Sequence record: OP079919.1
From: Klebsiella phage KPN8
Length of the DNA: 64,000 bases
Reading direction: 5' to 3' (one strand)
Shown: positions 1 through 64,000 of the stretch, in pieces
Layout of the letters: every line of letters starts with the position of its first letter
Position numbering within the stretch: the stretch's first letter is position 1
Notes under the pieces: generated by a model
What the model saw: only the letters and a program-made list of their open reading frames with translations
Told to the model about the DNA's origin: nothing
The model's database searches: none
Made by a program: the position numbers and the translations under genes

Positions 1-2
1 CA

Positions 3-323
3 AATAAAAAAGGGGAGATCAAGTTAAAGCTTCAACCGGACTTCACCCAAAATACCCAAACGTTTAAAGTCAACGTAGAACACCGCAAAGCGGTTAAAGC
101 GGTACCTATAACGTTGAGCGTCGGATACGATTTACCAGAGCGAAATGCATTTAACTCAGTAAAGGATCCCGATGTTCAAGTTTGGGTTAACATTGACGAA
201 GCCAACGACGGATGTTTGATCTACCGCATCATTGTTAAAGCGGAAGACTGGATTTACATACATGCGTCTGGATGCGCTAATGTAAGGGTCTTGAATAAAG
301 CCGAGCTAGGTAGAAAAGATTAA
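3..323 (+). CDS. hypothetical protein, 5'-truncated at window edge
   Basis: Frame is open from position 3 to the stop at 321-323 with no in-frame stop upstream. The ORF-track start at 114 is a TTG, so the gene probably begins before the window. A 16-bp-stem hairpin follows. Confidence 0.5.
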   Translation, partial: NKKGEIKLKLQPDFTQNTQTFKVNVEHRKAVKAVPITLSVGYDLPERNAFNSVKDPDVQVWVNIDEANDGCLIYRIIVKAEDWIYIHASGCANVRVLNKAELGRKD

Positions 324-333
324 CTTGGTTGAA

Positions 334-369
334 TATAACAGTTAGGGTCGTGAGACCCTAACTGTTATA
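334..369. terminator. bidirectional stem-loop terminator
   Basis: Perfect 16-bp stem TATAACAGTTAGGGTC/GACCCTAACTGTTATA with a GTGA loop, between converging genes. Confidence 0.7.
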
Positions 370-373
370 CTAT

Positions 374-1171
374 TTACTTTAATTTACCCAGTTCTGCTGT
401 TTGAGATTCAAAAACAGCGGTCAGCTCATTTAAGAGAACCAACCCAGCACCAGTAACATTAATCAACGTATTATACGTATTGATGGTATCCTGAAGCGTT
501 TTTAAACTATCCTTGTCGAAGACCAACTGGGACGTTTTGATCTTATCGACGATGATATTCCCCAGGTGATAAACTTCGTCAATACGATCAGCGAGGGAAC
601 GAATGTCAGAGGACTTAATACCTGATACCGCTCCATTGAAATGCTCGACAGTATCGTAGAAGGATTTGAATGAATCGTAATACTGGTTAAGCCGATGATG
701 AGTATTACGAGAAGACTGAATCCCTTCCATAAAGGACTGCAGATCGTTGGCCAGTGTATCCGTCTTGGTGACGCTGAACCAGAACGAAGAACCGACAGTC
801 CCCGTCTTAGCAACGTCTTTCAGCCACTTGTAAATCCGACCGGATTCCGTTAACGCGGTAGAAAGCAGCAGCGCGGTGGAAGAAACCATTTTAACATAAT
901 AGCTCCATTCGGTTTTCTCCGGATCAAAATAAGCTGGACCGGTCAAAGGAACCATTGTATGTTTAAAGTAATTTACTGTGGCGAGGTGTTTGGCTGTCTT
1001 GCCGTAATCGATAGTGTGGGCCGATGATTTAAGTTGACGAAACGCCTCTTTAAATCCACGTGATATTTCGGTCATTTTAAGTGAAAGAGACTCACCGACA
1101 GAAAGTTTTTCAGAACCGTCTATACCGAAAATAACAGGTTGCTTAACCTGTTCGATAAAACTGTTATTCAT
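374..1171 (-). CDS. hypothetical protein (265 aa)
   Basis: Long ORF converging on the hairpin at 334-369; an embedded 103-aa minus ORF in another frame is ignored. Confidence 0.75.
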   Translation of the reverse strand: MNNSFIEQVKQPVIFGIDGSEKLSVGESLSLKMTEISRGFKEAFRQLKSSAHTIDYGKTAKHLATVNYFKHTMVPLTGPAYFDPEKTEWSYYVKMVSSTALLLSTALTESGRIYKWLKDVAKTGTVGSSFWFSVTKTDTLANDLQSFMEGIQSSRNTHHRLNQYYDSFKSFYDTVEHFNGAVSGIKSSDIRSLADRIDEVYHLGNIIVDKIKTSQLVFDKDSLKTLQDTINTYNTLINVTGAGLVLLNELTAVFESQTAELGKLK

Positions 1172-1230
1172 TACTGGCGCTCCGTATTATTAGGTCAATA
1201 GCGTTTTTCATAGAATCCAAGAGGTAAACG

Positions 1231-2685
1231 ATGAGTACCCCTTTTCAATTTTTACAAAATGTAAAAAGCAGCCCGATGGTTCACATCGGTTTTAACTATA
1301 GTCCGCTTTTTGATATGATCAATGGCCGGTTCTTTAAGGGATACGATGAACAGTATTACCTGAACGGTGGGATCATGGACAACAACGCCACAGTAGGAGG
1401 AAGCAACACGCAGAAAACTGGACAGTTGGTATTCGCCTGCCGTCGTTTCCTGCAACGTTTCCCTATGGGGGTAATCATCTATGTTGACAGCGAGTCCACG
1501 TTAGATATTGGACGATTGGCTGATGCTGTCGATGCTGATTTCGGTATCCCTGGGTACTTCTACGATGAGATCTTCGACAAACGGTTCATCTATAAAACGA
1601 GTAAAGATGAATTCGATGGCACCGCTTTCCACAATCTCATCAAAGACGCTTACAACAACTTCAAGGACAACAAAGACAACCCGGACATGTATGTCCAAAC
1701 TCCGTTCTTGGATAAAGAAAATAAACGGATCAAATGTATTGCGCCGATCATGGTTATCTGTGATTCTTTAAGCGACCTTCGTTTCACCGAGGCTTCCGCC
1801 AAATTCACAGAAGGTGACGTGGACGAGGGTGGTAAGAAACGTACTCGTGATATGGAGTTCGGTAACCTCAAGCGCGTCGTCTTTGAAGACTCCAGCAACC
1901 TGGGTGGTATCGCCGGCCTCAGACTGTGGTGGGTGGGTCAGATCGCCGACATGATTAACATGGACGGTAAGCCGATGGAGAAACAATCCACCTTCATCCG
2001 TCCGGGTAAGAAGATCGCCAAGTGCCCTAAAGCGATTCTCCAGCTCCCGAGCATCGGGTTCGAGATCATCAAAGGCAGTGGGTTGAAAGTCGATCAAGAA
2101 TGGATGTACCCGAATCCATTCGGTCGCGATGTTGTTATCGACGCCGACGCCAGAGAAAACCCCGATCTCTTACTTTACAGCTTTACAATGTATCGTAATA
2201 AAGGCGGGAGTTCCGGACTACAATGTTCTTTCATCGGTTCTCAGTCAGACGGCATCCAGGAAGGACTGAGTATGTATCACACCATTAAAACCGACGGTTA
2301 TTTCGGTTTAAGTGTTGGTAGTAAAGTCAGCCACGCCTGCGACCTTATACCAGACCTTAAGGTTGGCCGAACAACCATTCGTAAAATCGTTAATGAGAAC
2401 CACCAATTCTACAGGGCGATTACTATCTGTTACCAGATGTGGTTCATGCAGAACTATTGGATGCGTTTGGATCACAAATACCGCATGACGCCAGCCGAAT
2501 TATATGCGAAGGTGGCTGAAGCCGGTTACGACTGGACAGAACTATTGGAAAACTCCGTCGATTACTGGCATCTCAACCCGGACATCAAGAAACATACTCT
2601 GACCACCATGCAGCTGTTGGCTGTTGCGTGTGGCGAAGGTTCTATTCCGTGGGCTTCTAATCGTTTATTAAAGCAAGCGGCATAA
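1231..2685 (+). CDS. hypothetical protein (484 aa); faint RecA/UvsX-like resemblance only
   Basis: GAGG ribosome-binding site 7 nt upstream of the ATG. Motifs GGSNTQKT (degenerate P-loop-like) and VIIYVDSESTL resemble RecA hhhhDS. A terminator hairpin follows. Confidence 0.75.
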   Translation: MSTPFQFLQNVKSSPMVHIGFNYSPLFDMINGRFFKGYDEQYYLNGGIMDNNATVGGSNTQKTGQLVFACRRFLQRFPMGVIIYVDSESTLDIGRLADAVDADFGIPGYFYDEIFDKRFIYKTSKDEFDGTAFHNLIKDAYNNFKDNKDNPDMYVQTPFLDKENKRIKCIAPIMVICDSLSDLRFTEASAKFTEGDVDEGGKKRTRDMEFGNLKRVVFEDSSNLGGIAGLRLWWVGQIADMINMDGKPMEKQSTFIRPGKKIAKCPKAILQLPSIGFEIIKGSGLKVDQEWMYPNPFGRDVVIDADARENPDLLLYSFTMYRNKGGSSGLQCSFIGSQSDGIQEGLSMYHTIKTDGYFGLSVGSKVSHACDLIPDLKVGRTTIRKIVNENHQFYRAITICYQMWFMQNYWMRLDHKYRMTPAELYAKVAEAGYDWTELLENSVDYWHLNPDIKKHTLTTMQLLAVACGEGSIPWASNRLLKQAA

Positions 2686-2691
2686 TTTGAA

Positions 2692-2724
2692 GGGGAGGGA
2701 GACCTCCCCCTACTTTTATTATTT
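2692..2724 (+). terminator. rho-independent terminator
   Basis: GGGGAGG-GAGA-CCTCCCC followed by TACTTTTATTATTT. Confidence 0.65.
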
Positions 2725-2740
2725 AAGGATTATTAGGGTT

Positions 2741-3109
2741 ATGATTAAACCAGAACTAACCATTTTGATTGTCTCGGATTCTAACTTTAAGAATCTTTGT
2801 GAAGACCCGACGAGTTATGTCGAAAAACTCTACGGCATCTTAAACAATCGGTATAAGGTTCCTATCAAGATCATTACGGTCAGTGGTCGTTACGGTCTCA
2901 GCGCAATCGATAGTAACATTGAGACGCTCGATGTTGAAGATCGCAATAAGACGCTGTTTACCCAAACTATCGAGAACCACGCTGCGGTATTTGACGAACT
3001 GCAGATCATTTCTTTAAGTAACATCGTGGATCCCTTTATCGAAGGTGTAGCGGATACCATGAGTGCGTTACAAAAGAACATTACTCGTTATTCGTACAAA
3101 CGTAAGTAG
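2741..3109 (+). CDS. hypothetical protein (~122 aa)
   Basis: The ORF-track ORF 2687..3109 overlaps the upstream terminator hairpin; the internal ATG at 2741 (MIKPELTIL) is the likelier start. Confidence 0.6.
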   Translation: MIKPELTILIVSDSNFKNLCEDPTSYVEKLYGILNNRYKVPIKIITVSGRYGLSAIDSNIETLDVEDRNKTLFTQTIENHAAVFDELQIISLSNIVDPFIEGVADTMSALQKNITRYSYKRK

Positions 3110-3115
3110 GTTAAC

Positions 3116-3790
3116 ATGGGTAACAGAAAAGCTGCCGAAGACGTTATTTTGGATTTCGTGGGTAAACTCACTAAAGGTGGGTTTAACCTGAAGGTCTATA
3201 CCGACCTTTTTAAAAACATGAACGACGCTCAGTTTGAACAGTTTATCGATAAGATCGATAAACAAGGTGGTATGCCGCTATGGACATCCAACTGGGATAA
3301 GAACGAGCACATCGAATACGACACTGTCCTCGGACTAGCCAAAGAATACGGGGTGGAACTCGAGACCCAACTCATTATCACCGACGAAGACACTGGTGTA
3401 GAACTCATTACACCAGAAACTTATTTGGTTGGGATAGCCGAGATCCGTAAACAGCGTCAGATGCTCGTCAAAAAGTTTGGTGCTGCTAAAGACGACACCA
3501 GCACCGACGACTTAACGGGTCAGGTCGTTGGCGATAGCCGAGGGACGGGTATTTCCTCCCCAGAGATTAAGATCCTTATGGCGCTCGGGCTCAACACCGT
3601 GGCAAAAGAGATCTACGATGTCAAAGGCGGTGATGAAAAGGCATTGGACGTTTACAGAACAGAACTCATGGAGACTGGATCAACTAACGTTAACAACGCC
3701 TTGAAGCGGGGCAGTGGCGTCAAATCCCTTCAGACCACCCACTATCTGTTTAACGCCCGACACATCGAAAACAATATCGATAAGAGGTAA
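3116..3790 (+). CDS. hypothetical protein (224 aa)
   Basis: Long ORF, tightly packed with its neighbours. Confidence 0.8.
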   Translation: MGNRKAAEDVILDFVGKLTKGGFNLKVYTDLFKNMNDAQFEQFIDKIDKQGGMPLWTSNWDKNEHIEYDTVLGLAKEYGVELETQLIITDEDTGVELITPETYLVGIAEIRKQRQMLVKKFGAAKDDTSTDDLTGQVVGDSRGTGISSPEIKILMALGLNTVAKEIYDVKGGDEKALDVYRTELMETGSTNVNNALKRGSGVKSLQTTHYLFNARHIENNIDKR

Positions 3791-3792
3791 CG

Positions 3793-4221
3793 ATGGAACA
3801 CATCAATCGAGCTGTAGAAGTCTGGGCTCAAGAATTTGCTACGCTGGCAGAAATCGACGAGCTCAAAGTTCTGCAAGATGCGATCAGTAATGCGATCATT
3901 ACGAAGAGCATCCTTTCTTTTGACGAAGGCGTTTCTGAGCTCGAGCAAAGTTTATCCGCCCAGCCGGAGTACTACGATCAAATCCATGGTGTGATCTTCC
4001 GGCTATTGGCTGAGGTTCCTTTGGATAAGCTTAAAGCTGAACTTAACGAGATCGTTACGGAAATGAATGAAACGGGGTATTTCAAACACTTACGCCCCAC
4101 TCTGGATACTCCGATGGATGTTTTCTGTTTCGTTTTAAAGATCTACTACAAACAGATCATTGCAGAGCTGGGCCGGCACATTCAAATCCCTACGAAGAAA
4201 ACTCGCCCTACCAACGTGTAA
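3793..4221 (+). CDS. hypothetical protein (142 aa)
   Basis: ORF starting 3 nt after the previous stop. Confidence 0.75.
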   Translation: MEHINRAVEVWAQEFATLAEIDELKVLQDAISNAIITKSILSFDEGVSELEQSLSAQPEYYDQIHGVIFRLLAEVPLDKLKAELNEIVTEMNETGYFKHLRPTLDTPMDVFCFVLKIYYKQIIAELGRHIQIPTKKTRPTNV

Positions 4222-4230
4222 AGGATTCTC

Positions 4231-4929
4231 ATGAACACGCTTAACGTTTACACCGAACTCGATTCACTTTTTGATTCCCGGCGTGCGACTTTGGAATCAC
4301 TCCTCCCTAGTAATGAAACCTGGGAAGGTGTTTACGCCAAGCAGTATAAAGAACGTAAGCTGGATCTATTCGAACGAAAAGAACTCGGGATAACCCAATC
4401 CATTTACGAACAGGCTTATGACAAAAGAGACCTGTCTTTATTCACCAACATCAAACCGACTCAAGTACTGAGCAAGCTCCTGCTGTTAGTACTGGATAGC
4501 GAACAACTGGTCGGTAAACCAATCGCTTTAAACGTCGTCAATATCACCATTAATCTTTATCCCTACGATCTTGACGAAGATTTGGTTAACGAGTTAGAAA
4601 AAAATATCAAACAAGCTTTGGTTTTCAAAAACGAACTCACTTTTGTTTCCAAGCCTCCTACCGAACTGGACGCAAGGTATTTTAAAAACTTCGATAATGT
4701 TTTTAAATACGACATCCTGATCGGTAAAGATTCTAAAACGTTCATGGAATCCTTAGCGAAAACTCCTATTAAAGACACGAAGTTCTTCGTACCGGATCTT
4801 TACGTTAAACAACCGGATAACGGGATCGTTTGCTCCCCTGAAGAACTTGTTGAAAGTTTTAGTTTAGTGCTTGCGCCAGCGCTTACATTACTTTGCGTCC
4901 GACATAGCGTTTATGATTACATGGAATAA
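4231..4929 (+). CDS. hypothetical protein (232 aa)
   Basis: ORF followed by a perfect 11-bp-stem hairpin. Confidence 0.8.
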   Translation: MNTLNVYTELDSLFDSRRATLESLLPSNETWEGVYAKQYKERKLDLFERKELGITQSIYEQAYDKRDLSLFTNIKPTQVLSKLLLLVLDSEQLVGKPIALNVVNITINLYPYDLDEDLVNELEKNIKQALVFKNELTFVSKPPTELDARYFKNFDNVFKYDILIGKDSKTFMESLAKTPIKDTKFFVPDLYVKQPDNGIVCSPEELVESFSLVLAPALTLLCVRHSVYDYME

Positions 4930-4931
4930 CA

Positions 4932-4956
4932 GGAGAGAGGGCAATGCCCTCTCTCC
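4932..4956. terminator. bidirectional terminator
   Basis: GGAGAGAGGGC-AAT-GCCCTCTCTCC, an 11-bp perfect stem between converging genes. Confidence 0.7.
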
Positions 4957-4960
4957 CATT

Positions 4961-5455
4961 TTATACTGATGGCTTAACAATTTCACCTTCAAAGTCAACT
5001 GATATGGCGCCCATATCAAGTTCTTTGTCTTTGATCCTGCCGATATCGGCGAGTTGTGAAAGAGGAACATTAGGATCCAGGAAGGTAGGTTGACCTGGCG
5101 CGAAACTAGGAAGTTTTAATTCACCGGTGCTTAATGACTGAAGTGCGTCGACCATTTGTTTGAATGAAACTTTATTGTCTTCATTCTCTTTTTTCTTCGC
5201 ACGTTCTTTTCGATCATCCCTTACTGATTTTTCAAGCTGAGTCAGCAAGGAGGAGATCGCTTCGAGTAGTTTAGGATCACCTGGTTTATTGGAGTAAGCC
5301 ATAGAGGCGATGTCCAGTATCATACTACGGTGCGACTGCACTGCCTGAATGAGCTGAGTCTGTTCAATATCTTCGTCAGTCGGATGGAGAGCAGCATTGA
5401 TTGCAGACATCACCTTTTCTATCCGTATCTGAACGGGTGCTTTTTCGTCCATCAT
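4961..5455 (-). CDS. hypothetical protein (164 aa)
   Basis: Minus-strand ORF converging on the hairpin at 4932-4956. Confidence 0.75.
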   Translation of the reverse strand: MMDEKAPVQIRIEKVMSAINAALHPTDEDIEQTQLIQAVQSHRSMILDIASMAYSNKPGDPKLLEAISSLLTQLEKSVRDDRKERAKKKENEDNKVSFKQMVDALQSLSTGELKLPSFAPGQPTFLDPNVPLSQLADIGRIKDKELDMGAISVDFEGEIVKPSV

Positions 5456-5467
5456 AATTTTTTAAAC

Positions 5468-5482
5468 CTACATTATCAAGGT
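5468..5482 (+). promoter_or_regulatory. conserved 15-mer CTACATTATCAAGGT (candidate promoter element)
   Basis: Identical except for one base to 41941-41955; 44 nt upstream of the ATG at 5526. Confidence 0.4.
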
Positions 5483-5525
5483 AGTGGAATAAATAAAATG
5501 TTTTTAGCCCTTAGGGAACGTTAAC

Positions 5526-6119
5526 ATGCTTAAGAAATTTTTCAACTGGCTGGGGTTTAAAAGCAAATCGATAGGTAAGGCAGATACCCCGTTAGACGTC
5601 ATAGAACGCATCAGGGAAGGCTTTCTTCCTAAGAACATGCGAAGCTTAGATAAACCGTTGTCTCTTCTATACGATTTAATTAAGACGCTTCCTGAGCTGG
5701 AATACAATGATTATAAAAAGTTACAGCGTAACACAGTTAAGGTTAGATCGCTGAGTTCGTTAGACATGTTCCATCTTTTAAAATCATCAGTTTTATCCAG
5801 CCAAGCGGAATATATGGATGCGGTGCAACGTTTAAATAGCGTCGCTACTGAAAGGCCCTTTCTTCATTGGTACTCTGGAGAGGAAAGCGCTGTCGCACTT
5901 AACGAATTGTTTTTAAAACTTCTACCTAAAATAATCCTTTTCCACCAACTTAACAACCAGAGTACATTTCAGCAGAATGAAGACATGGGTGGATTTACGA
6001 ATATCGAAATCCGGTTCTTTAGTTCTGTTCAGCTAAGATATATGGTCGAAGACTATATTAGCATGTTGGAAGTGTTACTCTCACATCATTTTGGAGGCTC
6101 GGTTGAAGAAGCCCACTAA
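5526..6119 (+). CDS. hypothetical protein (197 aa)
   Basis: ORF preceded by the conserved CTACATTATCAAGGT motif 44 nt upstream. Confidence 0.8.
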   Translation: MLKKFFNWLGFKSKSIGKADTPLDVIERIREGFLPKNMRSLDKPLSLLYDLIKTLPELEYNDYKKLQRNTVKVRSLSSLDMFHLLKSSVLSSQAEYMDAVQRLNSVATERPFLHWYSGEESAVALNELFLKLLPKIILFHQLNNQSTFQQNEDMGGFTNIEIRFFSSVQLRYMVEDYISMLEVLLSHHFGGSVEEAH

Positions 6120-6519
6120 ACATCCCGTAGAACTTGAAATCTCTAAGTTGTCCAATAACTCATGTGCCGACAGTGATCTGGCCGACGAGCCCGCAAGGTT
6201 ATTCCGTAAGCTTTTACGTAAACTTAACATGAATGTTGACAAGCTCTGTTTGCTTATGAACGAATATGTTAAGTGGACCGTAACGGGAGAGGACGAGGCT
6301 GAAATCAGAAAAAGACGTTCCTACACAATGGGGAACATTAAGGATACTTACTTTAAGAACCCCACACTGACTTTCAGTAAACTTATCGAGGGATTAAGTA
6401 TCCTGAGAATGAGCAAAGTGGAAGTTATCCTACGGGTCTATGATAAGAAAGGTAACATGACCGAGGTCTCAGAAACTGTGAGAATCATCAGTAGCCCCGA
6501 CGACAAAAAAGACGATTAA
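6091..6519 (+). CDS. hypothetical protein (142 aa)
   Basis: ORF overlapping the upstream gene by 29 nt; a terminator hairpin follows. Confidence 0.7.
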   Translation: MEARLKKPTKHPVELEISKLSNNSCADSDLADEPARLFRKLLRKLNMNVDKLCLLMNEYVKWTVTGEDEAEIRKRRSYTMGNIKDTYFKNPTLTFSKLIEGLSILRMSKVEVILRVYDKKGNMTEVSETVRIISSPDDKKDD

Positions 6520-6531
6520 TCTTATAGCCCG

Positions 6532-6580
6532 AATACTCCTACCTTAGGGTAGGAGTATTTAACCCTATTATTTATTTTTT
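6532..6580 (+). terminator. rho-independent terminator
   Basis: AATACTCCTACC-TTAG-GGTAGGAGTATT followed by a T-rich run. Confidence 0.7.
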
Positions 6581-6591
6581 AGGATATCGTC

Positions 6592-7710
6592 ATGGACTTA
6601 AATCCCAGCACTATTTTCGACAATATCAATTTTAATTCTCCAGTAGAAGACATCAAAAAAGAAGCGGATACTAAACTCGCTGATTTAAAAGGTAGCGTTC
6701 TTAACCCTATCAGCTCTAGTACCGCAAGGATTAAAGATGGGATCGCCCTGTTAAACAACATGGACACTAAGTTTAAGCAAGCGGTGACGGAATTTAAATC
6801 TGACGTCATGGGCGTCGCCAACAGTATTATCGGTACCCTTCAAGATGGGTACTTCACCATTAATGAATTAGTAAGTATGGTCATAGGTGCTTATACCAGC
6901 CTGACTAATCTTGCTAACATTGGGGACGATCTAAAATCCATACTGGGGACTAACGTCAGCAATATCGACGGGTTCTTAGATCGGTTCAGCAACATCTTCG
7001 TCAACAGCATTAACACGAAGGTAAGAGCTAGCGGGTACAAATCCAACACGGTTAGTAAAGGTGGCGAATTCCTCACCATCACTCAGAGTAATAACAATCC
7101 GTCTTCTCAAGCCATCATCGCAGCGTTGGGCAAGCTGTCAGTAGGTGATCTTCAGGATTCTTACGATAGCTCAGTTTCTACCGCGGTATACAGCACCCTC
7201 TTAGCACAAGCCGTTTCCAGTGGATTGACTTCTTCCTACGCCGATCTTTATAACAAGATCACGGATAAAACCGAAGCCGATAAGGCAGTTGTCTCAGCAA
7301 TAGGTAACGCTCTTGCCAACGGCGATCTGACTTCAATTGAAAATCTCTTAGCGTTGATTACTAACAGCGGAGCGAAACTCACTATTGGTTCCACCTATCC
7401 CAATGCTGCCGAAACTCTGTTAAGTAAATATAAACCTCTGGATTCTCAAGATGTTTCAGATTACCCGGCTATCTCCGAACAGCTGAAAACTATCTTGGTT
7501 CTCTTTGGGGGAGTCAACTGGTGGAAAGTCTACACTTCATTAGGTTGGGTTCCTAATTTACTTATTGCTTCTAAGCTATCAAGCAGTGTCAGGGATATTT
7601 GGATGGAAGACTCTGAACTCTTTGCATTAGTGGCTTGCAAAGGTTTCTTTAAAGAGATGACCGCGCGTAAAGCCTTCTTAACCAACTTTCCACAAACCCC
7701 GATAAGTTAA
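6592..7710 (+). CDS. hypothetical protein (372 aa), possibly virion-associated
   Basis: Long ORF with a T-rich plus AGGA leader; followed by a 16-bp-stem bidirectional hairpin. Confidence 0.8.
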   Translation: MDLNPSTIFDNINFNSPVEDIKKEADTKLADLKGSVLNPISSSTARIKDGIALLNNMDTKFKQAVTEFKSDVMGVANSIIGTLQDGYFTINELVSMVIGAYTSLTNLANIGDDLKSILGTNVSNIDGFLDRFSNIFVNSINTKVRASGYKSNTVSKGGEFLTITQSNNNPSSQAIIAALGKLSVGDLQDSYDSSVSTAVYSTLLAQAVSSGLTSSYADLYNKITDKTEADKAVVSAIGNALANGDLTSIENLLALITNSGAKLTIGSTYPNAAETLLSKYKPLDSQDVSDYPAISEQLKTILVLFGGVNWWKVYTSLGWVPNLLIASKLSSSVRDIWMEDSELFALVACKGFFKEMTARKAFLTNFPQTPIS

Positions 7711-7745
7711 ATAACTACCGTCTCCCAAAGGGAGACGGTAGTTAT
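7711..7745. terminator. bidirectional terminator
   Basis: ATAACTACCGTCTCCC-AAA-GGGAGACGGTAGTTAT, a 16-bp stem. Confidence 0.75.
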
Positions 7746-7760
7746 AATTAGATCATTTTT

Positions 7761-9911
7761 TTATCTTGGGAATTGTTGGTGGAAAAGGCGTCCAACATCA
7801 TTTAGGATCGAGTCGTTCACAATACCCGCGATATTACCCGCAGAAACAGACTGACTTATCGAGTTCTTAGCCGTGGTTAATCTCCTTGAGAGTTTGTTCC
7901 ATCTTAAAACGGTATCAAGGTAATCGGAACCGGACAATCTCGTAATGTAGTCGGTATATTTCCCGGTATCGATCAACATCCTGTTAACTGCTTCGGCAGG
8001 GTTCGTCATATCGAGTAAAGAGACTGCCCTGGAGATAGGAAGCGAGACATGTTTCTCTAAATCGACAAAGGAGATATCAACAGTACAGTTCAACGGTTTA
8101 CGGTCTTTCTTCCAACCACCAACACCTTGTCCAAAGGAGATCGTTGCGGAATCGACCATACACGTTCTCATGATGGCACGACTCTTAGAAAAGATCTTAC
8201 ACAGGAAGGGTGATGTGTGAGCTGAAGGACCTGCGCTTAACGGCAGAATGATCGGCATCAATAATGATAACGGAACCCAGATATTCATCAGCTGTGAATA
8301 AGGGTGTGCGTAAGTCGCCTCAAAATAGAAACGATAAGTTTCTTTATGTAGGTTTGCTGACGATTCGGCCCAGTGATCCGGAATGTTGATATAAGAGTTG
8401 TTCATTAACGCCATGGGAATGTTAGCGATCCCTATGGAGTTAATCCCGCCCATAGCAACTTCTTTCAATCCACTAATAACGCCGTCAACAACACCAACAC
8501 CCGTCATTCCTCCGGCTAAATCAAAACGAAGATCGTTAGCCGCCTTTGACATACTGTTGAATTTATCCGCTACAGCAGACTGAGTTGCAGAGCTAGAGAA
8601 GTTATCCGTTACTTCGCCAAGATGTTCTACTCGCCAAGTAATAGCATCTAGACCGCCGTACCAGGAAGTCTTAACGAGATCAGCAACTTGTCCCGCCCAC
8701 GAAGAGTCAGTGACATTATCCGTAGCCGCAGTTAATCTCGCTGTAACGGATTCCAGACTCTCCGAAGCAGAGGAGAACTCACCTTGCCCAGAAGAGGCCG
8801 TGGTGGTCGTTCCGCTTCCGTCAGTATTCATTGACGAAGCATCCGATGGTGCGGCAGTCGCCGTCCCCGTCCCGGTCGTATCCGTGGTAATCGCTTGCGG
8901 GAGTATGCTCGTGTAAGCATCTTGATCGGTAAACGCCGAGGCTTTCTCCGGGTAATACCCTTCTTCTTTAGCACGATATTTACCGGTGGCGTTCAATTCC
9001 TTTTGCATCAACTCATTGACACCATACTGTTTCCCAGAGAGAGTTTCAGCATTGAACTGGATGTTTTTGGCAATATCTGCCATCGCATCGTATTTTTCCT
9101 GGGCGGAGTTAATGGTACGTTCGTTGAGCTTCTCAATTTCGGATAAGAACTTCCGATATTTTCTCGTCCCTAGTGAGACCAGTCGAATAACGTCAATTGT
9201 TCCATCGTCATTGATGCAGTCCGGGAATAATGCGTTTAATCGCGCTATCTCATTATAGTAATTCCCGGCTTCTTCTGGATCAACACCATTGATAGGCGCT
9301 CCTGGTGGTTTCTTAATAGCAAGAACGGGTTTTATAAATCCTTGAGCTGTAGCGACGTCGTTTAAGAAGTTATTAGCTGCAGTCAGGTACATCCCCATGC
9401 TAGGCTTCACATAATAATACTGATTGCGCGGGGTATCCATGAGGAAGTCTAAGAACGTCATCCCGATACTGATCAGCTGGATGGGCCAGAATGCCAAAGT
9501 CCCTAACCCCTGACCGAAATAAAACGCCAGGCTGGGGCTACGACCTTTATTAGCCTGAATAGCCGCTACTGGGTCGAACATGCGTTCTAAGAAAGTCAAT
9601 ATCCCTGTGAATTCCGGAACCCCAACAGTGATGGTAAGAAGAGACGCATTATCGTCATAGATCTTCTTATATTGCGTTCCCATCCCGCCGTATGAGGAAG
9701 ACAAAAATTGGGAATAACGCGGGTCTGTCGCTGGACCGAATTGAGGGACTGGGTTGATGTACCGGTTATCCCCAATCGCGCTACTGAAAAAGTTGTAATA
9801 AAGGTCTTTGTTAAGGTGATCTCGGATAGTGACGTTATCTATCCCAGTGCACATTAATTTGAAAGACTTAGCGATGAGATTTCTATCTCGTAAAGATATG
9901 CTGTTAGCCAC
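7761..9911 (-). CDS. hypothetical protein (716 aa), likely structural (Thr/Gly/Ser-rich central segment)
   Basis: GTG start with AGGAGA 7 nt upstream; lies directly downstream of the giant virion gene on the same strand. Confidence 0.75.
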   Translation of the reverse strand: MANSISLRDRNLIAKSFKLMCTGIDNVTIRDHLNKDLYYNFFSSAIGDNRYINPVPQFGPATDPRYSQFLSSSYGGMGTQYKKIYDDNASLLTITVGVPEFTGILTFLERMFDPVAAIQANKGRSPSLAFYFGQGLGTLAFWPIQLISIGMTFLDFLMDTPRNQYYYVKPSMGMYLTAANNFLNDVATAQGFIKPVLAIKKPPGAPINGVDPEEAGNYYNEIARLNALFPDCINDDGTIDVIRLVSLGTRKYRKFLSEIEKLNERTINSAQEKYDAMADIAKNIQFNAETLSGKQYGVNELMQKELNATGKYRAKEEGYYPEKASAFTDQDAYTSILPQAITTDTTGTGTATAAPSDASSMNTDGSGTTTTASSGQGEFSSASESLESVTARLTAATDNVTDSSWAGQVADLVKTSWYGGLDAITWRVEHLGEVTDNFSSSATQSAVADKFNSMSKAANDLRFDLAGGMTGVGVVDGVISGLKEVAMGGINSIGIANIPMALMNNSYINIPDHWAESSANLHKETYRFYFEATYAHPYSQLMNIWVPLSLLMPIILPLSAGPSAHTSPFLCKIFSKSRAIMRTCMVDSATISFGQGVGGWKKDRKPLNCTVDISFVDLEKHVSLPISRAVSLLDMTNPAEAVNRMLIDTGKYTDYITRLSGSDYLDTVLRWNKLSRRLTTAKNSISQSVSAGNIAGIVNDSILNDVGRLFHQQFPR

Positions 9912-9928
9912 GCCGTGTCTCCTGATTG

Positions 9929-9950
9929 GTGGGGCTTTCGCCCCACCGTA
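9929..9950 (-). other. intergenic stem-loop between the giant gene and the downstream 716-aa gene
   Basis: GGTGGGGC-GAAA-GCCCCACC on the minus strand, with no T-run, immediately upstream of the AGGAGA ribosome-binding site; a possible processing or stability element rather than a terminator. Confidence 0.4.
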
Positions 9951-9953
9951 TGG

Positions 9954-12900
9954 TTATTTGCTCGTATACCCCATCCTAGGATCTGGAGCTTTCTGGTTCT
10001 GGATTTCTTTAAGCAATTGAGCGAGTAAATCGTTAGTTCTTCCTTGGGCCTGAACTTGAGCCGTTGCGACCGGATCGGGTTGCTGAACCGGTTTAGCCAA
10101 CGGAGTTGGCGGCGCAGAAGTACTTTGCTCAGTGGGGACCTTAACACGATTAAGTGGGTTAGCTGGATCGGATTTGTACGCGACCGATCCCTCACTCACC
10201 GGGGTAGAAGGCACAGCTCCGATAGGTTTAGGTCCTTGATTAACCGACGGAGTAGTAATCGCTGAAACTGCCGCGACACTGTTAGCTGTTCCTACGTTTT
10301 CCGATTTCATCGTAGGTGGTTTGGCGTCAGGGCTGACAGAGGAAACCGAACTCGGAGGAGTTTCCCCAGAAGAGGAAGGCGTCGCTCCAGCATTAGGATC
10401 CACCGTCAACTCATTGGAAGTCAAACGTTTCATATACTGCTGATAAAGTCTTGTCCTCGCCGGCATATCAGGTAAGCCGTTGGGGTTAAGTCCTTGAGCC
10501 GCATATTCAAACGAGTTGTTCTTCACAATGGACTGAAGTCGTTTACCGTTACTGCCGTTAGAGAGGTACCAGATCAAGGTTTTCGCCATGACTTCTGGAT
10601 CAGTAGAAACTAACTCTGGATTCTTAACGAGGTCTTTCCCCACATACTGAGAGGCGGCTCTGAAGTTATCCTTACCCGTAAGCTGAATGAACCCACGGCC
10701 TCTGTAAAGCCATCCGTCGTTAGGACCACTGTTACCCATCCTACCACCATAAACCGCGTTAGCGATGGCCTGAGGACCCCCAGCCACGATCTGCTGAGCC
10801 TGCGCCATGGACTTCACTCTACCTGGGAAAATTTCCAACAACCGACCTGGCTTGTAGTTCATGCCTTCCGCGGTATTTTTAAATCCTCCGCTTTCAAAGT
10901 TAGCCAGAGCCAACATTTCAGCAATAAGACGAGGATCCGTGAAGCCGGCCTTAATCATCTCCTTCATGATTAATTGCTCTGCGGCTTTCTGGGGAACGCT
11001 AACACCTTTGTCTCCACCTCCCGACCCGCCTACCGGAGTGACGCCAGAAAGATCAACTGTCGACGTATCGGTATTACCCGTAATAGGTTTATAGTTGATG
11101 ACTGGCTGACCACCCGCGATGACGTTATCGTCCATTGCAGCAGTCGCAACAGCCTGATTTAATCCACCCTCACCCATTGAGTGAGCCGAGGTATACGGAA
11201 CGACTTCTTTAGGTCCAGAAGCTTTAACTTCTTTATCACCAAAATTCAATTTCGCATTCTTCGCGGCGGTATCGAGGTTATTAACGATTGCTTTAACCTG
11301 AGGTGTGATCGACCCAGAAGTTGTATTAGGGAACGGCGACCATTTAACCTCCCAAACGGAAGTCGGGGTTTTACCGATATTCACTTTGAGCCCTAAAAGC
11401 TCTTTTGCGAAATCAAAAGCGTTAGTGGCAGTCATGGACTTCCAACCCGCGCTTGGTTTCACCCCCCTCATGATCCTCACGTATTTCACCCACGCCATGC
11501 AGACTGGGAGGAAGCGATCCCTGAACCACGTACACCATTGGTTAGCTTGGTCATCGGTTATTCTGAATGAGTTCTTAAAGAGGTTATACACCGCACCTGT
11601 GGTAGAAGTAAATCTTGCATCGTTACCGATTACACTGATGTAATCCTCACAATACCGTTCTAACTTCAACACAGCTTCAACACGCCATGGGATGTGTTCC
11701 GTATCACCGTAGGCTGCTAATCTCAATGCGGTTATCCCGGCCAGAGGTTTATCTCCCCCTGGTAAAAGATCGGTGATGTTAATTTCCATAACCGATTTTG
11801 TTACCGGATAACGTTTATTGATCTCTTCAATATCAGAACGATCCTCGTACGTCCCACCCACTCTCATTTTAAGACTAGACCACCAACCTGCCTTCTCAGA
11901 TTTTTCAACCTGTTCGGCGGAGGTCTTCATGGTCACGACGCCTTCTTTCTCTATCCCCTCAGCTGTTCTTCCGTGTCTTTCGTTAAAGCTTTTCAGTTCG
12001 TCCAAATACAGCCTAACCTGATTAATGGTTTGGTCTTTACCCATTATAGGCGTGGCTTCATCGAACTGCGTGGCTATCTGATAAGGATAAGGATTGATTG
12101 TCCCTATTCTGTCATTGATGGTGGAGACAGTAGAGTACAATTTAGCGTCGGTCGATTTATCGAACGTCTCAAAATCCCTGTACCCCGCGGTATCGATCGC
12201 AGAAGCATAAGTCAGGAAAATAGGTTTGAAACGAAGATTAAACCAAGTGAAGTAAGCCTGCTGCTGGCCCTTGTCATTGGCTTGAGGTATGAAGCTTTGG
12301 AATATCTGTTCGAGAGGAGCTGATTTAGCTATTGAAGCCACCCCAGCGGTTACGACGACATATTCACGTAATGCTTCTTCGGCAGATCTGATCTTAGCGG
12401 CTAAATCTGACTCGACGTCCTTGATACCATATTGAGCCATACGAAGTTTAAACTGCGACCCTTTGCCTTTGGCGTAATACTTATAGATCAAATACCCGGC
12501 GCCTGCGACCGCCCCAATCCCCAACGTTACTGGATTAAATAACAGAGGGGCGACGGCAGTAGCCAAAGCACCTGTACCCGACACAATAGCCGACCCGGCA
12601 GCACTCGCACCAGAAGCAATAGCTGATCCGATCCCGAGGTTAATCCCCATAGCCGACATGGCGCTAGAACCTAAAGATACTGCTGAGGCTGCAGTAAGCG
12701 TGTTGCTCGCTACATCCTTCCAGTTAGTGCCTTCGTGTTCTTCATTGGTGGCGTCGAGGTACATTCCTAATCCAGCGGTAGCCAAACCCGCTAAGCCGAA
12801 TTTAAATGCTCTTCCTCTACCTACCCTACCACCTCTGGTTCTTCTTCCTCTACGTCTCCCTGAAGCCCCTCCTGCGGCATCAACGATATCGTCAACACCA

Positions 12901-15900
12901 TCGGATGCCCTACGACCCAGCAGACCAACAGTAAGGATCTTAGCTAACGACGTTAACCCACCTACAATAGCGGGCAGAGTAGTAATACCGAGAGTTAAGA
13001 ATTTGGAGAGTTTAGCGCCAAGTCCGACGACTCCGCCCAAAATTGTTCCCATGGGGTTCTTAACAAGACCCAGAAGTCCATTAAGGAATCCGCCTTCTTT
13101 CTTCTCCCCATCTCGAGAACCAGAACCTCTCTCTCCCTCTCCATGACCAGCAAGATCGATGATGGCGTCCTGATACCGTGATTCACGTTCAGCTTTCGCT
13201 TTACGTTCCTTATCTTCTAAGGAGTTTAAGCGTACATCATCCGTGTTTCCCATTCGGCTTGTTTCATTAACAATATCAGCCTTGATATCCGGCATGTCGT
13301 TAATGTCATAACCAAACTTACGGCAAAGCAGAGCGTAAATACGATCGACCGAATTGGTAATAGGCGTATAGTCCGCGGTTACAAGATCATTGATCTTATC
13401 CCCAGCTCGCTTACCATAGCCTTTAGCTCGATCACCCAGTTTCCTACCCAGGTCAAGAAGTTTACCACCCATTACTCCCGTCATACGTTTGAGGGATTCT
13501 ATTTTCATCCCCCCAGATGTAATGAGCCCATCCTCGTATTCGGCTTGCGTAATAATAACGTCGCCGTTCTCGTCATACACCGGTCCGTCGATATCTCTCC
13601 AGCCCTTTACAGGAACAACGCTACCGTTCAAACGTTTGAAGTATTTGCCGTTCTCAAAACCCTTCCTTGTCAGAACAGGGGAATCCTCTCCGACTCGATA
13701 AACATCCATTTGGGTTATTCGATTGGTAATACCCTGACCTATGCCTTTCAATCGGTTAAGAGGATCCAGCCAGTTAAAGAGTTTTAACCCGGCTGATTTC
13801 ACCGCGTTTAAGCCACGAAGCACAACGGCCTTGCCTTCGGCACTGAACAGTTTACCCGAAAGACGTTTAGCGGAGATCACGACCTTGGTTCCGAGATCAA
13901 CGATCGACCCCTTGATCTCTTTCCAACTGGTAATAATTTTCTTTAACACTTTGTCGTAATACTGACGAGCTCTGAGTTTACGCGCTTCGAGTATTGGATC
14001 TTCACTCTCCCCATCGTAAATGTCTTCATCGTCACTGACGTCTCTGGCGTCTGCCATGCTACGAACTTTGGTATATAACGCCCAGGCTGCAGCACCACCA
14101 CCGATCAACGCCGCTGTTTTAGGATCGTGAATCGCCAATCCCGCTAACCCACCTAACATCCCACCCAGCATCAGTGGTTCGTGAGCCAGCAGTTTATCCA
14201 TGCCTGCACTGAAAATATCCTTAATCCCACCAAGACTTTTAATGCGGTCGAGGATGGTTTTCTTCTGTGCGGTATCAGCGGCATCTTCAGCATCAGTTTT
14301 GGGCTTATTCACCTCGGCTGGCTGACGAGAAAGGATTTGTTTCAGGACTTCCAATTGTTCCTGATTAATATCCCTTATTCCCATTACAGAATCCGTTAAA
14401 GATTTAACTTGCTCTGGGCTTAATGCATTTCCATCTTGTCTGCCGGGAATCCCGAGTTTAAGCTGCTCGGTGAGTTCCGATAGGGCGGTAACCAGTTTGC
14501 CGGAATCCTTCCCGGACAACCCGCGACGGTTATTGATAATGGTTTTCGAATTACCCCCACCCATTCCACCACTAGTAGGGAGAGGACCTACGTCATCCTC
14601 TTCGATAAGGCCTTCGTTACCATTAAGCTCTGATTTTAACCGGTCCCATATCGCATCGGTGTTAAAGAAATCTGACCCGTTTTCACTATTAATCAAATTC
14701 ATTTCTCTTAATAGTGGATCGTAACCAGCGTTTCGTAACAAATCGATTTGCTGAGAAATATTAGGGAGATAACCTTTGAGGTTCTTGGCTCGCAGACTAA
14801 GATCGGCCGCCAAACGTTTACTTTTAGCGGTCGGCATGTTCAACTGAGCTTTAATACCAGCCAGGCCGGATTTTTTAGCCGCTTCAATATGCTGGTCGGT
14901 TAGTCTGAACGACCCCCGCATCACTTGTTCAATTTCTTTACGAATCGATGGGGTTAGACCGTCTTCGTCTTCCATCCCGAAATAGTTGAACGGGTTAAAC
15001 CCTTTATCTTGGTCGACGTCTCTCGCCAAACGATAAGATAAGAAGCGTTTAGCCTCTGGTGACAACGTTCCATTTTTGTCAATGGCGGAAACCATGTCGG
15101 CTGTACCTGAGGCCAACCCACTAAATTCTCTCCCATTCAACAAATTACGTTTAACCGCATTTTGGGTTTGTTTATGGCTTAAGAACTTCCCACTGCGATA
15201 ATCGAAGCGCTCTTCTTTCAGGTTATCATTACCCGTGCGTATCTTTTCCAAGCTCAGATGAAGCTTAGCGAACCACCCAGGAATGATTTCATTTAACGTA
15301 CGATCGGATTGACTGCTCCAGTAGCTGGGCTGAGTCAAATCCATCAAGTTACGTTTCTTGAGTTCGTACTGTTTACCACGGGAATCGTTGATATTAAAAG
15401 AAAGATCGTTTAATCTATTTCCCAGGAAGTTTTTACCCGTTTGTTTTAAACGCCACGCTCTTTCACTTAACCGTTTTTCACCGGGAGCAAGTGAGTCAAG
15501 GTAATCGTCGTAGGTGGAAAAGTCTTCTTCGTAGTTAGCGTTATTGCGGAGAATCGTTCCTGCTAAACCAGCCGCGTTAGTTCCGGCGTATGACAGAACG
15601 CTACCCAACTGTTCCAACTTGCGGTATTGCCGGCGGATGTTTTTGGCTTCTTTTGGATAGAGGGTCGCAAGTTTATTAATAAGCTTAGCGCCCTGCCCGG
15701 ATTTAAAGAAAGCCGGTCCTCTCTCAATGACCTCGTTAGCTAGCATCTGCCCGATAATGGTTCCCATATTGAGACCCATTCCTTCGGACATCTCCATCCC
15801 CATTCTACCCGCGCCAACCATTCCGCTTAAACTAGAAAGCATCCCCTCTCTGGCTTCTTTACCGAACGTCTCGGACAGATAACCCATCACCCCACCGGAC

Positions 15901-16760
15901 CTACGTCCAATTGTGGAGAAGATAGAATCGCGTAATCTGCCTTTAGCCGCCATGGCCAGGGAAGTTTTCTCGTAATCACTCTTACCTGAATTAAGAGTAA
16001 TCTTTTTAAGCTCGTCAATCTGACGATGCATCGAGGCTTCCATGAACTTGTAGTATTTAGCGTTGGTTAAATGCATCCTGGCCAATAAGTTGATCTTAAC
16101 TGCATCGTTCTTAGCCTGGATTTTATTCTGGTAACGCAAAATGCCTTGAAGGGTGGTTGAGATTCCACCTAACAACGAATTGGTTGCTTGTTGCTGAGCT
16201 AATTGACGACCGCCAACTACCGCGGTCATGTTGTTGATAGCCCGCCCAATACCCACCATCGTTCCTGTCTGCTGGGCCGTAACTCCGCTTATAAAACCGG
16301 CTAAGCCATCTTCATCGACTTCTCCCATACTTGGATCAGAAGGTGTGTATCCTCCTTGATCCCAATGGCTAAAGTCCTTATTACTGAAGGTCTCCAACCC
16401 CTGGGCAATTTTATTAGGAACCTTGTCGCCGTGGCGGTCTAAGGTCATCTGAGCAATTGCCTGGAGATCTTCCACCATATCTTTTGATCCGGCTTTGACC
16501 TCGCTTAGGATCTCCTGCTTCTTCCAATCAAACTCTCTTTTTAAATCAAAGACGGTCCCAAATGATTTTGGGAGGAGCATTTTAGCCGTTCTCAACCTAC
16601 CTTCTGAACTTCCTATCGTACCGCTGTGGAGCTCACTGAGAAAACCACTCCCCATGCTCGCAAAGAAACCTTTTTTAGGTGCGTTATCGAAGTCGAAGTC
16701 GAAATCTATATCGCCGGCGAACGGGTCGTCTCCCCAATCGTCGAAATCATCTTTAGCCAT
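9954..16760 (-). CDS. giant virion-associated protein with C-terminal peptidoglycan hydrolase (GH19/lysozyme-like) domain; tape-measure-like (phiKZ gp181-like)
   Basis: The 2268-aa ORF carries NFESGGF...YRGRGFIQLTGKDNF, a GH19-type lysozyme motif, at about nt 10500-11000. It has long Gly/Ala-rich hydrophobic segments and RGR repeats, an acidic N-terminus and a Pro/Ser/Thr-rich C-terminal tail. Confidence 0.8.
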   Translation of the reverse strand: MAKDDFDDWGDDPFAGDIDFDFDFDNAPKKGFFASMGSGFLSELHSGTIGSSEGRLRTAKMLLPKSFGTVFDLKREFDWKKQEILSEVKAGSKDMVEDLQAIAQMTLDRHGDKVPNKIAQGLETFSNKDFSHWDQGGYTPSDPSMGEVDEDGLAGFISGVTAQQTGTMVGIGRAINNMTAVVGGRQLAQQQATNSLLGGISTTLQGILRYQNKIQAKNDAVKINLLARMHLTNAKYYKFMEASMHRQIDELKKITLNSGKSDYEKTSLAMAAKGRLRDSIFSTIGRRSGGVMGYLSETFGKEAREGMLSSLSGMVGAGRMGMEMSEGMGLNMGTIIGQMLANEVIERGPAFFKSGQGAKLINKLATLYPKEAKNIRRQYRKLEQLGSVLSYAGTNAAGLAGTILRNNANYEEDFSTYDDYLDSLAPGEKRLSERAWRLKQTGKNFLGNRLNDLSFNINDSRGKQYELKKRNLMDLTQPSYWSSQSDRTLNEIIPGWFAKLHLSLEKIRTGNDNLKEERFDYRSGKFLSHKQTQNAVKRNLLNGREFSGLASGTADMVSAIDKNGTLSPEAKRFLSYRLARDVDQDKGFNPFNYFGMEDEDGLTPSIRKEIEQVMRGSFRLTDQHIEAAKKSGLAGIKAQLNMPTAKSKRLAADLSLRAKNLKGYLPNISQQIDLLRNAGYDPLLREMNLINSENGSDFFNTDAIWDRLKSELNGNEGLIEEDDVGPLPTSGGMGGGNSKTIINNRRGLSGKDSGKLVTALSELTEQLKLGIPGRQDGNALSPEQVKSLTDSVMGIRDINQEQLEVLKQILSRQPAEVNKPKTDAEDAADTAQKKTILDRIKSLGGIKDIFSAGMDKLLAHEPLMLGGMLGGLAGLAIHDPKTAALIGGGAAAWALYTKVRSMADARDVSDDEDIYDGESEDPILEARKLRARQYYDKVLKKIITSWKEIKGSIVDLGTKVVISAKRLSGKLFSAEGKAVVLRGLNAVKSAGLKLFNWLDPLNRLKGIGQGITNRITQMDVYRVGEDSPVLTRKGFENGKYFKRLNGSVVPVKGWRDIDGPVYDENGDVIITQAEYEDGLITSGGMKIESLKRMTGVMGGKLLDLGRKLGDRAKGYGKRAGDKINDLVTADYTPITNSVDRIYALLCRKFGYDINDMPDIKADIVNETSRMGNTDDVRLNSLEDKERKAKAERESRYQDAIIDLAGHGEGERGSGSRDGEKKEGGFLNGLLGLVKNPMGTILGGVVGLGAKLSKFLTLGITTLPAIVGGLTSLAKILTVGLLGRRASDGVDDIVDAAGGASGRRRGRRTRGGRVGRGRAFKFGLAGLATAGLGMYLDATNEEHEGTNWKDVASNTLTAASAVSLGSSAMSAMGINLGIGSAIASGASAAGSAIVSGTGALATAVAPLLFNPVTLGIGAVAGAGYLIYKYYAKGKGSQFKLRMAQYGIKDVESDLAAKIRSAEEALREYVVVTAGVASIAKSAPLEQIFQSFIPQANDKGQQQAYFTWFNLRFKPIFLTYASAIDTAGYRDFETFDKSTDAKLYSTVSTINDRIGTINPYPYQIATQFDEATPIMGKDQTINQVRLYLDELKSFNERHGRTAEGIEKEGVVTMKTSAEQVEKSEKAGWWSSLKMRVGGTYEDRSDIEEINKRYPVTKSVMEINITDLLPGGDKPLAGITALRLAAYGDTEHIPWRVEAVLKLERYCEDYISVIGNDARFTSTTGAVYNLFKNSFRITDDQANQWCTWFRDRFLPVCMAWVKYVRIMRGVKPSAGWKSMTATNAFDFAKELLGLKVNIGKTPTSVWEVKWSPFPNTTSGSITPQVKAIVNNLDTAAKNAKLNFGDKEVKASGPKEVVPYTSAHSMGEGGLNQAVATAAMDDNVIAGGQPVINYKPITGNTDTSTVDLSGVTPVGGSGGGDKGVSVPQKAAEQLIMKEMIKAGFTDPRLIAEMLALANFESGGFKNTAEGMNYKPGRLLEIFPGRVKSMAQAQQIVAGGPQAIANAVYGGRMGNSGPNDGWLYRGRGFIQLTGKDNFRAASQYVGKDLVKNPELVSTDPEVMAKTLIWYLSNGSNGKRLQSIVKNNSFEYAAQGLNPNGLPDMPARTRLYQQYMKRLTSNELTVDPNAGATPSSSGETPPSSVSSVSPDAKPPTMKSENVGTANSVAAVSAITTPSVNQGPKPIGAVPSTPVSEGSVAYKSDPANPLNRVKVPTEQSTSAPPTPLAKPVQQPDPVATAQVQAQGRTNDLLAQLLKEIQNQKAPDPRMGYTSK

Positions 16761-16780
16761 TTTAACCTCGTGGTGCGAAT

Positions 16781-18394
16781 ATGCAACCTACTAATATTAC
16801 GTTATTGAACCCAAACAAAGTGGCTTGGGCTCTCATGAAAGCCGTGACGTCAACAGACGTCCATGAGGGGATGACCAACAACCTTCATGAAGATGGTTTA
16901 TACTCTCCAACAATCTTCGGTCGTGTCGGTACCGACCAACGAGATAAAACTCAATCTTACATCAATGTTAAGATTCCTGTCTTCAACCCGACTTATTTTA
17001 AGGCTTTGATTGGGTTAAAGGGTTTGTATCTCGGAATAATCAAAGGGACGGAATACGCCCTTTGGGACGCATCAGAACGCGACTTCATAAAATCAAACCT
17101 CCTGGAAGGAGAAACCGGCTACGGTTTCTTTATGCGTCACTTTTACGACTTAGAGCCTAAGTTAAACGAAAGTTATAAACGCAAACAGCGCGTAGAACTC
17201 TTTAATAAATTTAAAGACATCGCGTTGACTAAAAACATTATTGTGTTGCCGGCTGGTATTCGTGATATCCAGGTTGAACCCAACGGCCAGATCGTGGAAC
17301 CTGAAATAAATGATTTCTATCGTAAACTGATCTTCCGTAGTCGCAGCGTGGTTATCCAGGAAGGTGAAGAAGATAACCCGATTTACGATAACATCCGTTG
17401 GGCGATTCAAAGCGTGTTCAACGACATCGACGATTATATCTTCCGGCTGATGGAAGGCAAGCGCGGATTCTTACAGCGCCGAGTCTCAACTCGTGGTGTC
17501 GTCGGGGGTACTCGTAACGTTATTACCGCTCGTAAAGTTTCTGTTGCTGATGCGGATGATGATAATGGGGTTGACGTTAACACCACAGATATCGGGATGT
17601 ATCAAGCGTTGCTGGGTTTCCAATACGTTGCGCGATATGCGTTACTTAAAGGTTTCTTAAGCCGCGTGTTTACGGTAGGGTCAAGTACGGCTAAACTCGT
17701 CGACCCCAGAACCTTCGAATACCAATACGTTGAAGTTGAGAGCAACATTGTTGACAAATGGTTGTCGGCCGATGGACTCACCGCTCTGTTCAACGGATTC
17801 GGAACGAGGCACTTGCGTCATAAACCGATCAAAATTAATGGCTATTACATGGGCCTGACCTATGATGACGGTAAATATGTCAAGTTACTCGGTGACGTAA
17901 CCGAACTTCCTCCTGGGTTTGATAAGAAGTTCTGCAAACCATTGACTTACATGGAACTCTTCTATTTAAGTTGTGTCGAAGAAATAGAAAAGAGAATGCT
18001 TCAGGTTACCCGCTATCCGATCACCGGGATGGGTTCTATCTATCCCAGCCTCATCAAAATCAAAACGACAACTAACGCCGAAAAAAGAATCATCTTAGAT
18101 GATTACTGGGAAGAAGGTTATCGTTGCACATACTACCCAGTCCGAGAAACTAAACCAGATTATTTCGACGCCATGAGTGTCGATGGCAGTCGGTTAGGTT
18201 TATTGGGTGGGGACTTCGATGGCGACCAACTTAACAGTAACTCCATCAACGGAGAGGATGCTATTGCTGAAGCTAAAGCTTTAATGGGCAGACGCGATTA
18301 CTATATCACCGGCACGGGGCAGTTCCTTTACAGTCCAACGGTGGAACCTCACGAATTCTTATTCCGAAATCTCAGTAACGGACTCAACCTATGA
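16781..18394 (+). CDS. multisubunit RNA polymerase beta-prime N-terminal fragment (probably the virion RNAP set)
   Basis: DGLYSPTIFG (about nt 16900) matches the beta-prime conserved DGLFC.RIFGP region. GGDFDGDQLN (18208-18237) matches the catalytic NADFDGD loop. The ORF ends in an ATGA overlap with the next gene. Confidence 0.7.
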   Translation: MQPTNITLLNPNKVAWALMKAVTSTDVHEGMTNNLHEDGLYSPTIFGRVGTDQRDKTQSYINVKIPVFNPTYFKALIGLKGLYLGIIKGTEYALWDASERDFIKSNLLEGETGYGFFMRHFYDLEPKLNESYKRKQRVELFNKFKDIALTKNIIVLPAGIRDIQVEPNGQIVEPEINDFYRKLIFRSRSVVIQEGEEDNPIYDNIRWAIQSVFNDIDDYIFRLMEGKRGFLQRRVSTRGVVGGTRNVITARKVSVADADDDNGVDVNTTDIGMYQALLGFQYVARYALLKGFLSRVFTVGSSTAKLVDPRTFEYQYVEVESNIVDKWLSADGLTALFNGFGTRHLRHKPIKINGYYMGLTYDDGKYVKLLGDVTELPPGFDKKFCKPLTYMELFYLSCVEEIEKRMLQVTRYPITGMGSIYPSLIKIKTTTNAEKRIILDDYWEEGYRCTYYPVRETKPDYFDAMSVDGSRLGLLGGDFDGDQLNSNSINGEDAIAEAKALMGRRDYYITGTGQFLYSPTVEPHEFLFRNLSNGLNL

Positions 18395-21300
18395 GCGTAT
18401 TATACCAACAGTTCTTCCGCAATTTTGTTCTTAGGAAAAAACAAGAAATTACAAATCCTAAGTTTCACCATCTGACGGATATGGTGTTGCCGAGAGAATC
18501 GGTAATGATGTATCTACCGAAGACTCAAGAGGATATCGGCCCGAGTACCGAGGAGCCCTTAATAGGGACTTACCCTGATGGGGTTAACATTTATTTCAAC
18601 AGTCTTTATGTAACCCCCATCGGAAGAACTCGGCCCGTTCCCTTTAACGAAAAGCAATCTATACAGCTTTATCGTAAAAGCCATTTCAAATACAACTGGG
18701 CGAGGACGTTGTCCAACTACCTGAGTCGTCGTCAGGAACTGTTGGTAAACAACATAGCGATGGGACCTCATCGTCACCGTTATGTCTTTACTCGCTTTGT
18801 TCAGTTCGAACGAGCTTACAACCAACTGGCTTCTGGGATTGAAGCGGTTAAACAAATGAGTAAGGAAACGACCCGCAATCAATACTGGCGAATAGAACTT
18901 CCTCCAGCCATCCCCGATTATCGTCAGCTACTGGTAGCGGTCGATCATTACAAGAAGGCGTTCAAAGACGGCGTTTATACCACGACTGACAATCAGGCGG
19001 TACTCCCGTTTAAGGGTTACGGCTCTTATTGGATCATGGACTGGTATCTCTTCTTGATAGGCGAAAAGAACTACAGCCTGTTTAATCGCTTAGATAAAGA
19101 AGAAATGGATAAACTCCACATCATCTTTAGTCATAATGGACTCAGCTGGGTAGTTAACCTTGGTATCGTCTCTCAATGGATGGAAGAACTTAACGACAAG
19201 CACGGCAATCCCACCAGTATGCGTGTTAACGCAGCTAAACGGTTCCTGCTTGGATTTAGGGCTCTGATAGCGGGCGGCACGCTAAGTGAAACCATAGAGG
19301 AGAAACCTCATGCCGCAGAGAATGTCGGATTGGGTACTGGAACGCCAGAAGAGGAAAGAAGAAGCCAGGAAGTTAATAAGGAATCAGAAGAAGAACCGCT
19401 GGATCTCGATGAGTCTGAAGAGATTACTGATCAGTCTGTTACTATGCTTGATCTTTTCATGGGCGGCAAAAAGGCTGATACAGAATCTGATGATGACCAA
19501 GGAGGAGAGGATCCAGGAGGAGCTGATGAGAATCACGGAGAAGAGTGGGCTGCAGCGGTCGACGATGAATTACTTTATAACGCCGAAACAGAAGGATTAG
19601 GGGAAACCAAGAAAGTTATTTTCAGTACCCCGGAATCTGGTATCCTGAGAGCCTTAGAACAAAGAGCCAAGGCCGGGACATTAACTGTTGCGGAACAACG
19701 TTATTACACTAATCTCGCGCAATCATACAAAACGATCAAAATGCCTAACGGTGAAAGTCTTGAAAGTTTTGTTAAGATCGATCAGGCCAAACTTCGCCAC
19801 CTTCCTGCTAAAATTGCTCCTGAGATGAGAGGGATCATCGACCCTTCTCAGCTACAAAGTAGAGCGACAAATCTTAAAACGAAATACTCTGAAGAATTCC
19901 TTAACCGGGATATTGCCGGGATGATACTGAACATTCAGAACGCCGGTATCGTTTTAACCGACCTGAAACGTGAACGTATCGTCAATGCGGAATCGGCTTA
20001 CGACGTTTATACCATGAACGTCCATCCTGTTGGCGGATCGCCTAAGACCGCAATGTTCCGTATCCCCAAAATTGACAAAGACGGAACCTTCACTGTCGAT
20101 GGGGTAAAACAACATCTTCAACTTCAGCGTATGGAAATACCGATTCGTAAGATAAACTCGGAGCAGGTTGCTTTGACGAGTTATTATGACCGCAAGATCA
20201 TGATGTCTCGTTCTACCAAGGTCGCCGACGATTACGGATTGTGGCTGAACAAACAGCTTATTCTGTTGGGTGAAGCCGGTAAAGTATCTGGGGTGTTGGG
20301 CGATGTCTATAATCGTAGTTACGCTGTTCCTCGTACTTATTCTGCGTTAGCCAAACGGTATCGGTCATTAAAGGCGGGCGGGATTGAATTCAACTTCGAT
20401 CTTTCTAGTCTTGTTGGATCAGAGAAAGAAATCAATAAGCTGATTTCTCCTAACTGGGTTCCGGTGGCTAAAGAAGGTGACGACTTCATCTTTATGGATG
20501 ATGGTGGTAACCTTTACAAAGATAAGACGCACATTGGTTCTTTCGAAAGCCGCTGTGGAATTGACACGACGAAAGCCCCAGTCGATATCGTTACAGTGAA
20601 TGTAAACGGATACGCTTTCCCTATCGGGGTAGTGCTCGCTTACTACTTCGGATTCGACGAACTTCTTAAAGCACTCAATGCTGACTATCGGACCGTTCCG
20701 GCCGGTGAGAAAGTTCGGATGGGTCAGGACGAATACGCGATAACCTTTAACGATGAAACGCTCATTTTCAACAGACGGGATAGTTTAACCGCACTCATTA
20801 TGGGTGGGTTCCGGAAGTTAGCGAATTTGAGTAACTTCTCTCGTTATGACCTAAACACGAAAGGTGTGTGGGTGCCGGCTATCGGGGATAAGAAAGTCAA
20901 ACCAGGTCATTTTGATGAAATGCGTTTGATGTTCGAAATGTTCATCGATCCTATCACCAAATCTGAGCTGGTTAAAAGGGGTTATCCGACCGAGCTTCAT
21001 TATCTCATGATCGAAGGCGTCAAAATGCTGAACACCGATCGGACTGCTCACGAGATAGAATTAACTGAGCAACGTTTCGTTGGGTATGAACGTTTCGCCG
21101 GACGGGTCTATAACGAAATTGTTAAGTCGACTCGTCAATTCAGAAATAAAGGTAATGACAAACGTTTCACCTTCGATATGAACCCTGAAGCGGTTATCAT
21201 GAGTATCATTACCGATACAAGTGTAAACCTAGTTGAAGAGGTTAACCCCATCCACGAAATCAAAGAACAGGAAGTTGTTACCTTTGGTGGTACTGGTGGG

Positions 21301-22647
21301 CGAAGTGAAACGACAATGGTCAGACGTACACGTGGTCAGCAAGAGAACTATGCTGGGGTTATCTCCGAGGCTGGTAAAGACTCCGGTAAAGTTGGGTTCG
21401 TGAGTTACTTAACGAGCAACCCTAAGATCGCCGATTTCCGTGGTAACGTCGACCTAAGCATGCCTGACACTCTGAGCGGCAGACTGTCGGTAACATCCAA
21501 CCTTTTAGCTCACTCGACCTCCGATGACCCCAAACGTGCTCTGTTCTCCGGGGTACAGCAAAGCCAGGGGGTATCTGCGACTAACTATCAAACCAACTGG
21601 TTACGTACCGGGGATGAATTGGTTATCGCACACCGGACATCCGAGCTTTATTCTAAACCAGCTAAACTCGACGGTAAAGTAATAAAGCTTACCAAAGAAG
21701 GCTTGGTGGTCGAATACAAGGATGGAACGACGGACAGTTATCCGTTAGGCTTAACCATCGGCAGTGCGTCTGGTGAATTCCACAGACACACAAGAGTCAC
21801 TGATTTAAAAGTCGGTGATAGTTTCAATGCCGGAGATATCATCGGTTGGGACGAAATGTACTTTGAAAGGGATTTGGCTAACCCTAATCAGGTGGCGTGG
21901 AAATGCGGGGTAATGGTGAGGATTGCCTTTGTTGAGAATCAGTTCACGTTTGAAGACTCCATTGAGGTTTCTAAAGACTTCGCTGAGCAGACGAAAACAC
22001 CTTATTTGAAGTTGAAAGAATTCTCTTTAGACTTCGAACAAACTCTCGTCCCTCACGTAGAAGTCGGGTCGGAAGTCGACATGGACGCGATTTTATGCTC
22101 GATAGAGGATCCCCACGTAAGTGGTCTGGACGATTCTGATGACACTTTCTCAGGATTAGAGCGTTTAGGGGTTAAACAAATTCGGTCTAACCATCATGGC
22201 CGTGTTGTTAAAATTGAGTGTGTTTATAACGGTTCAATTGAAGACATGTCAGATAGCCTGAAAGGGTTTGTGACTAAGTTAGATAAAGAACGTCAACAGC
22301 TCAATAAGGTCACTCACACCGGGATCGTTAACGGTAACGTTGGGGGAAACACGTATGTTAAGAAAGCCAGTGTTGAACCTAATCGGGTTACGGTTAAAAT
22401 CTTTATTGAGGATCTCAATAGCTCCGAAACCGCCGATAAATTTGTGGTCGGTAACCAGATGAAGGGTACCGTGGGGAATATCGTGAACTACACAATGCGT
22501 ACACTGGATGGCCGTATTGTCAAGATTCGATTCTCATTTAAATCGATGTTCAACCGTATGGTTCTGAGCTTACGAGATAAAATGGGTATCAATGAAGTTA
22601 ACGCCAACCGCACTTCGGCAGCAGTTAAAGCTTTCAGAGGAAAATAA
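18391..22647 (+). CDS. RNA polymerase large-subunit-like protein, tentatively beta-like (1418 aa)
   Basis: Translationally coupled to the beta-prime N fragment. ADKFVVGNQMKGTVGNIV resembles the beta GDKxxGRHGNKGV motif, and VGFVSYLTSN is a weak beta-prime bridge-helix-like match. Acidic low-complexity insert at about nt 19300-19600. Confidence 0.5.
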   Translation: MSVLYQQFFRNFVLRKKQEITNPKFHHLTDMVLPRESVMMYLPKTQEDIGPSTEEPLIGTYPDGVNIYFNSLYVTPIGRTRPVPFNEKQSIQLYRKSHFKYNWARTLSNYLSRRQELLVNNIAMGPHRHRYVFTRFVQFERAYNQLASGIEAVKQMSKETTRNQYWRIELPPAIPDYRQLLVAVDHYKKAFKDGVYTTTDNQAVLPFKGYGSYWIMDWYLFLIGEKNYSLFNRLDKEEMDKLHIIFSHNGLSWVVNLGIVSQWMEELNDKHGNPTSMRVNAAKRFLLGFRALIAGGTLSETIEEKPHAAENVGLGTGTPEEERRSQEVNKESEEEPLDLDESEEITDQSVTMLDLFMGGKKADTESDDDQGGEDPGGADENHGEEWAAAVDDELLYNAETEGLGETKKVIFSTPESGILRALEQRAKAGTLTVAEQRYYTNLAQSYKTIKMPNGESLESFVKIDQAKLRHLPAKIAPEMRGIIDPSQLQSRATNLKTKYSEEFLNRDIAGMILNIQNAGIVLTDLKRERIVNAESAYDVYTMNVHPVGGSPKTAMFRIPKIDKDGTFTVDGVKQHLQLQRMEIPIRKINSEQVALTSYYDRKIMMSRSTKVADDYGLWLNKQLILLGEAGKVSGVLGDVYNRSYAVPRTYSALAKRYRSLKAGGIEFNFDLSSLVGSEKEINKLISPNWVPVAKEGDDFIFMDDGGNLYKDKTHIGSFESRCGIDTTKAPVDIVTVNVNGYAFPIGVVLAYYFGFDELLKALNADYRTVPAGEKVRMGQDEYAITFNDETLIFNRRDSLTALIMGGFRKLANLSNFSRYDLNTKGVWVPAIGDKKVKPGHFDEMRLMFEMFIDPITKSELVKRGYPTELHYLMIEGVKMLNTDRTAHEIELTEQRFVGYERFAGRVYNEIVKSTRQFRNKGNDKRFTFDMNPEAVIMSIITDTSVNLVEEVNPIHEIKEQEVVTFGGTGGRSETTMVRRTRGQQENYAGVISEAGKDSGKVGFVSYLTSNPKIADFRGNVDLSMPDTLSGRLSVTSNLLAHSTSDDPKRALFSGVQQSQGVSATNYQTNWLRTGDELVIAHRTSELYSKPAKLDGKVIKLTKEGLVVEYKDGTTDSYPLGLTIGSASGEFHRHTRVTDLKVGDSFNAGDIIGWDEMYFERDLANPNQVAWKCGVMVRIAFVENQFTFEDSIEVSKDFAEQTKTPYLKLKEFSLDFEQTLVPHVEVGSEVDMDAILCSIEDPHVSGLDDSDDTFSGLERLGVKQIRSNHHGRVVKIECVYNGSIEDMSDSLKGFVTKLDKERQQLNKVTHTGIVNGNVGGNTYVKKASVEPNRVTVKIFIEDLNSSETADKFVVGNQMKGTVGNIVNYTMRTLDGRIVKIRFSFKSMFNRMVLSLRDKMGINEVNANRTSAAVKAFRGK

Positions 22648-22648
22648 A

Positions 22649-23509
22649 ATGTCTATCGCCCTAACCAAAGCGATTAAAGATATCCAGGTATCTTTAAAAG
22701 AGGTGGGGCTTTATCCTTCTAAGATCGATGGTGTATGGGGGGATGGAAGTTCGACCGGCTTCCTTACCCTCATCAACTATTATGCGTCTAAAGAAGGTAA
22801 AGCGTCTCAAGTTAAAATCGGTCCTAAAGTCGGCAACGAAGTGGCCTTTAAAACAGTTCAGCAACAACTCCAAAACATCGGGCTTTACACCGGCACGATC
22901 GACGGACTTTGGGGTAACGGAACCAAAACCGCTTTGGCAACTCTGAACAGCGCCTTCCGTTTAGGTTATCAACTGCCTAAATACAGCGCATGCTGGAGTA
23001 AGAAGGTTGAACCGGCATTCGTTGCCCGTTGTAAGAAATGGGTGGACGACGAAGCTCTGGTTCCTGAATGCCTTGATTACGTCATGGCGATTATGTGTTT
23101 CGAATCAGGCGGTACCTTCCGACCAGATATTCAGAATGGTGCTGGTGCCAACTATTGGGGTTTAATCCAATTCGGTACTGCGGCCGCAACCGATCTGGGT
23201 ACTACTCTTGACAAACTCAAGAAGATGACTCAGATGGAGCAACTGGAGTATGTGTTTAAATACTTCAAGATGCGGATGAGATCGTATAAACTGAAAAGTC
23301 TGGAAGATTTCTATATGTCCGTATTTTACCCGGCCGCAATAGGTAAATCTCCTGACACCATGATCTTCGCCAATGGTTCTGTTGGCTATCGTCAGAACAT
23401 CGGTCTGGACGTTGACAAAGACGGTAAGATTACCGTTGGAGAAATCAGCGTTAAAATCTATCAAACTTACTACGACGGGATGCTACCCGTTAATCGGAGA
23501 ATTGTCTAA
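22649..23509 (+). CDS. endolysin: two peptidoglycan-binding repeats plus a lytic transglycosylase domain (phiKZ gp144-like)
   Basis: Repeats LKEVGLYPSKIDGVWGDGSSTGF and LQNIGLYTGTIDGLWGNGTKTAL resemble PG_binding_1. The catalytic region MCFESGG...YWGLIQFG matches the gp144 ESAF...GWFQF motif. The ATG at 22649 follows the upstream stop immediately. Confidence 0.75.
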   Translation: MSIALTKAIKDIQVSLKEVGLYPSKIDGVWGDGSSTGFLTLINYYASKEGKASQVKIGPKVGNEVAFKTVQQQLQNIGLYTGTIDGLWGNGTKTALATLNSAFRLGYQLPKYSACWSKKVEPAFVARCKKWVDDEALVPECLDYVMAIMCFESGGTFRPDIQNGAGANYWGLIQFGTAAATDLGTTLDKLKKMTQMEQLEYVFKYFKMRMRSYKLKSLEDFYMSVFYPAAIGKSPDTMIFANGSVGYRQNIGLDVDKDGKITVGEISVKIYQTYYDGMLPVNRRIV

Positions 23510-23670
23510 TGGACGATACCATTAAAGAAGCGGTCGCTATCGCCAATTTGTTTGAATTGGTTAAAGCAACAACCGGGAAAGTCGGACTTGAATATATGGC
23601 CCCCATTGATGATTCTCGTGCCGACGAAATTATCAGCGGTGCTATCAACGCGGCAGTAAAAGGACAATAA
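23509..23670 (+). CDS. small hypothetical protein (53 aa)
   Basis: ATG overlaps the endolysin stop (TAATG); absent from the ORF track because it is under 60 aa; fills the gap before the next gene. Confidence 0.4.
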   Translation: MDDTIKEAVAIANLFELVKATTGKVGLEYMAPIDDSRADEIISGAINAAVKGQ

Positions 23671-23672
23671 CA

Positions 23673-25172
23673 ATGATCAAGCAATCTTCCGTTTTCATTG
23701 CGTTGCCTATCGCAGAAAGTTTGGTTGGTGTTAACAAAACCTTTGCTGATAAAAGTCATCCGCTCATCAAAGGCCTGAGCGATTGCAGCTATGGTCTGGT
23801 TCCTTATACCCTCGATAACCTTCCTTTGACTTTACCGGAAGTTACTCACGAGGAAATGGAACACGGCTTGCTGCTGGATGAAGCCAGTACAACGCTCGCC
23901 GAATCTGTCCGTAAAAGTTTCCAGCAGATCAGCCATTACCTCAAGCCTTTCGCGAAAAATCTCATCGAAGAAATCTACAAGGCCACGGATATCGATGAAG
24001 ACGCCACACGTCAGATTTTTGACCGTCTTCAGATTGAATACCGTAAGCTCGATTACGGTTTCTTCGACAGCCCGTTTTACCCGAAAGAGATCGACTCCAC
24101 TATCGACTACAGCAAGATCCCTCTGAAAGATCTGATGTTGCCGGATAACACAGTCGATAAAGACTTCACTGGGTTCGCTGAGTATATCCAGGCGCCTAAC
24201 GCAGAGATCAAAGAGATCTTCGAAGCATATCAGCCAGGCTGGGCGTTCGATAAATTTATTGGGAACAACAACTGGGCCGACGTCTTCAATATTTTCAACG
24301 GCTATGTTGATCTGACGACGGCTGGTTACAAAGACCCAGCTCCTCTGTTCAGCCTGTACGTGCTGTTTACGAAAATGAAAGCGGATGAAAATCCGGCTCC
24401 ATTCGTAAAAAATATCGAACTCCATCAGTATCGTGGTTACGTCAACCGGATGCACAATTTCCTGACTGTAGCACTTGTTTTTTGTTCTCGTTACTATCAG
24501 GGTTTGAAACTCACTCCAATGCCTGTTCTGTCTTTGGTGGGCAAAATGGAAATGGATCGTGGGATTAACCTTCTGCGCGGTAAAATTGTTGTAGGTCTTA
24601 CCAAAAAAGGTCTCGATATTTACGCAGCAGCGGCACCTGAAGGTTCTGTAAGTGAAGCACTGGTCGGTAAAGCCGTGGCTACGATCGCAACCAAGTCCGA
24701 TAAAGCCGGCTTGAACATCGTTGCAGGCGCAGAGTACTTCCAGGAAGTATTCCGCAATTACCTGGCTGGCGTAACGGGATCTCTGAACGCTAAGATCACT
24801 GAATCCTGTCGGGATGCAGTTGAGAATGCACTGATCAAGTTCCAGAACGAACACGCGGAACTCAAAGATACCGTGATGGGTCTCAATGACAAAATTGAAT
24901 TCCGTCGTCTGAGCCACGCTCTGCAGTCTGATGTGGATTCGTTCGTTGGTGGTTATAAATCGCAAGTTGTCGCTAACGGCGTCCCGCTGGATAAATACGT
25001 CATGGGATCTGATCTCGTTGCCTCTCTGGGTAGCCTGATGGGTATGACGTTCGCGGCGGATGTACTGCGCACCAGTTCTCGCTTGATCGGTTCAGGTGAG
25101 ATCACCGATGTTCAGAAACGCGAAGCGCTGACCGAAGCGGTTGTAAAATCTTTAGTTAAACATCTTGTCTAA
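23673..25172 (+). CDS. hypothetical protein (499 aa), strongly codon-biased, likely abundant virion protein
   Basis: CTG/CGT/GGT/CCG-rich codon usage like the capsid gene, generating a 377-aa antisense ORF artefact. Confidence 0.8.
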   Translation: MIKQSSVFIALPIAESLVGVNKTFADKSHPLIKGLSDCSYGLVPYTLDNLPLTLPEVTHEEMEHGLLLDEASTTLAESVRKSFQQISHYLKPFAKNLIEEIYKATDIDEDATRQIFDRLQIEYRKLDYGFFDSPFYPKEIDSTIDYSKIPLKDLMLPDNTVDKDFTGFAEYIQAPNAEIKEIFEAYQPGWAFDKFIGNNNWADVFNIFNGYVDLTTAGYKDPAPLFSLYVLFTKMKADENPAPFVKNIELHQYRGYVNRMHNFLTVALVFCSRYYQGLKLTPMPVLSLVGKMEMDRGINLLRGKIVVGLTKKGLDIYAAAAPEGSVSEALVGKAVATIATKSDKAGLNIVAGAEYFQEVFRNYLAGVTGSLNAKITESCRDAVENALIKFQNEHAELKDTVMGLNDKIEFRRLSHALQSDVDSFVGGYKSQVVANGVPLDKYVMGSDLVASLGSLMGMTFAADVLRTSSRLIGSGEITDVQKREALTEAVVKSLVKHLV

Positions 25173-25187
25173 TCGGGAATTTAATCC

Positions 25188-25913
25188 ATGAACTATTCGG
25201 CTCTAACGAGAAATAAGGATCGGGTCTTTAAAGCATTAAAAGAGTTAGAGGACCATTCGGTTATCGCTCTGGAGCCGTTAGAGGTTCATATCCCCAAACG
25301 CTTTATCGAGCGATCACTAGCCGATATCGGTGATAAGGTTGAAACGATCGGTGTTCTGGGGATCGTCATTCCCGATGTCGCTTATTGCTGCATGTATCGC
25401 GTTGCTACCGTAACACTGTCGCCAAGTAACATCAGGGAAATCACAATAGACGGCGTAAGATATGTCGTATTGGATTTCGAGAAGGGCGATACAGTCTTTA
25501 ACAACATCGAGGTCGTTAAAGACGAACATCTCAACTATTCTTACTACATGGAGTTCGGGTATTTCGCAAGGATTCCTTGGTACGTTGACGTAACGATGGC
25601 ACCTAAGCTTTTCGATTACGCTGGACTGATCACCGGTAAGAAAGTGGGGACGAGTCCTCAGGTATTCAGGGTGCTTTACGGATTATCATATCGAGATCCC
25701 GATAACTACGAGATCGCTTATCGTTACGGTCCAGGAATTAAGGCCGGGAAGAAACCTCACCTGGTGGGGCTCAACAACGGCAGCATGTTGATAGATGGAA
25801 CATTCAACCGCCTCATGGGCGGATATCTGGCCGACAACACCATTGCGGCTATTCTTAATCCTGATACCAAAGTCACTGATTCAGAAAAAGTGATGAAGGG
25901 ATCGCCAGAATAA
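25188..25913 (+). CDS. hypothetical protein (241 aa)
   Basis: ORF 15 nt after the previous stop. Confidence 0.8.
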   Translation: MNYSALTRNKDRVFKALKELEDHSVIALEPLEVHIPKRFIERSLADIGDKVETIGVLGIVIPDVAYCCMYRVATVTLSPSNIREITIDGVRYVVLDFEKGDTVFNNIEVVKDEHLNYSYYMEFGYFARIPWYVDVTMAPKLFDYAGLITGKKVGTSPQVFRVLYGLSYRDPDNYEIAYRYGPGIKAGKKPHLVGLNNGSMLIDGTFNRLMGGYLADNTIAAILNPDTKVTDSEKVMKGSPE

Positions 25914-25927
25914 AATAAGGGTAAACC

Positions 25928-26791
25928 GTGAGTCAGTTTTCTTTCGGCAACATTATTCTTGCCAGCAACGGTAAGAAAGGACTACTAAAGCCGATTGATG
26001 ATTCTGGTTACTATCTGCTTAACGCGGGGGGATTTAACGTCCCTAACCGTAACGGGATTAAATATACTGCCAACCAGTATATTCAAGAGTGTATGTCCGA
26101 GGACTCCGATCTCATGCGTCGTATTAAACGCGGTGAGGTTTATGGGGAATGCGGACATCCTCCTATGTTCTTTTACGAACGCGTCAACGGTGTGATAGTA
26201 AGAACCAAGATCACCGATCTTTATCAATGGATCATGCGTCTTAAAACTATCGACATGGACAGGGCGGCTTTCCACATTCGCAATATCCATTTTGATACTG
26301 ACGCATGGACCCCTAACAACAACGGCCCGATCTATAACAGTATCGAAGTTAAACCTTACCTTTCAACCGTGTTTGGTAAGATGTTTGAAGAGAACCTGTT
26401 AACACCTGATATGAACACCTCTGTTTCTATCAGGACGGTCACCGCTCCTCAGCAATTCGGTCATAAGTCTCGTGAGGTTGAATACTTCACTGGTTACGAT
26501 TGGGTTTATGAGGCGGGCATGGATTGGGCTAACAAACACATGACTGCGGGATGCGAAGCCTTCCTGCAAGAAATGGTGTTTGATGAAAAACAATCCATGA
26601 CGCTGGATACCGATACAGCTATTCAGCTGATCGAAGCAGGGCTGGAGAAGGTAGACAATATTCGTAGCGTTGAGGGCGTCGAAGCCTTTGAATCTATCAA
26701 AGGACTGCTCGGGTCTCTTAAACGTCACAACGAAGATCGTAAACAGAAACACACCATTTCCTACGCTTCTAACTGTCTGGATTTATTCTGA
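25928..26791 (+). CDS. hypothetical protein (287 aa)
   Basis: GTG start in the ORF track; followed by the terminator at 26796-26829. Confidence 0.75.
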   Translation: MSQFSFGNIILASNGKKGLLKPIDDSGYYLLNAGGFNVPNRNGIKYTANQYIQECMSEDSDLMRRIKRGEVYGECGHPPMFFYERVNGVIVRTKITDLYQWIMRLKTIDMDRAAFHIRNIHFDTDAWTPNNNGPIYNSIEVKPYLSTVFGKMFEENLLTPDMNTSVSIRTVTAPQQFGHKSREVEYFTGYDWVYEAGMDWANKHMTAGCEAFLQEMVFDEKQSMTLDTDTAIQLIEAGLEKVDNIRSVEGVEAFESIKGLLGSLKRHNEDRKQKHTISYASNCLDLF

Positions 26792-26795
26792 TAAT

Positions 26796-26829
26796 AACTG
26801 GAGGGGGAAACCCCTCCAGTTATTTTTTA
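26796..26829 (+). terminator. rho-independent terminator
   Basis: AACTGGAGGGG-GAAA-CCCCTCCAGTT followed by ATTTTTTAC. Confidence 0.75.
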
Positions 26830-26877
26830 CTCACATCCTATTTTTATGTCGACATAACACAATAAGCGAGTTTAACC

Positions 26878-27528
26878 ATGTTTAAGAAAGATCTCTCACT
26901 CACTCAACTTAACGATCTGGCAGCAATCAATTTTCTGGTAACCGCTCCTCTGGAAGTTAAATTGATCAGCAACCTTTACGGTGAGATGGAACGTATTTGG
27001 GGTCAGATGCGCGATCAATATGGCGAACATCTCATCGAACGCAATCTCGGGGGCGGGGTTAAATCTGACGGCGTAAGAGATTATGCCGAGAAACTCACCG
27101 TTCTCGTTTTTAACTCCATCGGATCATTCCAGCGTGGTCTGTCAAAGAAAACCATCGGTGATAAAAATGATGAAGCGACGACGCTCATTCGTCGTGTACC
27201 CGCATACACCGATCTGTCGAACGAAAAACTTTTCAAGATCTTCATGATCAATCTGTTCGGTTACGACGAAGATCTTATCGCAATCTCTTTTGCGACTAAC
27301 GATAAAGATCGTAGCAAACTGCTCTTCCGCTACATCCTCAATCGCTTTGACATCGTTCGTAACAATCCTGAGTCCGAAGAACTTATGGAAGGTTTCTATC
27401 CTGATAACTTCTTCGAGATCGTTGCCGAAAGACCAAGCGACGTTTATCAGGAATGTTTCGCGTACATCGTGGAACAGGGTTATCCGGTCATGAAAGCGCT
27501 GCAGTACTACGCGTCCTCTTTACGCTAA
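26878..27528 (+). CDS. hypothetical protein (216 aa)
   Basis: ORF followed by a hairpin and T-run. Confidence 0.8.
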   Translation: MFKKDLSLTQLNDLAAINFLVTAPLEVKLISNLYGEMERIWGQMRDQYGEHLIERNLGGGVKSDGVRDYAEKLTVLVFNSIGSFQRGLSKKTIGDKNDEATTLIRRVPAYTDLSNEKLFKIFMINLFGYDEDLIAISFATNDKDRSKLLFRYILNRFDIVRNNPESEELMEGFYPDNFFEIVAERPSDVYQECFAYIVEQGYPVMKALQYYASSLR

Positions 27529-27581
27529 AAGTTTTAAGACCTATATAACTAAGGTGAGGCAAACACAGACAAAACAGTCTG

Positions 27582-27612
27582 GGTGATGTTGTAACATCAT
27601 CTTTTCGTTTCC
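27582..27612 (+). terminator. rho-independent terminator (weaker)
   Basis: GGTGATGTT-GT-AACATCATC followed by TTTTCGTTTCC. Confidence 0.5.
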
Positions 27613-27658
27613 TCATCTTTCTTATTTTAACATCCAATTTATTATCGAGGACCGAAGA

Positions 27659-28102
27659 GTGAGCAAACTTAACAAAACTTATGCTGAATCCCAAACTGCC
27701 GCTATTGCCAATCTGACCGAACACGCGAGCTACGACAAAGCAACGGCGCACACTACCTTTTCAGCAGAAAAGTTTTCTTTGCCTGAAGGGGTAACCCCTG
27801 AAAGTATTAAGACGCACAAAGATCTCTTCATTGACATCACCGGTGCGATCGAAGAAGCTACCGCGCAACAAACGCTGGCAGCTCATAAGGCCGATGAAAA
27901 AATTCTCACCACCACGGGTTCTCTGGAACTGGGCGGGGTCGTCTTTACCTCTCAACACCACCTGAAACAAAAAGTAGGGGAGCACGAACTGTTCGGCGGG
28001 AGTGTAACCAGCGTCGATTACATCTATTCTCCCGAAGCGACCGAATGGGCGGCAAGCATGCGCGCCAATAACGCGAGTATCGCCGAAGATCTTTTTAAAT
28101 AA
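27659..28102 (+). CDS. hypothetical protein (147 aa)
   Basis: GTG start with GAGGA 6 nt upstream; has its own upstream intergenic region and a strong terminator. Confidence 0.7.
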   Translation: MSKLNKTYAESQTAAIANLTEHASYDKATAHTTFSAEKFSLPEGVTPESIKTHKDLFIDITGAIEEATAQQTLAAHKADEKILTTTGSLELGGVVFTSQHHLKQKVGEHELFGGSVTSVDYIYSPEATEWAASMRANNASIAEDLFK

Positions 28103-28109
28103 GGCATTC

Positions 28110-28160
28110 TTACTCCTGCCCTTAGGGCAGGAGTAAATAAGGCATTTTTATTTTTTAGGG
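28110..28160 (+). terminator. rho-independent terminator
   Basis: TTACTCCTGCCC-TTA-GGGCAGGAGTAA followed by ATAAGGCATTTTTATTTTTT. Confidence 0.75.
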
Positions 28161-28172
28161 GAAGAAAGTAGA

Positions 28173-28451
28173 ATGGCTTCTAAGTCAACCACAAGAATCT
28201 ACGAACTTGCAGATGGTGGGATTCGGATTGGGTTTGTGAGAAATGAAGAATCGATCAAGGTTAAGGTAGAACAGTTTGACCGAGAGCGCAAACTCATGAA
28301 TCTGTATGGTGCAACCATCCATATTTTAGAAAAAGCAGGTGCCATCACAGAATTAAGAAAAGTATTAGGTAAACAATTTCCTCGTTGGGGGTTCAATATG
28401 AATCCTGAAGCAAAGGAAGACATCGTGCTTACTTTTATCAAATTGTTCTAG
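28173..28451 (+). CDS. hypothetical protein (92 aa)
   Basis: GGGGAAGAAAG leader; short ORF between two hairpins. Confidence 0.65.
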   Translation: MASKSTTRIYELADGGIRIGFVRNEESIKVKVEQFDRERKLMNLYGATIHILEKAGAITELRKVLGKQFPRWGFNMNPEAKEDIVLTFIKLF

Positions 28452-28570
28452 TATTTTATGGTAGGGGTGCTTTAGGCACTCCTACTGGACTCATCGTGCA
28501 TTTTAATTCAACACACAAAAAGAATGAGACCTGTACTATTTAAGTAAGAACAATGATAGGAGTTGCTTTC

Positions 28571-29254
28571 ATGGATTCAATAAGCTGGTACGGAAAATTT
28601 AAAGCAGTAACCGAGGATTTGATTCCGGTTGATCTTTTACGGTACTGCTTATGGTCGATCACCTTTAATGACAAAGCGCATGATTTGAATCACGTTTATC
28701 ATGTTTGTAAACAAGGGAACGATCTTGCATTATTACAAGATTACGACGACCACTGGCGAAGCCTAGTATTAGCCGGTTGCCTGCTTCATGACATTGGGTG
28801 TCGTTACGATCGTAAAACCCATCATCTCATAGCCTATGGGTTGGTCTTCGATTTAACCCATCGTTATTGCACCGGACACTATTCGCCGGAAGAGACATTG
28901 ATCATTGCGAAAAGTTGTCTGGAGCACAGAGCAAGCTGGGAGGGTGATTTCAGTCATCCTATTTCAGAAACGGTTGCTCTGGCCGACAGAGGTATTCCTG
29001 ATTTCGAGTTATACTGCAAACGAGCCGTTCAGTTCAGGTTAGATCAAAACCTGACTGAAGATGTTTTGGTAGAAGAAGTTCGCGTTCACATGTTAGACAA
29101 GTTCCTACCTAAGACGGGTTACGTTTGGAAAAACTATCCTGAATTAGGATTGTCTTTATATGAACAAGAATGGAAAGTGTTCCACGATAAACTTAAAGAC
29201 GAAGTTGTCTTTAGAGAGGCTGTACTAGAAGCGTACCGTAAATTAAAATCTTAA
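28571..29254 (+). CDS. HD-domain phosphohydrolase-like protein
   Basis: AHDLNHVYH, LLHDIGC, HHLIAYG and LADRG match the H...HD...H...D pattern of HD domains. The ATG at 28571 has TAGGAG 8 nt upstream and is preferred over the track start at 28553. Confidence 0.6.
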   Translation: MDSISWYGKFKAVTEDLIPVDLLRYCLWSITFNDKAHDLNHVYHVCKQGNDLALLQDYDDHWRSLVLAGCLLHDIGCRYDRKTHHLIAYGLVFDLTHRYCTGHYSPEETLIIAKSCLEHRASWEGDFSHPISETVALADRGIPDFELYCKRAVQFRLDQNLTEDVLVEEVRVHMLDKFLPKTGYVWKNYPELGLSLYEQEWKVFHDKLKDEVVFREAVLEAYRKLKS

Positions 29255-29260
29255 TCTATA

Positions 29261-29291
29261 TTGTTAACGTCCTCATAAGGGGCGTTAACAA
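29261..29291 (+). terminator. hairpin terminator (one bulged T)
   Basis: TTGTTAACG(T)CC-TCATAAG-GGCGTTAACAA. Confidence 0.45.
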
Positions 29292-29311
29292 TAACCTACG
29301 AGGAAATCATC

Positions 29312-29806
29312 ATGATTATTTTACTTGCTGTTTTTGCTATTATCCTTTGTATTGGTTTTTGTTATAAAAAGATCAATATCAAAAACGACATCGGAATCAA
29401 GGTTAACAACGCCACAAAGATGGTTATCGATATTAACCTTGGTAAAATTAAAGGCGAATTCAAGATCGTTAAACACAGTCGCTGTTTCAAACCAAGAGTC
29501 TCTCCTGGTCTAAATGGATTGGTTTATACCGTCCCTGTGTTTTGTACGTTATCTGAATTCATCACCGGCTTATATTCTGAAGAAATAAGACCTTACGACA
29601 AACAAAAAGATAAACACCTCTTAGACGTCGTCAGAGCCATCGTAGGGGCCGAATTAAAGGACGATGGTATGATTGCCTTATTCGACGACACGACCCTTTG
29701 TGAGACCGTAGAGAGAGCCAGAGAGTCATTTGTGATGAATAAGGATTATTTCTTCTCTGAGAAGGGGTGGAACCGAGGCAATGTTATTGCACCTATCAAC
29801 CTTTAA
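29312..29806 (+). CDS. membrane-anchored protein (single N-terminal TM helix, 164 aa)
   Basis: N-terminus MIILLAVFAIILCIGFCY is hydrophobic and followed by KK. Confidence 0.7.
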   Translation: MIILLAVFAIILCIGFCYKKINIKNDIGIKVNNATKMVIDINLGKIKGEFKIVKHSRCFKPRVSPGLNGLVYTVPVFCTLSEFITGLYSEEIRPYDKQKDKHLLDVVRAIVGAELKDDGMIALFDDTTLCETVERARESFVMNKDYFFSEKGWNRGNVIAPINL

Positions 29807-29820
29807 TTAAGGATTTTAAA

Positions 29821-29961
29821 ATGTCTGACATGTTTGACGTGGATCAACTCAACAACCTGAACCTGGAAGCGGTTGAAGAGAAAGTCGAATCTCTTCGTGA
29901 TGGTGGCGGTGAAGTTGTCGAGGCTTCCGATGAATGTGAAGGCGGCGCCTGCAAAATTTAA
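29821..29961 (+). CDS. small acidic protein (46 aa)
   Basis: Internal ATG of the track ORF 29767..29961 lies just after the previous stop; followed by a perfect bidirectional terminator. Confidence 0.5.
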   Translation: MSDMFDVDQLNNLNLEAVEEKVESLRDGGGEVVEASDECEGGACKI

Positions 29962-29972
29962 AACGCGTAATA

Positions 29973-30020
29973 ACTCCTACTCCCCGCATGGGGAGTAGGA
30001 GTTAACAGTACTTTTTTTTC
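29973..30020. terminator. bidirectional terminator
   Basis: AACTCCTACTCCCC-GCAT-GGGGAGTAGGAGTT, a 14-bp perfect stem, followed by T9. Confidence 0.8.
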
Positions 30021-30917
30021 TTACAGCATGTATTCAGGAGCGGTAACTTTAGCCGCTTCACGAGTCATCGCAGCAAGAGTTCCAGAATCGGTAAGACTCT
30101 GGAGAATCGCCGTAGGCTGCAGGAATCCGGATTCAGCACCGCGACCAGCTGGGTTATACATCGGGAGTTTGCTCAGGAAAGAACGAGCAATCTCTTTAGC
30201 GGCCTGGGTATCGAAATCGATCAGACCGGTGTATTCCATGTTGATGTCACGCATCTGACCAGCTTCGTCTTTGTTACGACGCATCTGGATTTCAACGGTG
30301 TTACGCGGCATGATGCCTACTGCAAGAGCAGCGTGGGCAACATCACGCATATTACGCGTCGGTTCCAGATAAATGTTCGCACAAGAGATTTGGTCGATCA
30401 GGAGATCACCTGGATCGTCGAGGATAACCGCACGAGGGTGACCCAGATCCGGATCGTTCAAACCATACAGAGACCAGGAGCGATGGAGGTTAGTATAAAC
30501 CTCACCTTCGATATCCACGCCAGCATGGTTGATAACACCGAGGGTACGAGTACCGCCCGACGGCACGGAGAATACACGGCCAGAGAAACGCTGTTCTGCG
30601 AATTCGGTCTCGATACGTTCAGAGAGACCGGTGATTTCACGACTACGCGTTTCAAACCAGGATTTCGCCAGTGAGTGGAGGATGTTACCTGCCGGCATAC
30701 GGCTAAACAACGCAGGGGTGCTGATACAGAAGCACCAGGTCTGCTGTTGAATATGCGGATGCTCGGAGACCATGTTGGCGATATTGGGAGCCCAGCCATA
30801 CTGGCCCCCTTGAGGGCCATTCAGAACAGGACGGTCGCCCACGCCGAACGCAGAGTACCATTCAGAACTCCCAGGTACCAGCGTGGTTGTGTTCCTAAAC
30901 GGAGTGTTGCTTGACAT
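30021..30917 (-). CDS. putative tail tube protein (298 aa)
   Basis: Highly codon-biased gene immediately downstream of the 719-aa putative sheath gene on the same strand (phiKZ gp29/gp30-like arrangement); the call rests on position and size only. Confidence 0.45.
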   Translation of the reverse strand: MSSNTPFRNTTTLVPGSSEWYSAFGVGDRPVLNGPQGGQYGWAPNIANMVSEHPHIQQQTWCFCISTPALFSRMPAGNILHSLAKSWFETRSREITGLSERIETEFAEQRFSGRVFSVPSGGTRTLGVINHAGVDIEGEVYTNLHRSWSLYGLNDPDLGHPRAVILDDPGDLLIDQISCANIYLEPTRNMRDVAHAALAVGIMPRNTVEIQMRRNKDEAGQMRDINMEYTGLIDFDTQAAKEIARSFLSKLPMYNPAGRGAESGFLQPTAILQSLTDSGTLAAMTREAAKVTAPEYML

Positions 30918-30932
30918 TTAGAGTCACCTTAC

Positions 30933-33092
30933 TTAGGAGTTAGTGGTATCGAGATCTTGTTCGTTATACGCGGCAAGACTCATGTTCATCATGTACTTAC
31001 CTTTACGGAACCAGACGTTAGCGACGGCGTTCAACACCGCACGACTGCCGGCTCCGGTCTCGTTATAAGTACAGTCAACCCGAAGGTCTTTAAACATGGT
31101 GCCCATACGACGACGAATAGCTGCTTCAGATGTGTCTTTTACCGTTGCCGCGTAAGTCGTAGCGTCAATGGTCGTATCGCCGGACACCAGTGTCCACGCA
31201 TCGGCGACAATCTTCTCAATACAAACCGCAGTGAAGTTAGTGATCAGATCTTTCAGCACAGAATCGTTATCGTCATACACCGTTGGAAGCGCAGGACGGT
31301 AATACTGAGACGTGTTGTACGGACGAAGACTGATACCACCTTCATCGAAGTTATTCGCAGCAGCGTCATCGCCTTCGAAGTCCATGGTCGGAGAATGCAT
31401 CTGAGTGAGGATACGGTTATCACCATGATCCGGAGAATTCACCGAGCTCAGGTTACCACCGCTATTACCGCCAAGACGAGCGAAGAAGTAAGCCAGGTCC
31501 AGCGTTTGCGGGAATTCAAGGCCGGTGCTTTCGTCGATGATCTTAGCATCCCACAGGGAGATAGCCGCACGGGACGCCGGAGTGCCGTAAAGCGAAGATT
31601 CCGGATACAGACGAATCTTAGTCGCCAGAGACTGCATCATGGAATAACGCTGGGCGATGGTATTGTCTTCCAGCCATTCGGAAGCCTGCAGGATCAGAAT
31701 CTGATCTTTGCGGGTGTTCCAGAGCTCGATCAGCGCGTTCTTAATATCCAGGTTATAACCCACATCCCAGATAACAGATTGGCGGTTGCGCGTCCAATCG
31801 TTAACAGTGGACGATTGAGCATAAGCCTGAATATCAGCCAGATACAGAGACTGGGCTACAGTCCAAGCGTCTTTGATACTCAGCTGGTCAATATGGCCGT
31901 TGTTGGTCGCCGGGTCGAAGTTGTAAGTTCCTTCAACCGGAACCGGTGTAGTCCGATCCGCTTTCAGGAACGGAGAGATACCGCCAGCAGCGTCGATATA
32001 ACCGGAGTTAGCGAACGGGTTAGCGTCATCCACCAACATACACGCATAGTACGGAACGTTGGTATGGTTGGTCAGCGTGAACGGGTTCATCTGACGAATT
32101 GGGTTGACGCCCGTTACGTTAACAAGCGCCGATTTACCGGCAGCCAGTTCTGCTGCATACAGCGCCGCACAAACTTCCTGGATGTTCTGATCGTAGACCT
32201 TGACTTCGTAGAACGGAGCAGGGCGCAGAGTCACCTGACGGTTGACGTTAGCGTTGGTGAAGTCACCCACTGCAGTCGCCAGGCTGTAACGAACATCGTA
32301 CTTGTCTTTGGTGTTGAACAGCGTGTACGTTGCCGATTCACCGCCATTAACGTTGGAGAAGAAAGTCGGGACGCCCGTAGAAGATTTTACGTACATTCTC
32401 ATTGAGAACGGGAACACGCCGTATTCTTCAACGAAATCTGACACTGAATCCCAATCCGTGGAAGCATCGAGACCCATGGTCAAACCGTGCAGGTTATATG
32501 CGTCACCAACGCCAGCCGGAAGTTCGAAGAACGGATACTGAGTAAACGTAACTTCTTCCCCATTCACCGTTTCGGTGAACGTCGATTTTACGAGCTTGCC
32601 GTATTCTGGCGTGGTCGGCGCGGTAACGTCGAGCTTAACCAGTTTAACGTAAACGCCCGGCACTGCGGTACCGCCGGTAACAGGGATCAGCTCACCGTCG
32701 TCGTCGAAAAGATAGCTGCCGTCAGTCGCACGCTGATACTGAGGAATAGATGTACCGTTCCCGATAGCGATGGCGTAAGCAACACGAGCTACTACGGTGT
32801 TGGCGGAAACACGGCGTACGCCAAAACCACCCTGACCGCCGGAGGTGATCATCGAGATCAGCCGAGATACCGGGGAGTAGTAAGGGGTGTCAACATCCAG
32901 GATATCGCCGTAAAGATTGGTAAAGTCACTTGAGTTTATGAAACTCTGTCCGAGTTCACCCTTAGGGGTGACTACGGGAATAACCGGGTAATGACAAGGA
33001 TACGTAGGCAGAGACGTTACCGGGTTTAAGCGGCCTTTATCGTCCATACCGTTATTGATGACTTGTCCCGGAATGATTTTTGTAAAGCTCAT
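30933..33092 (-). CDS. putative tail sheath protein (719 aa)
   Basis: Size and position resemble phiKZ gp29; strong codon bias gives a 482-aa antisense artefact ORF; AT palindrome promoter region upstream. Confidence 0.5.
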   Translation of the reverse strand: MSFTKIIPGQVINNGMDDKGRLNPVTSLPTYPCHYPVIPVVTPKGELGQSFINSSDFTNLYGDILDVDTPYYSPVSRLISMITSGGQGGFGVRRVSANTVVARVAYAIAIGNGTSIPQYQRATDGSYLFDDDGELIPVTGGTAVPGVYVKLVKLDVTAPTTPEYGKLVKSTFTETVNGEEVTFTQYPFFELPAGVGDAYNLHGLTMGLDASTDWDSVSDFVEEYGVFPFSMRMYVKSSTGVPTFFSNVNGGESATYTLFNTKDKYDVRYSLATAVGDFTNANVNRQVTLRPAPFYEVKVYDQNIQEVCAALYAAELAAGKSALVNVTGVNPIRQMNPFTLTNHTNVPYYACMLVDDANPFANSGYIDAAGGISPFLKADRTTPVPVEGTYNFDPATNNGHIDQLSIKDAWTVAQSLYLADIQAYAQSSTVNDWTRNRQSVIWDVGYNLDIKNALIELWNTRKDQILILQASEWLEDNTIAQRYSMMQSLATKIRLYPESSLYGTPASRAAISLWDAKIIDESTGLEFPQTLDLAYFFARLGGNSGGNLSSVNSPDHGDNRILTQMHSPTMDFEGDDAAANNFDEGGISLRPYNTSQYYRPALPTVYDDNDSVLKDLITNFTAVCIEKIVADAWTLVSGDTTIDATTYAATVKDTSEAAIRRRMGTMFKDLRVDCTYNETGAGSRAVLNAVANVWFRKGKYMMNMSLAAYNEQDLDTTNS

Positions 33093-33128
33093 GCTCTAAG
33101 CCTCATATTCGGAAAACGTTTTATTAAG

Positions 33129-33152
33129 ATATTTTTTTGATCAAAAAAATAT
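33129..33152. promoter_or_regulatory. 24-bp perfect palindrome ATATTTTTTTGATCAAAAAAATAT in a divergent promoter region
   Basis: Centred on GATC; 37-60 bp upstream of the putative sheath gene start (33092, minus) and about 100 bp upstream of the 33251 gene. Confidence 0.45.
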
Positions 33153-33250
33153 AGATGGCCGGCAATCGTATGTCTAGAGTCACCATAAGTTACTCTCGTT
33201 TAATTTAACCGAACCCGGCACATAACATTCAACATAAGGAGCGGGGAGTC

Positions 33251-34129
33251 ATGCTTCTCAACGCATACGAAACCACAGTTGGCAAACCCTTTGCGATCAT
33301 GGATAAAGTCCAGGGCGTCCTAAAATCGTTAGCGACGATGGATGACTTAGACCATTCCAGTAAAGAAGGGGTTTATTTCATTACCTATGAAAACGGCAGC
33401 CAACTTCCTCTTTTTATTTTCCCTTTAAGTTTATTGGATCATCAGCGTCGTAAAATCACTGTTGTTGACAAGCGCCCCTTCTCCAATAAAAAAGACATCA
33501 TCATTAGCCCTGTGGAATTTATCGGGCAGTTCACCGCGGCGTGCATTCAGCAAGATGTGTTTGAAGGAAACTTAAACACCATCAAAAATTCTCGTTATCT
33601 GACGACTCGCGGATACGCCAAATCCCTCAGCAATCGCATTGGGCGTCAGAGCGGTTTAGACCCAAGAGAAATGATTGAGCTCGCCATCATTCTAGGTCAC
33701 TTCTTTGTATGTCTCACAGAAAAGCAAAACGACGATTACCAGTTCGTTAGCGCCAACGTACTGAAAAATGCGTTGCAATTAGATCAGAGTATGACTCAGC
33801 CTATTATTGAAGAGATGGGGTTCATTTCAACCATCCCTGAGCTGACCAAATATATCGCTGATCGACCGGGCTTTTTCAAACTGAAGAATTTCACCCAAAA
33901 AGATTTTATCGGGTTGGGTAGCAACATCATCTTCAGTAACCTCGGCAAACAGGTTGTCGGCGCAGCACTGGAACACCCTCCGTTATTTACCGGATTATGC
34001 TTTATGGCGCTGAAGAACAGAATGTACCTTCAGACTGTTTTGGGTCAGCAAATCGATCCTAAGTACAACGAAAGATTAACCGATAGTTTTGTTAAAATGA
34101 TCAACGGGAATTATCCCGTCCAACTTTAA
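33251..34129 (+). CDS. hypothetical protein (292 aa)
   Basis: AGGAGCGGGGAG leader; divergent from the sheath gene. Confidence 0.8.
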   Translation: MLLNAYETTVGKPFAIMDKVQGVLKSLATMDDLDHSSKEGVYFITYENGSQLPLFIFPLSLLDHQRRKITVVDKRPFSNKKDIIISPVEFIGQFTAACIQQDVFEGNLNTIKNSRYLTTRGYAKSLSNRIGRQSGLDPREMIELAIILGHFFVCLTEKQNDDYQFVSANVLKNALQLDQSMTQPIIEEMGFISTIPELTKYIADRPGFFKLKNFTQKDFIGLGSNIIFSNLGKQVVGAALEHPPLFTGLCFMALKNRMYLQTVLGQQIDPKYNERLTDSFVKMINGNYPVQL

Positions 34130-34134
34130 AAGGA

Positions 34135-36738
34135 ATGGACATGAGTGTGTCGTTGGTTCAACCAAGAACTGACTTGATACGTTACGCCGAGTCCAATATG
34201 TGGTCGTCTCCCTATAACGATCAACAATTCAGGCTGGAGCTACAACGTATCAGTCCCCCAGTAGGGTTGGTCAATACCTTTACGTATATGGGTAAAGGGA
34301 GAGGATTACCCGATTCTACTACCCCTCATCACGTCTATACCCTTAGCGGTACGTCGCTAGGGTACTGGAACTTCATCAACAAAAATATAAAAACTAATCC
34401 AGTCGATACCTGGGTGAGAGTTGATTGGCTCAGCCATCAGCGTGGGGTTTATATTGAACTTTATCGTCCCGACGGCAGAATCTATCCAAGAGATTGCGCG
34501 TGGATCATGCGGACTTATGACGGGGGACACCTTCTTTGTGTGGAACGTTTAACCAACTACCCGCTGCCATTAAACGATAACTTCTATCTACGGTGTTATA
34601 CCCCTGATTGGGATATTTATCGTGGGGTGGAAGGAACCGACGAAAATAACGGGTTTCAGTATACCAGTTTCGTTGGTCCAACTCAGGCTAATCTCACGGC
34701 GCTCCAAACCCAACTCAATACGTGGAGTGGTTTAGGTGGATTATCGTCCATTTATGTCGATGGAATAAAATGTCCGTCACTTCCTACAGTGTCGGCTGTT
34801 ACGTCGAATACCATCGTAGAGATTTTCTACGATCCGACCGTTTATAGAGTCGATAACTACGACTTGAAAACTCTGCCGGACTTCTATTCTGATTTGGATA
34901 GCAAACGCAAATACATCGTTCACCCTCCTAAGGTTGAAGGTGACTGGGCTTTCCGGTACTTCGACGATTGCGACATCTACATCACGACCCCAACCGGGAA
35001 AGGACTATATTTCAATATCAATAGTCCGGATGCGTTGCGTCAACTCACTCACGCTGACTATAGTGTGAGTACTGATTACGTCGCGACCCTTATTGATAGC
35101 CTGACGGATCTTAAGAATCGAGATGACCTGAAATTGCAGGTGATTTATCGCAGCACGAACTGGAGTCACAATCTCGTATGGGAAGCCAATCGAATCAGGT
35201 ACCTTTACCGTCTTGATGATAATGGAATAATCAACGCAATGACTGCGGTCCACTCCACGCTACCTGAATGGACAGCCAGTGGTTTGGAAAATTCTTATTC
35301 CATGCTGATCAACAGACAGAAATGGGGAGAGCTGACCGATGAGAACATCGTTAAAGCATTGGGGTTCAATGCCCTGACTCAAGCTTTAGCATCGTCACCA
35401 GTTTCAATGCCCTACGTGGAAGGATACGCCGGTTATGACGTTCCAATTAGTTTCCAAGAAGCTTGCGTGGCTTTTGAGTACGATGCGGACGGTTTACTCA
35501 TTAATAACTACCCATTGACTAATGCGCTGAAATATGCTCCAACCAATCCGACCTGTGCTATGGTGGAGTTCATTGCTGGTAGTCCGGCAATCACCAGACA
35601 TCAAGTGATTGGGAGCGATCCAGTTACATTATTGAAAAACTGGTCTTATTTGGCTTTGCAATCTGGCCGGTTAGTCTCTACTGGGGAATCTGACGGGAAA
35701 TGGGTACCTGCGGTATTGGGTACTGACTATACCGTTACCAATGGTGTTCTTACCTGGATCCACGACTCAACAAACCGGATAGGTAGAGTTATCTTTAACG
35801 ATGTTTTCCTTTACAAGGATTTCACGTTATCACATCTTGATAACTCCATTTATTTCGCCATTACCGAAATATGGGAAGGCGGAGGGATAGCTGCGGATAT
35901 CGCACCGGCTAACATCTACATTTGGATGAACGGTCATCCTCTCATTCTTAACGTCGATTACGTGATGGATTACCCTAGGGTATTCATCAACAACAAGATG
36001 TATTTGAATGAGAGTGGGGAAAACGATTTTGTCGTGGCTGCGTTCGGGATAAGTACGAGTTTAACTCAGCCGGTAGAAGAATCTGAATTGGGTTATATCG
36101 TCGGCGGAACCATCGGGGTTAACGGCCGTTACAATATCCGAGATGGAAGAGATACGAGGCTTATCGCCGCGGGTCGTTTATTCCCATCTGATGGCATTGA
36201 TGATTCAGAGCAACACGCTCCTCAGAACGCCGGTTATTCTCTCAACGGTTACCCGTATCAGGTTAAGCACGTTTATCAGACCGTTCAAAAAGCGGTGGAT
36301 TTTAATAACTATCCTCGGTACGCCGAAGACAGGGATTTGGATAATCGTATCTGTACTTACCTGACGACGTATTGTGAGAAACCAGGTCCTGTCGTTTGGC
36401 CTAACATCTCCGACAAATACAGATTGTTTAGTCCTTTCCTGAATCAGATCGTAAACGCAATATTGCTGAAAATCATTACCGTCCCTGCACCAACCACAGG
36501 CGGGGTATTCAGCAAACAGGTAATCAATGAGCTAACCAAAGATTATCAATGGTTGCTTGATTACGATCCGGCTTTCTTGAAATACGACTTGCGGTATTAC
36601 ACAATCAATCCGTTTTCCATGGCGGGTATGCAAACTGTAACAACCGCCCAGTTACTCTTCATCACTCAGGTTAACGAAATCTATCTCAATAGCGCGTGCG
36701 GCATAGAGGGATATTTTGAGGTAAATAATAATGTTTGA
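34135..36738 (+). CDS. hypothetical structural protein (867 aa)
   Basis: Long ORF between 33251..34129 and the terminase. Confidence 0.8.
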   Translation: MDMSVSLVQPRTDLIRYAESNMWSSPYNDQQFRLELQRISPPVGLVNTFTYMGKGRGLPDSTTPHHVYTLSGTSLGYWNFINKNIKTNPVDTWVRVDWLSHQRGVYIELYRPDGRIYPRDCAWIMRTYDGGHLLCVERLTNYPLPLNDNFYLRCYTPDWDIYRGVEGTDENNGFQYTSFVGPTQANLTALQTQLNTWSGLGGLSSIYVDGIKCPSLPTVSAVTSNTIVEIFYDPTVYRVDNYDLKTLPDFYSDLDSKRKYIVHPPKVEGDWAFRYFDDCDIYITTPTGKGLYFNINSPDALRQLTHADYSVSTDYVATLIDSLTDLKNRDDLKLQVIYRSTNWSHNLVWEANRIRYLYRLDDNGIINAMTAVHSTLPEWTASGLENSYSMLINRQKWGELTDENIVKALGFNALTQALASSPVSMPYVEGYAGYDVPISFQEACVAFEYDADGLLINNYPLTNALKYAPTNPTCAMVEFIAGSPAITRHQVIGSDPVTLLKNWSYLALQSGRLVSTGESDGKWVPAVLGTDYTVTNGVLTWIHDSTNRIGRVIFNDVFLYKDFTLSHLDNSIYFAITEIWEGGGIAADIAPANIYIWMNGHPLILNVDYVMDYPRVFINNKMYLNESGENDFVVAAFGISTSLTQPVEESELGYIVGGTIGVNGRYNIRDGRDTRLIAAGRLFPSDGIDDSEQHAPQNAGYSLNGYPYQVKHVYQTVQKAVDFNNYPRYAEDRDLDNRICTYLTTYCEKPGPVVWPNISDKYRLFSPFLNQIVNAILLKIITVPAPTTGGVFSKQVINELTKDYQWLLDYDPAFLKYDLRYYTINPFSMAGMQTVTTAQLLFITQVNEIYLNSACGIEGYFEVNNNV

Positions 36739-38446
36739 TACCAGCACCACATCGACCACATCAAGTACGAGTGTTGCGGCGACGGGTCCTCAGTTACCTA
36801 ACTCGAATGATCTACTCACCCCACTCGATATTTCCAACCTTTACGATCCGGATACGGTAGCTGATTCTGATGCGTCAAAATACATCGTTGGTCGTGAAGG
36901 CCAAACGGTCATAGACGGATTGAACCAACGAGCTTACGTCATTACTCACGTTGGGACTGAAGATGCGAAATACAAATCAACGTTAAAACGGATAGGGTTT
37001 GTTACGGATAGCGACGACAACTCGAGTGACATCATTGGTTTACCGGGACGCTTTGCCGGCAATGGTGTTTTGGGAATCGACTACAGTGTCAGACCTCCTC
37101 GGGCTGTCATCGATGGTCGTGTATGGGCTCCTGATGCAGCCTACGGTTTGCTTTATAAAGGCGTGGTTATCGGTGATAGCGGTCAGGTCATTTCTGTTCA
37201 ATACGCAACTAATGGTGATTTGATTTCTAATCAGGTCCCGACTAAATTAGCTGCGGTTAACAACATGACCAACCACAGCATCTTCACCACTACTGCATTT
37301 TCGGTGACTCAAACGGCTGACGAACTCCCGGACGGAAGTTTGTGTACGCTGGTGTTCTTCGATGCTGCCGGTAACATGATTCCTGAACCTTATGAACTTG
37401 GCGTGATGCACACTGCGTTGCTGAGAGATCATCAGATCGGGATCAAGTATGTTTCGGCTATTGAACTGGTCTCTCCTTGGTTCACCGATACGACCGATCC
37501 TACTACGCTGAACATTCCTATCAACGTTGCGATGAGTTCGGTTCAATTCTCTGCGCGCATCCATTATAACGATGGGTCTACCAAAGAGCAATTGATTGAC
37601 GGGACCAAATGTGCGATCATCGGGCTCAATGAATATAAACCTACTACGGTGGGTCAGCGAGCTTCGATCGTACTTCGTTATTCGTTCGATGAGGACGAAC
37701 AGGCTTTAATTGCTACGCCTAATTATCCCGACATGATCACCCAGGCTTATCAGATCGTTTGTACTCAGGTTAACGGCGCCTACTCTCCAAAACTCTACAC
37801 TTATCCGGTGTGGAACGGAACAGGGTATTCGCTCAAACATTACCTGTACGATCTTACCCGTGGGTATGCGACTGACGTTACTCAGCATGTTACACTCAAC
37901 GACACGTCGCCAGCCTTCCAGCCGGCTAACTATGGCGTTCAGCAAGACATGGTGTTTAACCTGACGCTGTCAGACGTATCTTCGACGTTTAAAGCATGGA
38001 CGCTGGTACAACATACTTCTATTACGTTGTATAAAGCGAATACCGGCACGGGTCGTCGTTGGGCTATTCAGTACTCTTCTGCGAATAATCCTTACGTCGC
38101 TTATAACGTCGGGTATACCGAAGCCAATGGTGTTCAGTCCATTAACCTGGCTGGTTCCATCCTCACGATTTCTGATTGGTTGAATCGACTCTACTATCCG
38201 GTAGAACCATTGATCGATACCACGAAAGAATCGGCGGCTCTGGTTCCTAACTATATCCGGTTGGTTGACACTAACGGGGTTACTCACGACCTTGAAATCA
38301 ACGATTGGAATAAACCTCAAGCTCTCACTTCTCCTGTTGCAAGTGGCCAAACCCTCTTCCTGCAATGGATTCAGAAATCAGAGAACGGGGCCGAACTCCA
38401 ATTGGCGACCACGGGTGTTGTTGTAGACGTCGCTCCGAGCAATTAA
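36731..38446 (+). CDS. hypothetical structural protein (571 aa)
   Basis: Overlaps the previous stop by 8 nt; Thr/Ser-rich N-terminus; terminator at 38459-38488. Confidence 0.8.
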   Translation: MFDTSTTSTTSSTSVAATGPQLPNSNDLLTPLDISNLYDPDTVADSDASKYIVGREGQTVIDGLNQRAYVITHVGTEDAKYKSTLKRIGFVTDSDDNSSDIIGLPGRFAGNGVLGIDYSVRPPRAVIDGRVWAPDAAYGLLYKGVVIGDSGQVISVQYATNGDLISNQVPTKLAAVNNMTNHSIFTTTAFSVTQTADELPDGSLCTLVFFDAAGNMIPEPYELGVMHTALLRDHQIGIKYVSAIELVSPWFTDTTDPTTLNIPINVAMSSVQFSARIHYNDGSTKEQLIDGTKCAIIGLNEYKPTTVGQRASIVLRYSFDEDEQALIATPNYPDMITQAYQIVCTQVNGAYSPKLYTYPVWNGTGYSLKHYLYDLTRGYATDVTQHVTLNDTSPAFQPANYGVQQDMVFNLTLSDVSSTFKAWTLVQHTSITLYKANTGTGRRWAIQYSSANNPYVAYNVGYTEANGVQSINLAGSILTISDWLNRLYYPVEPLIDTTKESAALVPNYIRLVDTNGVTHDLEINDWNKPQALTSPVASGQTLFLQWIQKSENGAELQLATTGVVVDVAPSN

Positions 38447-38458
38447 GATTCGTTATCC

Positions 38459-38500
38459 TAACTACCGGTCTGAAAAGACCGGTAGTTATATTTTATATCG
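38459..38500 (+). terminator. rho-independent terminator
   Basis: TAACTACCGGTC-TGAAAA-GACCGGTAGTTA followed by TATTTTAT. Confidence 0.7.
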
Positions 38501-38529
38501 AGACCGAGACAAACCGACAGGATAAAACC

Positions 38530-41500
38530 ATGTTTGCAAGTAAAGACGAATTAGAACTACATCTTGCAAGAGAAAAACTTGCTATGATAGGAGCGACAGA
38601 AAGTCAGCTCCCCGAATACCTGCTCGATGACGACACAGAAGCGCTTCCCATCAGGACCCCAGAAGAATTGCTTCTAGCCCATTATCGAGAAGACACATTA
38701 AGTGCGATCAAAACGGTCAGGTTCTTAAAGGACTTCGAACGTTATAACGCTAAACCGGATCTGACGACGAAGAACATCTCTTTCTTAAAGGTTGCTGAAA
38801 TCTTTAGACTGATGGGGATAAAGAATTACTATTTCTGCCTCCAGCTCAACAATCCGTTGCTGATAGGGGTAGATCCTTACGACCCCAACCTGACAGATGA
38901 ACAAAAATTCATGATCCTCCAGGAGTGCCGTGAAAACTTCTGGTATTTCCTCCGTGAAGTACTTCATCTGAGCGGTGGTATTCAGTTCCAGGCAAACAGA
39001 GCAAACATCTGTTTCTTATGGTGTTATTTGTGCCACGTCAACACCATGCTTATCATTCCCCGCCAATTCGGGAAAAATTCTAGATTAGATTCTCTTGTAA
39101 AAATACCCAACGGTTGGAAGAAAATGGGGGATATGCGCAAGGGTGACGTAGTATCCACTCCTGATGGTAAAACGGCTAAAGTTACCGGGGTTTATCCTCA
39201 AGGTGTCACTCCTTTATATAAGGTTACTTTTAAAGATGGAAGAGAATCTTACGTCGGGTCTGATCATTATTGGACGGTATGGGATCCCGGTAAGGGTGAT
39301 GGCGGGGTCTGGCGAACACTGACCACACTCGAGTGCCAACAACGCATGACCGAGATGAAGAAAGCGCATAACTATCTTTCTGTTCCTTTGGTTCAGCCTG
39401 ATAATGATCCAGATAAGAAACTTGCCATTCATCCTTATGTTCTAGGTGTTTTACTAGGTGACGGATGCATCTCTAATAAAAGCGTTGTTGTAGCTAAACC
39501 AGATAAAGAGATGTTCGATAAGGTTACAGGGCTCATCCCTGAGTCACTAGAAACCTCATGGGTTGATGATAAGAGCTTTATCATCAGACGTAAGCCGACT
39601 AACATAACCCAGAACAATCAACTTAAAGATGATTTAACCAATCTCGATTTATTCGGATTGCGGTCCTGGGAGAAATTTGTTCCTACCGATTACTTAAATG
39701 GTTCTTATCGCCAGCGTTTAGAGTTGCTACAGGGTTTACTTGATACTGATGGACACGCAGGTACGGGTGGGAACATTGAGTATTGCACGACGTCTCCTAA
39801 ACTCGCTAAAGATTTCGTTTACCTTGCTCGTAGCATCGGGGCAATATGTTCTTGTAAAGAACGCCACACGTATTACACGCATAATGGCGAGAGACGCCAG
39901 GGGAGATTATCTTATCGCATTAGTGTTCGACACACACAGCCTTGGGAACTCTTCACGTTAAGTCGTAAACGAGATCGTTTAGTTGACAAAACACGAGGGT
40001 TAAAATTTAACAGCCGTTTAACCATGCGTTCCATTGAGTATGTGGGGGAAGAAGAGACTCAGTGCATTGAAGTGGACCATCCTGATCATCTTTACATCAT
40101 GGATGATTTCGTCGTCACTCACAACACTGTTTCTGCCCAGAGCATTATGTTCTGGCTAACTTACTTAACCGGGAAGTCTTACGAATCCCACTTAATCACC
40201 CTGAAAGACGATAACCGTAGTCAGTTCGTAGAGGCGTTAAAGGGTATCCGTAACAACATCCCGAGTTACTTAACCAACGTGGGGTGGCGAGATAAGGATA
40301 GCGGTAACTCATTAACCTATAGCGCGTTTGGGGATGATAAGAAAAACATCTTCCGTATTAGTGTACCTCAAATCGGTAGAGAGGCGGCTCGTAACGTCGG
40401 TCGTGGTTTGACTATCAAAACGCGTATGATTGACGAACCGGCATATATCAACTTCATGGAAGAGATACTTAACGGTGCGGGCCCTAGTACACTAACGGCT
40501 CGTGCTAACGCCAGAAGAATAGGTGAACCCTATGGGACGGGATTCATTACCACGCCTGCGAGTAAAACGACGGCAAGCGGCGAATACATGTACAACATGT
40601 TGATGGATGCGACCGAGTGGCGGGAAACGTTCTTCGACAGTTTTAACGAAAGTCATCTCTACCAACGTTTGATTAAAGCAAGTCCTGTGGAGGGAATCAC
40701 CAGTCCTACCGTAGGCATGGTTTTCAACTACTTGCAGCTGGGTAGGAATAAAGACTGGGTTAAGAAAACCATAGACGAGTTAAAACTCAGTTTAGCCGAA
40801 GCGAAGATCGACTTACTGTTAATGTGGGACGACGCCAGTAAAGGTAAACTTTTCGACGACTTAACTCGAGAAGCGTTAAACGAGGGTAAACGAGGAATAC
40901 TCTGGAGTCAGGAAGTAGGGAGTACGGGGTTGTTCATCGACTGGTTTATTACGCCAGAAGAACACACCCAAATCATTACTGGGAATAGTCAAACCTTTTA
41001 CGTAGTCGGTTGTGATACTTCCGCTGCGCAAAACCGAGACGCCTGTACTGTCGTGATAAGAGACGTCATGGACGGTAAAGTGATTGGGGTGGGTCGTTAT
41101 CCGATAGCCTACTTAATGGACGTGGGCGAGGTACTACAAACGATCCTGTTAGAGATTAAGAACAGCTTACTGATCATCGAGCGTAACTTCGCGCATCACA
41201 TGATCGACCAACTGCTCGTTAGTCTTCCTGCATTAGGCATCGATCCCTTTAAACGTATCTTTAATCAGATCGTACAGGATCCGGTTAAATACGAAAAAGA
41301 AATGATCGAGTTTAAACAACGTAATTTCGCTAACAGAGACAGTCACTTCTATCTGAGATTCAAACATTTGTTTGGGTTCGTTACCAACGCCAAAACGCGT
41401 GACGAAGTATATAGTTTTATCCAAGAAGCGGTAGGGACTACCGGAGATAAAATTTACTATACTAAACTCATCGACGAACTGGTCAACCTCAAAGAGAAAG

Positions 41501-41928
41501 GGGGAAGGATAGACCACGAAGCCAATAAACACGATGACCTGGTTATCGCTTGGTTGTTAGGATTCTGGTTCTTGAAACTGGGTAACAATAAAAGCGAATA
41601 CGGAATTCCTCCAGGTATTAGTTTGAGTAAAATCAGCTTGATGCGTGTTGGGGACGATAAAAATGAGGAAACCAACAGTGCGCACAATGAAGCGATGATC
41701 GCACTCTATCGTCGTAAAGTTGAAGAGCTGAGTGACAGACTCATTAAAACCACCGACAATACCGTAGCTCAAAGGATCGAGTACATGATTGACAAACTCA
41801 GCAGCATGATCCCTCAAGATAAGCGTAAGAGTTTGACCATCGATGAAATCGTTAGAAAGGCCAAGGAGGAAAGAAGTCGTCGAGTATTGGAAGCGCGTAA
41901 GTTACGCAGTCGTTACGCGTACATGTAA
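38530..41928 (+). CDS. terL: terminase large subunit interrupted by an intein
   Basis: Exteins carry the P-loop-like RQFGK|...|T (39061-39078), Walker B MIDEPAY (about 40425-40445) and the nuclease motif VVGCDTSAAQNRDACTVVIRD...HDDLVIAW. Start is taken at the ATG at 38530 after the terminator hairpin; the track ORF 38365 extends upstream through the hairpin. Confidence 0.75.
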   Translation: MFASKDELELHLAREKLAMIGATESQLPEYLLDDDTEALPIRTPEELLLAHYREDTLSAIKTVRFLKDFERYNAKPDLTTKNISFLKVAEIFRLMGIKNYYFCLQLNNPLLIGVDPYDPNLTDEQKFMILQECRENFWYFLREVLHLSGGIQFQANRANICFLWCYLCHVNTMLIIPRQFGKNSRLDSLVKIPNGWKKMGDMRKGDVVSTPDGKTAKVTGVYPQGVTPLYKVTFKDGRESYVGSDHYWTVWDPGKGDGGVWRTLTTLECQQRMTEMKKAHNYLSVPLVQPDNDPDKKLAIHPYVLGVLLGDGCISNKSVVVAKPDKEMFDKVTGLIPESLETSWVDDKSFIIRRKPTNITQNNQLKDDLTNLDLFGLRSWEKFVPTDYLNGSYRQRLELLQGLLDTDGHAGTGGNIEYCTTSPKLAKDFVYLARSIGAICSCKERHTYYTHNGERRQGRLSYRISVRHTQPWELFTLSRKRDRLVDKTRGLKFNSRLTMRSIEYVGEEETQCIEVDHPDHLYIMDDFVVTHNTVSAQSIMFWLTYLTGKSYESHLITLKDDNRSQFVEALKGIRNNIPSYLTNVGWRDKDSGNSLTYSAFGDDKKNIFRISVPQIGREAARNVGRGLTIKTRMIDEPAYINFMEEILNGAGPSTLTARANARRIGEPYGTGFITTPASKTTASGEYMYNMLMDATEWRETFFDSFNESHLYQRLIKASPVEGITSPTVGMVFNYLQLGRNKDWVKKTIDELKLSLAEAKIDLLLMWDDASKGKLFDDLTREALNEGKRGILWSQEVGSTGLFIDWFITPEEHTQIITGNSQTFYVVGCDTSAAQNRDACTVVIRDVMDGKVIGVGRYPIAYLMDVGEVLQTILLEIKNSLLIIERNFAHHMIDQLLVSLPALGIDPFKRIFNQIVQDPVKYEKEMIEFKQRNFANRDSHFYLRFKHLFGFVTNAKTRDEVYSFIQEAVGTTGDKIYYTKLIDELVNLKEKGGRIDHEANKHDDLVIAWLLGFWFLKLGNNKSEYGIPPGISLSKISLMRVGDDKNEETNSAHNEAMIALYRRKVEELSDRLIKTTDNTVAQRIEYMIDKLSSMIPQDKRKSLTIDEIVRKAKEERSRRVLEARKLRSRYAYM
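39079..40125 (+). mobile_element. intein with LAGLIDADG homing-endonuclease domain inside the terminase P-loop
   Basis: N-terminal block SRLDSLV (intein block A-like), two LAGLIDADG motifs (LGVLLGDGCI and LLQGLLDTDGH), C-terminal VVTHN followed by Thr (+1 extein). Length is 349 aa. Confidence 0.7.
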
Positions 41929-41940
41929 ATTTTTATAAGT

Positions 41941-41955
41941 CTACATTATCATGGT
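41941..41955 (+). promoter_or_regulatory. conserved 15-mer CTACATTATCATGGT (candidate promoter element)
   Basis: Second copy of the motif; 35 nt upstream of the ATG at 41990. Confidence 0.4.
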
Positions 41956-41989
41956 GTAAACCTCAAATAAACTTTTAGGAGCTAACACC

Positions 41990-42205
41990 ATGAATAAATA
42001 CAACGTTACTTTTATCCGTCACGACGATACTCTGGTCGCTAACGTTCCTTGTGTCAACGAGGAAAAGGATGTGTTACTCGGAGGTGGGTTGGTCGATTCT
42101 CGTTTAGGTCATCTCGAAGTCGATATCAAAACGGGAACTCTCGTTCTCAGATCCAATTGCGCCAACGATTCACTCACGACGGAATGTCGCCTGCATTACA
42201 TTTAA
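41990..42205 (+). CDS. hypothetical small protein (71 aa)
   Basis: TTTTAGGAGC leader; conserved CTACATTATCATGGT motif 35 nt upstream; followed by a perfect 13-bp hairpin. Confidence 0.65.
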   Translation: MNKYNVTFIRHDDTLVANVPCVNEEKDVLLGGGLVDSRLGHLEVDIKTGTLVLRSNCANDSLTTECRLHYI

Positions 42206-42210
42206 CATTA

Positions 42211-42240
42211 TACCCCTACGGCGATTACGCCGTAGGGGTA
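42211..42240. terminator. bidirectional terminator
   Basis: TACCCCTACGGCG-ATTA-CGCCGTAGGGGTA, a 13-bp stem, followed by TAGTTTTTATTT. Confidence 0.8.
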
Positions 42241-42250
42241 TAGTTTTTAT

Positions 42251-42856
42251 TTAGTTTTTAATGTAATCCACTAACGCTTCAAAATCACCGTCGTAGAAAT
42301 ACGGTTTAATTTTGATTAAAGAACAAGCCGCAGACAGAGCATTTTCGTAACGATGAACGAATCGCTCAAAATACTCTCGGTTGAGAAGACGGGTTTCTTG
42401 ATCATCTAAAATCGATCTGGATCCCGCTCTTTGTAAAAACGTATCGTGATCGATTTTTACAAAGATAAGTTTATCGGGGTACATTTGGGTGCTGAATATT
42501 TTTAAAGCCTTTACGTTGCGTTCTATAACACTGTAAAGACCTATTCGACCATTACCCTGATAAACCGCAGTAGAAATGAAACAGCGATCGGAAATAACCG
42601 TCTTACCTTGGTTTAAAGCAGGAACAACAACTTTATCCCCTAACTCTATTCGCTGAGCAATAGCGAGATAAAGTTTTGCTTCTTCACAAATCCCATTATC
42701 GATAATGAGATTACGGATGGTTAACAAAGAGTCTGGAGACTTAGCCGGTTCCTCCACTTGAAGAACGTCGTAATTATCGGCCTTCAATCTCTCTGTTAAC
42801 TGTTTAGTTAAGGTTGACTTGCCCGCCAAGTCCATGCCTTCTAGAACAATGTACAT
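42251..42856 (-). CDS. tmk: thymidylate kinase
   Basis: YIVLEGMDLAGKST P-loop, DRCFISTAVYQGNGR and lid motifs match E. coli Tmk (YIVIEGLEGAGKTT, DRHDLSTQAYQGGGR). Confidence 0.9.
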   Translation of the reverse strand: MYIVLEGMDLAGKSTLTKQLTERLKADNYDVLQVEEPAKSPDSLLTIRNLIIDNGICEEAKLYLAIAQRIELGDKVVVPALNQGKTVISDRCFISTAVYQGNGRIGLYSVIERNVKALKIFSTQMYPDKLIFVKIDHDTFLQRAGSRSILDDQETRLLNREYFERFVHRYENALSAACSLIKIKPYFYDGDFEALVDYIKN

Positions 42857-42926
42857 AGTGAATTTCTCCTGTAGATTTCTATCACTATAACTTATTTATA
42901 ACCGTTTTATTTTAGGAACCAACATC

Positions 42927-43370
42927 ATGACCGAAGAAGAATTTAACGAGAAAGTAAAGGCTATTGCCGACGAACGGCAGATACCGGAAGTTTTCGCCGA
43001 ATACATCGTTATTAGAGAATTTCTTCAATCTGACTCGTCATTCAAAATCGCTGACCATTTAGTCCGCATAGAGGAGTACGAGTACCGTAATATCAAGATT
43101 CCGCCAGAAAGATATGTATTTCGCCCTAGTATTTATGCGGCGGTCTCTGAACCCGCGGCTAACAAAAAAATAATAGGTTTAAAATTATACATCTTTGATT
43201 ATTTCCATAATCTCAAACCGGGGTTAGTCTTTGCCTCTAACGAAGAGGAAGCGGTTAAACTTATCAAAGAACGCGGGGTAACCGGATTGCCAGACAGGTT
43301 TTATTCCACGGTTAAAGAAATAGAAATTCCTACTCACTCAACTTACGTTCGTTACGCTACCGGAGAATAA
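42927..43370 (+). CDS. hypothetical protein (147 aa)
   Basis: TTTTAGGAACC leader. Confidence 0.75.
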   Translation: MTEEEFNEKVKAIADERQIPEVFAEYIVIREFLQSDSSFKIADHLVRIEEYEYRNIKIPPERYVFRPSIYAAVSEPAANKKIIGLKLYIFDYFHNLKPGLVFASNEEEAVKLIKERGVTGLPDRFYSTVKEIEIPTHSTYVRYATGE

Positions 43371-43372
43371 AA

Positions 43373-44053
43373 ATGGAAAAGAAAAAAGAACCATCTTTAT
43401 CTGAATCAGACTTACCTAAAAATAAGCTAGAAACCCCATTTGATCTTGTCGACAACTATCAAGAAAATAAAAAGGGGATCGTTGTTATTGTCACGCCCAA
43501 TGAACAACTCCCTAAAGATGCTCAGGGTCGGACCCCTGACTTACGGTCGGACAGTTCTCCTGCTTTTAGAAGAGAAGATCTTTTTAAAGCAATGCAAGAC
43601 GTCGATCTGGAAGAAACATATCCGGGTACTCGTAAAACAAATCCTGAGTTATACCGGTCTTCGCCTTATCCAACTCCCGAAAACAAGAATATCTTAAACG
43701 AAGTAACAGGTGGGATGAAGCGAGGAGAACTGAACTACCTTTCTGCTGAAACTGACCCTGAAAAATCTATCTTCCATCCTAAAACTAATAGAGGATCGAG
43801 AACGTTATTGCGCGTTACCGATAAATGGTTCTTCTATCGCGTACATCAATTCCACGACGTTCATCACAAACGTCGTAAAGCGCGTTTCGATAAAATCACC
43901 TTCATGTTACTTCGACACAGTTGGGTCGAATACAAAGAATCGCTTCATAAGAAGAAATATCATATCTTCGATAAGACCCCTCGGGCCAAGGCTGAACGTT
44001 TAGCACTTAAACGTTCCAGAGAAAAGATTAAACCAACTTTGATGATTAGTTGA
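43373..44053 (+). CDS. hypothetical basic protein (226 aa)
   Basis: Lys/Arg-rich; possibly nucleic-acid binding. Confidence 0.75.
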   Translation: MEKKKEPSLSESDLPKNKLETPFDLVDNYQENKKGIVVIVTPNEQLPKDAQGRTPDLRSDSSPAFRREDLFKAMQDVDLEETYPGTRKTNPELYRSSPYPTPENKNILNEVTGGMKRGELNYLSAETDPEKSIFHPKTNRGSRTLLRVTDKWFFYRVHQFHDVHHKRRKARFDKITFMLLRHSWVEYKESLHKKKYHIFDKTPRAKAERLALKRSREKIKPTLMIS

Positions 44054-44361
44054 GGTTAGGCGTGGAGATTCCATTAGTAAGTTCAGGGGTTGGGATGCAC
44101 GATAGGTATTACGAGATAATCAGATATGGTTTTAACGAGTGTTTAAACGGATTGGATGACGAAAACAACCAAGCCAGTTACAAAGATTATCATGGTAATA
44201 CCTTTACGGCATGTCGGCTAAAACCTAATGATGGGTCTGTTCCTATTTATTCTTTCCGGGTAGGAGAACGAACCCTATTAACAGGTGTAACTGATCCAAG
44301 AGCGGTGGACTTAACGGAATACCGTAACCTTTTTAGGTTCATTAAAATCAAAGGCTATTAG
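44050..44361 (+). CDS. hypothetical protein (103 aa)
   Basis: ATGA overlap with the upstream gene. Confidence 0.65.
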   Translation: MRLGVEIPLVSSGVGMHDRYYEIIRYGFNECLNGLDDENNQASYKDYHGNTFTACRLKPNDGSVPIYSFRVGERTLLTGVTDPRAVDLTEYRNLFRFIKIKGY

Positions 44362-44363
44362 CT

Positions 44364-44795
44364 ATGACTGCAAAAACGGTTTATAAGTCGGGTTATCTCC
44401 CTATTCAACTCGAAGGTTGTTCTAAAGAACAACTTATCGATATCAACAACCAGCTTTTTAACAGGCTTAAAGAGCTCCGTAAAAACTACATCCCTGGTGA
44501 TTACGAAATCACTCTCATCACCGACATTCTGAAAGGCAAAGAACCCAAAAAGAATAGTTTCTTTTACAGTCTGACCTGCGTCAGGGATAACAGCTTGTTA
44601 GACCCCCCCATTTCAGAACTTAAAATCAAATTAAATTCTGTGGCAATTTTCCCTTACTCTTGGGTTATCAGGGGTCATAAGGCCAGAAACGATAAAGATC
44701 CCGAAATTAAAAGATTGAAGAAACACCTCTTTCGGATTTATAAACACAATCTTCATAAGCGGTCTAAATTCCATAAATTAAGGAAAGGTCAATGA
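44364..44795 (+). CDS. hypothetical protein with a basic C-terminus (143 aa)
   Basis: ORF 2 nt after the previous stop. Confidence 0.75.
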   Translation: MTAKTVYKSGYLPIQLEGCSKEQLIDINNQLFNRLKELRKNYIPGDYEITLITDILKGKEPKKNSFFYSLTCVRDNSLLDPPISELKIKLNSVAIFPYSWVIRGHKARNDKDPEIKRLKKHLFRIYKHNLHKRSKFHKLRKGQ

Positions 44796-45118
44796 GATCT
44801 TTTACACAACCCTTTACGATACATCGATACCCTAGTGTCGATAAGTTCATAAGGGAACCCGGAAACAAATCTCTGCTGTTATTGAGTTTCTTCAACTTAG
44901 AGATCAAAATCAAGAACGCAGAGCTTAGGGGCCGTTAACAATCCATTTCCAGGAGATGTGTTCTTTACTGAGGAAGTTGGTAACGATAAAATTCTCTTAG
45001 TTGTCCGGGTTAACCTCGGTACCGGGGAACGTTACTACCAACTCAATAATCTGGAATGGGTTGTTTGCACTAACTCTCTCACCGTGAGAGAACTCACTTT
45101 ACTTTTAGGATAATCATT

Positions 45119-45625
45119 ATGAACAATATTAAAGTTATCGGTCAAACAGAACAACGCGTCATCGACAAAGCACGCGCCTACAATAACCTCGTCAATGAAA
45201 CCGATTTCGGAGACGGTAAAATCAAAACGGTTCACGAAGCTATCGTTCAACGCCTGCTCTGTGAAGCAGAGCAGCTCGGTTTAGATATCGATCAAGAGCC
45301 GTTTGCTTCTCTGGGGAATCGCCAATTCACATTCTACCGCGTCCCGGAAGATGCTCATCTCATTCCATGGCACAATCATGTTTTCAACATCTGTCAAGTG
45401 GAAGACAAACTTCAGGCACGTGACGCTAAAATCGTCGCGATGACATTGAACGGGTTTGACTACCAGATCGAGGTTGATTCGGAACGAGGAACTCGTACCT
45501 ACTACCTTAACGGTCAACGTATTTGTGATTGCACCGGTACTCCGACGTTGCAAGATTTCAAAGATCTCTTCTCGGAAGAACGTCGTCGTTATTATCAGCA
45601 GTTAGAGAAGGCCCTACAGGGTTAG
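45119..45625 (+). CDS. hypothetical protein (168 aa)
   Basis: TTTTAGGATAATC leader; antisense ORFs 45035..45250 and 45281..45553 considered spurious. Confidence 0.75.
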   Translation: MNNIKVIGQTEQRVIDKARAYNNLVNETDFGDGKIKTVHEAIVQRLLCEAEQLGLDIDQEPFASLGNRQFTFYRVPEDAHLIPWHNHVFNICQVEDKLQARDAKIVAMTLNGFDYQIEVDSERGTRTYYLNGQRICDCTGTPTLQDFKDLFSEERRRYYQQLEKALQG

Positions 45626-45633
45626 GAGCGAAC

Positions 45634-46125
45634 ATGGATAAGAAAGGCCAAGGTTCTCTTTACGGCAAAATTATTTGTACCGGTTTCAATATCGATAAAA
45701 CTACAGAAGAAGGGTTTGATCTCCTCAGTCTCGTATGGGGAAGAACACCCGGTGAACTTTCGAACTCTGAAATACCTGGGGTGTATTTAGAGCCATTCTC
45801 GCTCAAAGTAGAGAGAGTGGAGCTGAAGATGGCCGAAGAAATATTCGGTGCCGGATGTACGGTAAACTATTCGGGTATAGCGGAAGATCACAAAAGCCAC
45901 GTTTATCATGTCCGAGCGGAGACCTATGGAAGGGGACACTGTCACTTCGGATTAATTTATAATCACGAAACTGAGAAACTCCATTTCATTGAACGCGGTG
46001 ATATTGACATCAAAGAAAGTGAGGGGCTTCAACACGCAACTATTGAAAAACTCATACTTTCTTACGACGTGGTAAAATTCGAAGGTAGTCCGCAAGAATA
46101 TATCGAGTTTATGAAAACTCGTTAA
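45634..46125 (+). CDS. hypothetical protein (163 aa)
   Basis: Internal ATG with TTAGGAGCG leader just after the 45625 stop; the track ORF 45529 start overlaps the previous gene. Confidence 0.7.
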   Translation: MDKKGQGSLYGKIICTGFNIDKTTEEGFDLLSLVWGRTPGELSNSEIPGVYLEPFSLKVERVELKMAEEIFGAGCTVNYSGIAEDHKSHVYHVRAETYGRGHCHFGLIYNHETEKLHFIERGDIDIKESEGLQHATIEKLILSYDVVKFEGSPQEYIEFMKTR

Positions 46126-46132
46126 AACCAAC

Positions 46133-46182
46133 TATACTCTCCTCCCCTTATCGGGGAGGAGAGTATAACTTATTTTTTTTTC
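46133..46182. terminator. bidirectional terminator
   Basis: TATACTCTCCTCCCC-TTATC-GGGGAGGAGAGTATA, a 15-bp stem, followed by T10. Confidence 0.8.
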
Positions 46183-47673
46183 TTACTTGTACGCGTCTTT
46201 AGTCAGCGTTCGTAAAACGATATACAACATCAGACTCGTTCTTAATGAACTTACTGTAATTCGGGTTTTTATCCCCGTCAGTTGTCTGACAATGTCATCG
46301 CCTTCATCTCGCATCTTAAAGACACTTTGGTTTTGGCTACGGCTACTGAGATACGCACCCCGCATTCGACGTAAGACTTCTCTCAGGTCGTTAGCCCGAA
46401 TACCGTTTTCCGTTAAGTATTCGAACAGGTGGGTAGTAACTTCATCGACGAACTCTTTGTATTTAGTTCCCTTTGGCGAGTTATACTGATCGGGGAATAC
46501 CCGGATAATTCGCTCCAGTTTATCCCTGGGAGAGTTGTCAATGGCTTCCGCAGCGTAACCTACCAGCTCGTCCTTGTAAAATCCAGCAGAAGAACTGAGG
46601 ACATTTTGGATGTAGTTTTTATACTGAGTTACGTTCTTCGTCACCTCTCGTACGCTTACTCCGTCTTCCAGCGTGACCATCCCACCGTCCAATCTGACGA
46701 TATTGGTTTTCGATTTCACTTCATGGAAAACTTTGTTAATGTCGTTGATCACGCCTCTGAGTCGATCCTGGATATCACCGACCATGTAAATGATTTTCTT
46801 GTCATCATCCATGGTGGTAAACGTTTTATAATGGATCCCCGTTTTGGGATCTAAAATAAACTCAGCCCTGGCTCGGATTAACGCCATCCAACTACCGTAA
46901 CGTTTGATGTCATAACGCATGCTTAAACGGTTATAAGTTTCCATAGCGATCTCTTTCTTCGCCAGGTATTTATAATCGTTCGCCATAATACTCGTCAAAC
47001 ATTTGTAATGGTACATCGCTAAGATGTTAACCATCGCATTGTGTTTAACGCGGTCATGGAGATCGCTATGAAACGTCCGGTACAGCAGGTAAACGATGCT
47101 TAGGTTGAACACGTCACCGGTGACTTTCCAGGTCGCATTGATCAGTTTACAGGCGTGGAGGTTTTCTCGTAACTCTTCTTCGTCGACATCGAAGATTTCA
47201 GCGAACCAGCGGTTTCTGTCTTCTGATGTGAAAACGATTCGGTGGATACCTAAATAGGGATTACCAAAGAATTCCACGTACTGTTCGTTCTTGGTGGTAA
47301 ACCCAATGACGTACCGGGTCAGTCTATCGGCCCAACGGTTATCGATTTCTAAATCGTGTCCGAATGCGTTAAACACACCGAGTATCGCGTGATCGGTATT
47401 GAAATTGTAATTGGGTAGCAGAGCTTCAAAACCAGATATCCCAAATGTTTTTTGAAGGAGTTTCTCGATTCCCTTGTCGGGGGTAATCTCCTCGAACATT
47501 TTGACTTCGGGTTCGGTGTCGTACATCCCGTCTTCGACCAACATCGGATCTCCGCTTAAAATCCCGCTGGGATCAAATACCGGTAATCCAGAAAGCTTAT
47601 CGAACCATTGACGGTCGTCATTCTGAAAATAACTTTCAGAACCGTTGAGACGATCTGCGTATTGATTAAACAT
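46183..47673 (-). CDS. hypothetical protein (496 aa)
   Basis: Converges on the bidirectional terminator at 46133-46167. Confidence 0.8.
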   Translation of the reverse strand: MFNQYADRLNGSESYFQNDDRQWFDKLSGLPVFDPSGILSGDPMLVEDGMYDTEPEVKMFEEITPDKGIEKLLQKTFGISGFEALLPNYNFNTDHAILGVFNAFGHDLEIDNRWADRLTRYVIGFTTKNEQYVEFFGNPYLGIHRIVFTSEDRNRWFAEIFDVDEEELRENLHACKLINATWKVTGDVFNLSIVYLLYRTFHSDLHDRVKHNAMVNILAMYHYKCLTSIMANDYKYLAKKEIAMETYNRLSMRYDIKRYGSWMALIRARAEFILDPKTGIHYKTFTTMDDDKKIIYMVGDIQDRLRGVINDINKVFHEVKSKTNIVRLDGGMVTLEDGVSVREVTKNVTQYKNYIQNVLSSSAGFYKDELVGYAAEAIDNSPRDKLERIIRVFPDQYNSPKGTKYKEFVDEVTTHLFEYLTENGIRANDLREVLRRMRGAYLSSRSQNQSVFKMRDEGDDIVRQLTGIKTRITVSSLRTSLMLYIVLRTLTKDAYK

Positions 47674-47681
47674 ATCGTCTC

Positions 47682-48542
47682 CTAGATCCGACTTGGGACA
47701 GCGTTTCTGATGGCGTTGTATCTCCGATCCGGGTCAGAATACGTCATGAGTTTTATCCAGCGAGTTTTAAACAATTCCTCGTACTGGTTAAGACTATCAC
47801 GGTACTCACTGATATCGTCACGGATAATATCAACCTGGACCCCAGAGCGGGCTACTCCTTCGTCGACTTTGTACCGAACTGTTTTCCAGATGTAGTTCTT
47901 GGTCATCAGGATAACTAAGTCGCCAAATACGTCGTAGGCTCTCGGATGTATCGTAGATAACCCATCGTCATAACTCAGGATAAGTTTACCTGTCAGGGAG
48001 AATACCCCACTCGGCGCGCCATGGATCACAAACGAGTTATTCCCGACGAGAGTTATATTCGTGAACGTCTGGGGGATTTCTCGGTTGGGTAACATCCCGT
48101 TGATCATGGAGTTCAATGCATCGTTGACAGTACCTACCCCGCATGAGTCAGCATTGCCAAGTACGCTCATGATTCCACTGGAGGAATTCATCGCCCCCTG
48201 GTAAACTTCCACAACCGAAATAATTTTCCGACCGCCCGTCAAGAAATCAGGGACGTTAACCAGCTGCATCCCTTGGCCGAGATGTTCAATCCGAGATCCG
48301 GTTAAATCAATCAGCTCTGTCACCCCACCCTGGACGTTGCACCGGGGTAGGATGATCGCATGTATAATTTTTTCTCGAATGCCTTGCTGAACGGTGGTCT
48401 GCGCGTACTGGTTATACCAGTTCCCGGTCAGATTCCCGTTAGGGTTCGAGAACGCAAGCTCCAACAGGTACTCGGGGATATCACTCCCGTTGAGAACTTT
48501 GTTGATCGCGTAGTCCACGCAGTTCATAATCAACTCCCACAC
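47682..48542 (-). CDS. hypothetical protein (286 aa)
   Basis: First gene of a minus-strand pair reading out of the AT-rich region. Confidence 0.8.
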   Translation of the reverse strand: MWELIMNCVDYAINKVLNGSDIPEYLLELAFSNPNGNLTGNWYNQYAQTTVQQGIREKIIHAIILPRCNVQGGVTELIDLTGSRIEHLGQGMQLVNVPDFLTGGRKIISVVEVYQGAMNSSSGIMSVLGNADSCGVGTVNDALNSMINGMLPNREIPQTFTNITLVGNNSFVIHGAPSGVFSLTGKLILSYDDGLSTIHPRAYDVFGDLVILMTKNYIWKTVRYKVDEGVARSGVQVDIIRDDISEYRDSLNQYEELFKTRWIKLMTYSDPDRRYNAIRNAVPSRI

Positions 48543-49685
48543 TGAGTTTCGGGACTGGAGAAATTTCCGTCTCGATAAAAATTCAACTGAGAATTTTTAC
48601 TCTGGGGTTTTCGGCGGTTATAATATTTCACTGCGGGAATTTAAAAACTCAACGGGTTTACGATCCCGTATGTTTTTGAGTTTTATTTCCCGTATAAAAT
48701 ACTCCGTGCCGTAAGACAACACCCCACAGAAAAAACCTCGCCTTCGGAAAAATTCCTCGAAGGCGAGTTGCCATGATCTCACTCGAGCAAGAATCAATCC
48801 GACATACAATCCCAAACGGTCCGAAATTTTTTCTTCGGAATTTTGGTCATTGGTAAATTTTTACATACAAATCTATTTTATATTTGTATTTTTCGCGTGC
48901 GCGGATATTCCAAATTTTCAAAGATAATCTAAAACCGATTCCAATTCTGGGTTTTTATTTTTCTGTGTTTTGATTTTCCAAATCCAATTTTCAAAAATCT
49001 AAATCTAAAAAATCTAAAAAATTTAATACTCAAAAATCAATTTTTCCTAGGGGTCCTTATTACGCGTGCGTACGCCCGCACGCGTATAAAAAACAAATAT
49101 AATACTACGTATTATATTTTCCTTTGGTTTTATATTTTTAATTTATTAAAAATATATTAATATAAATTATTATATTTTTTATTAGTTTGTTTTTATAAAA
49201 AATATATAAATATATATTTATATATATTTATATTCATTAGGCGCGCGCCAGCGTGCGTGTGTGTACGTGCGCGCACGCGTAATAGAGAAGGGATGATAAA
49301 AATACAGGATTTAATCTGAGAAATTATCCAGAAAAAATCACACAGAGTAAAAAAATATTAACCGGAACGATTTTGAGAAGATTTAATACCCAACCTAGGA
49401 ATTCGTATCAGTCGGATGAAAAAGGGTTTTAGAAATCGATACAGGAAGTTTTAGAGGGTATTCCGATCGAGTTCTCAGGAAAGAATTATTCAGATTAAAA
49501 TATTTTAATCAGGGTAATTAATTTTTACAGTGAATTAAATTTATCGAGACGAGAAGATTTAATCGCAAAGTAATATCTTACGGAGAGTATAATCTTCTGA
49601 ACAGGACCGAGATCTCGAATAGCCAGATGGAAATTATCCATCCGTTCGAAAGTTAACCTGAAATATCCCTAAGAGGCCAAATCCT
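48543..49685. repeat. 1.1-kb AT-rich non-coding region with GC palindromes, iteron-like repeats and repeated 11-mers (candidate origin or regulatory hub)
   Basis: No ORF of 60 aa or more. Contains CGCGTGCGCG at 48895, the inverted repeat TACGCGTGCG-TACGCC-CGCACGCGTA at 49051-49076, the alternating purine/pyrimidine tract GGCGCGCGCC...CGTGCGTGTGTGTACGTGCGCGCACGCGT at 49230-49270, and a ~95% AT core at 49085-49229. AAATCTAAA and TTTTC(C)AAA direct repeats at 48900-49050. GAAATTATCCA twice (49310, 49620), GAAGATTTAAT twice (49367, 49543) and ATACAGGA twice (49292, 49429). Confidence 0.6.
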
Positions 49686-50420
49686 ATGCAACCAGCTAAC
49701 CCATGGAAAAACAACAAACACGTTAAATCACAAGATAACACCACCGCAGACCGGTACGAATCTCTTCTGCGTGAATTACCTGATGCGCTCAATGCGACTC
49801 CCAGAGACCCAGGTTACTTGATCGCTACCAAAAAGATTTTATTAGTACTGGAAATTCTCGAAGGAACTCGATTGTCAGTTCGTGACGTGATGGAAAACGA
49901 GAACCTGATTCGTAAAGTTCACGAGTTACTGGTGGAGTTGGGTTGGAAGCAAGCGATTAGCCGAGGGACTCAGGTTTTTGTTACTCACCAGGATTTAATT
50001 AAACCGGGTGTTTACCGATTGATTGATCTCGATGAAACCGCGATGGGTTACACCAAAGAGATCATGGATCATATTTTATTAGACCGTCGGTTCAGTGTTC
50101 GGGTGGACGGTAACGATATCCGGATTCTTCCTGGAGACCGTAGTGCGAGTAATCCGTTTAGTCTGCTGTCTGCTAACGTAGTAAGTAGCTGGCGTAAGGC
50201 GATACGGGAATACGATAAAACTGTTACCAGTAATCTTATTGGACATCTGACGGTTATCGGCGAAGATACGATGAGTTGCCCGCTCGATTTAAAACTCATC
50301 TTCGCCCTGCTGGATTACCTCGGCTGGCCGGAAATGTATTTAACCGGCGAACAGATCTTATTGAGTAACCCCATGGGTGATTATCAAACCCTCGAGGTGA
50401 ATTTTATCGATCCTGAGTAA
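49686..50420 (+). CDS. hypothetical protein (244 aa)
   Basis: First plus-strand gene after the AT-rich region; GAGG leader. Confidence 0.8.
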   Translation: MQPANPWKNNKHVKSQDNTTADRYESLLRELPDALNATPRDPGYLIATKKILLVLEILEGTRLSVRDVMENENLIRKVHELLVELGWKQAISRGTQVFVTHQDLIKPGVYRLIDLDETAMGYTKEIMDHILLDRRFSVRVDGNDIRILPGDRSASNPFSLLSANVVSSWRKAIREYDKTVTSNLIGHLTVIGEDTMSCPLDLKLIFALLDYLGWPEMYLTGEQILLSNPMGDYQTLEVNFIDPE

Positions 50421-50670
50421 TTCTCAACTACAGTCCGATGTTATTAGTAAAGATCTTTGGACTCCCTGTTGATTAACTAGCGACCCAACCTCATCTCTTT
50501 GAACCTCCTTACCACGAGCGAGATAACCAAAGTAGCTAGGGATTTTCAGGGGGTTCAATCCCCATTTTCGTTAATCTTATTAGACCCACTGTCCTAAGCC
50601 CATGAAGCCTTGAAATCTCTCCTGTAGCAGACAAAGTTTTCGTTCGGTGGGATAGATTAACGTTTTTATT

Positions 50671-50755
50671 CACGTCGTATTATCTGATGAGTCTTCGACG
50701 CTAAACAAGACGAAACCTAATGAATCTATTTTATTAGGTCATAATTCAACCTAAG
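50671..50755 (+). ncRNA. candidate type I hammerhead self-cleaving ribozyme
   Basis: UAUUAU-CUGAUGA(50684-90)-GUCUU(50691-95)-11 nt loop-AAGAC(50707-11)-GAAA(50712-15)-CCUAAU(50716-21)-11 nt loop-AUUAGG(50733-38)-U-C^AUAAU(50741-45). All invariant core positions are present, including the G10.1-C11.1, A15.1-U16.1 and C15.2-G16.2 pairs and the GUC cleavage triplet. Stem I is AUAAU pairing with AUUAU. Confidence 0.55.
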
Positions 50756-51400
50756 CGTTGAACGGGCAGTTAGGGGCAATGGTCCCCGAGGTCTTCAGCT
50801 TCTTCGCCTGCCCGCACTAAAAAGTTCTTTCATGATTAGGCGTGCCGCGCTCTACGAGCGGACAACAAGCAACCGAAAGTGGGAGAGAAAGAAGCGTGTC
50901 CGGTCGCTTGCCGGAAAGTTGGTTCAGGCGGGTTTCTTCCCAACCCAAACGACGCTGCCCAAGATAGGGCTGCAAGTCGTATTAGCGTATTATACCGGTA
51001 TGCGGGGTTTCTGCGATAAACCGGGTTAGCTACGGGTAAGAAACCGGCCGGAGTAATCAGCCTTTCGTATTCGGGTAACGTGAGTTATCGTAGAGATATC
51101 TCTGAGGGTTAGGCCAACCCCCGACGTTCTTCGAGTACGAAGGGAAGCTTGCTCAGCTTCGTAGAAACTCCAAAATCTCAGACGGTCACACCTCGCAATC
51201 TTACGGCAGTATGATTGCCTATTCGTCCTTTGTCGCTCACCAAGGGGCGAGTAGGAAACCTCTGCCACGGCGTTTCGATTGTTTGCCTTTGCCATAACCC
51301 TCCTGTATAGGTTGAGTGTTAACTTCCCCAAGAGTATAACCTGTTATCTCTCTCTTCGTGAGGAGTCGGAGATAATGGGATAAATTCTTAGGAGTTCGTT
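50741..51400 (+). ncRNA. GC-rich ORF-free structured region (candidate large ncRNA or long structured leader), unclassified
   Basis: About 52-55% GC against roughly 44% around it; many local hairpins (GGGCAG...CUGCCC, GGGGCAAUGGUCCCC, CGCUCUACGAGCG); only short, Arg-rich ORFs that look spurious. It lies between the predicted hammerhead cleavage site and the 62-aa ORF and terminator. Confidence 0.3.
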
Positions 51401-51589
51401 ATGTACACATACCAGTATACCGTGCGATACCGAATACCTAATTCTGTGTTTACGACTTACAGCGGAGAAATTACTTCTGACTGTTTGCTCAATAACGCTA
51501 ATCGCATTTTTGATGTCTTGCGTACTGAAGTTCTTAAAGCTGTTAACGTTAACTCGTTTAGCATTACGAACTTTAAGCTGAAAGAATAA
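51401..51589 (+). CDS. small hypothetical protein (62 aa)
   Basis: Strong TTAGGAGTTCGTT-ATG ribosome-binding context; terminator about 170 nt downstream. Confidence 0.5.
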   Translation: MYTYQYTVRYRIPNSVFTTYSGEITSDCLLNNANRIFDVLRTEVLKAVNVNSFSITNFKLKE

Positions 51590-51759
51590 GTCGAGCTACG
51601 CGCTCAACCTACCTTAGGGCCGGAAGTAGTTACGACTTAGGGGGAAAGAAGAGTCGTGCCTTTGAGTACCCCAACCCCATTCGTGTGGTGATCTTCCACA
51701 TCATCCCATGGATAATGCTGCATCATCATCATTAAAGTTCTACCATGAATTTTATTCCT

Positions 51760-51792
51760 TCCAGTAGGGTTCGTCCCTACTGGACTTTTTTC
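51760..51792 (+). terminator. rho-independent terminator closing the ncRNA/small-ORF transcription unit
   Basis: TCCAGTAGGG-TTCGT-CCCTACTGGA followed by CTTTTTTCG. Confidence 0.75.
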
Positions 51793-51922
51793 GCGTTTTA
51801 TTTATCGGCACATATAAGGTTATAGAGGAACTAGATTTTTTGAGTTCTAAATTATGGTAATGTAAAGCAAAAGATAATGCTTTCCATTCCAACTATCATA
51901 ATTTCTTTTAGGAGTTTCATCT

Positions 51923-52885
51923 ATGAGCACATTACGTGTTTACGCGTGCGGCGGTACCGGTATTAATATTGCGTCTAAATGGATTGCCACCGGTGCGAAT
52001 ACGCTTATTCGTAAAGCCCAGTTCATTGGACTGGATAGCAGTGAAAACAACAAACCGTATAACGACGCCTTTAAGGTCGAACGTCCTGAAGGAACTCGTG
52101 GCGGTGGCAAAGAACGTAAGCTGATCGGTAAAATCGCTGCTGGGTTTATTGACAGTATTTTGACCAAACATAAACCGGGCGATTTCAACCTGATCATCAT
52201 GAACGCGGCTGGCGCTACCGGGAGTACGTTCGGCCCGACTCTGATCAACCGTCTCCTCACCCAGGGCGTTCCGGTCATTGCGTTGGTCGTAGGTGACCTG
52301 ACTTCTGAACTGGAAAACTACAACACGGTTAAAACGTTTGAAAGCCTGGACAACCAGCGCATCAATCTGAACGTGCCGGTTATCATCGACTACGTGGACA
52401 ACGCCAAATATCCCAGCCGTGGATTGGCCGACAAATATGCCATCGGCCGTCTTGATATCCTGAGCCTGTTCTTAACCGACGAACACGAAGAAAGCGATTT
52501 CCAAGACATCCGGAACCTGTTCTATTACAACCAGGTTACCAAGGCGGCGCCTACTCTTGCTCGTATCGACTTCTTGACCGATACTCAGTTAGACAACGTT
52601 ACTCCGGGGCTGGTTGCTGAATTTGGTTTGTATCGTAAAGCGGACGATATCGGTAGCCATATTAAAAATCTGGCATACCGTTCGACCGGCGTTATTCAGG
52701 AAGGTAGCACTAACTTCCCGGCTGGAATAGAACATCTCCACATGGTCTTTGACCACGATGCGACGATTAAAGATATCTTGGTTCTGGTCCAGGATCTTAA
52801 AGATATTGAGATCCAAAATAACGAACGTTTTAAATCCGCTCAGCAGGTTGGAAACGGCGGCGATGATTCTGGAATGTCCTACTAA
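51923..52885 (+). CDS. phuZ: PhuZ-like phage tubulin (TubZ/FtsZ superfamily GTPase)
   Basis: VYACGGTGINIA (G-box), GTRGGGKERK and NAAGATGSTFGP (tubulin signature-like); its 320-aa length matches PhuZ. Confidence 0.8.
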   Translation: MSTLRVYACGGTGINIASKWIATGANTLIRKAQFIGLDSSENNKPYNDAFKVERPEGTRGGGKERKLIGKIAAGFIDSILTKHKPGDFNLIIMNAAGATGSTFGPTLINRLLTQGVPVIALVVGDLTSELENYNTVKTFESLDNQRINLNVPVIIDYVDNAKYPSRGLADKYAIGRLDILSLFLTDEHEESDFQDIRNLFYYNQVTKAAPTLARIDFLTDTQLDNVTPGLVAEFGLYRKADDIGSHIKNLAYRSTGVIQEGSTNFPAGIEHLHMVFDHDATIKDILVLVQDLKDIEIQNNERFKSAQQVGNGGDDSGMSY

Positions 52886-52894
52886 GTAAAACAA

Positions 52895-52946
52895 TACTGC
52901 TACAGCCCTTCTATGGGGCTGTAGCAGTAGTTCTTTATTTTTTGCA
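52895..52946 (+). terminator. rho-independent terminator after phuZ
   Basis: TACTGCTACAGCCC-TTCTAT-GGGCTGTAGCAGTA followed by GTTCTTTATTTTTTG. Confidence 0.8.
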
Positions 52947-52999
52947 TCTATCTATAGGTCTAACTAAAAAACCGCCTATAAACCTTTACAGGAAGCTTT

Positions 53000-53305
53000 A
53001 TGATAAAAACAACCAGAGTGGTTAAAACGTTGAGTTTTCGCGAATATCATTCTGTGATACTTAATGTCGATAGTAACGTTGCTACAGCAGAAAGGTTGCT
53101 CCTCAAGGAGGCTTTAATCGAACACGGTTATCAGATCGACGACGGTTTACCTGAGAGCTATCCTCTTTATCCAGAATCACTAAGGGAATTCAGAGATATG
53201 TTGAAGGCCAGTATCGAACACATAACTTTGGGGATTCCCACAAACGCCAAGGTCGAATATATCAGTCCTACTCTTGGACTCTTCAATATCATTTTTACTT
53301 ACTAA
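53000..53305 (+). CDS. hypothetical protein (101 aa)
   Basis: ORF after the terminator at 52895-52946. Confidence 0.7.
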   Translation: MIKTTRVVKTLSFREYHSVILNVDSNVATAERLLLKEALIEHGYQIDDGLPESYPLYPESLREFRDMLKASIEHITLGIPTNAKVEYISPTLGLFNIIFTY

Positions 53306-53321
53306 CAGCAGGTGAGCTAAT

Positions 53322-53891
53322 ATGTACTCAGTGGGATCAGAATGGCTTAAGGACCAAATTTTAACATTTGGTTATTCGGTAGGAGAAACGTCTGATGGAG
53401 ATCCTAAGCAGTTAACAAGTTTTATCCGACCTATTGTGGATGGTGTGGTCGAGGCATTGAATGCTGACGACCCTGACGACATCTGGGATATCATCAGACG
53501 TTTTGAGCGGGCAATGTCAGGCAATTATGCTGTCGAGTCTATCTTCGACTTTCTTACCACCAATGTAAGAAAATTGGCTAAGCGATCTGGTTACGACCCC
53601 AGGGTGAAGTTTAGAGTCAGAGAAGTCAGAGTCGGGCACCGGATAAATTTTGTTTTTGAAATGGACCTCGACGCAACAATAGCCGCGGTTAATTCCCTCA
53701 ATCAAGAAATGCTGGAAGAAGATCTCGATGAAATTGTTTCCGATCACCCAGGAGTTGACGTACTTCAAAAACTTGAAAACGTTAGGAAAAGGGAACTACA
53801 AGAAAAACTTAATTCCTTTACACGAAATGTACTCGGAGTTCGTGTCGTACCAGCGGGAGCTAGCAGACGTTACCTTAATAAAGGAGTCTGA
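53322..53891 (+). CDS. hypothetical protein (189 aa)
   Basis: ORF; its last ~55 codons overlap the next ORF in the +1 frame. Confidence 0.65.
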   Translation: MYSVGSEWLKDQILTFGYSVGETSDGDPKQLTSFIRPIVDGVVEALNADDPDDIWDIIRRFERAMSGNYAVESIFDFLTTNVRKLAKRSGYDPRVKFRVREVRVGHRINFVFEMDLDATIAAVNSLNQEMLEEDLDEIVSDHPGVDVLQKLENVRKRELQEKLNSFTRNVLGVRVVPAGASRRYLNKGV

Positions 53892-54264
53892 TCTAGAAAT
53901 CGTTTTTGGCGGATTGATACAGTACGTTATGGATGAGTTCCCCTTATCTGTTCGGTGTATAACTTTTGATCAAACTTCTTTCGATAAAAGGATAGCGAGA
54001 AAACATTATTCCTCGGAAGTACTTGAGGAAATATTGGATGCAATGAAATGTGTAATAGCTAAACATATTTATGCGCTCACTCCTAACACTTTGATTAGAA
54101 AGCCCGTGTTTTATCATCTGATTAATACTCGCGTATTGGTGATCCATATAAGTGATTACGATCTAAGAGAGCCTGACAATGCATCGTATCCTCGTTCCAG
54201 TAAAACCCATCGCGGACGCAATGACGACCTTCCAACTCCCCGAGATTGGCGCGATGACACATAA
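53728..54264 (+). CDS. hypothetical protein (178 aa); long +1-frame overlap with the upstream ORF
   Basis: ORF with a 164-nt overlap with 53322..53891; no start codon found after the upstream stop. Possible frameshift or sequencing indel. Confidence 0.5.
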   Translation: MKLFPITQELTYFKNLKTLGKGNYKKNLIPLHEMYSEFVSYQRELADVTLIKESDLEIVFGGLIQYVMDEFPLSVRCITFDQTSFDKRIARKHYSSEVLEEILDAMKCVIAKHIYALTPNTLIRKPVFYHLINTRVLVIHISDYDLREPDNASYPRSSKTHRGRNDDLPTPRDWRDDT

Positions 54265-54547
54265 CCAGTTATTAGAAATGATTGTGAAATTGAGCTTAGA
54301 AGCTCGTTTTAAATCTTACGGGCTTTCTGGTGCGATTGATATCATCAAGGATTTAATCTACGCGTTTAAACCGAAGGATTCAGTCCCAGACATTCTATTG
54401 GGTTTTTATCTCCTCCCGGGAATGGTCGCATTAACGGAAGAAATGACTGCGATTGAGAAAGCCAGGGATGTTTTCGGATGGGACCTTTATTGCCCTAACA
54501 TGAAGTCACAACATATCGTCGTCTATGCGGGAGAACCACGTGCCTAA
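54254..54547 (+). CDS. hypothetical protein (~97 aa; the track ORF starts at 54179)
   Basis: Internal ATG overlapping the upstream stop by 11 nt; the longer 54179 start overlaps by 86 nt in the +1 frame. Confidence 0.5.
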   Translation: MTHNQLLEMIVKLSLEARFKSYGLSGAIDIIKDLIYAFKPKDSVPDILLGFYLLPGMVALTEEMTAIEKARDVFGWDLYCPNMKSQHIVVYAGEPRA

Positions 54548-54872
54548 GATAACTATTCAACTTGCAATACCGCCGGGAACCGATGTGGAAGGATTTGTTT
54601 CTGCATATGGCAGTCTCTTAAGAGCACATCGGATTAAATGTAACATCCCTAGTCAGGATGTTCAGCTTAACCATCCGTTGGAAGAAGCCCGGGAACAAAT
54701 TCTGGGAGACTTCCAACGTACCAACTCCCAGCTTCAGTCGATCAGCGCTAAATACGCAGACGTCTCTGTGTCCAATGTTCTTTCAGACGGGCGCAAGATG
54801 ACTATCATTTTAGCGTGCGACAGACCCAATAGTGAGTTCATCAATGCGGATTTCTCACACCAGTCTCAATGA
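54525..54872 (+). CDS. hypothetical protein (115 aa)
   Basis: ORF with a 23-nt overlap with the previous one. Confidence 0.6.
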   Translation: MRENHVPKITIQLAIPPGTDVEGFVSAYGSLLRAHRIKCNIPSQDVQLNHPLEEAREQILGDFQRTNSQLQSISAKYADVSVSNVLSDGRKMTIILACDRPNSEFINADFSHQSQ

Positions 54873-55161
54873 AGAAGCTTTCCTGGAGGCCATCAAACAA
54901 ATTTATTTGAGAGATGACCCCCTTCCTTCTGATCAGACAATTTACGAAGTCGTTTCCGAATGGGTTGATGATCTCTTTCAAAATGGTCATGTGGAAGAAG
55001 ATGTCATTGATCTTTTTCTGGACGGACTCCCACCTACAGAGCTTTTGAAATCTGTAACGGTGCATCCTCTTTTTAGGAAGCGGGTGGTTTATTCCGTTAA
55101 TCCTTTAAATGGTATGACTGAAACTGTGGGCTTCCCCTTAATCATTCTGGAGTACGTATGA
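54832..55161 (+). CDS. hypothetical protein (109 aa)
   Basis: ORF with a 41-nt overlap with the previous one. Confidence 0.55.
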   Translation: MSSSMRISHTSLNEEAFLEAIKQIYLRDDPLPSDQTIYEVVSEWVDDLFQNGHVEEDVIDLFLDGLPPTELLKSVTVHPLFRKRVVYSVNPLNGMTETVGFPLIILEYV

Positions 55162-55571
55162 CCATTAGTGTGAAGAACGGGGATATTGTTAGTTTTTCCC
55201 TGGTACAAGCAAACATCATCAACAACGATTACACCAACGTAACTGTGTTAGGTCACGTAATGTTCGATGTTGCTCGAGGGCACGATCCTGAGCTCCGCAA
55301 TAAACATTACAATCTTTATCCGTACTTCAAGGATAAAGTTAATAATGTGGACGATCCCAATTACGCTGACGGTTATTTGGTCTTAAAGTTAGCCAATGGC
55401 GCACTCAGTCCCATTGGGATCCCTTGGATCAACGAAGATACCTTTGAGGTCATCAGCGGAGAAACCCGTGTTTACACATTCCCTACCTGGAAAAGTAAAT
55501 ATGAGTCAAGTCTGCATGAGCTCTTGGCTAACCTCGGCGCCGAATATTCTTATACCAGTACTAAAAAATAA
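55158..55571 (+). CDS. hypothetical protein (137 aa)
   Basis: ATGA overlap with the previous gene; followed by a 14-bp hairpin terminator. Confidence 0.75.
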   Translation: MTISVKNGDIVSFSLVQANIINNDYTNVTVLGHVMFDVARGHDPELRNKHYNLYPYFKDKVNNVDDPNYADGYLVLKLANGALSPIGIPWINEDTFEVISGETRVYTFPTWKSKYESSLHELLANLGAEYSYTSTKK

Positions 55572-55574
55572 ACC

Positions 55575-55630
55575 GTTACTCTCATCCCTAATGGGATGAG
55601 AGTAACCTCTTTTATTATTATTTTTTTATT
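55575..55630 (+). terminator. rho-independent terminator
   Basis: GTTACTCTCATCCC-TAAT-GGGATGAGAGTAAC followed by CTCTTTTATTATTATTTTTTT. Confidence 0.8.
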
Positions 55631-55690
55631 GCCGTTCCTTTTTATTAGACGAAAACAATTTTAAATTTTAAAGTGAAACGGAGCTTAAAG

Positions 55691-57775
55691 ATGACTGAGA
55701 CTTTTTTAAGTCCGTTTGTTGATGACGATTACAGTGCCGATAGGAATATCGTTAAACACTATCATGAACAAATGGCTTTGTATCTTGGTAAAAAGCGCAA
55801 TGAAGATCCTAAAGCTATTTACGAAGTACTTTCTAAACACATCCAGCCCAATCAAAACGGCTATAAAGATCGTCGTATGCAGGTTTTAGTAAAAAACAAG
55901 TACGGCGATAGAGAAGTTAAAGTCATGACGGCATCTAATTTCTTTAATGAAGTTAGACGTCAGAACTGTCATCTCAGTCCCAGTATGGTTGCTTACAAGA
56001 ACACTGAAGAAGAGCAATCCGTTAATGCAATCGGGACAGAAAAATTTCTTAGCCTTCGGTCCCACTATAAAGGGTTAAAACAAAAGGCCAGTGACGAAGG
56101 TGATGAATGGGGTAAGAAGGCTTTCCACGAAATTCAAAACGCCTTGAAAATATTCAACAACGCCCAATCAGGCGCAATGTCATCCCGTGGGACTCCTCTT
56201 GTTAATAAGTCAGGTCATACTGCTCTGACTAGTGCTTGCCGTGCTTTGACCAGTACCGCTAACATGTGTAATGAAAAGTTATTGGTCGGTAACCGATTCT
56301 TTAACTCGTACGAGCGAACGATGGAGAACTTACTGTCGTTGCTCTCAGTTACTGACATTAAGCGAATGGACGAAGTCATCAAGAAACTGAAGATGAACTA
56401 CGCGACCATAGACCAGGTTATGGAAATGGTCAAACGTTGTTCTCGTCGGTATTGGAGAGACGTTAAACAACTCGGCTACATTAAAGAGTTTTTGGAGCAA
56501 CTTCGTCCGGTTGAATTAACGGCTTTGCTTTGCAATATGGATATCGAGGGATTGAGGGTTACGAATAAAGAAATCCTTTATAAATTCTTTGATGACTTCT
56601 CTCATATACCGGAAGTTCCAGAAGGCGCTAAGGCTGAAGATTATACTCCGCCTGATAACGGAGACCGATACACGCTTTGTGTGTCTAAACTCTTAGCGAA
56701 ACCAAGCAAAGTTCAGTTAAACTTTTTAAACCAGTATCATCTGGAAATGGAACATAAGTGGAAAGACTTTATTGAAGTCTTCTTTAAATGCTCCATTCCT
56801 CCATCGGGCATTTATGAAATCAGGGATATGATCCGAGAGGTAGTTCAAACCTCAGATACCGATTCCTCGATTTACACCGTAGATAAAGTCGTAGAGGATT
56901 ACACCGACGAAAAAGGACAATCGTTGAGATTGAATGGGGTTCTTACTTACTTCATTCGAATGATAGCGGTTCATCAGCACGCTCAGTTAAGTGAAAACAT
57001 GAACGTTGCTAAACGCTACCGTAATCGTCTGACGATGAAGAACGAGTACTTGTTTGGAGGATATGTTACAACATTAATGTCAAAACACTATTTTGCCACA
57101 CAGCTGATGGTAGAAGGGGTATTGAATAAAAATGTTGAAATGGAAATTAAGGGTGTTCACTTAAGGAGTTCTAAAGTAGCTCATGAGATAAAGGATTTTG
57201 CACACAAACTCATGAGGGAGATATTGGATTGTATCTATGACAAACGTCAGATGGATGCAGCCGATATTCTCTTTAGAGCAGCAGAGTTAGAAAGGGCCAT
57301 CATTAAGGATATCAACGAAGGCCAATGGGGTTGGCTAACACGCAACACGATAAAGAGTGACGACGTGTACACATTGCCGGATCAATCAGTGTATCAATAC
57401 CACTTACTCTGGGAGGAAGTGTTCTCCCCTAAATACGGACACGCTCCACCACCACCCTATTCTGCTATGAAAGTTAACCTTGATTTAGGTAATAAAGGTA
57501 AGGTCGAAGAGTTTTGTAAGAATCTGGAAGATAGAGAACTTGCAAATCGTTTATTAGATTTCTTCGTTAAGAAAGAGAAAAAAGAAATCAGTACGTTCTT
57601 TGTTCCTGCTGACGTATTACCAAGATTAGGCAAGTTACCCGATGAAGTTATTAAAGCCGCGGATATCCGACAGATCATTAAACAGAACTTAAAATCCGTT
57701 TATGCTGTGTTGGAAGCCTGTGGGCTGTATATTGTTAACGATAAAATAACGCGTTTAATTAGTGACGAACACTAA
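55691..57775 (+). CDS. putative family B DNA polymerase palm/thumb fragment (divergent or split)
   Basis: SDTDSSIYTV (56852-56881) resembles Pol B motif C (YGDTDSIYV), AKRYRNR about 48 aa downstream resembles the KKRY motif, and NSYE is a possible motif B remnant. No exonuclease motifs or motif A found. The ATG at 55691 with a GGAG leader is preferred over the GTG at 55673. Confidence 0.4.
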   Translation: MTETFLSPFVDDDYSADRNIVKHYHEQMALYLGKKRNEDPKAIYEVLSKHIQPNQNGYKDRRMQVLVKNKYGDREVKVMTASNFFNEVRRQNCHLSPSMVAYKNTEEEQSVNAIGTEKFLSLRSHYKGLKQKASDEGDEWGKKAFHEIQNALKIFNNAQSGAMSSRGTPLVNKSGHTALTSACRALTSTANMCNEKLLVGNRFFNSYERTMENLLSLLSVTDIKRMDEVIKKLKMNYATIDQVMEMVKRCSRRYWRDVKQLGYIKEFLEQLRPVELTALLCNMDIEGLRVTNKEILYKFFDDFSHIPEVPEGAKAEDYTPPDNGDRYTLCVSKLLAKPSKVQLNFLNQYHLEMEHKWKDFIEVFFKCSIPPSGIYEIRDMIREVVQTSDTDSSIYTVDKVVEDYTDEKGQSLRLNGVLTYFIRMIAVHQHAQLSENMNVAKRYRNRLTMKNEYLFGGYVTTLMSKHYFATQLMVEGVLNKNVEMEIKGVHLRSSKVAHEIKDFAHKLMREILDCIYDKRQMDAADILFRAAELERAIIKDINEGQWGWLTRNTIKSDDVYTLPDQSVYQYHLLWEEVFSPKYGHAPPPPYSAMKVNLDLGNKGKVEEFCKNLEDRELANRLLDFFVKKEKKEISTFFVPADVLPRLGKLPDEVIKAADIRQIIKQNLKSVYAVLEACGLYIVNDKITRLISDEH

Positions 57776-57820
57776 GCAGTAAATACTTTCGCTCCTTTAC
57801 GGGAGCGAGAGTATTAGCGG

Positions 57821-58933
57821 TTACCGAGATAATTTATTTTGTTTTAACATGGCGGTGACTTGTTCTAAGTATTGTACTTGTAACGGCCCCGGAATGAAAT
57901 GTTTAATCATCCCTTTAATATCTTGCTTGGACCAAACATCGATATGACCATTCACCGTCCCCATTGCGTTGAAGCTTTTATTATTGAGTGCCAAACTAAG
58001 CGTCAATAACTTCATTATTGGGAATTGCCAAATGGCGTTTGTTTGACTATATCGATTGTATCTCTTCGCATCTACAATGAGAGGGTTGACATCCATCGTC
58101 ATAAAGTCGCCTATTCTCTGTATGACGTGTTCAGGAGAATAGCTCGGTGTTAGCGTTAAAGTCTCGACCAAGAAGGTTAAGAATCCTTTGAGTAGTTCAC
58201 CCACTGGATTGATATTGAACTCCCCCTTGACTACCGTTAATTGGTCGTCGATGTTCTCACCGTTAACTACGACGTTATAGAGCGAATTGAATACACTCAA
58301 TTGATGCTGCAAACACCTTGCGTTGATTAGAGGAGTGCCGGCTAAATAACGATGAGGATCTAATCCAGTTTCTGATCCTTCAGCTAACCGTTCGTTAAGG
58401 TAACGCCAATACCCTATACCCAAAGCCGTGATATCCACCCCTATTACTGCAAACCCGCCATAATTCATCGGATCGTTTTTGAGAGAAGTGGTATTAGTGT
58501 AACGGATGTCCGTCTCGGTGCTAATCAGCGGGATGATGCTGCAAATGTCTCTTTCGTCTAAATCGAAATAATCATCGAGATTATCTTTAGCCGGATAAGA
58601 GACCAACATTTCAGTCAACCCATTCGCGTACATCACGTTTTGTTTTACGACACCTTTATTGTATATAGACGTGATTCCGATAGTCGACGCCCAACTATCT
58701 ACTTGCATCTCGATCATTGCTTTAAGGTAGGTGGGATCCCATTCAGGTTGAATGTTCATTAATGAAAGTAACTGAACCAAAGGATGTTGGTTCTGTAAAA
58801 CGTAGGTGGTATTGTCGTTCCGTGCGATCCACTGATTACGATTAAAATCCAAGATACGTATTACATTACTGAGCCTACCATATTTATAGACGGCAGGACG
58901 ATGATCGGTTGTTATTAATTTTAAAGGTTTCAT
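57821..58933 (-). CDS. hypothetical protein (370 aa)
   Basis: Minus-strand ORF divergent from the capsid gene. Confidence 0.8.
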   Translation of the reverse strand: MKPLKLITTDHRPAVYKYGRLSNVIRILDFNRNQWIARNDNTTYVLQNQHPLVQLLSLMNIQPEWDPTYLKAMIEMQVDSWASTIGITSIYNKGVVKQNVMYANGLTEMLVSYPAKDNLDDYFDLDERDICSIIPLISTETDIRYTNTTSLKNDPMNYGGFAVIGVDITALGIGYWRYLNERLAEGSETGLDPHRYLAGTPLINARCLQHQLSVFNSLYNVVVNGENIDDQLTVVKGEFNINPVGELLKGFLTFLVETLTLTPSYSPEHVIQRIGDFMTMDVNPLIVDAKRYNRYSQTNAIWQFPIMKLLTLSLALNNKSFNAMGTVNGHIDVWSKQDIKGMIKHFIPGPLQVQYLEQVTAMLKQNKLSR

Positions 58934-59105
58934 TGTAGTCCTGTTAGTAACTCAGTATTATGTTATTACATATATCTATTATATGTAAACAAACACACCT
59001 CTCCGAAAGGAGGGGAGACCAATGCCGCGGAGTAAAAATCCGTTAAGCATAAAATCGATCAGTTTTTACCACCCCTAAATAATTTCAGACCGATATTATT
59101 TAGGT

Positions 59106-59142
59106 AGATAAACAACACAAATGTTTATCTGTTTTGATCAAA
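59106..59142. promoter_or_regulatory. composite operator-like site: 9-bp inverted repeat AGATAAACA(n7)TGTTTATCT plus palindrome TTTGATCAAA
   Basis: TTTGATCAAA (59133-59142) is shared with the 33129 palindrome; 50 bp upstream of the capsid ATG. Confidence 0.45.
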
Positions 59143-59191
59143 CTAAATAACATCCCCTTTATAAAAAGCTAATAGCTATTAGGAGTTAAGA

Positions 59192-61204
59192 ATGTCCGAC
59201 AATCAAAATGGCAACAACTGGGAACAAACCGTCCTGAACACCGCTGCTGGTAAAGGAGAGCCGATCGTCTCTGCTTCTGCCGAGAATTTCGGTTCTCAGC
59301 TGCTCGGTCTGCTCGGCCAGGCTTCTCTTCTGGGTTCTTCCAAGAACGTGCCGGAAGTAGAAGAAACCGCGGCTCTGATCAAGAAACGCGTAACCGATCT
59401 GAAAAACGGTACGCCGGGCGAAACCCAGAAGAAGATCCTGCCGGAAGTGAACATCATCACCAAACCGATCATCTCTGCACTGCCGGGCATCGTCCTCTCC
59501 CTGCACATGAACAACAACCCTGCGGTATACGTCATGCCGGTGCTGTTCTCTAACCGTCATCTGACCAATACCCTGGAAGAGATCCAGATCGACAACGGCG
59601 TTAACCAACAGCGCAAAATGTCCATGCCGTTTACCCCGGATTCCTACGCTCGTGCTGATCTGTTCGAACAGATCAAAATGCACTACAAAGCGATGCTCCA
59701 GGATAAAGGTGTGAGCGAATGCGTGATCATCAACGTGATGGTTATCGACCTGGAACAGATCGTTGGTGACGATGTCCTGAATCAGGGCAAATCGCCGCTG
59801 CTGCGTGATGAAATCATGCGTAGCTGGGAACAGGGTCTGATGGTACAGATCGCGAAAATCGCAGCCAACCAGCCGAAAGCTTCTCTGCCTTCTCCGTTCT
59901 CTGCGACCGGTGGCAAAGCCTATGGTCAGCACGGTAATGCGATTGCTCGCGTTGAACCGATCCGCGGTCAGTATGTTAACGAAGGTCTGCTGTCTCCGGC
60001 GAACCTGACCATCCGCATGCAAACTGCTAACCACAACGGTTATCAGGGTAATGCTGAGCAGTCCCGCGAAATCGTCAACACCTACGCGACCGTTAGCCTG
60101 ATGGGTTCTCCGATCCAACAGTTCAACCCGCAGCTGACCGGTAACATTCCGCAGCCGTACCTGCAGACCCCTAACGGTCGTCCTCAGGGCTACACCCCGC
60201 TGCAGCCGGTGGTTATTATGAACCACGCTAAAGCTGGCGAAGTGCTGGGCGATGCGACTGGCCTGTCGACCTACTTCATGGGTCTGTTCTCTCTGATGGC
60301 GACCAACAGCAACTACCTGTTTGCTGAAGCTCTGCGTTCTAAGAACGTAGGTTCTCGTGGCTCCCTGACTGATATGGAACACCGCATCCGTCAGATGGAA
60401 AATGGATTACCTCCGCGCACTAAGGGTACTGAGATGACCGACGCTAAACTGTCGGATATCGATTTCACCACTAACTGGATTCGCGCCAATATTGGACCTA
60501 AAGCAGTCTTTGCTGCTGACCTGATCCAGTTCGGCCCGGATGCGGCGATCTCCAACTTCCTGTTCAACCTCACCTCCGGTGCGAAAGACTACAGCAAATG
60601 CGTGAAAACCGTTATTGCTATCGTCGATTCCATCTCCGGTGATGCGAAAGCCATGTCTGCGGTTATCGCAGAAAACCAGGCCAACAACAATGGTAACGGC
60701 GGATGGATTCCAGGTAAACCGGTACTGCACGTTTCTAACGCGCTGATCCCGGTCGGTACTGCTGTACTGGATAACAAACGCATTGCGCTCGGCGAAGTGG
60801 ACGAGATGTTCCTGTCCAAGCACTACAAAGATCAGATCACCCCGATGAACCAGTACCTGGAAAACATGTACGGGTCTAACCCGAACGTGCCGGAAAAACT
60901 GCGTCGCTATAACCTGCTCATCCAGCTGTCCACCATCTTCTCTGAAGGTGTAAACCTGTTCGGCTTCGCTCGTCGTTGCTACTGGGATCCGCTGTTCATG
61001 GATGCGTTCACTAAAGCGATGAACACCATCGGTTCTCTGCAGGTTACTGGCTCTATGGGTCAGTTCGCTGCTAACGTTCAAGTCTTCGCTCCTGGCCAGC
61101 AGTATATCTCTCAGGCAACTGCTGGTAACTCCGGTGGCGTCGTTCTGGGTAACGGTATGATGCTGGGTGCAGGTGGCGGTCTGGTGTTTGGCCCGTCCTA
61201 CTAA
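59192..61204 (+). CDS. major capsid protein (putative)
   Basis: A 670-aa ORF with extreme E. coli-like optimal-codon usage (CTG, CGT, CCG, GGT, AAC) that produces two long antisense artefact ORFs. TTAGGAG ribosome-binding site and a strong terminator; its size fits jumbo-phage capsid proteins. Confidence 0.65.
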   Translation: MSDNQNGNNWEQTVLNTAAGKGEPIVSASAENFGSQLLGLLGQASLLGSSKNVPEVEETAALIKKRVTDLKNGTPGETQKKILPEVNIITKPIISALPGIVLSLHMNNNPAVYVMPVLFSNRHLTNTLEEIQIDNGVNQQRKMSMPFTPDSYARADLFEQIKMHYKAMLQDKGVSECVIINVMVIDLEQIVGDDVLNQGKSPLLRDEIMRSWEQGLMVQIAKIAANQPKASLPSPFSATGGKAYGQHGNAIARVEPIRGQYVNEGLLSPANLTIRMQTANHNGYQGNAEQSREIVNTYATVSLMGSPIQQFNPQLTGNIPQPYLQTPNGRPQGYTPLQPVVIMNHAKAGEVLGDATGLSTYFMGLFSLMATNSNYLFAEALRSKNVGSRGSLTDMEHRIRQMENGLPPRTKGTEMTDAKLSDIDFTTNWIRANIGPKAVFAADLIQFGPDAAISNFLFNLTSGAKDYSKCVKTVIAIVDSISGDAKAMSAVIAENQANNNGNGGWIPGKPVLHVSNALIPVGTAVLDNKRIALGEVDEMFLSKHYKDQITPMNQYLENMYGSNPNVPEKLRRYNLLIQLSTIFSEGVNLFGFARRCYWDPLFMDAFTKAMNTIGSLQVTGSMGQFAANVQVFAPGQQYISQATAGNSGGVVLGNGMMLGAGGGLVFGPSY

Positions 61205-61228
61205 GAGTTCGGCTGTAAGCTCACTAAA

Positions 61229-61257
61229 GGAGGAGGCGGAAGCCTCCTCCCTTTTTT
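61229..61257 (+). terminator. rho-independent terminator after the capsid gene
   Basis: GGAGGAGGC-GGAA-GCCTCCTCC followed by CTTTTTTATG. Confidence 0.8.
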
Positions 61258-61275
61258 ATGCATTTCATTTTTTGA

Positions 61276-62895
61276 GTGAACGGAGACGTTATGGATCAGT
61301 ACGGTGATCGTATTATTGATGCATTAACAGCGCCTGAATTTTCATCATTGCAACCAGAGGCTCAGTTTAAAACTTATGCCGAACAATACGGTGGTGACCT
61401 TTCTGACGACAAACGTTTTTATGAACCCCTTTATCCCGACTTCACTGACTATAACCGTTTGCATGATACTGCTAAGGTCGATCCGGTTTACCTGAACGAT
61501 TTCGATTTTTGTTTGGAAGAAGACCGAGAACGAATCGCATCTTTGATTCGTATGGACTTCAACACCGACACATTCGAAACCGTCGCGAGATGTAGTTGTG
61601 GGCATTTGAAGGGCAACTATTTATTGGGTCAGAAAAGATCATGTCCCATCTGTCAATCCCTTGTAGAGAAAGTCGTAGAGACTTCCTTAGATACTAAGGT
61701 ATGGGTCAGGGTTCCAGAAGGTGTAGTTGGATTTATCAGCCCGGCTTATTACAAAACCTTCTTATCGAAGATCGCGACCAATTCTCCAAAGATTGAGATC
61801 GTGACTTGGCTCATCGATCCGTCTTATCGTCGGGGAAGCCGAGCTCAGCATACTGAGTCCGGTCGTCGGATGTTGGCTGAACTCGATAAACTCGGAATAG
61901 TGCCCGGGCTTAACAGCTTTATATTGAACGCGGACAGATTCATGGAACACTTCCTTGTTGGTGAAGGAAGAGGTGCCGTGAGCATGAAGCCGGCTGATGG
62001 TAAAAAGCATTTGGATAAGTATTACGAATATCGTCATCTTATCTTCCCGCGCTATTTGTCCGTACCCAATAAACTCGCCACCATCATCGAGCAAGATGGT
62101 AAAGATAAGTACGTTTCTTCAACCCAATTGAAAACCTCGGCAATCTACCAATCTATTGCGGATACGAGGGATTCTACTGAGTTTTATAAATGTACGATTA
62201 AGGACCTTAAAGAGAACGCTGATATCGTCGGGAAGGCAATAGTTCGATTAGGTAAGCAGAACTCTGATAACTATAAGAGTCAGCTGTTTGCTAAATCGAG
62301 CCTGATACGTAAACACGTAATCGCGGGATCGTTATCTTTATCAGGTCGTGGTGTTATCACGTCAACTACCGGATTGCATGACGCCGGTGTTGCTAAGATA
62401 CCTTGGATCATGGCAGTGGCTATGCTGAAGAAACACATCCTGGGATATCTTTACCGTTTAGGGTACAGTCCCCTGAAAGCTGAAAGTGTAATCAGTACAG
62501 CAGCGCACCAAGTCGTCCCGGTTATCGATCAATTCTTTACCAAGCACGAAAAGCAAAAAGACATTGTCTGCATTTTAGGAAGAAACCCATCAATTCAGTA
62601 CCTGTCAGCAAAAGCCTTCTTTATGTCGATCAACCGAGATTTAGAAGACGAGTCGATAAACTTACCGATACTCTCGGTTAAAACCTTTAATGCTGACTTC
62701 GATGGCGATACGATGTATTGCTACGTCCTCAGCGATTTGAAAGGCAAAGCCAAAGCGTATGGGTCGTTCGGTCATCAGTCCATGCTCGATGAAAACGAAC
62801 CATTTACAATAAGTCGATTTGCTGATCAAACTTCAACGAATTTGATGAACCTCAACAACATGATGAGAGGAACACCAATCAATGAATGCGGCTGA
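61276..62895 (+). CDS. RNA polymerase beta-prime-like fragment with a canonical NADFDGD catalytic loop (second RNAP set, probably non-virion)
   Basis: KTFNADFDGDTMY at 62688-62726; 539 aa; sits downstream of the capsid gene, as nvRNAP subunit genes do in phiKZ. Confidence 0.65.
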   Translation: MNGDVMDQYGDRIIDALTAPEFSSLQPEAQFKTYAEQYGGDLSDDKRFYEPLYPDFTDYNRLHDTAKVDPVYLNDFDFCLEEDRERIASLIRMDFNTDTFETVARCSCGHLKGNYLLGQKRSCPICQSLVEKVVETSLDTKVWVRVPEGVVGFISPAYYKTFLSKIATNSPKIEIVTWLIDPSYRRGSRAQHTESGRRMLAELDKLGIVPGLNSFILNADRFMEHFLVGEGRGAVSMKPADGKKHLDKYYEYRHLIFPRYLSVPNKLATIIEQDGKDKYVSSTQLKTSAIYQSIADTRDSTEFYKCTIKDLKENADIVGKAIVRLGKQNSDNYKSQLFAKSSLIRKHVIAGSLSLSGRGVITSTTGLHDAGVAKIPWIMAVAMLKKHILGYLYRLGYSPLKAESVISTAAHQVVPVIDQFFTKHEKQKDIVCILGRNPSIQYLSAKAFFMSINRDLEDESINLPILSVKTFNADFDGDTMYCYVLSDLKGKAKAYGSFGHQSMLDENEPFTISRFADQTSTNLMNLNNMMRGTPINECG

Positions 62896-63517
62896 CGCGT
62901 TTAGCTTTAGTTGTGCCGGCGCTATTGACGAAGGTCGAATGCGTCAGTATGCCGGCTACGTTCAAATGAATTTTGATAACGTGAAAGGTATGGGAGGTTG
63001 GCTGGCGAAAGAAGCAGAAAAAACGTTAGACCGATTTTCTAACTTCATGAATTCCAGGGCGTGGGAGTTATCCAAAATCCTAACGGGGAATGGCGATGGT
63101 GAATACGTAGGACGATTTGACATCGGTTATTTAGGTTCCCTCAACGCTCAACAACAAGCTCAGGGATTCATGCGGGACTACATCATGGCTAACCCATTGG
63201 TTATGCAGATGTATCTTGATGGAGGATTGGAAGGCTACGGTGGTGAGTTCTCCCCGTTCTGTAATGCCGTTGGTAAGAACAACGTTTTCTATCGTAACGC
63301 CACCCATGGTATAGTACAAACTGAAACTAAAGACGATGTTCAGAAAACCTGGTTCAGTCACTTTGGTGATGTGCCGGGTACAGGAATGTCCTTTAGGGAA
63401 CAAGCGGACATCATGAGAACTTGGAAAGCGACCAATCACCTGATAGGTTCTCAACTCTTTGATATGACCTCACCATCGAATAAAAAGATGAATGAGGATA
63501 ACGAAGAGGAAACATAA
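62882..63517 (+). CDS. hypothetical protein (211 aa), possibly RNAP-associated
   Basis: 14-nt overlap with the beta-prime-like gene. Confidence 0.65.
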   Translation: MNAADAFSFSCAGAIDEGRMRQYAGYVQMNFDNVKGMGGWLAKEAEKTLDRFSNFMNSRAWELSKILTGNGDGEYVGRFDIGYLGSLNAQQQAQGFMRDYIMANPLVMQMYLDGGLEGYGGEFSPFCNAVGKNNVFYRNATHGIVQTETKDDVQKTWFSHFGDVPGTGMSFREQADIMRTWKATNHLIGSQLFDMTSPSNKKMNEDNEEET

Positions 63518-63526
63518 ACATTTTTG

Positions 63527-63546
63527 GGGGGGGGAACTCCCCCATT
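63527..63546 (+). terminator. G/C hairpin, possible terminator
   Basis: TTTTTGGGGGGGGGAACTCCCCCATTT. Confidence 0.35.
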
Positions 63547-63565
63547 TAACATCGAGAGTAAACTT

Positions 63566-63928
63566 ATGAATAGCGAACAAACCAAACCCATGCATAGTGT
63601 TTTTATGCAAATCATCAGTTCCGAAGAAATCGGTAATTTGAAGAATGCCGTTCGGAATACCGAATTCCTTTTAGCCGAATTAGGCGAATCGGAAGACGGC
63701 AAACCACTGGATCCATCCCATCTGATCTTTATTGTAACCGACATGTCTTTTGACGAACACGGAAACTTGATGGGAAGAGTAACTCCCACCGGCCCATACA
63801 AGGACAAGGGACGGGAATGGATTTCGACTAAAAAATATAAAACACCTATTTTTAAGTTTATTCCGAGAGTGGCCACGAATAACCGCAATTGGACCTTCAT
63901 CAATAAACTCGACGTGGTGGTCAAATAA
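63566..63928 (+). CDS. hypothetical protein (~120 aa)
   Basis: Internal ATG of the track ORF 63524 after the G8/C5 hairpin; GAGAG leader. Confidence 0.55.
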   Translation: MNSEQTKPMHSVFMQIISSEEIGNLKNAVRNTEFLLAELGESEDGKPLDPSHLIFIVTDMSFDEHGNLMGRVTPTGPYKDKGREWISTKKYKTPIFKFIPRVATNNRNWTFINKLDVVVK

Positions 63929-64000
63929 TGGAAACCACCCGGGATTATACAGCGAAGATCAAATGGCCTTTTGTTGTTGTGTTTAATCTCAAAGATGGTC
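63928..64000 (+). CDS. hypothetical protein, 3'-truncated at window edge
   Basis: ATG overlapping the previous stop (TAATG); open to the end of the window. Confidence 0.4.
   Translation, partial: METTRDYTAKIKWPFVVVFNLKDG

Follow-up and report, generated by a model that had tools for sequence, protein, structure and literature searches.

A single-copy, dyad-symmetric DNA element as a candidate replication origin or other DNA-opening site in phiKZ-related jumbo phages

What is the function of a gene-free, extremely AT-rich stretch of DNA that is framed by GC-rich palindromes and lies between divergent genes of a jumbo phage? This question is raised by the window studied here, i.e., a stretch of 64,000 nt from a ~93% relative of the Klebsiella jumbo phage Miami. 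According to the list of open reading frames and the annotation of relatives, the AT-rich DNA lies in a divergent intergenic gap of ~1.15 kb (48528/48543-49685) that separates the phiKZ-gp42-like virion gene from the PhuZ/DNA-polymerase side; the gap is bounded by a minus-strand gene (end at 48542) and a plus-strand ORF (start at 49686). A preliminary description had noted an ORF-free region of ~1.1 kb at this place, and this was confirmed; the observation as a whole was found to be real, with all described features present and only small corrections needed, two coordinates being 10 nt off. In the genome of a relative, few gene-free gaps are as large, and none of the large ones has a lower G+C (the gap list gives a GC of 0.29 for the homologous gap in BUCTxx100). 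Its annotation was compared in four relatives (BUCTxx100, ZK_P1, phiKp_32, and YC1), and that of Miami was also taken into account. No genes are annotated in three of the four, the exception being YC1, with one ORF of 41 aa; Miami differs as well, with four ORFs of 34-52 aa. These small ORFs are probably spurious, and those of Miami, one of which lies inside the AT core, were rejected as genes because the core changes in length by numbers of nucleotides not divisible by three and such ORFs are mostly missing from other annotations.

The locus is a single-copy, dyad-symmetric (mirror-symmetric) DNA element of ~240 bp, composed of a left box with hairpin (49054-49086), an AT core (49087-49239), a GC tract (49240-49281), and a right box (49272-49292). 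Both boxes are outward-facing copies of a conserved sequence of ~21 bp (CGCACGCG-TAATAGAGAAGGG). The right arm (49272-49292, plus strand; profile match with E = 3e-6) carries this box as CGCACGCGTAATAGAGAAGGG, i.e., CGCACGCG-T-AATAGAGAAGGG, and the left arm (49054-49070, minus strand), identified with nhmmer, reads outward as CGCACGCGTAATAAGGA, which equals the conserved box minus GAGA; the arm profile matches here at 49075-49053 on the minus strand (E = 0.004). Left and right arms pair with each other in a single-strand fold and share a perfect 12-bp terminal inverted repeat (CGCACGCGTAAT at 49272-49283 with ATTACGCGTGCG at 49059-49070), and such pairing of the left and right flanks was found in three lineages (z = -6.6, -4.0, and -6.5). 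The left GC clamp (49061-49086), found by enumeration of inverted repeats, is a perfect 10-bp inverted repeat, TACGCGTGCG/CGCACGCGTA, with a 6-nt spacer; its structure had been described correctly but its position given as 49051-49076. A GC-rich octamer is present on both strands of this clamp. In four of five relatives the hairpin contains a G>A mismatch, and that of phiKp_32 is perfect; in this genome, perfect hairpins of at least 10 bp are frequent and act as terminators.

The AT core spans 153 bp at 93% A+T, close to the value of about 95% that had been claimed for this stretch. It is a mosaic of at least five AT-only perfect palindromes, including those at 49095-49119, 49131-49156, 49171-49206, and 49202-49233, and its length is polymorphic at TA repeats among relatives. 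At the core boundary lies the palindrome GGCGCGCGCC (49240-49249), which is invariant in five aligned sequences and is followed, after a break, by the right GC clamp (49251-49281), a perfectly alternating purine/pyrimidine run of 31 nt with the nested palindrome CGTGCGCGCACG. An alternating GC tract had indeed been recognized on this side, but it lies at 49240-49281 and not at 49230-49270, and the ~40 nt of perfect alternation attributed to it dissolve into the two blocks just named. With 68% G+C and alternation in CG and CA/TG steps well beyond 12 bp, the run is predicted to be Z-DNA-prone, and comparable tracts occur on one or both flanks in L043, L055, SPN3US, and Wellington; its length varies by indels of 2-8 nt among relatives. 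An outlying third GC box, CGCGTGCGCG, with an exact octamer match (plus strand) and oriented like the left arm, occupies 48894-48903 (its presence had been noted, with a start at 48895). It gives a weak arm-profile match on the minus strand (E = 0.64) and is partly altered in BUCTxx100 and ZK_P1. Iteron-like repeats that had been reported in this region do exist, namely, about three copies of the short A-rich direct repeat AAATCTAAA (48995-49026; 2.9 copies of a 9-bp unit according to Tandem Repeats Finder) and, near them, 3-4 copies of TTTTC(C)AAA from 48906 onwards. However, their excess over a first-order Markov model is modest (34 of 2000 simulations reach the observed count), their copy number differs among close relatives, and they are clade-specific, being absent from the other lineages with the element; they are probably not part of the conserved element.

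Several properties of the locus are extreme at the scale of a whole genome. The octamer occurs six times in the 64 kb of the window, where one copy is expected, and four of the six lie within 386 bp; none of 100 shuffles reached six copies. The hexamer ACGCGT is not enriched in the window (18 found vs 13.3 expected). In the complete 252-kb genome of a relative, the core is both the most AT-rich 140-bp window (93.6%, the next reaching 75.7%) and the least stable 100 bp (z = 7.2, the next 3.6), and the most stable 30 bp of the 64-kb window, which adjoin it, are the right GC clamp. The 31-nt purine/pyrimidine run is the longest in the window as well as in the 252-kb genome, and the second-longest run of the latter (15 nt) is the hairpin arm at the same locus. 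The box profile matches the 252-kb genome at this locus only, once per strand, and AATAGAGAAGGG is single-copy in both the window and the relative genome.

Judged by sequence comparison, the element is common to a large subclade of phiKZ-related jumbo phages. Homologous elements were found in Miami-like phages, in SPN3US, in the Erwinia phages Asesino and Wellington, and in five uncultivated lineages (L025, L046/L056, L043, and L055), in which the gp42-like flanking protein is only 24-52% identical to that of the window. The window shares GCACGCG-N-AATAGAGAAGGG without change with four uncultivated lineages, in three of which the gp42-like protein falls in this range of identity. When the first 300 nt of SPN3US were compared with other genera by blastn, the element alone matched (query 62-260 at 81% and 58-251 at 72%); an alignment-based search returned only relatives at 55% identity or less, and a search of IMG/VR with a single flanking protein gave no matches. 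The most AT-rich 80 bp fall within the element in all eight loci, at 75-97% A+T, even where the G+C of the locus is 50-52%, and the core, 70-157 bp long, differs in length and sequence between lineages. What is conserved is the box sequence and the A+T richness of the core, not the sequence or length of the core. Conservation in related phages had been suggested as a check on the locus, and it proved strong: the architecture is kept across genera, and the genes around it are similar.

In Miami-like, L025/L046-type, and EL-type genomes, the element lies in a divergent gap between gp42/gp43-like genes (with the terminase beyond) and the PhuZ side; PhuZ is 0.1-2.6 kb away, and the DNA polymerase gene is on the PhuZ side where it was seen, i.e., in the window and in EL. 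In L043, L055, and SPN3US, its distance to a gp42- or gp43-like gene is at most about 1-3 kb. The large terminase gene is about 5-7 kb away in the window and EL and about 3.5 kb away in SPN3US. In phage EL and L032, the syntenic position is occupied by an AT core between two GC hairpins, similar in architecture but unrelated in sequence. The element is absent from the homologous PhuZ/gp42 junction in phiKZ, Goslar, and RAY, as well as from the homologous junction in Aphrodite1 and Joad; in Goslar and RAY, PhuZ directly abuts the gp42-like gene, with 65-90 bp between them. The idea that the element is inverted relative to its flanking genes in Miami-like phages was dropped because both arms are outward-facing copies of one box.

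The most likely function of the element is that of a replication origin or DNA-unwinding element, an assignment made tentatively and with somewhat less than even confidence, and the element is the best candidate so far for an origin or other DNA-opening site in phiKZ-related jumbo phages. In the mechanism envisaged, the two outward-facing boxes and the GC-rich, locally palindromic purine/pyrimidine clamps bracket a core of 70-157 bp. A putative phage protein would bind both boxes as double-stranded DNA, after which the core would melt in vivo, driven by local transcription or superhelical stress. The resulting bubble would be kept from spreading by the GC clamps, which might take up stress by forming cruciforms or Z-DNA, and helicase and polymerase would load in both directions to initiate replication. 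The box sequence itself is conserved, without compensatory changes in the arms, which speaks for recognition of the boxes in duplex form; an array of sites for a phage DNA-binding protein, the alternative named in the preliminary description, is compatible with this conserved part, i.e., the two ~21-bp boxes. The lowest duplex stability coincides with the core in the 252-kb relative genome, as would be expected of an origin or unwinding element, the element contains the most AT-rich stretch in all eight loci of other lineages, and inverted copies of a specific box flank an A+T-rich centre in several lineages, as in palindromic origins.

The origin reading is thereby backed by anatomy, single copy number, dyad symmetry, extreme instability, and conservation, but positive evidence of replication was not obtained. 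An inversion of the cumulative GC skew, which had been proposed as a sign of an origin, was not found at the locus in the window or in the whole relative genome: the skew rises monotonically with the plus-strand genes and tracks gene orientation, and the GC3 skew of plus-strand genes shows no step either. Of the signs by which the origin was to be judged, conservation is strong, whereas the skew signal is absent. These skew tests are weak because about 85% of the genes are on one strand and a T4-like, recombination-driven replication would erase skew. DnaA boxes (TTATCCACA-like, at most one mismatch) are not enriched (14 in 64 kb vs 15.4 expected), and the one match in the intergenic region, at 49324, stands alone with no cluster beside the core. 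Iteron origins have at least three direct repeats of 17-22 bp and an initiator nearby; here the repeat unit is 9 bp, and no initiator gene was found among the neighbours examined, i.e., a virion protein, a clade-specific 244-aa ORF without family match, or an HslV-like peptidase. A literature search for origins and termini of such phages gave no relevant result, and no origin was found described for any phiKZ-related jumbo phage in the searchable literature. Since phiKZ, Goslar, and RAY do not have the element at the homologous junction, an origin of this kind would not be universal in the family, or would lie elsewhere in those phages. It also counts against an origin that the same two-sided architecture fits a packaging site and that minus-strand terminators on the gp42 side point to transcription coming out of the element.

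It is rather unlikely, although worth weighing, that the element is a transcriptional control region of the divergent gene clusters, with the boxes as operators or outward promoters for a dedicated factor and the AT core as a bent/UP-like element or insulator, possibly with short leader or non-coding RNAs. The position between divergent transcription units suits this, as do an EL-type promoter-like motif, ATTTCAAACCTACAT, 6-8 nt after the PhuZ-side box in L025 and L046, and the motifs GAGAAGATTTAAT and GAAATTATCCA, which recur locally on the right-hand side of the element. Towards the gp42-like gene, two tandem terminator-like hairpins on the minus strand (48706-48770; inverted repeats and terminator scan), one at 48737-48767 with a 10-bp stem followed by GTTTTTTCTG and a second at 48722-48706, separate the element from a late-promoter-like motif, AAATATTATAACC (48616-48628, minus strand), which was recognized by sequence similarity only and lies ~90 nt upstream of that gene. 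The terminators suggest that transcripts leave the element; the motif, whose position is occupied by AAATGCTATAGACC and AAATGCTATGAAC in L025, L046, L028, and L023, suggests that the gp42-like gene may have its own promoter, separate from the element. Promoters of phiKZ-type phages are multi-copy motifs near genes with 31-40-nt leaders, AT-rich in the early class and containing TATG in the late class, but the box occurs nowhere else in 252 kb, is a GC-rich palindrome unlike either class, and lies ~400-500 nt from both start codons. Moreover, the lineages share no conserved sequence downstream of the boxes, and a control region leaves the conservation of core composition, rather than sequence, unexplained. 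Consensus scans for sigma-70 promoters and terminators found none at the element itself (49054-49292), the hairpin at 49061-49086 being followed by TATAAAAAAC on the plus and TAATAAGG on the minus strand, unlike an intrinsic terminator. No Rfam family matches the element (two sub-threshold, chance-level matches in 47500-52000 lie elsewhere), a tRNA scan found no tRNA or tmRNA, and an RNA hairpin or non-coding RNA at the right GC tract was rejected, there being no conserved fold and no conserved downstream sequence. Recurrent promoter motifs were also tried as a source of the boxes (CTATATTA, GATTTAAT, AAACCTA, k-mer counts, and intergenic enrichment), and none explains them; a de novo motif search gave as the main intergenic motif of the phage a terminator family, TACTCCTAC...GTAGGAGTA. 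A structure-prone palindrome without dedicated function, i.e., a mobile inverted-repeat relic or recombination hot spot kept by chance or hitch-hiking, is very improbable. Terminal inverted repeats around an AT-rich core, microsatellite-like length changes in the purine/pyrimidine tract and the TA repeats, and a jump in divergence just right of the element (the 244-aa ORF is 76-88% identical in nucleotides, vs 96-100% for the gene on the left) are in its favour, but each genome has one copy, with similar neighbours in different genera, the boxes are much more conserved than the DNA around them, target-site duplications were not seen, and the A+T richness of the core is maintained against backgrounds of 50-52% G+C. 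Hardly credible, finally, is a centromere-like or anchoring site tied to the PhuZ tubulin, which would be analogous to tubC beside tubRZ. In TubZ systems the centromere does lie beside the operon, and PhuZ is close to the element in the genomes listed above, but a TubR-like adaptor is neither known nor seen, the direct repeats are weak, PhuZ filaments have their role outside the phage nucleus, and Goslar and RAY have PhuZ next to the gp42-like gene without the element.

A pac-type packaging-initiation site, or another site recognized by a terminase or nuclease, is an unlikely function as well; proteins on the two boxes would guide cleavage to the AT core or its border, from where headful packaging would proceed. 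In its favour are the uniqueness of the element in the genome, the layout of two recognition regions around a central one, as in the pac sites of P1 and SPP1, and the large terminase gene at the distances given above; several GATC sites at the core borders of the enterobacterial versions (SPN3US, Asesino, Wellington, and L055) recall P1 pac. No fewer than seven independent GenBank records break off within the core (phiKp_32, EC001, JN03, Lh1B, SPFM2, SPFM16, and Proteus phage 7), and in that of phiKp_32 an Illumina adapter is fused directly to the GGCGCGCGCC block, exactly at the GC-block boundary. These broken records and the adapter junction are the only indications of a pac terminus in virion DNA, and a coverage drop-out in a stretch of 93-96% A+T explains them equally well and is sufficient; phiKp_32 was prepared with an enzymatic-fragmentation kit and assembled with Shovill, and most records of the same phage groups run through the element and were opened elsewhere. 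PhageTerm gave no obvious termini in two Aeromonas giant phages, which may or may not belong to this clade, a GATC cluster is absent from Miami-like elements, and a directional pac site does not need perfect dyad symmetry. In metagenome assemblies, contig ends seemed to be overrepresented around the locus, but this was not retained as evidence, as the assemblies of 226,773 and 226,777 bp represent one phage that was merely opened at different points. The broader idea that the AT core is a programmed discontinuity, where phage DNA is cut, nicked, or resolved (as a pac end or by telomere-like palindrome resolution), is judged quite improbable; if true, a specific processing site would exist in phages that are taken for headful packagers with random permutation, and the records that stop in the core would reflect biology and not sequencing bias. 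A protelomerase telRL-like site, considered on account of the CGCGCG-centred palindromes, was set aside, no supporting feature having been seen.

Under the preferred reading as an origin or unwinding element, the phiKZ-related jumbo phages, which build a phage nucleus, would gain a concrete, single-copy origin candidate that is conserved across genera, and the origin question would be directly testable, as the element is carried by SPN3US, a genetically tractable Salmonella phage model. If it is a packaging or regulatory site instead, it is still the most strongly conserved non-coding sequence in these comparisons. In practical terms, the core is a recurrent breakpoint in short-read assemblies, with an adapter fused to it in one GenBank record.

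Among known systems, MITEs resemble the element in their terminal inverted repeats, AT-rich core, and overall size of about 150-250 bp, but MITEs have dispersed copies and target-site duplications, whereas the element is single-copy, without flanking duplication, and in a similar neighbourhood across genera. The pac sites of P1 and SPP1 share with it uniqueness, two recognition regions around a central processing region, a terminase gene not far away, and, in some versions of the element, GATC motifs; in contrast, no small terminase gene is adjacent here, symmetry is not a feature of pac, and Miami-like elements are without the GATC cluster. Like oriC and the iteron origins of lambda and plasmids, the element has an AT-rich unwinding element beside protein-binding repeats, with GATC clusters in enterobacterial versions, but it shows no DnaA-box enrichment and no 17-22-bp iterons, only a clade-specific 9-bp unit in about three copies, and its sites are inverted around the core instead of being direct repeats on one side. 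The T4 origins oriF(uvsY) and oriG(34) and the T7 primary origin consist of a promoter and a downstream AT-rich unwinding element and are primed by an R-loop. They too belong to virulent phages with their own transcription apparatus and place an intergenic AT-rich unwinding element near promoters, and recombination-dependent replication later in infection is probably shared; unlike the element, they are asymmetric and without flanking GC palindromes, and the box here is not a recurring phage motif. By analogy, the layout would suit an unwinding element or a bidirectional origin similar to herpesvirus oriL/oriS. In herpes simplex virus, oriL lies between UL29 and the polymerase gene UL30, and the AT centre of oriL/oriS is about 18 bp. 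There is no sequence relationship, the centre here is longer (70-157 bp), the flanks are alternating purine/pyrimidine GC tracts, and the candidate origin comes without an identified UL9-like helicase. What the two have in common is dyad symmetry, an A+T-rich centre flanked by inverted boxes that are bound by protein in the virus and would be so in the phage, a position between divergent genes next to replication genes, and a notorious instability that makes such DNA hard to clone and sequence.

Over the 10 kb around the element, a dyad-symmetric DNA of about 240 bp, the window shares 92.5-93.6% identity with Klebsiella jumbo phage Miami, YC1, and phiKp_32, Raoultella phage ZK_P1, and 'Stenotrophomonas' phage BUCTxx100 (here referred to as Miami-like). 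Genes of the window include those for a PhuZ tubulin (51923-52885) and for a divergent family-B DNA polymerase (55673-57775); a minus-strand gene at 47682-48542 specifies a DUF7484 homologue of phiKZ gp42, and a large ORF of 1187 aa (38365-41928, plus strand) stands where phage EL has its large terminase gene. Because of these relatives and this gene content, the window is assigned to a phiKZ-related jumbo phage. In the terminase-position ORF, a LAGLIDADG-like domain (E = 2.6e-7, residues 450-504) and a ...VVTHNT motif suggest that the terminase gene harbors an intein with a homing endonuclease.

The element lies in a divergent gap of about 1.15 kb (48528/48543-49685) that separates the gp42-like gene from a clade-specific 244-aa ORF directly to its right (49686-50420, plus strand). 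This ORF has no family match and occurs only in the six Miami-like records. Its identity to most relatives is 76-88% (nucleotide) and 83% (amino acid) versus 96-100% for the gp42-like gene on the left, which places the element at a sharp divergence boundary. The left part of the gap is very highly conserved; it holds, at 48596-48680, a sigma-70-like TTTACT-17-TATAAT match and a small bidirectional hairpin (48652-48669) and, at 48706-48770, two tandem terminator-like hairpins on the minus strand, and it may harbor a short transcript or leader. The right part carries two exact direct repeats, GAGAAGATTTAAT (49375-49387 and 49551-49563, 176 bp apart) and GAAATTATCCA (49320-49330 and 49630-49640, 310 bp apart), which are mostly kept in the relatives, with a few copies bearing one change, and do not form a genome-wide motif. 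The main intergenic motif of the BUCTxx100 genome consists of long perfect hairpins, (T)ACTCCTAC(TCCC)...GGGAGTAGGAGT(A), followed by T runs (e.g., 29971-30004 and 6532-6559 in the window), presumably the standard transcription terminators of the phage. Beyond the 244-aa ORF, at 50669-50721 (plus strand), the type III hammerhead ribozyme model matches below threshold (24.2 bits, gathering score 48.5; E = 0.07), most likely by chance.

All features listed in the preliminary description are present in the gap, with some corrections: the hairpin (49061-49086) and the right GC tract (49240-49281) each lie 10 nt further right than reported, and the perfectly alternating purine/pyrimidine run measures 31 nt instead of about 40 nt. 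When 49055-49295 is folded as a single strand, the left flank pairs with the right flank (z = -6.6), and a perfect 12-bp terminal inverted repeat is formed by ATTACGCGTGCG (49059-49070) and CGCACGCGTAAT (49272-49283). In the outward direction, starting at the core, the right arm reads CGCACGCG-TAATAGAGAAGGG (49272-49292); the left arm, CGCACGCG-TAATA-AGGA, is the same box minus GAGA. AT-only palindromes, arranged as a mosaic, make up the AT core between them. When a profile derived from twelve arms (eight lineages) was run against 252 kb, it recovered both arms, one on each strand (E = 4e-6 and 0.004); since Miami-like arms were part of the profile, the informative result is that no further copy of the box was found in this sequence beyond two far weaker local half-sites, one of them CGCGTGCGCG at 48894.

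The clustering of the GC-rich octamer, the extremes of the AT core, and the purine/pyrimidine run are not due to chance. The window has six copies of the octamer, and four of them are packed into 386 bp, the expectation for the whole 64 kb being one copy. In the complete BUCTxx100 genome (252,190 bp), the core has both the highest A+T content of any 140-bp window (93.6%, runner-up 75.7%) and the lowest stability of any 100-bp stretch (z = 7.2, runner-up 3.6), and the 31-nt run is the longest of its kind, the second being the hairpin arm of the same locus. At 49243, directly beside the least stable stretch, lies the 30-bp segment with the highest stability in the 64 kb. Perfect 10-bp hairpins are ordinary in this phage genome, which abounds in terminator hairpins, and the one at 49061-49086 is imperfect in four of five relatives and perfect in phiKp_32. 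The iteron-like repeats proposed earlier are modestly above expectation (34/2000 simulations), and their copy number differs among relatives.

The element is kept in the five Miami-like genomes, which are too similar overall for this retention to inform; among them, only the TA repeats and the purine/pyrimidine tract carry indels. Conservation was found to extend further. Pattern scans for CGCGNAATAGAGAAGG in IMG/VR, with a stricter pattern for metagenomes, revealed homologous elements in four further, uncultivated lineages, namely, L025/L040/L058, L046/L048/L056, L043, and L055, whose gp42-like proteins share 51-52% (L025, L046) or 24-25% (L043, L055) identity with that of the window. The L055 element led by blastn to Salmonella phage SPN3US, and SPN3US in turn to Erwinia phages Asesino, phiEaH2, Stratton, Wellington, and Kwan; in the first 300 nt of SPN3US, the blastn match to other genera is restricted to the element. 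The SPN3US record begins 60 nt left of the element, which lies inside a non-coding gap of about 1.7 kb from gp002 to the HslV-like peptidase gene. Apart from the element, the SPN3US record ends (L059:250-1185, L060:3484-4014) hold about 1.5 kb of G+C-rich DNA without annotated genes, followed by tRNA genes. The box GCACGCG-N-AATAGAGAAGGG is invariant in the window, L025, L046/L056, L043, and L055, flanks the core on both sides in L025, L046, and L055, and takes variant forms in SPN3US, Asesino, and Wellington. The GC-rich, locally palindromic, alternating purine/pyrimidine clamps and the extreme A+T richness of the core are kept across lineages, and core sequence and length (about 70-157 bp) vary. 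At each of the eight loci examined, the 80-bp stretch richest in A+T (75-97%) falls within the element, even where the locus has 50-52% G+C. At this syntenic position, phage EL and L032 have one GC hairpin on each side of an AT core (82% A+T across 100 bp in EL), all of unrelated sequence; the phiKZ gp42/gp43 gap has no AT core, and in Goslar and RAY merely 65-90 bp separate PhuZ from the gp42-like gene. Miami-like, L025/L046-type, and EL-type genomes share the order PhuZ side, element, gp42-like and gp43-like genes, terminase, with an HslV-like peptidase or the 244-aa ORF as the PhuZ-side neighbor, and the DNA polymerase gene farther out on that side in the window and EL. In L043, L055, and SPN3US, the element is about 1-3 kb or less from a gp42- or gp43-like gene.

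The core is a systematic breakpoint in independent assemblies. The phiKp_32 record (enzymatic fragmentation, assembly with Shovill) stops 13 nt beyond the hairpin and restarts with an Illumina P7 adapter joined directly to GGCGCGCGCC. This record, LC768500.1, deposited as 'complete genome', contains contaminating sequence and is incomplete here: its positions 1-72 are P7/TruSeq index adapter (CAAGCAGAAGACGGCATACGAGAT...GTGACTGGAGTTCAGACGTGTGCTCTTCCGATCT) joined to phage DNA, and about 140 bp of the core are missing. Among SPN3US-like records, EC001, JN03, Lh1B, and SPFM16 stop within the core, those of SPFM2 and Proteus phage 7 begin there, and about a dozen SPFM records, whose alignments are fragmented, have the element at most about 4 kb from one end. 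Most simply read, the breaks would reflect lost coverage over a 93-96% A+T stretch enclosed by GC hairpins, and such a loss already shows in vitro how unusual this DNA is; less probably, they would mark a real physical DNA end. That the element is a pac or processing site is rather improbable.

Dyad symmetry, a single copy per genome, selection on the composition of the core and not on its sequence, GC clamps, a conserved duplex-DNA box, and a location in a large non-coding gap near replication genes together suggest that the element is where a sequence-specific protein would open the duplex. An origin or unwinding element, as proposed earlier, here taken as bidirectional, is the most likely single reading, albeit a tentative one: the anatomy suggests duplex opening, and replication would start there. 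Skew tests, including the GC skew check recommended beforehand, were negative at the element and have little power; DnaA boxes, true iterons, and an adjacent initiator gene are absent. A transcriptional control region is unlikely, though ahead of the processing site. The gp42-like gene appears, from a late-type promoter-like motif near its start (48616-48628, minus strand), to have its own promoter, and tandem minus-strand terminator-like hairpins (48706-48770) lie between this motif and the element. A structure-prone relic is very unlikely, and a PhuZ-linked centromere still more so; the remaining probability falls to functions outside these readings. Neither the element nor any origin for these phages was found described in the searchable literature, and a small RNA that is reported to be conserved in giant phages maps elsewhere, upstream of the gp182 homologue. 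By its sequence, the element is best described as a putative origin-like palindromic element with an AT center, and the nearest known layout would be that of the herpes simplex palindromic origins, in which an AT center and inverted origin-binding boxes are located between divergent genes beside the polymerase gene.

What the first reader, a model, noticed from the sequence alone, without database searches (positions are those of the whole stretch)
50671..50755. Complete type I hammerhead ribozyme core in an intergenic region of a jumbo phage
On the plus strand at 50678-50745 every invariant hammerhead position is present in the right order and spacing. These are CUGAUGA (50684-50690), a 5-bp stem II closed by G10.1-C11.1 with an 11-nt loop, GAAA (50712-50715), a 7-bp closed stem III starting with A15.1-U16.1 and C15.2-G16.2, the GUC triplet (50738-50740), and a stem I formed by AUAAU (50741-50745) pairing with AUUAU (50679-50683) immediately 5' of CUGAUGA. 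That is type I topology, with predicted cleavage after C50740. Stem I continues with internal loops, as natural hammerheads need for tertiary contact with the stem II loop. A bare CUGAUGA is expected by chance in 64 kb, but the full core with two correctly closed helices and a matching stem I is not. Cleavage would separate the 49686..50420 mRNA from a downstream ~1-kb GC-rich untranslated RNA that ends at a strong terminator. I am not aware of hammerhead ribozymes being described in phiKZ-like phages.
Basis: seen in the sequence. Interest (0 to 1): 0.8.

Follow-up and report, generated by a model that had tools for sequence, protein, structure and literature searches.

The report
Conserved hammerhead ribozyme in jumbo phage
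A small self-cutting RNA (a type I hammerhead ribozyme) sits in a long, highly conserved non-coding stretch upstream of the tubulin gene of a nucleus-forming Klebsiella jumbo phage; a distant relative keeps it with matching base-pair changes, so it is a real but new example of a well-known ribozyme class.

Summary
At 50679-50745 (+) every hammerhead core position is present in type I order, with stems I, II and III of 5, 5 and 10 bp. In 2000 shuffles of the window nothing matched at this quality.

The window is a Miamivirus-like, PhuZ-encoding jumbo phage. Rfam does not call the motif: the best score is 24 bits against a cut-off of 48.5.

Comparative evidence is stronger. A metagenomic relative (L010, PhuZ only 49% identical) has the same element in the same place. 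The hammerhead is the only significant DNA similarity between the two loci (E=2e-12). All core bases are identical there. Stem I carries two compensatory double changes.

A 5-bp pseudoknot between the 5' flank (50673-77) and loop II (50696-700) carries a third.

Downstream lies a roughly 655-nt strongly structured leader, a conserved 62-aa ORF and a terminator. So the downstream RNA is not purely untranslated.

The most likely role is self-cleavage after C50740, which sets a precise 5'-OH end on the downstream RNA. Cleavage itself is untested.

This is a new member of a known kind, of moderate interest.

The parts
50673..50677 (+). 5' strand of the predicted pseudoknot (CGUCG), one nucleotide (U50678) upstream of stem I
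   Evidence: It is complementary to CGACG at 50696-50700. The linear fold pairs these two segments when stem II is not taken. In L010 the G-C pair becomes U-A.
50679..50683 (+). Stem I, 5' strand (AUUAU)
   Evidence: It pairs with 50741-45. A50679G in the Miami clade gives a G-U pair. L010 has GUCAU/AUGAC, which is two double compensatory changes.
50684..50690 (+). Hammerhead core C3-A9 (CUGAUGA)
   Evidence: It is invariant in the six Miami-group genomes, L051 and L010.
50691..50711 (+). Stem II hairpin: GUCUU/AAGAC with G10.1-C11.1. The 11-nt loop is 50696-50706, and its first 5 nt form the pseudoknot.
   Evidence: It appears in the minimum-free-energy fold of the isolated element. The stem is invariant in all lineages. 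L051 changes only loop positions 50701-02, which lie outside the pseudoknot.
50712..50715 (+). Hammerhead core G12 A13 A14 plus A15.1 (GAAA)
   Evidence: It is invariant in all lineages.
50715..50739 (+). Stem III hairpin (10 bp including G50722-U50732, loop UCUAU). It starts with A15.1-U16.1 and C15.2-G16.2.
   Evidence: L010 shortens the distal part and has one A-U to G-U change. L051 deletes G50722 and keeps a continuous 9-bp helix.
50740..50740 (+). C17; predicted cleavage between C50740 and A50741
   Evidence: The GUC triplet is conserved in all lineages. Cleavage has not been tested.
50741..50745 (+). Stem I, 3' strand (AUAAU). This is all of the ribozyme that would remain on the downstream product.
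50746..51400 (+). Roughly 655-nt GC-rich, strongly structured non-coding leader between the ribozyme and the small ORF
   Evidence: Fold z-score is -6.9 on the + strand and -4.25 on the - strand. It is 97.6-97.9% identical across the Miami group, while PhuZ third codon positions are 83-93% identical. There is no conserved ORF by tblastx. Local helices carry 10 one-sided compatible changes and 1 compensatory change. No Rfam family matches.
51401..51589 (+). Conserved 62-aa ORF of unknown function, with AGGAG at 51390-94
   Evidence: Protein alignment A2 gives 63% identity in L009 and 34% in L010. It is annotated in the relatives. No Pfam or PHROG family matches. Only three clusters exist among 5.8 billion proteins.
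51760..51784 (+). Strong intrinsic terminator ending the transcription unit upstream of phuZ
   Evidence: It has a 10-bp stem with 6 G-C pairs, followed by CUUUUUU. Equivalent terminators are present in L009 and L010.

Best explanation
**What it is.** The element at 50673-50745 (+) is a genuine type I hammerhead self-cleaving ribozyme. It has three parts:
- a three-way junction with the full consensus core;
- 5-bp stems I and II, and a closed stem III;
- a 5-bp pseudoknot between the 5' flank and the first five nucleotides of loop II. This pseudoknot would hold stems I and II side by side, as in the many pseudoknot-type hammerheads described by Perreault et al. 2011.

**Shown.**
- The motif is present.
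- It is improbable by chance.
- It is under purifying selection.
- It is conserved with compensatory changes in a distant relative.

**Inferred.**
- The element is transcribed on the + strand as part of the unit that ends at the terminator at 51760-84.
- The RNA cuts itself after C50740.
- The upstream fragment keeps almost the whole ribozyme as a structured 3' end with a 2',3'-cyclic phosphate. In this phage that fragment is the 3' region of the 244-aa gene transcript. In L010 it is a roughly 250-nt leader.
- The downstream fragment keeps only AUAAU. It gains a promoter-independent, precisely defined 5'-OH end on the roughly 655-nt structured leader plus 62-aa-ORF RNA.
- This most likely insulates the downstream RNA from the fast-evolving upstream sequence and stabilises it. 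That is the same logic as 5' hammerheads used in engineered constructs.
For: **Motif and chance**
- The sequence and descriptor agree on the motif.
- Chance expectation is 0.0035 per window at relaxed stringency and 0 in 2000 shuffles at the observed quality.
- The isolated element folds into stems II and III as its minimum-free-energy structure.

**Constraint within the Miami group**
- The hammerhead plus pseudoknot (50669-50745) shows 1 change in 77 nt against all relatives. That change is A-U to G-U in stem I.
- The segment just upstream (50591-50668) is 77% identical, the upstream gene 81%, and PhuZ third codon positions 83-93%.
- L051 varies only in loop II outside the pseudoknot and in the distal part of stem III.

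**Distant homologue L010** (PhuZ 49% identical, same gene order)
- The hammerhead is the only significant nucleotide similarity in the 2.2-kb locus: 80% over 79 nt, E=1.8e-12.
- The reciprocal blastn of L010 against 50,697 phage genomes hits only this element.
- On the three-sequence alignment, 25 of 25 pairs are standard in every sequence.
- Three pairs change on both sides: two in stem I and one in the pseudoknot.
- With partners slid by 1-3 columns, only 27-56% of cells pair and there are no double changes.
- Stem I length (5 bp), stem II length (5 bp) and the 1-nt linker to the pseudoknot are kept while the sequences differ.

**Precedent.** Hammerheads are frequent in phages and prophages. 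About 40% use a pseudoknot between stems I and II, and this occurs in all three topologies (PMC3088659).
Against: - No Rfam model reaches its gathering score in either lineage. The scores are RF00008 24.2 and 19.1 bits against a cut-off of 48.5, aligned in a wrong type III register. RF03152 scores 21.0 and 18.8 bits against 56.3.
- Only two independent lineages exist, so the covariation rests on three double changes. 42 of 500 column shuffles reach the same values.
- Stem I in this phage is five A-U/U-A pairs and is not predicted by a nested-structure fold.
- The whole 1-kb region is conserved, so conservation within the Miami group alone is not specific to the ribozyme.
- There are no transcript data and no cleavage assay.
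- The proposed biological role is inference.
Confidence: 0.82

Rival explanations
1. A conserved structural module of the larger non-coding RNA happens to match the hammerhead consensus. It could be a three-way junction used for folding or for protein binding, and it does not self-cleave in vivo.
For: - The entire 50421-51400 region is conserved and highly structured, so conservation within the Miami group is not specific to the ribozyme.
- Rfam scores are sub-threshold.
- Perreault et al. list inactive hammerhead-like RNAs, including one from a Xanthomonas phage.
Against: - In L010 everything around the element has diverged beyond DNA recognition, yet all unpaired core nucleotides are identical. 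A mere junction would not require an invariant CUGAUGA, GAAA and GUC.
- The inactive examples cited in the literature deviate from the core consensus. This element does not.
Confidence: 0.1
2. A chance match to the hammerhead descriptor with no function of its own.
For: - A first-stage reader scanning many windows will meet some chance matches.
- The bare CUGAUGA heptamer occurs 16 times in the window, counting both strands.
Against: - 0 of 2000 shuffles reach the observed quality.
- The element is the best-conserved DNA segment between two lineages whose PhuZ proteins are only 49% identical, and it shows compensatory changes.
Confidence: 0.02
3. The ribozyme is active, but its conserved purpose is to release the upstream fragment rather than to trim the downstream RNA. 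That fragment carries an anti-Shine-Dalgarno-like box, ACCUCCUUA. It might act as a small RNA, or its removal might take away a cis-repressor of the small ORF's ribosome-binding site.
For: - ACCUCCUUA is identical to the 3' end of 16S rRNA (my own knowledge).
- It occurs once in the 64-kb window, at 50503-11 on the + strand.
- It occurs once in L010, at 470-478. L010 also has a second UCCUCCUUA at 517-525.
- In both lineages the box lies upstream of the ribozyme, and it occurs nowhere else in about 194 kb of a sister genome.
- The type I topology leaves the ribozyme on the upstream product.
Against: - A single 9-mer is expected 0.6 times per window by chance, and the 21-nt blastn match has E=0.28.
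- In this phage a terminator-like hairpin (50549-63) lies between the box and the ribozyme.
- No pairing partner has been demonstrated.
Confidence: 0.15

Closest known systems
Bacterial and phage hammerhead ribozymes with a pseudoknot between stems I and II (Perreault et al. 2011, PMC3088659)
   Same: - Full consensus core and a three-way junction.
- A short stem II closed by G-C.
- A 5-6-bp Watson-Crick pseudoknot linking one stem's loop to the tail of the other stem through a linker of 0-1 nt.
- An intergenic position in a phage transcript next to small genes.
   Different: - The topology here is type I, with loop II pairing to the 5' tail of stem I. The best-studied pseudoknot examples are type II, with loop I pairing to the 3' tail of stem II.
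- There is a single copy per genome, not arrays flanking genes.
- The host is a lytic, nucleus-forming jumbo phage, not a prophage.
Rfam hammerhead families RF00163 (type I), RF00008 (type III) and RF03152 (RAGATH-1 hammerhead)
   Same: The core sequence and stem II align to RF00008. The type I arrangement aligns to positions 25-77 of RF03152.
   Different: - Scores are less than half the gathering thresholds.
- The RF00008 alignment uses the wrong GUC (50674-76) and a mismatched stem III.
- The 5' third of RF03152 is absent.
Engineered 5' hammerheads (RiboJ-type insulators and ribozyme-flanked guide RNAs). This comparison rests on my own knowledge.
   Same: The ribozyme lies upstream of its cargo. 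Stem I is formed with the first nucleotides of the cargo. Cleavage leaves a short, defined 5'-OH leader and uncouples the cargo from upstream sequence. A hairpin follows directly (50746-61).
   Different: This is a natural element, and its function has not been shown. The cargo is a 655-nt structured leader plus a small ORF.
   Same: L045 has a type I hammerhead with 5-bp stems I and II and an 11-bp stem III in an intergenic spacer of a viral contig.
   Different: There is no sequence homology outside the core. L045 has a second, type II hammerhead 440 nt upstream, so that the pair flanks small ORFs.

Membership tests
Hammerhead ribozyme (class) | Conserved core nucleotides C3 U4 G5 A6 N7 G8 A9, G12 A13 A14, and a cleavage-site H17 that is not G | tested here: met
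   The core is CUGAUGA at 50684-90, GAA at 50712-14 and C17 at 50740. It is identical in six Miami-group genomes, L051 and L010.
Hammerhead ribozyme (class) | Three helices around the core, with A15.1-U16.1 closing stem III and a purine-pyrimidine 10.1-11.1 pair closing stem II | tested here: met
   Stems I, II and III have 5, 5 and 10 bp. The closing pairs are A50715-U50739 and G50691-C50711. All 25 pairs are standard in all three distinct sequences.
Hammerhead ribozyme (class) | Helices supported by covariation among homologues | tested here: met
   Stem I has two double changes and the pseudoknot has one. Stem III has one G-U change. No substitution breaks a pair. Power is limited because only two lineages exist, and 42 of 500 shuffles reach the same values.
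Hammerhead ribozyme (class) | [quoted passage not shown] | tested here: inconclusive
   A 5-bp pseudoknot (50673-77 with 50696-700) is predicted. It is kept as a 6-bp pseudoknot in L010, with one G-C to U-A change. By my own estimate, the chance of a 5-bp complement in one sequence is about 0.05. It has not been probed structurally.
Hammerhead ribozyme (class) | Site-specific self-cleavage that yields 2',3'-cyclic phosphate and 5'-OH ends | not testable with these tools
   This requires in vitro transcription and cleavage assays, or end-mapping in infected cells.
Rfam RF00008 / RF00163 / RF03152 | Covariance-model score at or above the family's gathering threshold | tested here: not met
   The whole window gives no match at gathering scores. 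RF00008 scores 24.2 bits (cut-off 48.5, E=0.024 for 1.5 kb). RF03152 scores 21.0 bits (cut-off 56.3). In L010 the scores are 19.1 and 18.8 bits. The RF00163 score is not shown, because only the best match of a clan is kept.
Type I topology | Stem I is open (5' and 3' ends), and stems II and III are closed by loops | tested here: met
   The order along the strand is stem I 5' strand, CUGAUGA, stem II hairpin, GAAA, stem III hairpin, UC, stem I 3' strand.

The most novel reading that the evidence does not exclude
The hammerhead may be the 5'-processing module of a previously undescribed RNA-centred expression unit. The unit is conserved upstream of phuZ in a clade of nucleus-forming jumbo phages.

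Its parts, in order, are:
- an upstream fragment carrying a mimic of the 16S rRNA anti-Shine-Dalgarno tail;
- the ribozyme;
- a 350-650-nt highly structured RNA with no Rfam family;
- a clade-specific 62-aa ORF;
- a conserved 3'-UTR element.

Cleavage, with the resulting 5'-OH end or the release of the anti-SD-bearing fragment, would have a regulatory role. That role could be in translation control or in RNA handling between the phage nucleus and the cytoplasm.
Probability: 0.25. Interest if true: 0.7.

Novelty: new member of a known kind. Interest (0 to 1): 0.5.

Why it matters
- **Known class, new host group.** Hammerheads are common in prophages and some phages. I found no report of one in phiKZ-like (Chimalliviridae) phages in the searchable literature.
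- **Missed by standard annotation.** Rfam-based annotation does not detect this element.
- **Biological relevance.** In these phages transcription is separated from translation by a protein shell. Very little is known about their RNA processing and export. A self-cleaving element with a fixed place next to phuZ offers a concrete, mutable handle on it.
- **An unclassified RNA.** It also marks the 5' edge of a large, strongly conserved structured RNA of unknown class.
- **Method.** The case shows that synteny-guided comparison can validate sub-threshold ribozyme candidates.

Tried and rejected
**Searches that found nothing useful**
- Rfam at gathering scores gave nothing on the whole window, on relatives, or on 145 kb of a sister genome.
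- ARAGORN found no tRNA or tmRNA in the window. The T-loop-like hairpin at 50549-63 is not a tRNA.
- An IMG/VR scan with PhuZ found no relatives.
- An IMG/VR scan with the stem II-specific pattern found nothing.
Most are unrelated type III hammerheads, and one (L033) is identical to the window at this site.
- nhmmer with the 980-nt region found nothing in the Aphrodite1 locus. Covariance model R1 found nothing in Aphrodite1, PDCC-1, RisingSun or more distant chimallivirus loci.
- A profile search with the 62-aa ORF found only three clusters, all already in hand.

**Hits rejected**
- Weak descriptor hits at CUGAGGA in Aphrodite1 and PDCC-1 lie inside an AraC-like coding sequence. I rejected them as chance.
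- Other weak 4/3/3-bp hits lie inside genes.
- The RF00008 type III register, with GUC at 50674-76, has no stem I hairpin and a mismatched stem III.

**Contigs too short**
- L009 (PhuZ 74% identical) starts only 243 nt upstream of the small ORF and lacks the ribozyme region.
- L044 is also too short.

**Alternative readings excluded**
- Coding potential of 50746-51400: tblastx against L009 and L010 shows only the 62-aa ORF. The minus-strand CDSs annotated there in phage Miami are therefore probably over-calls.
- A minus-strand Shine-Dalgarno reading of the anti-SD box: the 5-codon ORF that follows it is not conserved in L010.
- A second ribozyme that could yield a circular RNA: none was found.

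Full report
**1. The observation**

- AUUAU (50679-83)
- CUGAUGA (50684-90)
- Stem II GUCUU/AAGAC (50691-95 / 50707-11), closed by G10.1-C11.1, with an 11-nt loop
- GAAA (50712-15)
- Stem III beginning A15.1-U16.1 and C15.2-G16.2
- GUC (50738-40)
- AUAAU (50741-45), complementary to 50679-83

Stem III is in fact 10 bp including one G-U pair (50715-24 / 50730-39), with a 5-nt loop.

My own descriptor finds exactly one type I hammerhead in the window on either strand, and it is this one. I ran 2000 dinucleotide-preserving shuffles of the window:
- A relaxed type I descriptor (at least 4/3/3 bp) occurred 0.0035 times per window.
- The observed quality (at least 5/5/7 bp) never occurred.
- The bare heptamer occurs about 7.6 times per shuffled window.

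The isolated 67-mer folds into stems II and III as its minimum-free-energy structure. The weak all-A-U stem I is not predicted by nested folding.

**2. Context**

The window is a Miamivirus-like jumbo phage. It is 97% identical to Raoultella phage VB_ZK_P1 and 94% identical to Klebsiella phage Miami, phiKp_32, YC1 and 'Stenotrophomonas' phage BUCTxx100. The gene at 51923-52885 is the phage tubulin PhuZ (PHROG 4733, E=2e-74).

The ribozyme lies in a 980-nt gene-free stretch (50421-51400). That stretch sits between a 244-aa gene of unknown function and a 62-aa ORF. All of these are on the + strand. A strong terminator at 51760-84 precedes phuZ.

**3. Database models**

Rfam at gathering thresholds finds nothing in the whole window. 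At relaxed thresholds:
- RF00008 (type III) gives 24.2 bits (cut-off 48.5; E=0.024 for 1.5 kb). It uses a different GUC (50674-76) and a mismatched stem III.
- RF03152 aligns in the correct type I register at 50678-50745, at only 21 bits.

**4. Conservation within the Miami group**

The whole non-coding stretch is unusually conserved (alignment A1). Against Miami, segment identities are:

| Segment | Identity |
|---|---|
| 244-aa gene | 81% (third positions 62%) |
| 50591-50668 | 77% |
| Hammerhead plus 5' flank, 50669-50745 | 98.7% |
| 50746-51280 | 97.9% |
| PhuZ | 97.4% (third positions 93.5%) |

Against VB_ZK_P1, PhuZ third positions are 82.6% identical. The hammerhead is still 98.7% identical and the downstream RNA 97.6%.

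The only change in the ribozyme is A50679G, which turns an A-U pair into G-U in stem I.

A further variant from a public read set (L051) differs at three sites:
- two loop II bases (50701-02);
- loss of G50722 in distal stem III, which leaves a continuous 9-bp helix.

Both kinds of change are at positions where a hammerhead tolerates variation.

The ribozyme sits exactly at the 5' edge of the conserved block.

**5. A distant homologue**

PhuZ homologues in a 5.8-billion-protein collection include one at 49% identity (P0003). Its contig (L010, Logan SRR21633404) has the same gene order:
- non-coding RNA;
- 63-aa ORF, 34% identical to the window's ORF;
- terminator;
- phuZ.

At L010 529-599 it reads:

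ACGUCU-U-GUCAU-CUGAUGA-GUCUU-GAGACGUUAAACA-AAGAC-GAAA-CCUAGUG-AUUA-UAUUAGG-UC-AUGAC

Every core nucleotide is identical. Stems I and II are again 5 bp.

blastn of the 2.2-kb window locus against L010 finds one significant match, and it is the hammerhead: 50666-50742 against 523-596, 80% identity, E=1.8e-12. Not even the coding regions match at the DNA level. The reciprocal search of L010 against 50,697 phage genomes returns only the Miami-group hammerhead and a fragment of phuZ.

On the alignment of the three distinct sequences (A3), counting gives:
- All 25 proposed pairs are standard pairs in every sequence.
- Stem I has two double changes: U-A to C-G, and A-U (G-U in the Miami clade) to G-C.
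- Stem III has one A-U to G-U change.
- Sliding the partners by 1-3 columns drops pairing to 27-56% and leaves no double changes.

The sample is small. 42 of 500 column shuffles do as well, so the covariation is supportive rather than statistically decisive on its own.

**6. Tertiary contact**

I could not confirm the proposed continuation of stem I through internal loops.

Instead, CGUCG (50673-77) is complementary to CGACG, the first five nucleotides of loop II (50696-50700). CGUCG lies one nucleotide upstream of stem I. L010 has ACGUCU / AGACGU at the equivalent place, again with a one-nucleotide U linker. The terminal G-C pair is replaced there by U-A.

Perreault et al. 2011 showed that about 40% of hammerheads, in all three topologies, use such a pseudoknot. 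They also showed that it is needed for fast cleavage at 0.5 mM Mg2+ (PMC3088659).

**7. What lies downstream and upstream**

*Downstream.* 50741-51400 is non-coding: tblastx against L009 and L010 detects only the 62-aa ORF. It is strongly structured:
- z = -6.9 on the + strand and -4.25 on the - strand;
- z = -4.65 for the equivalent 351 nt of L010.

Substitutions in the Miami group are mostly G-C/G-U-type changes in local helices, with one compensatory pair. No Rfam family matches. The small ORF is real but has no homologues outside this clade.

*Upstream.* L010 has no same-strand gene upstream of the ribozyme. It has an AT-rich region and a roughly 250-nt leader. Splitting an upstream mRNA from the downstream RNA therefore cannot be the conserved function.

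In both lineages the upstream fragment contains ACCUCCUUA, the sequence of the 16S rRNA 3' end. This 9-mer occurs nowhere else in the window or in about 194 kb of a sister genome.

**8. Copy number and spread**

I found no second copy and no other credible hammerhead, of any topology, in these places:
- the window;
- the remaining ~190 kb of BUCTxx100;
- 50 kb of VB_ZK_P1;
- the phuZ neighbourhoods of Aphrodite1, PDCC-1, RisingSun and three more distant chimalliviruses.

Pattern scans of metagenomes and IMG/VR returned many unrelated hammerheads. These include type I examples in viral contigs, which fits the known abundance of the class in phages.

**9. Mechanism**

*Shown:* a consensus type I hammerhead, under purifying selection, conserved with pair-preserving changes in two lineages.

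*Inferred:*
- co-transcriptional self-cleavage after C50740;
- the upstream product retains the ribozyme as a structured 3' end with a 2',3'-cyclic phosphate;
- the downstream product begins with 5'-OH-AUAAU followed by a hairpin (50746-61).

The type I orientation leaves only five ribozyme nucleotides on the downstream RNA. The conservation boundary falls at the ribozyme. The upstream sequence is variable. Together these fit a role in giving the structured leader and small-ORF RNA a defined end that does not depend on the promoter or on upstream context.

From general knowledge, a 5'-OH end is a poor substrate for 5'-end-dependent RNase E attack. The same logic is used in engineered 5' hammerhead insulators.

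An alternative or additional role is release of the fragment that carries the anti-SD box. This cannot be excluded.

**10. Verdict**

The element is a new member of a well-known ribozyme class. It lies in a phage group where I found no prior report, and current Rfam models miss it.

Novelty lies less in the ribozyme than in its fixed association with a large unclassified structured RNA and a micro-ORF next to phuZ. Cleavage remains to be demonstrated.

Noticed in passing
window 50503-50511 (+); L010 470-478 and 517-525: ACCUCCUUA, identical to the 3' tail (anti-Shine-Dalgarno) of 16S rRNA, occurs once in the 64-kb window and once in L010. L010 also has a second UCCUCCUUA. In both lineages the box is on the RNA strand upstream of the hammerhead. 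It is absent from about 194 kb of the sister genome BUCTxx100. It could pair with Shine-Dalgarno sequences, for example AGGAG at 51390-94.
   Followed up: partly
window 50746-51400 (+): A roughly 655-nt GC-rich non-coding RNA has a very strong fold signal (z=-6.9) and is 97.6-97.9% identical across the Miami group. No Rfam family matches. A shorter counterpart (about 350 nt, z=-4.65) is present in L010. Its class and function are unknown.
   Followed up: partly
window 51401-51589 (+): A 62-aa ORF with a strong ribosome-binding site is conserved in L009 (63%) and L010 (34%). It has no Pfam or PHROG family and no other homologue among 5.8 billion proteins.
   Followed up: partly
window 51590-51640; L009 432-475; L010 1135-1175: The 3' UTR of the small ORF starts with a conserved element, GUCG...CCUUAGGRCCG...CGAC, in all three lineages. 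A UAAUGGRA motif lies about 20 nt upstream of the ORF's Shine-Dalgarno sequence in all three.
   Followed up: no
window 50549-50563 (+): The hairpin GGGGGUUCAAUCCCC has a T-loop-like loop and is followed by AUUUUCGUU. It is a weak terminator candidate between the 244-aa gene and the ribozyme. In L051 the U-tract is 7 U, and in Miami it is interrupted. ARAGORN finds no tRNA there.
   Followed up: partly
window 49686-50420 and 50591-50668: The 244-aa gene and the spacer just upstream of the ribozyme are local divergence hot spots. They are 81% and 77% identical to Miami at the nucleotide level, against 95-98% for neighbouring segments. This suggests mosaic exchange or fast evolution, ending sharply at the ribozyme.
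   Followed up: partly
window 48543-49685: This 1.1-kb AT-rich intergenic region (GC down to 20-30%) lies between divergently transcribed genes. It is probably a promoter hub for the unit that contains the ribozyme.
   Followed up: no
L043 3902-6000; L006 5503-6000; L007 5363-6000: Other chimalliviruses also have long gene-free stretches directly upstream of phuZ. L043 has 2.1 kb with two tRNA genes. Aphrodite1 and PDCC-1 have 500-640 nt of GC-rich, apparently structured RNA ending in a terminator. No hammerhead is present in any of them.
   Followed up: partly
L049 12509-13540 and 14111-16261 (BUCTxx100 112.5-116.3 kb, outside the window): A sister genome has further large stretches (1.0 and 2.1 kb) without annotated genes. 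No Rfam family matches at gathering scores.
   Followed up: no
L045 2745-2791 and 3229-3290 (IMG/VR UViG_3300007609_000823): An unrelated viral contig carries a type II and a type I hammerhead about 440 nt apart, flanking small ORFs. This is the arrangement described for prophages by Perreault et al..
   Followed up: partly
L002 3370-3549 (-) and 3627-3941 (-) (phage Miami annotation): Two minus-strand 'hypothetical protein' CDSs are annotated inside the structured RNA region of phage Miami. They have no support from conservation at the protein level and are probably over-calls.
   Followed up: partly
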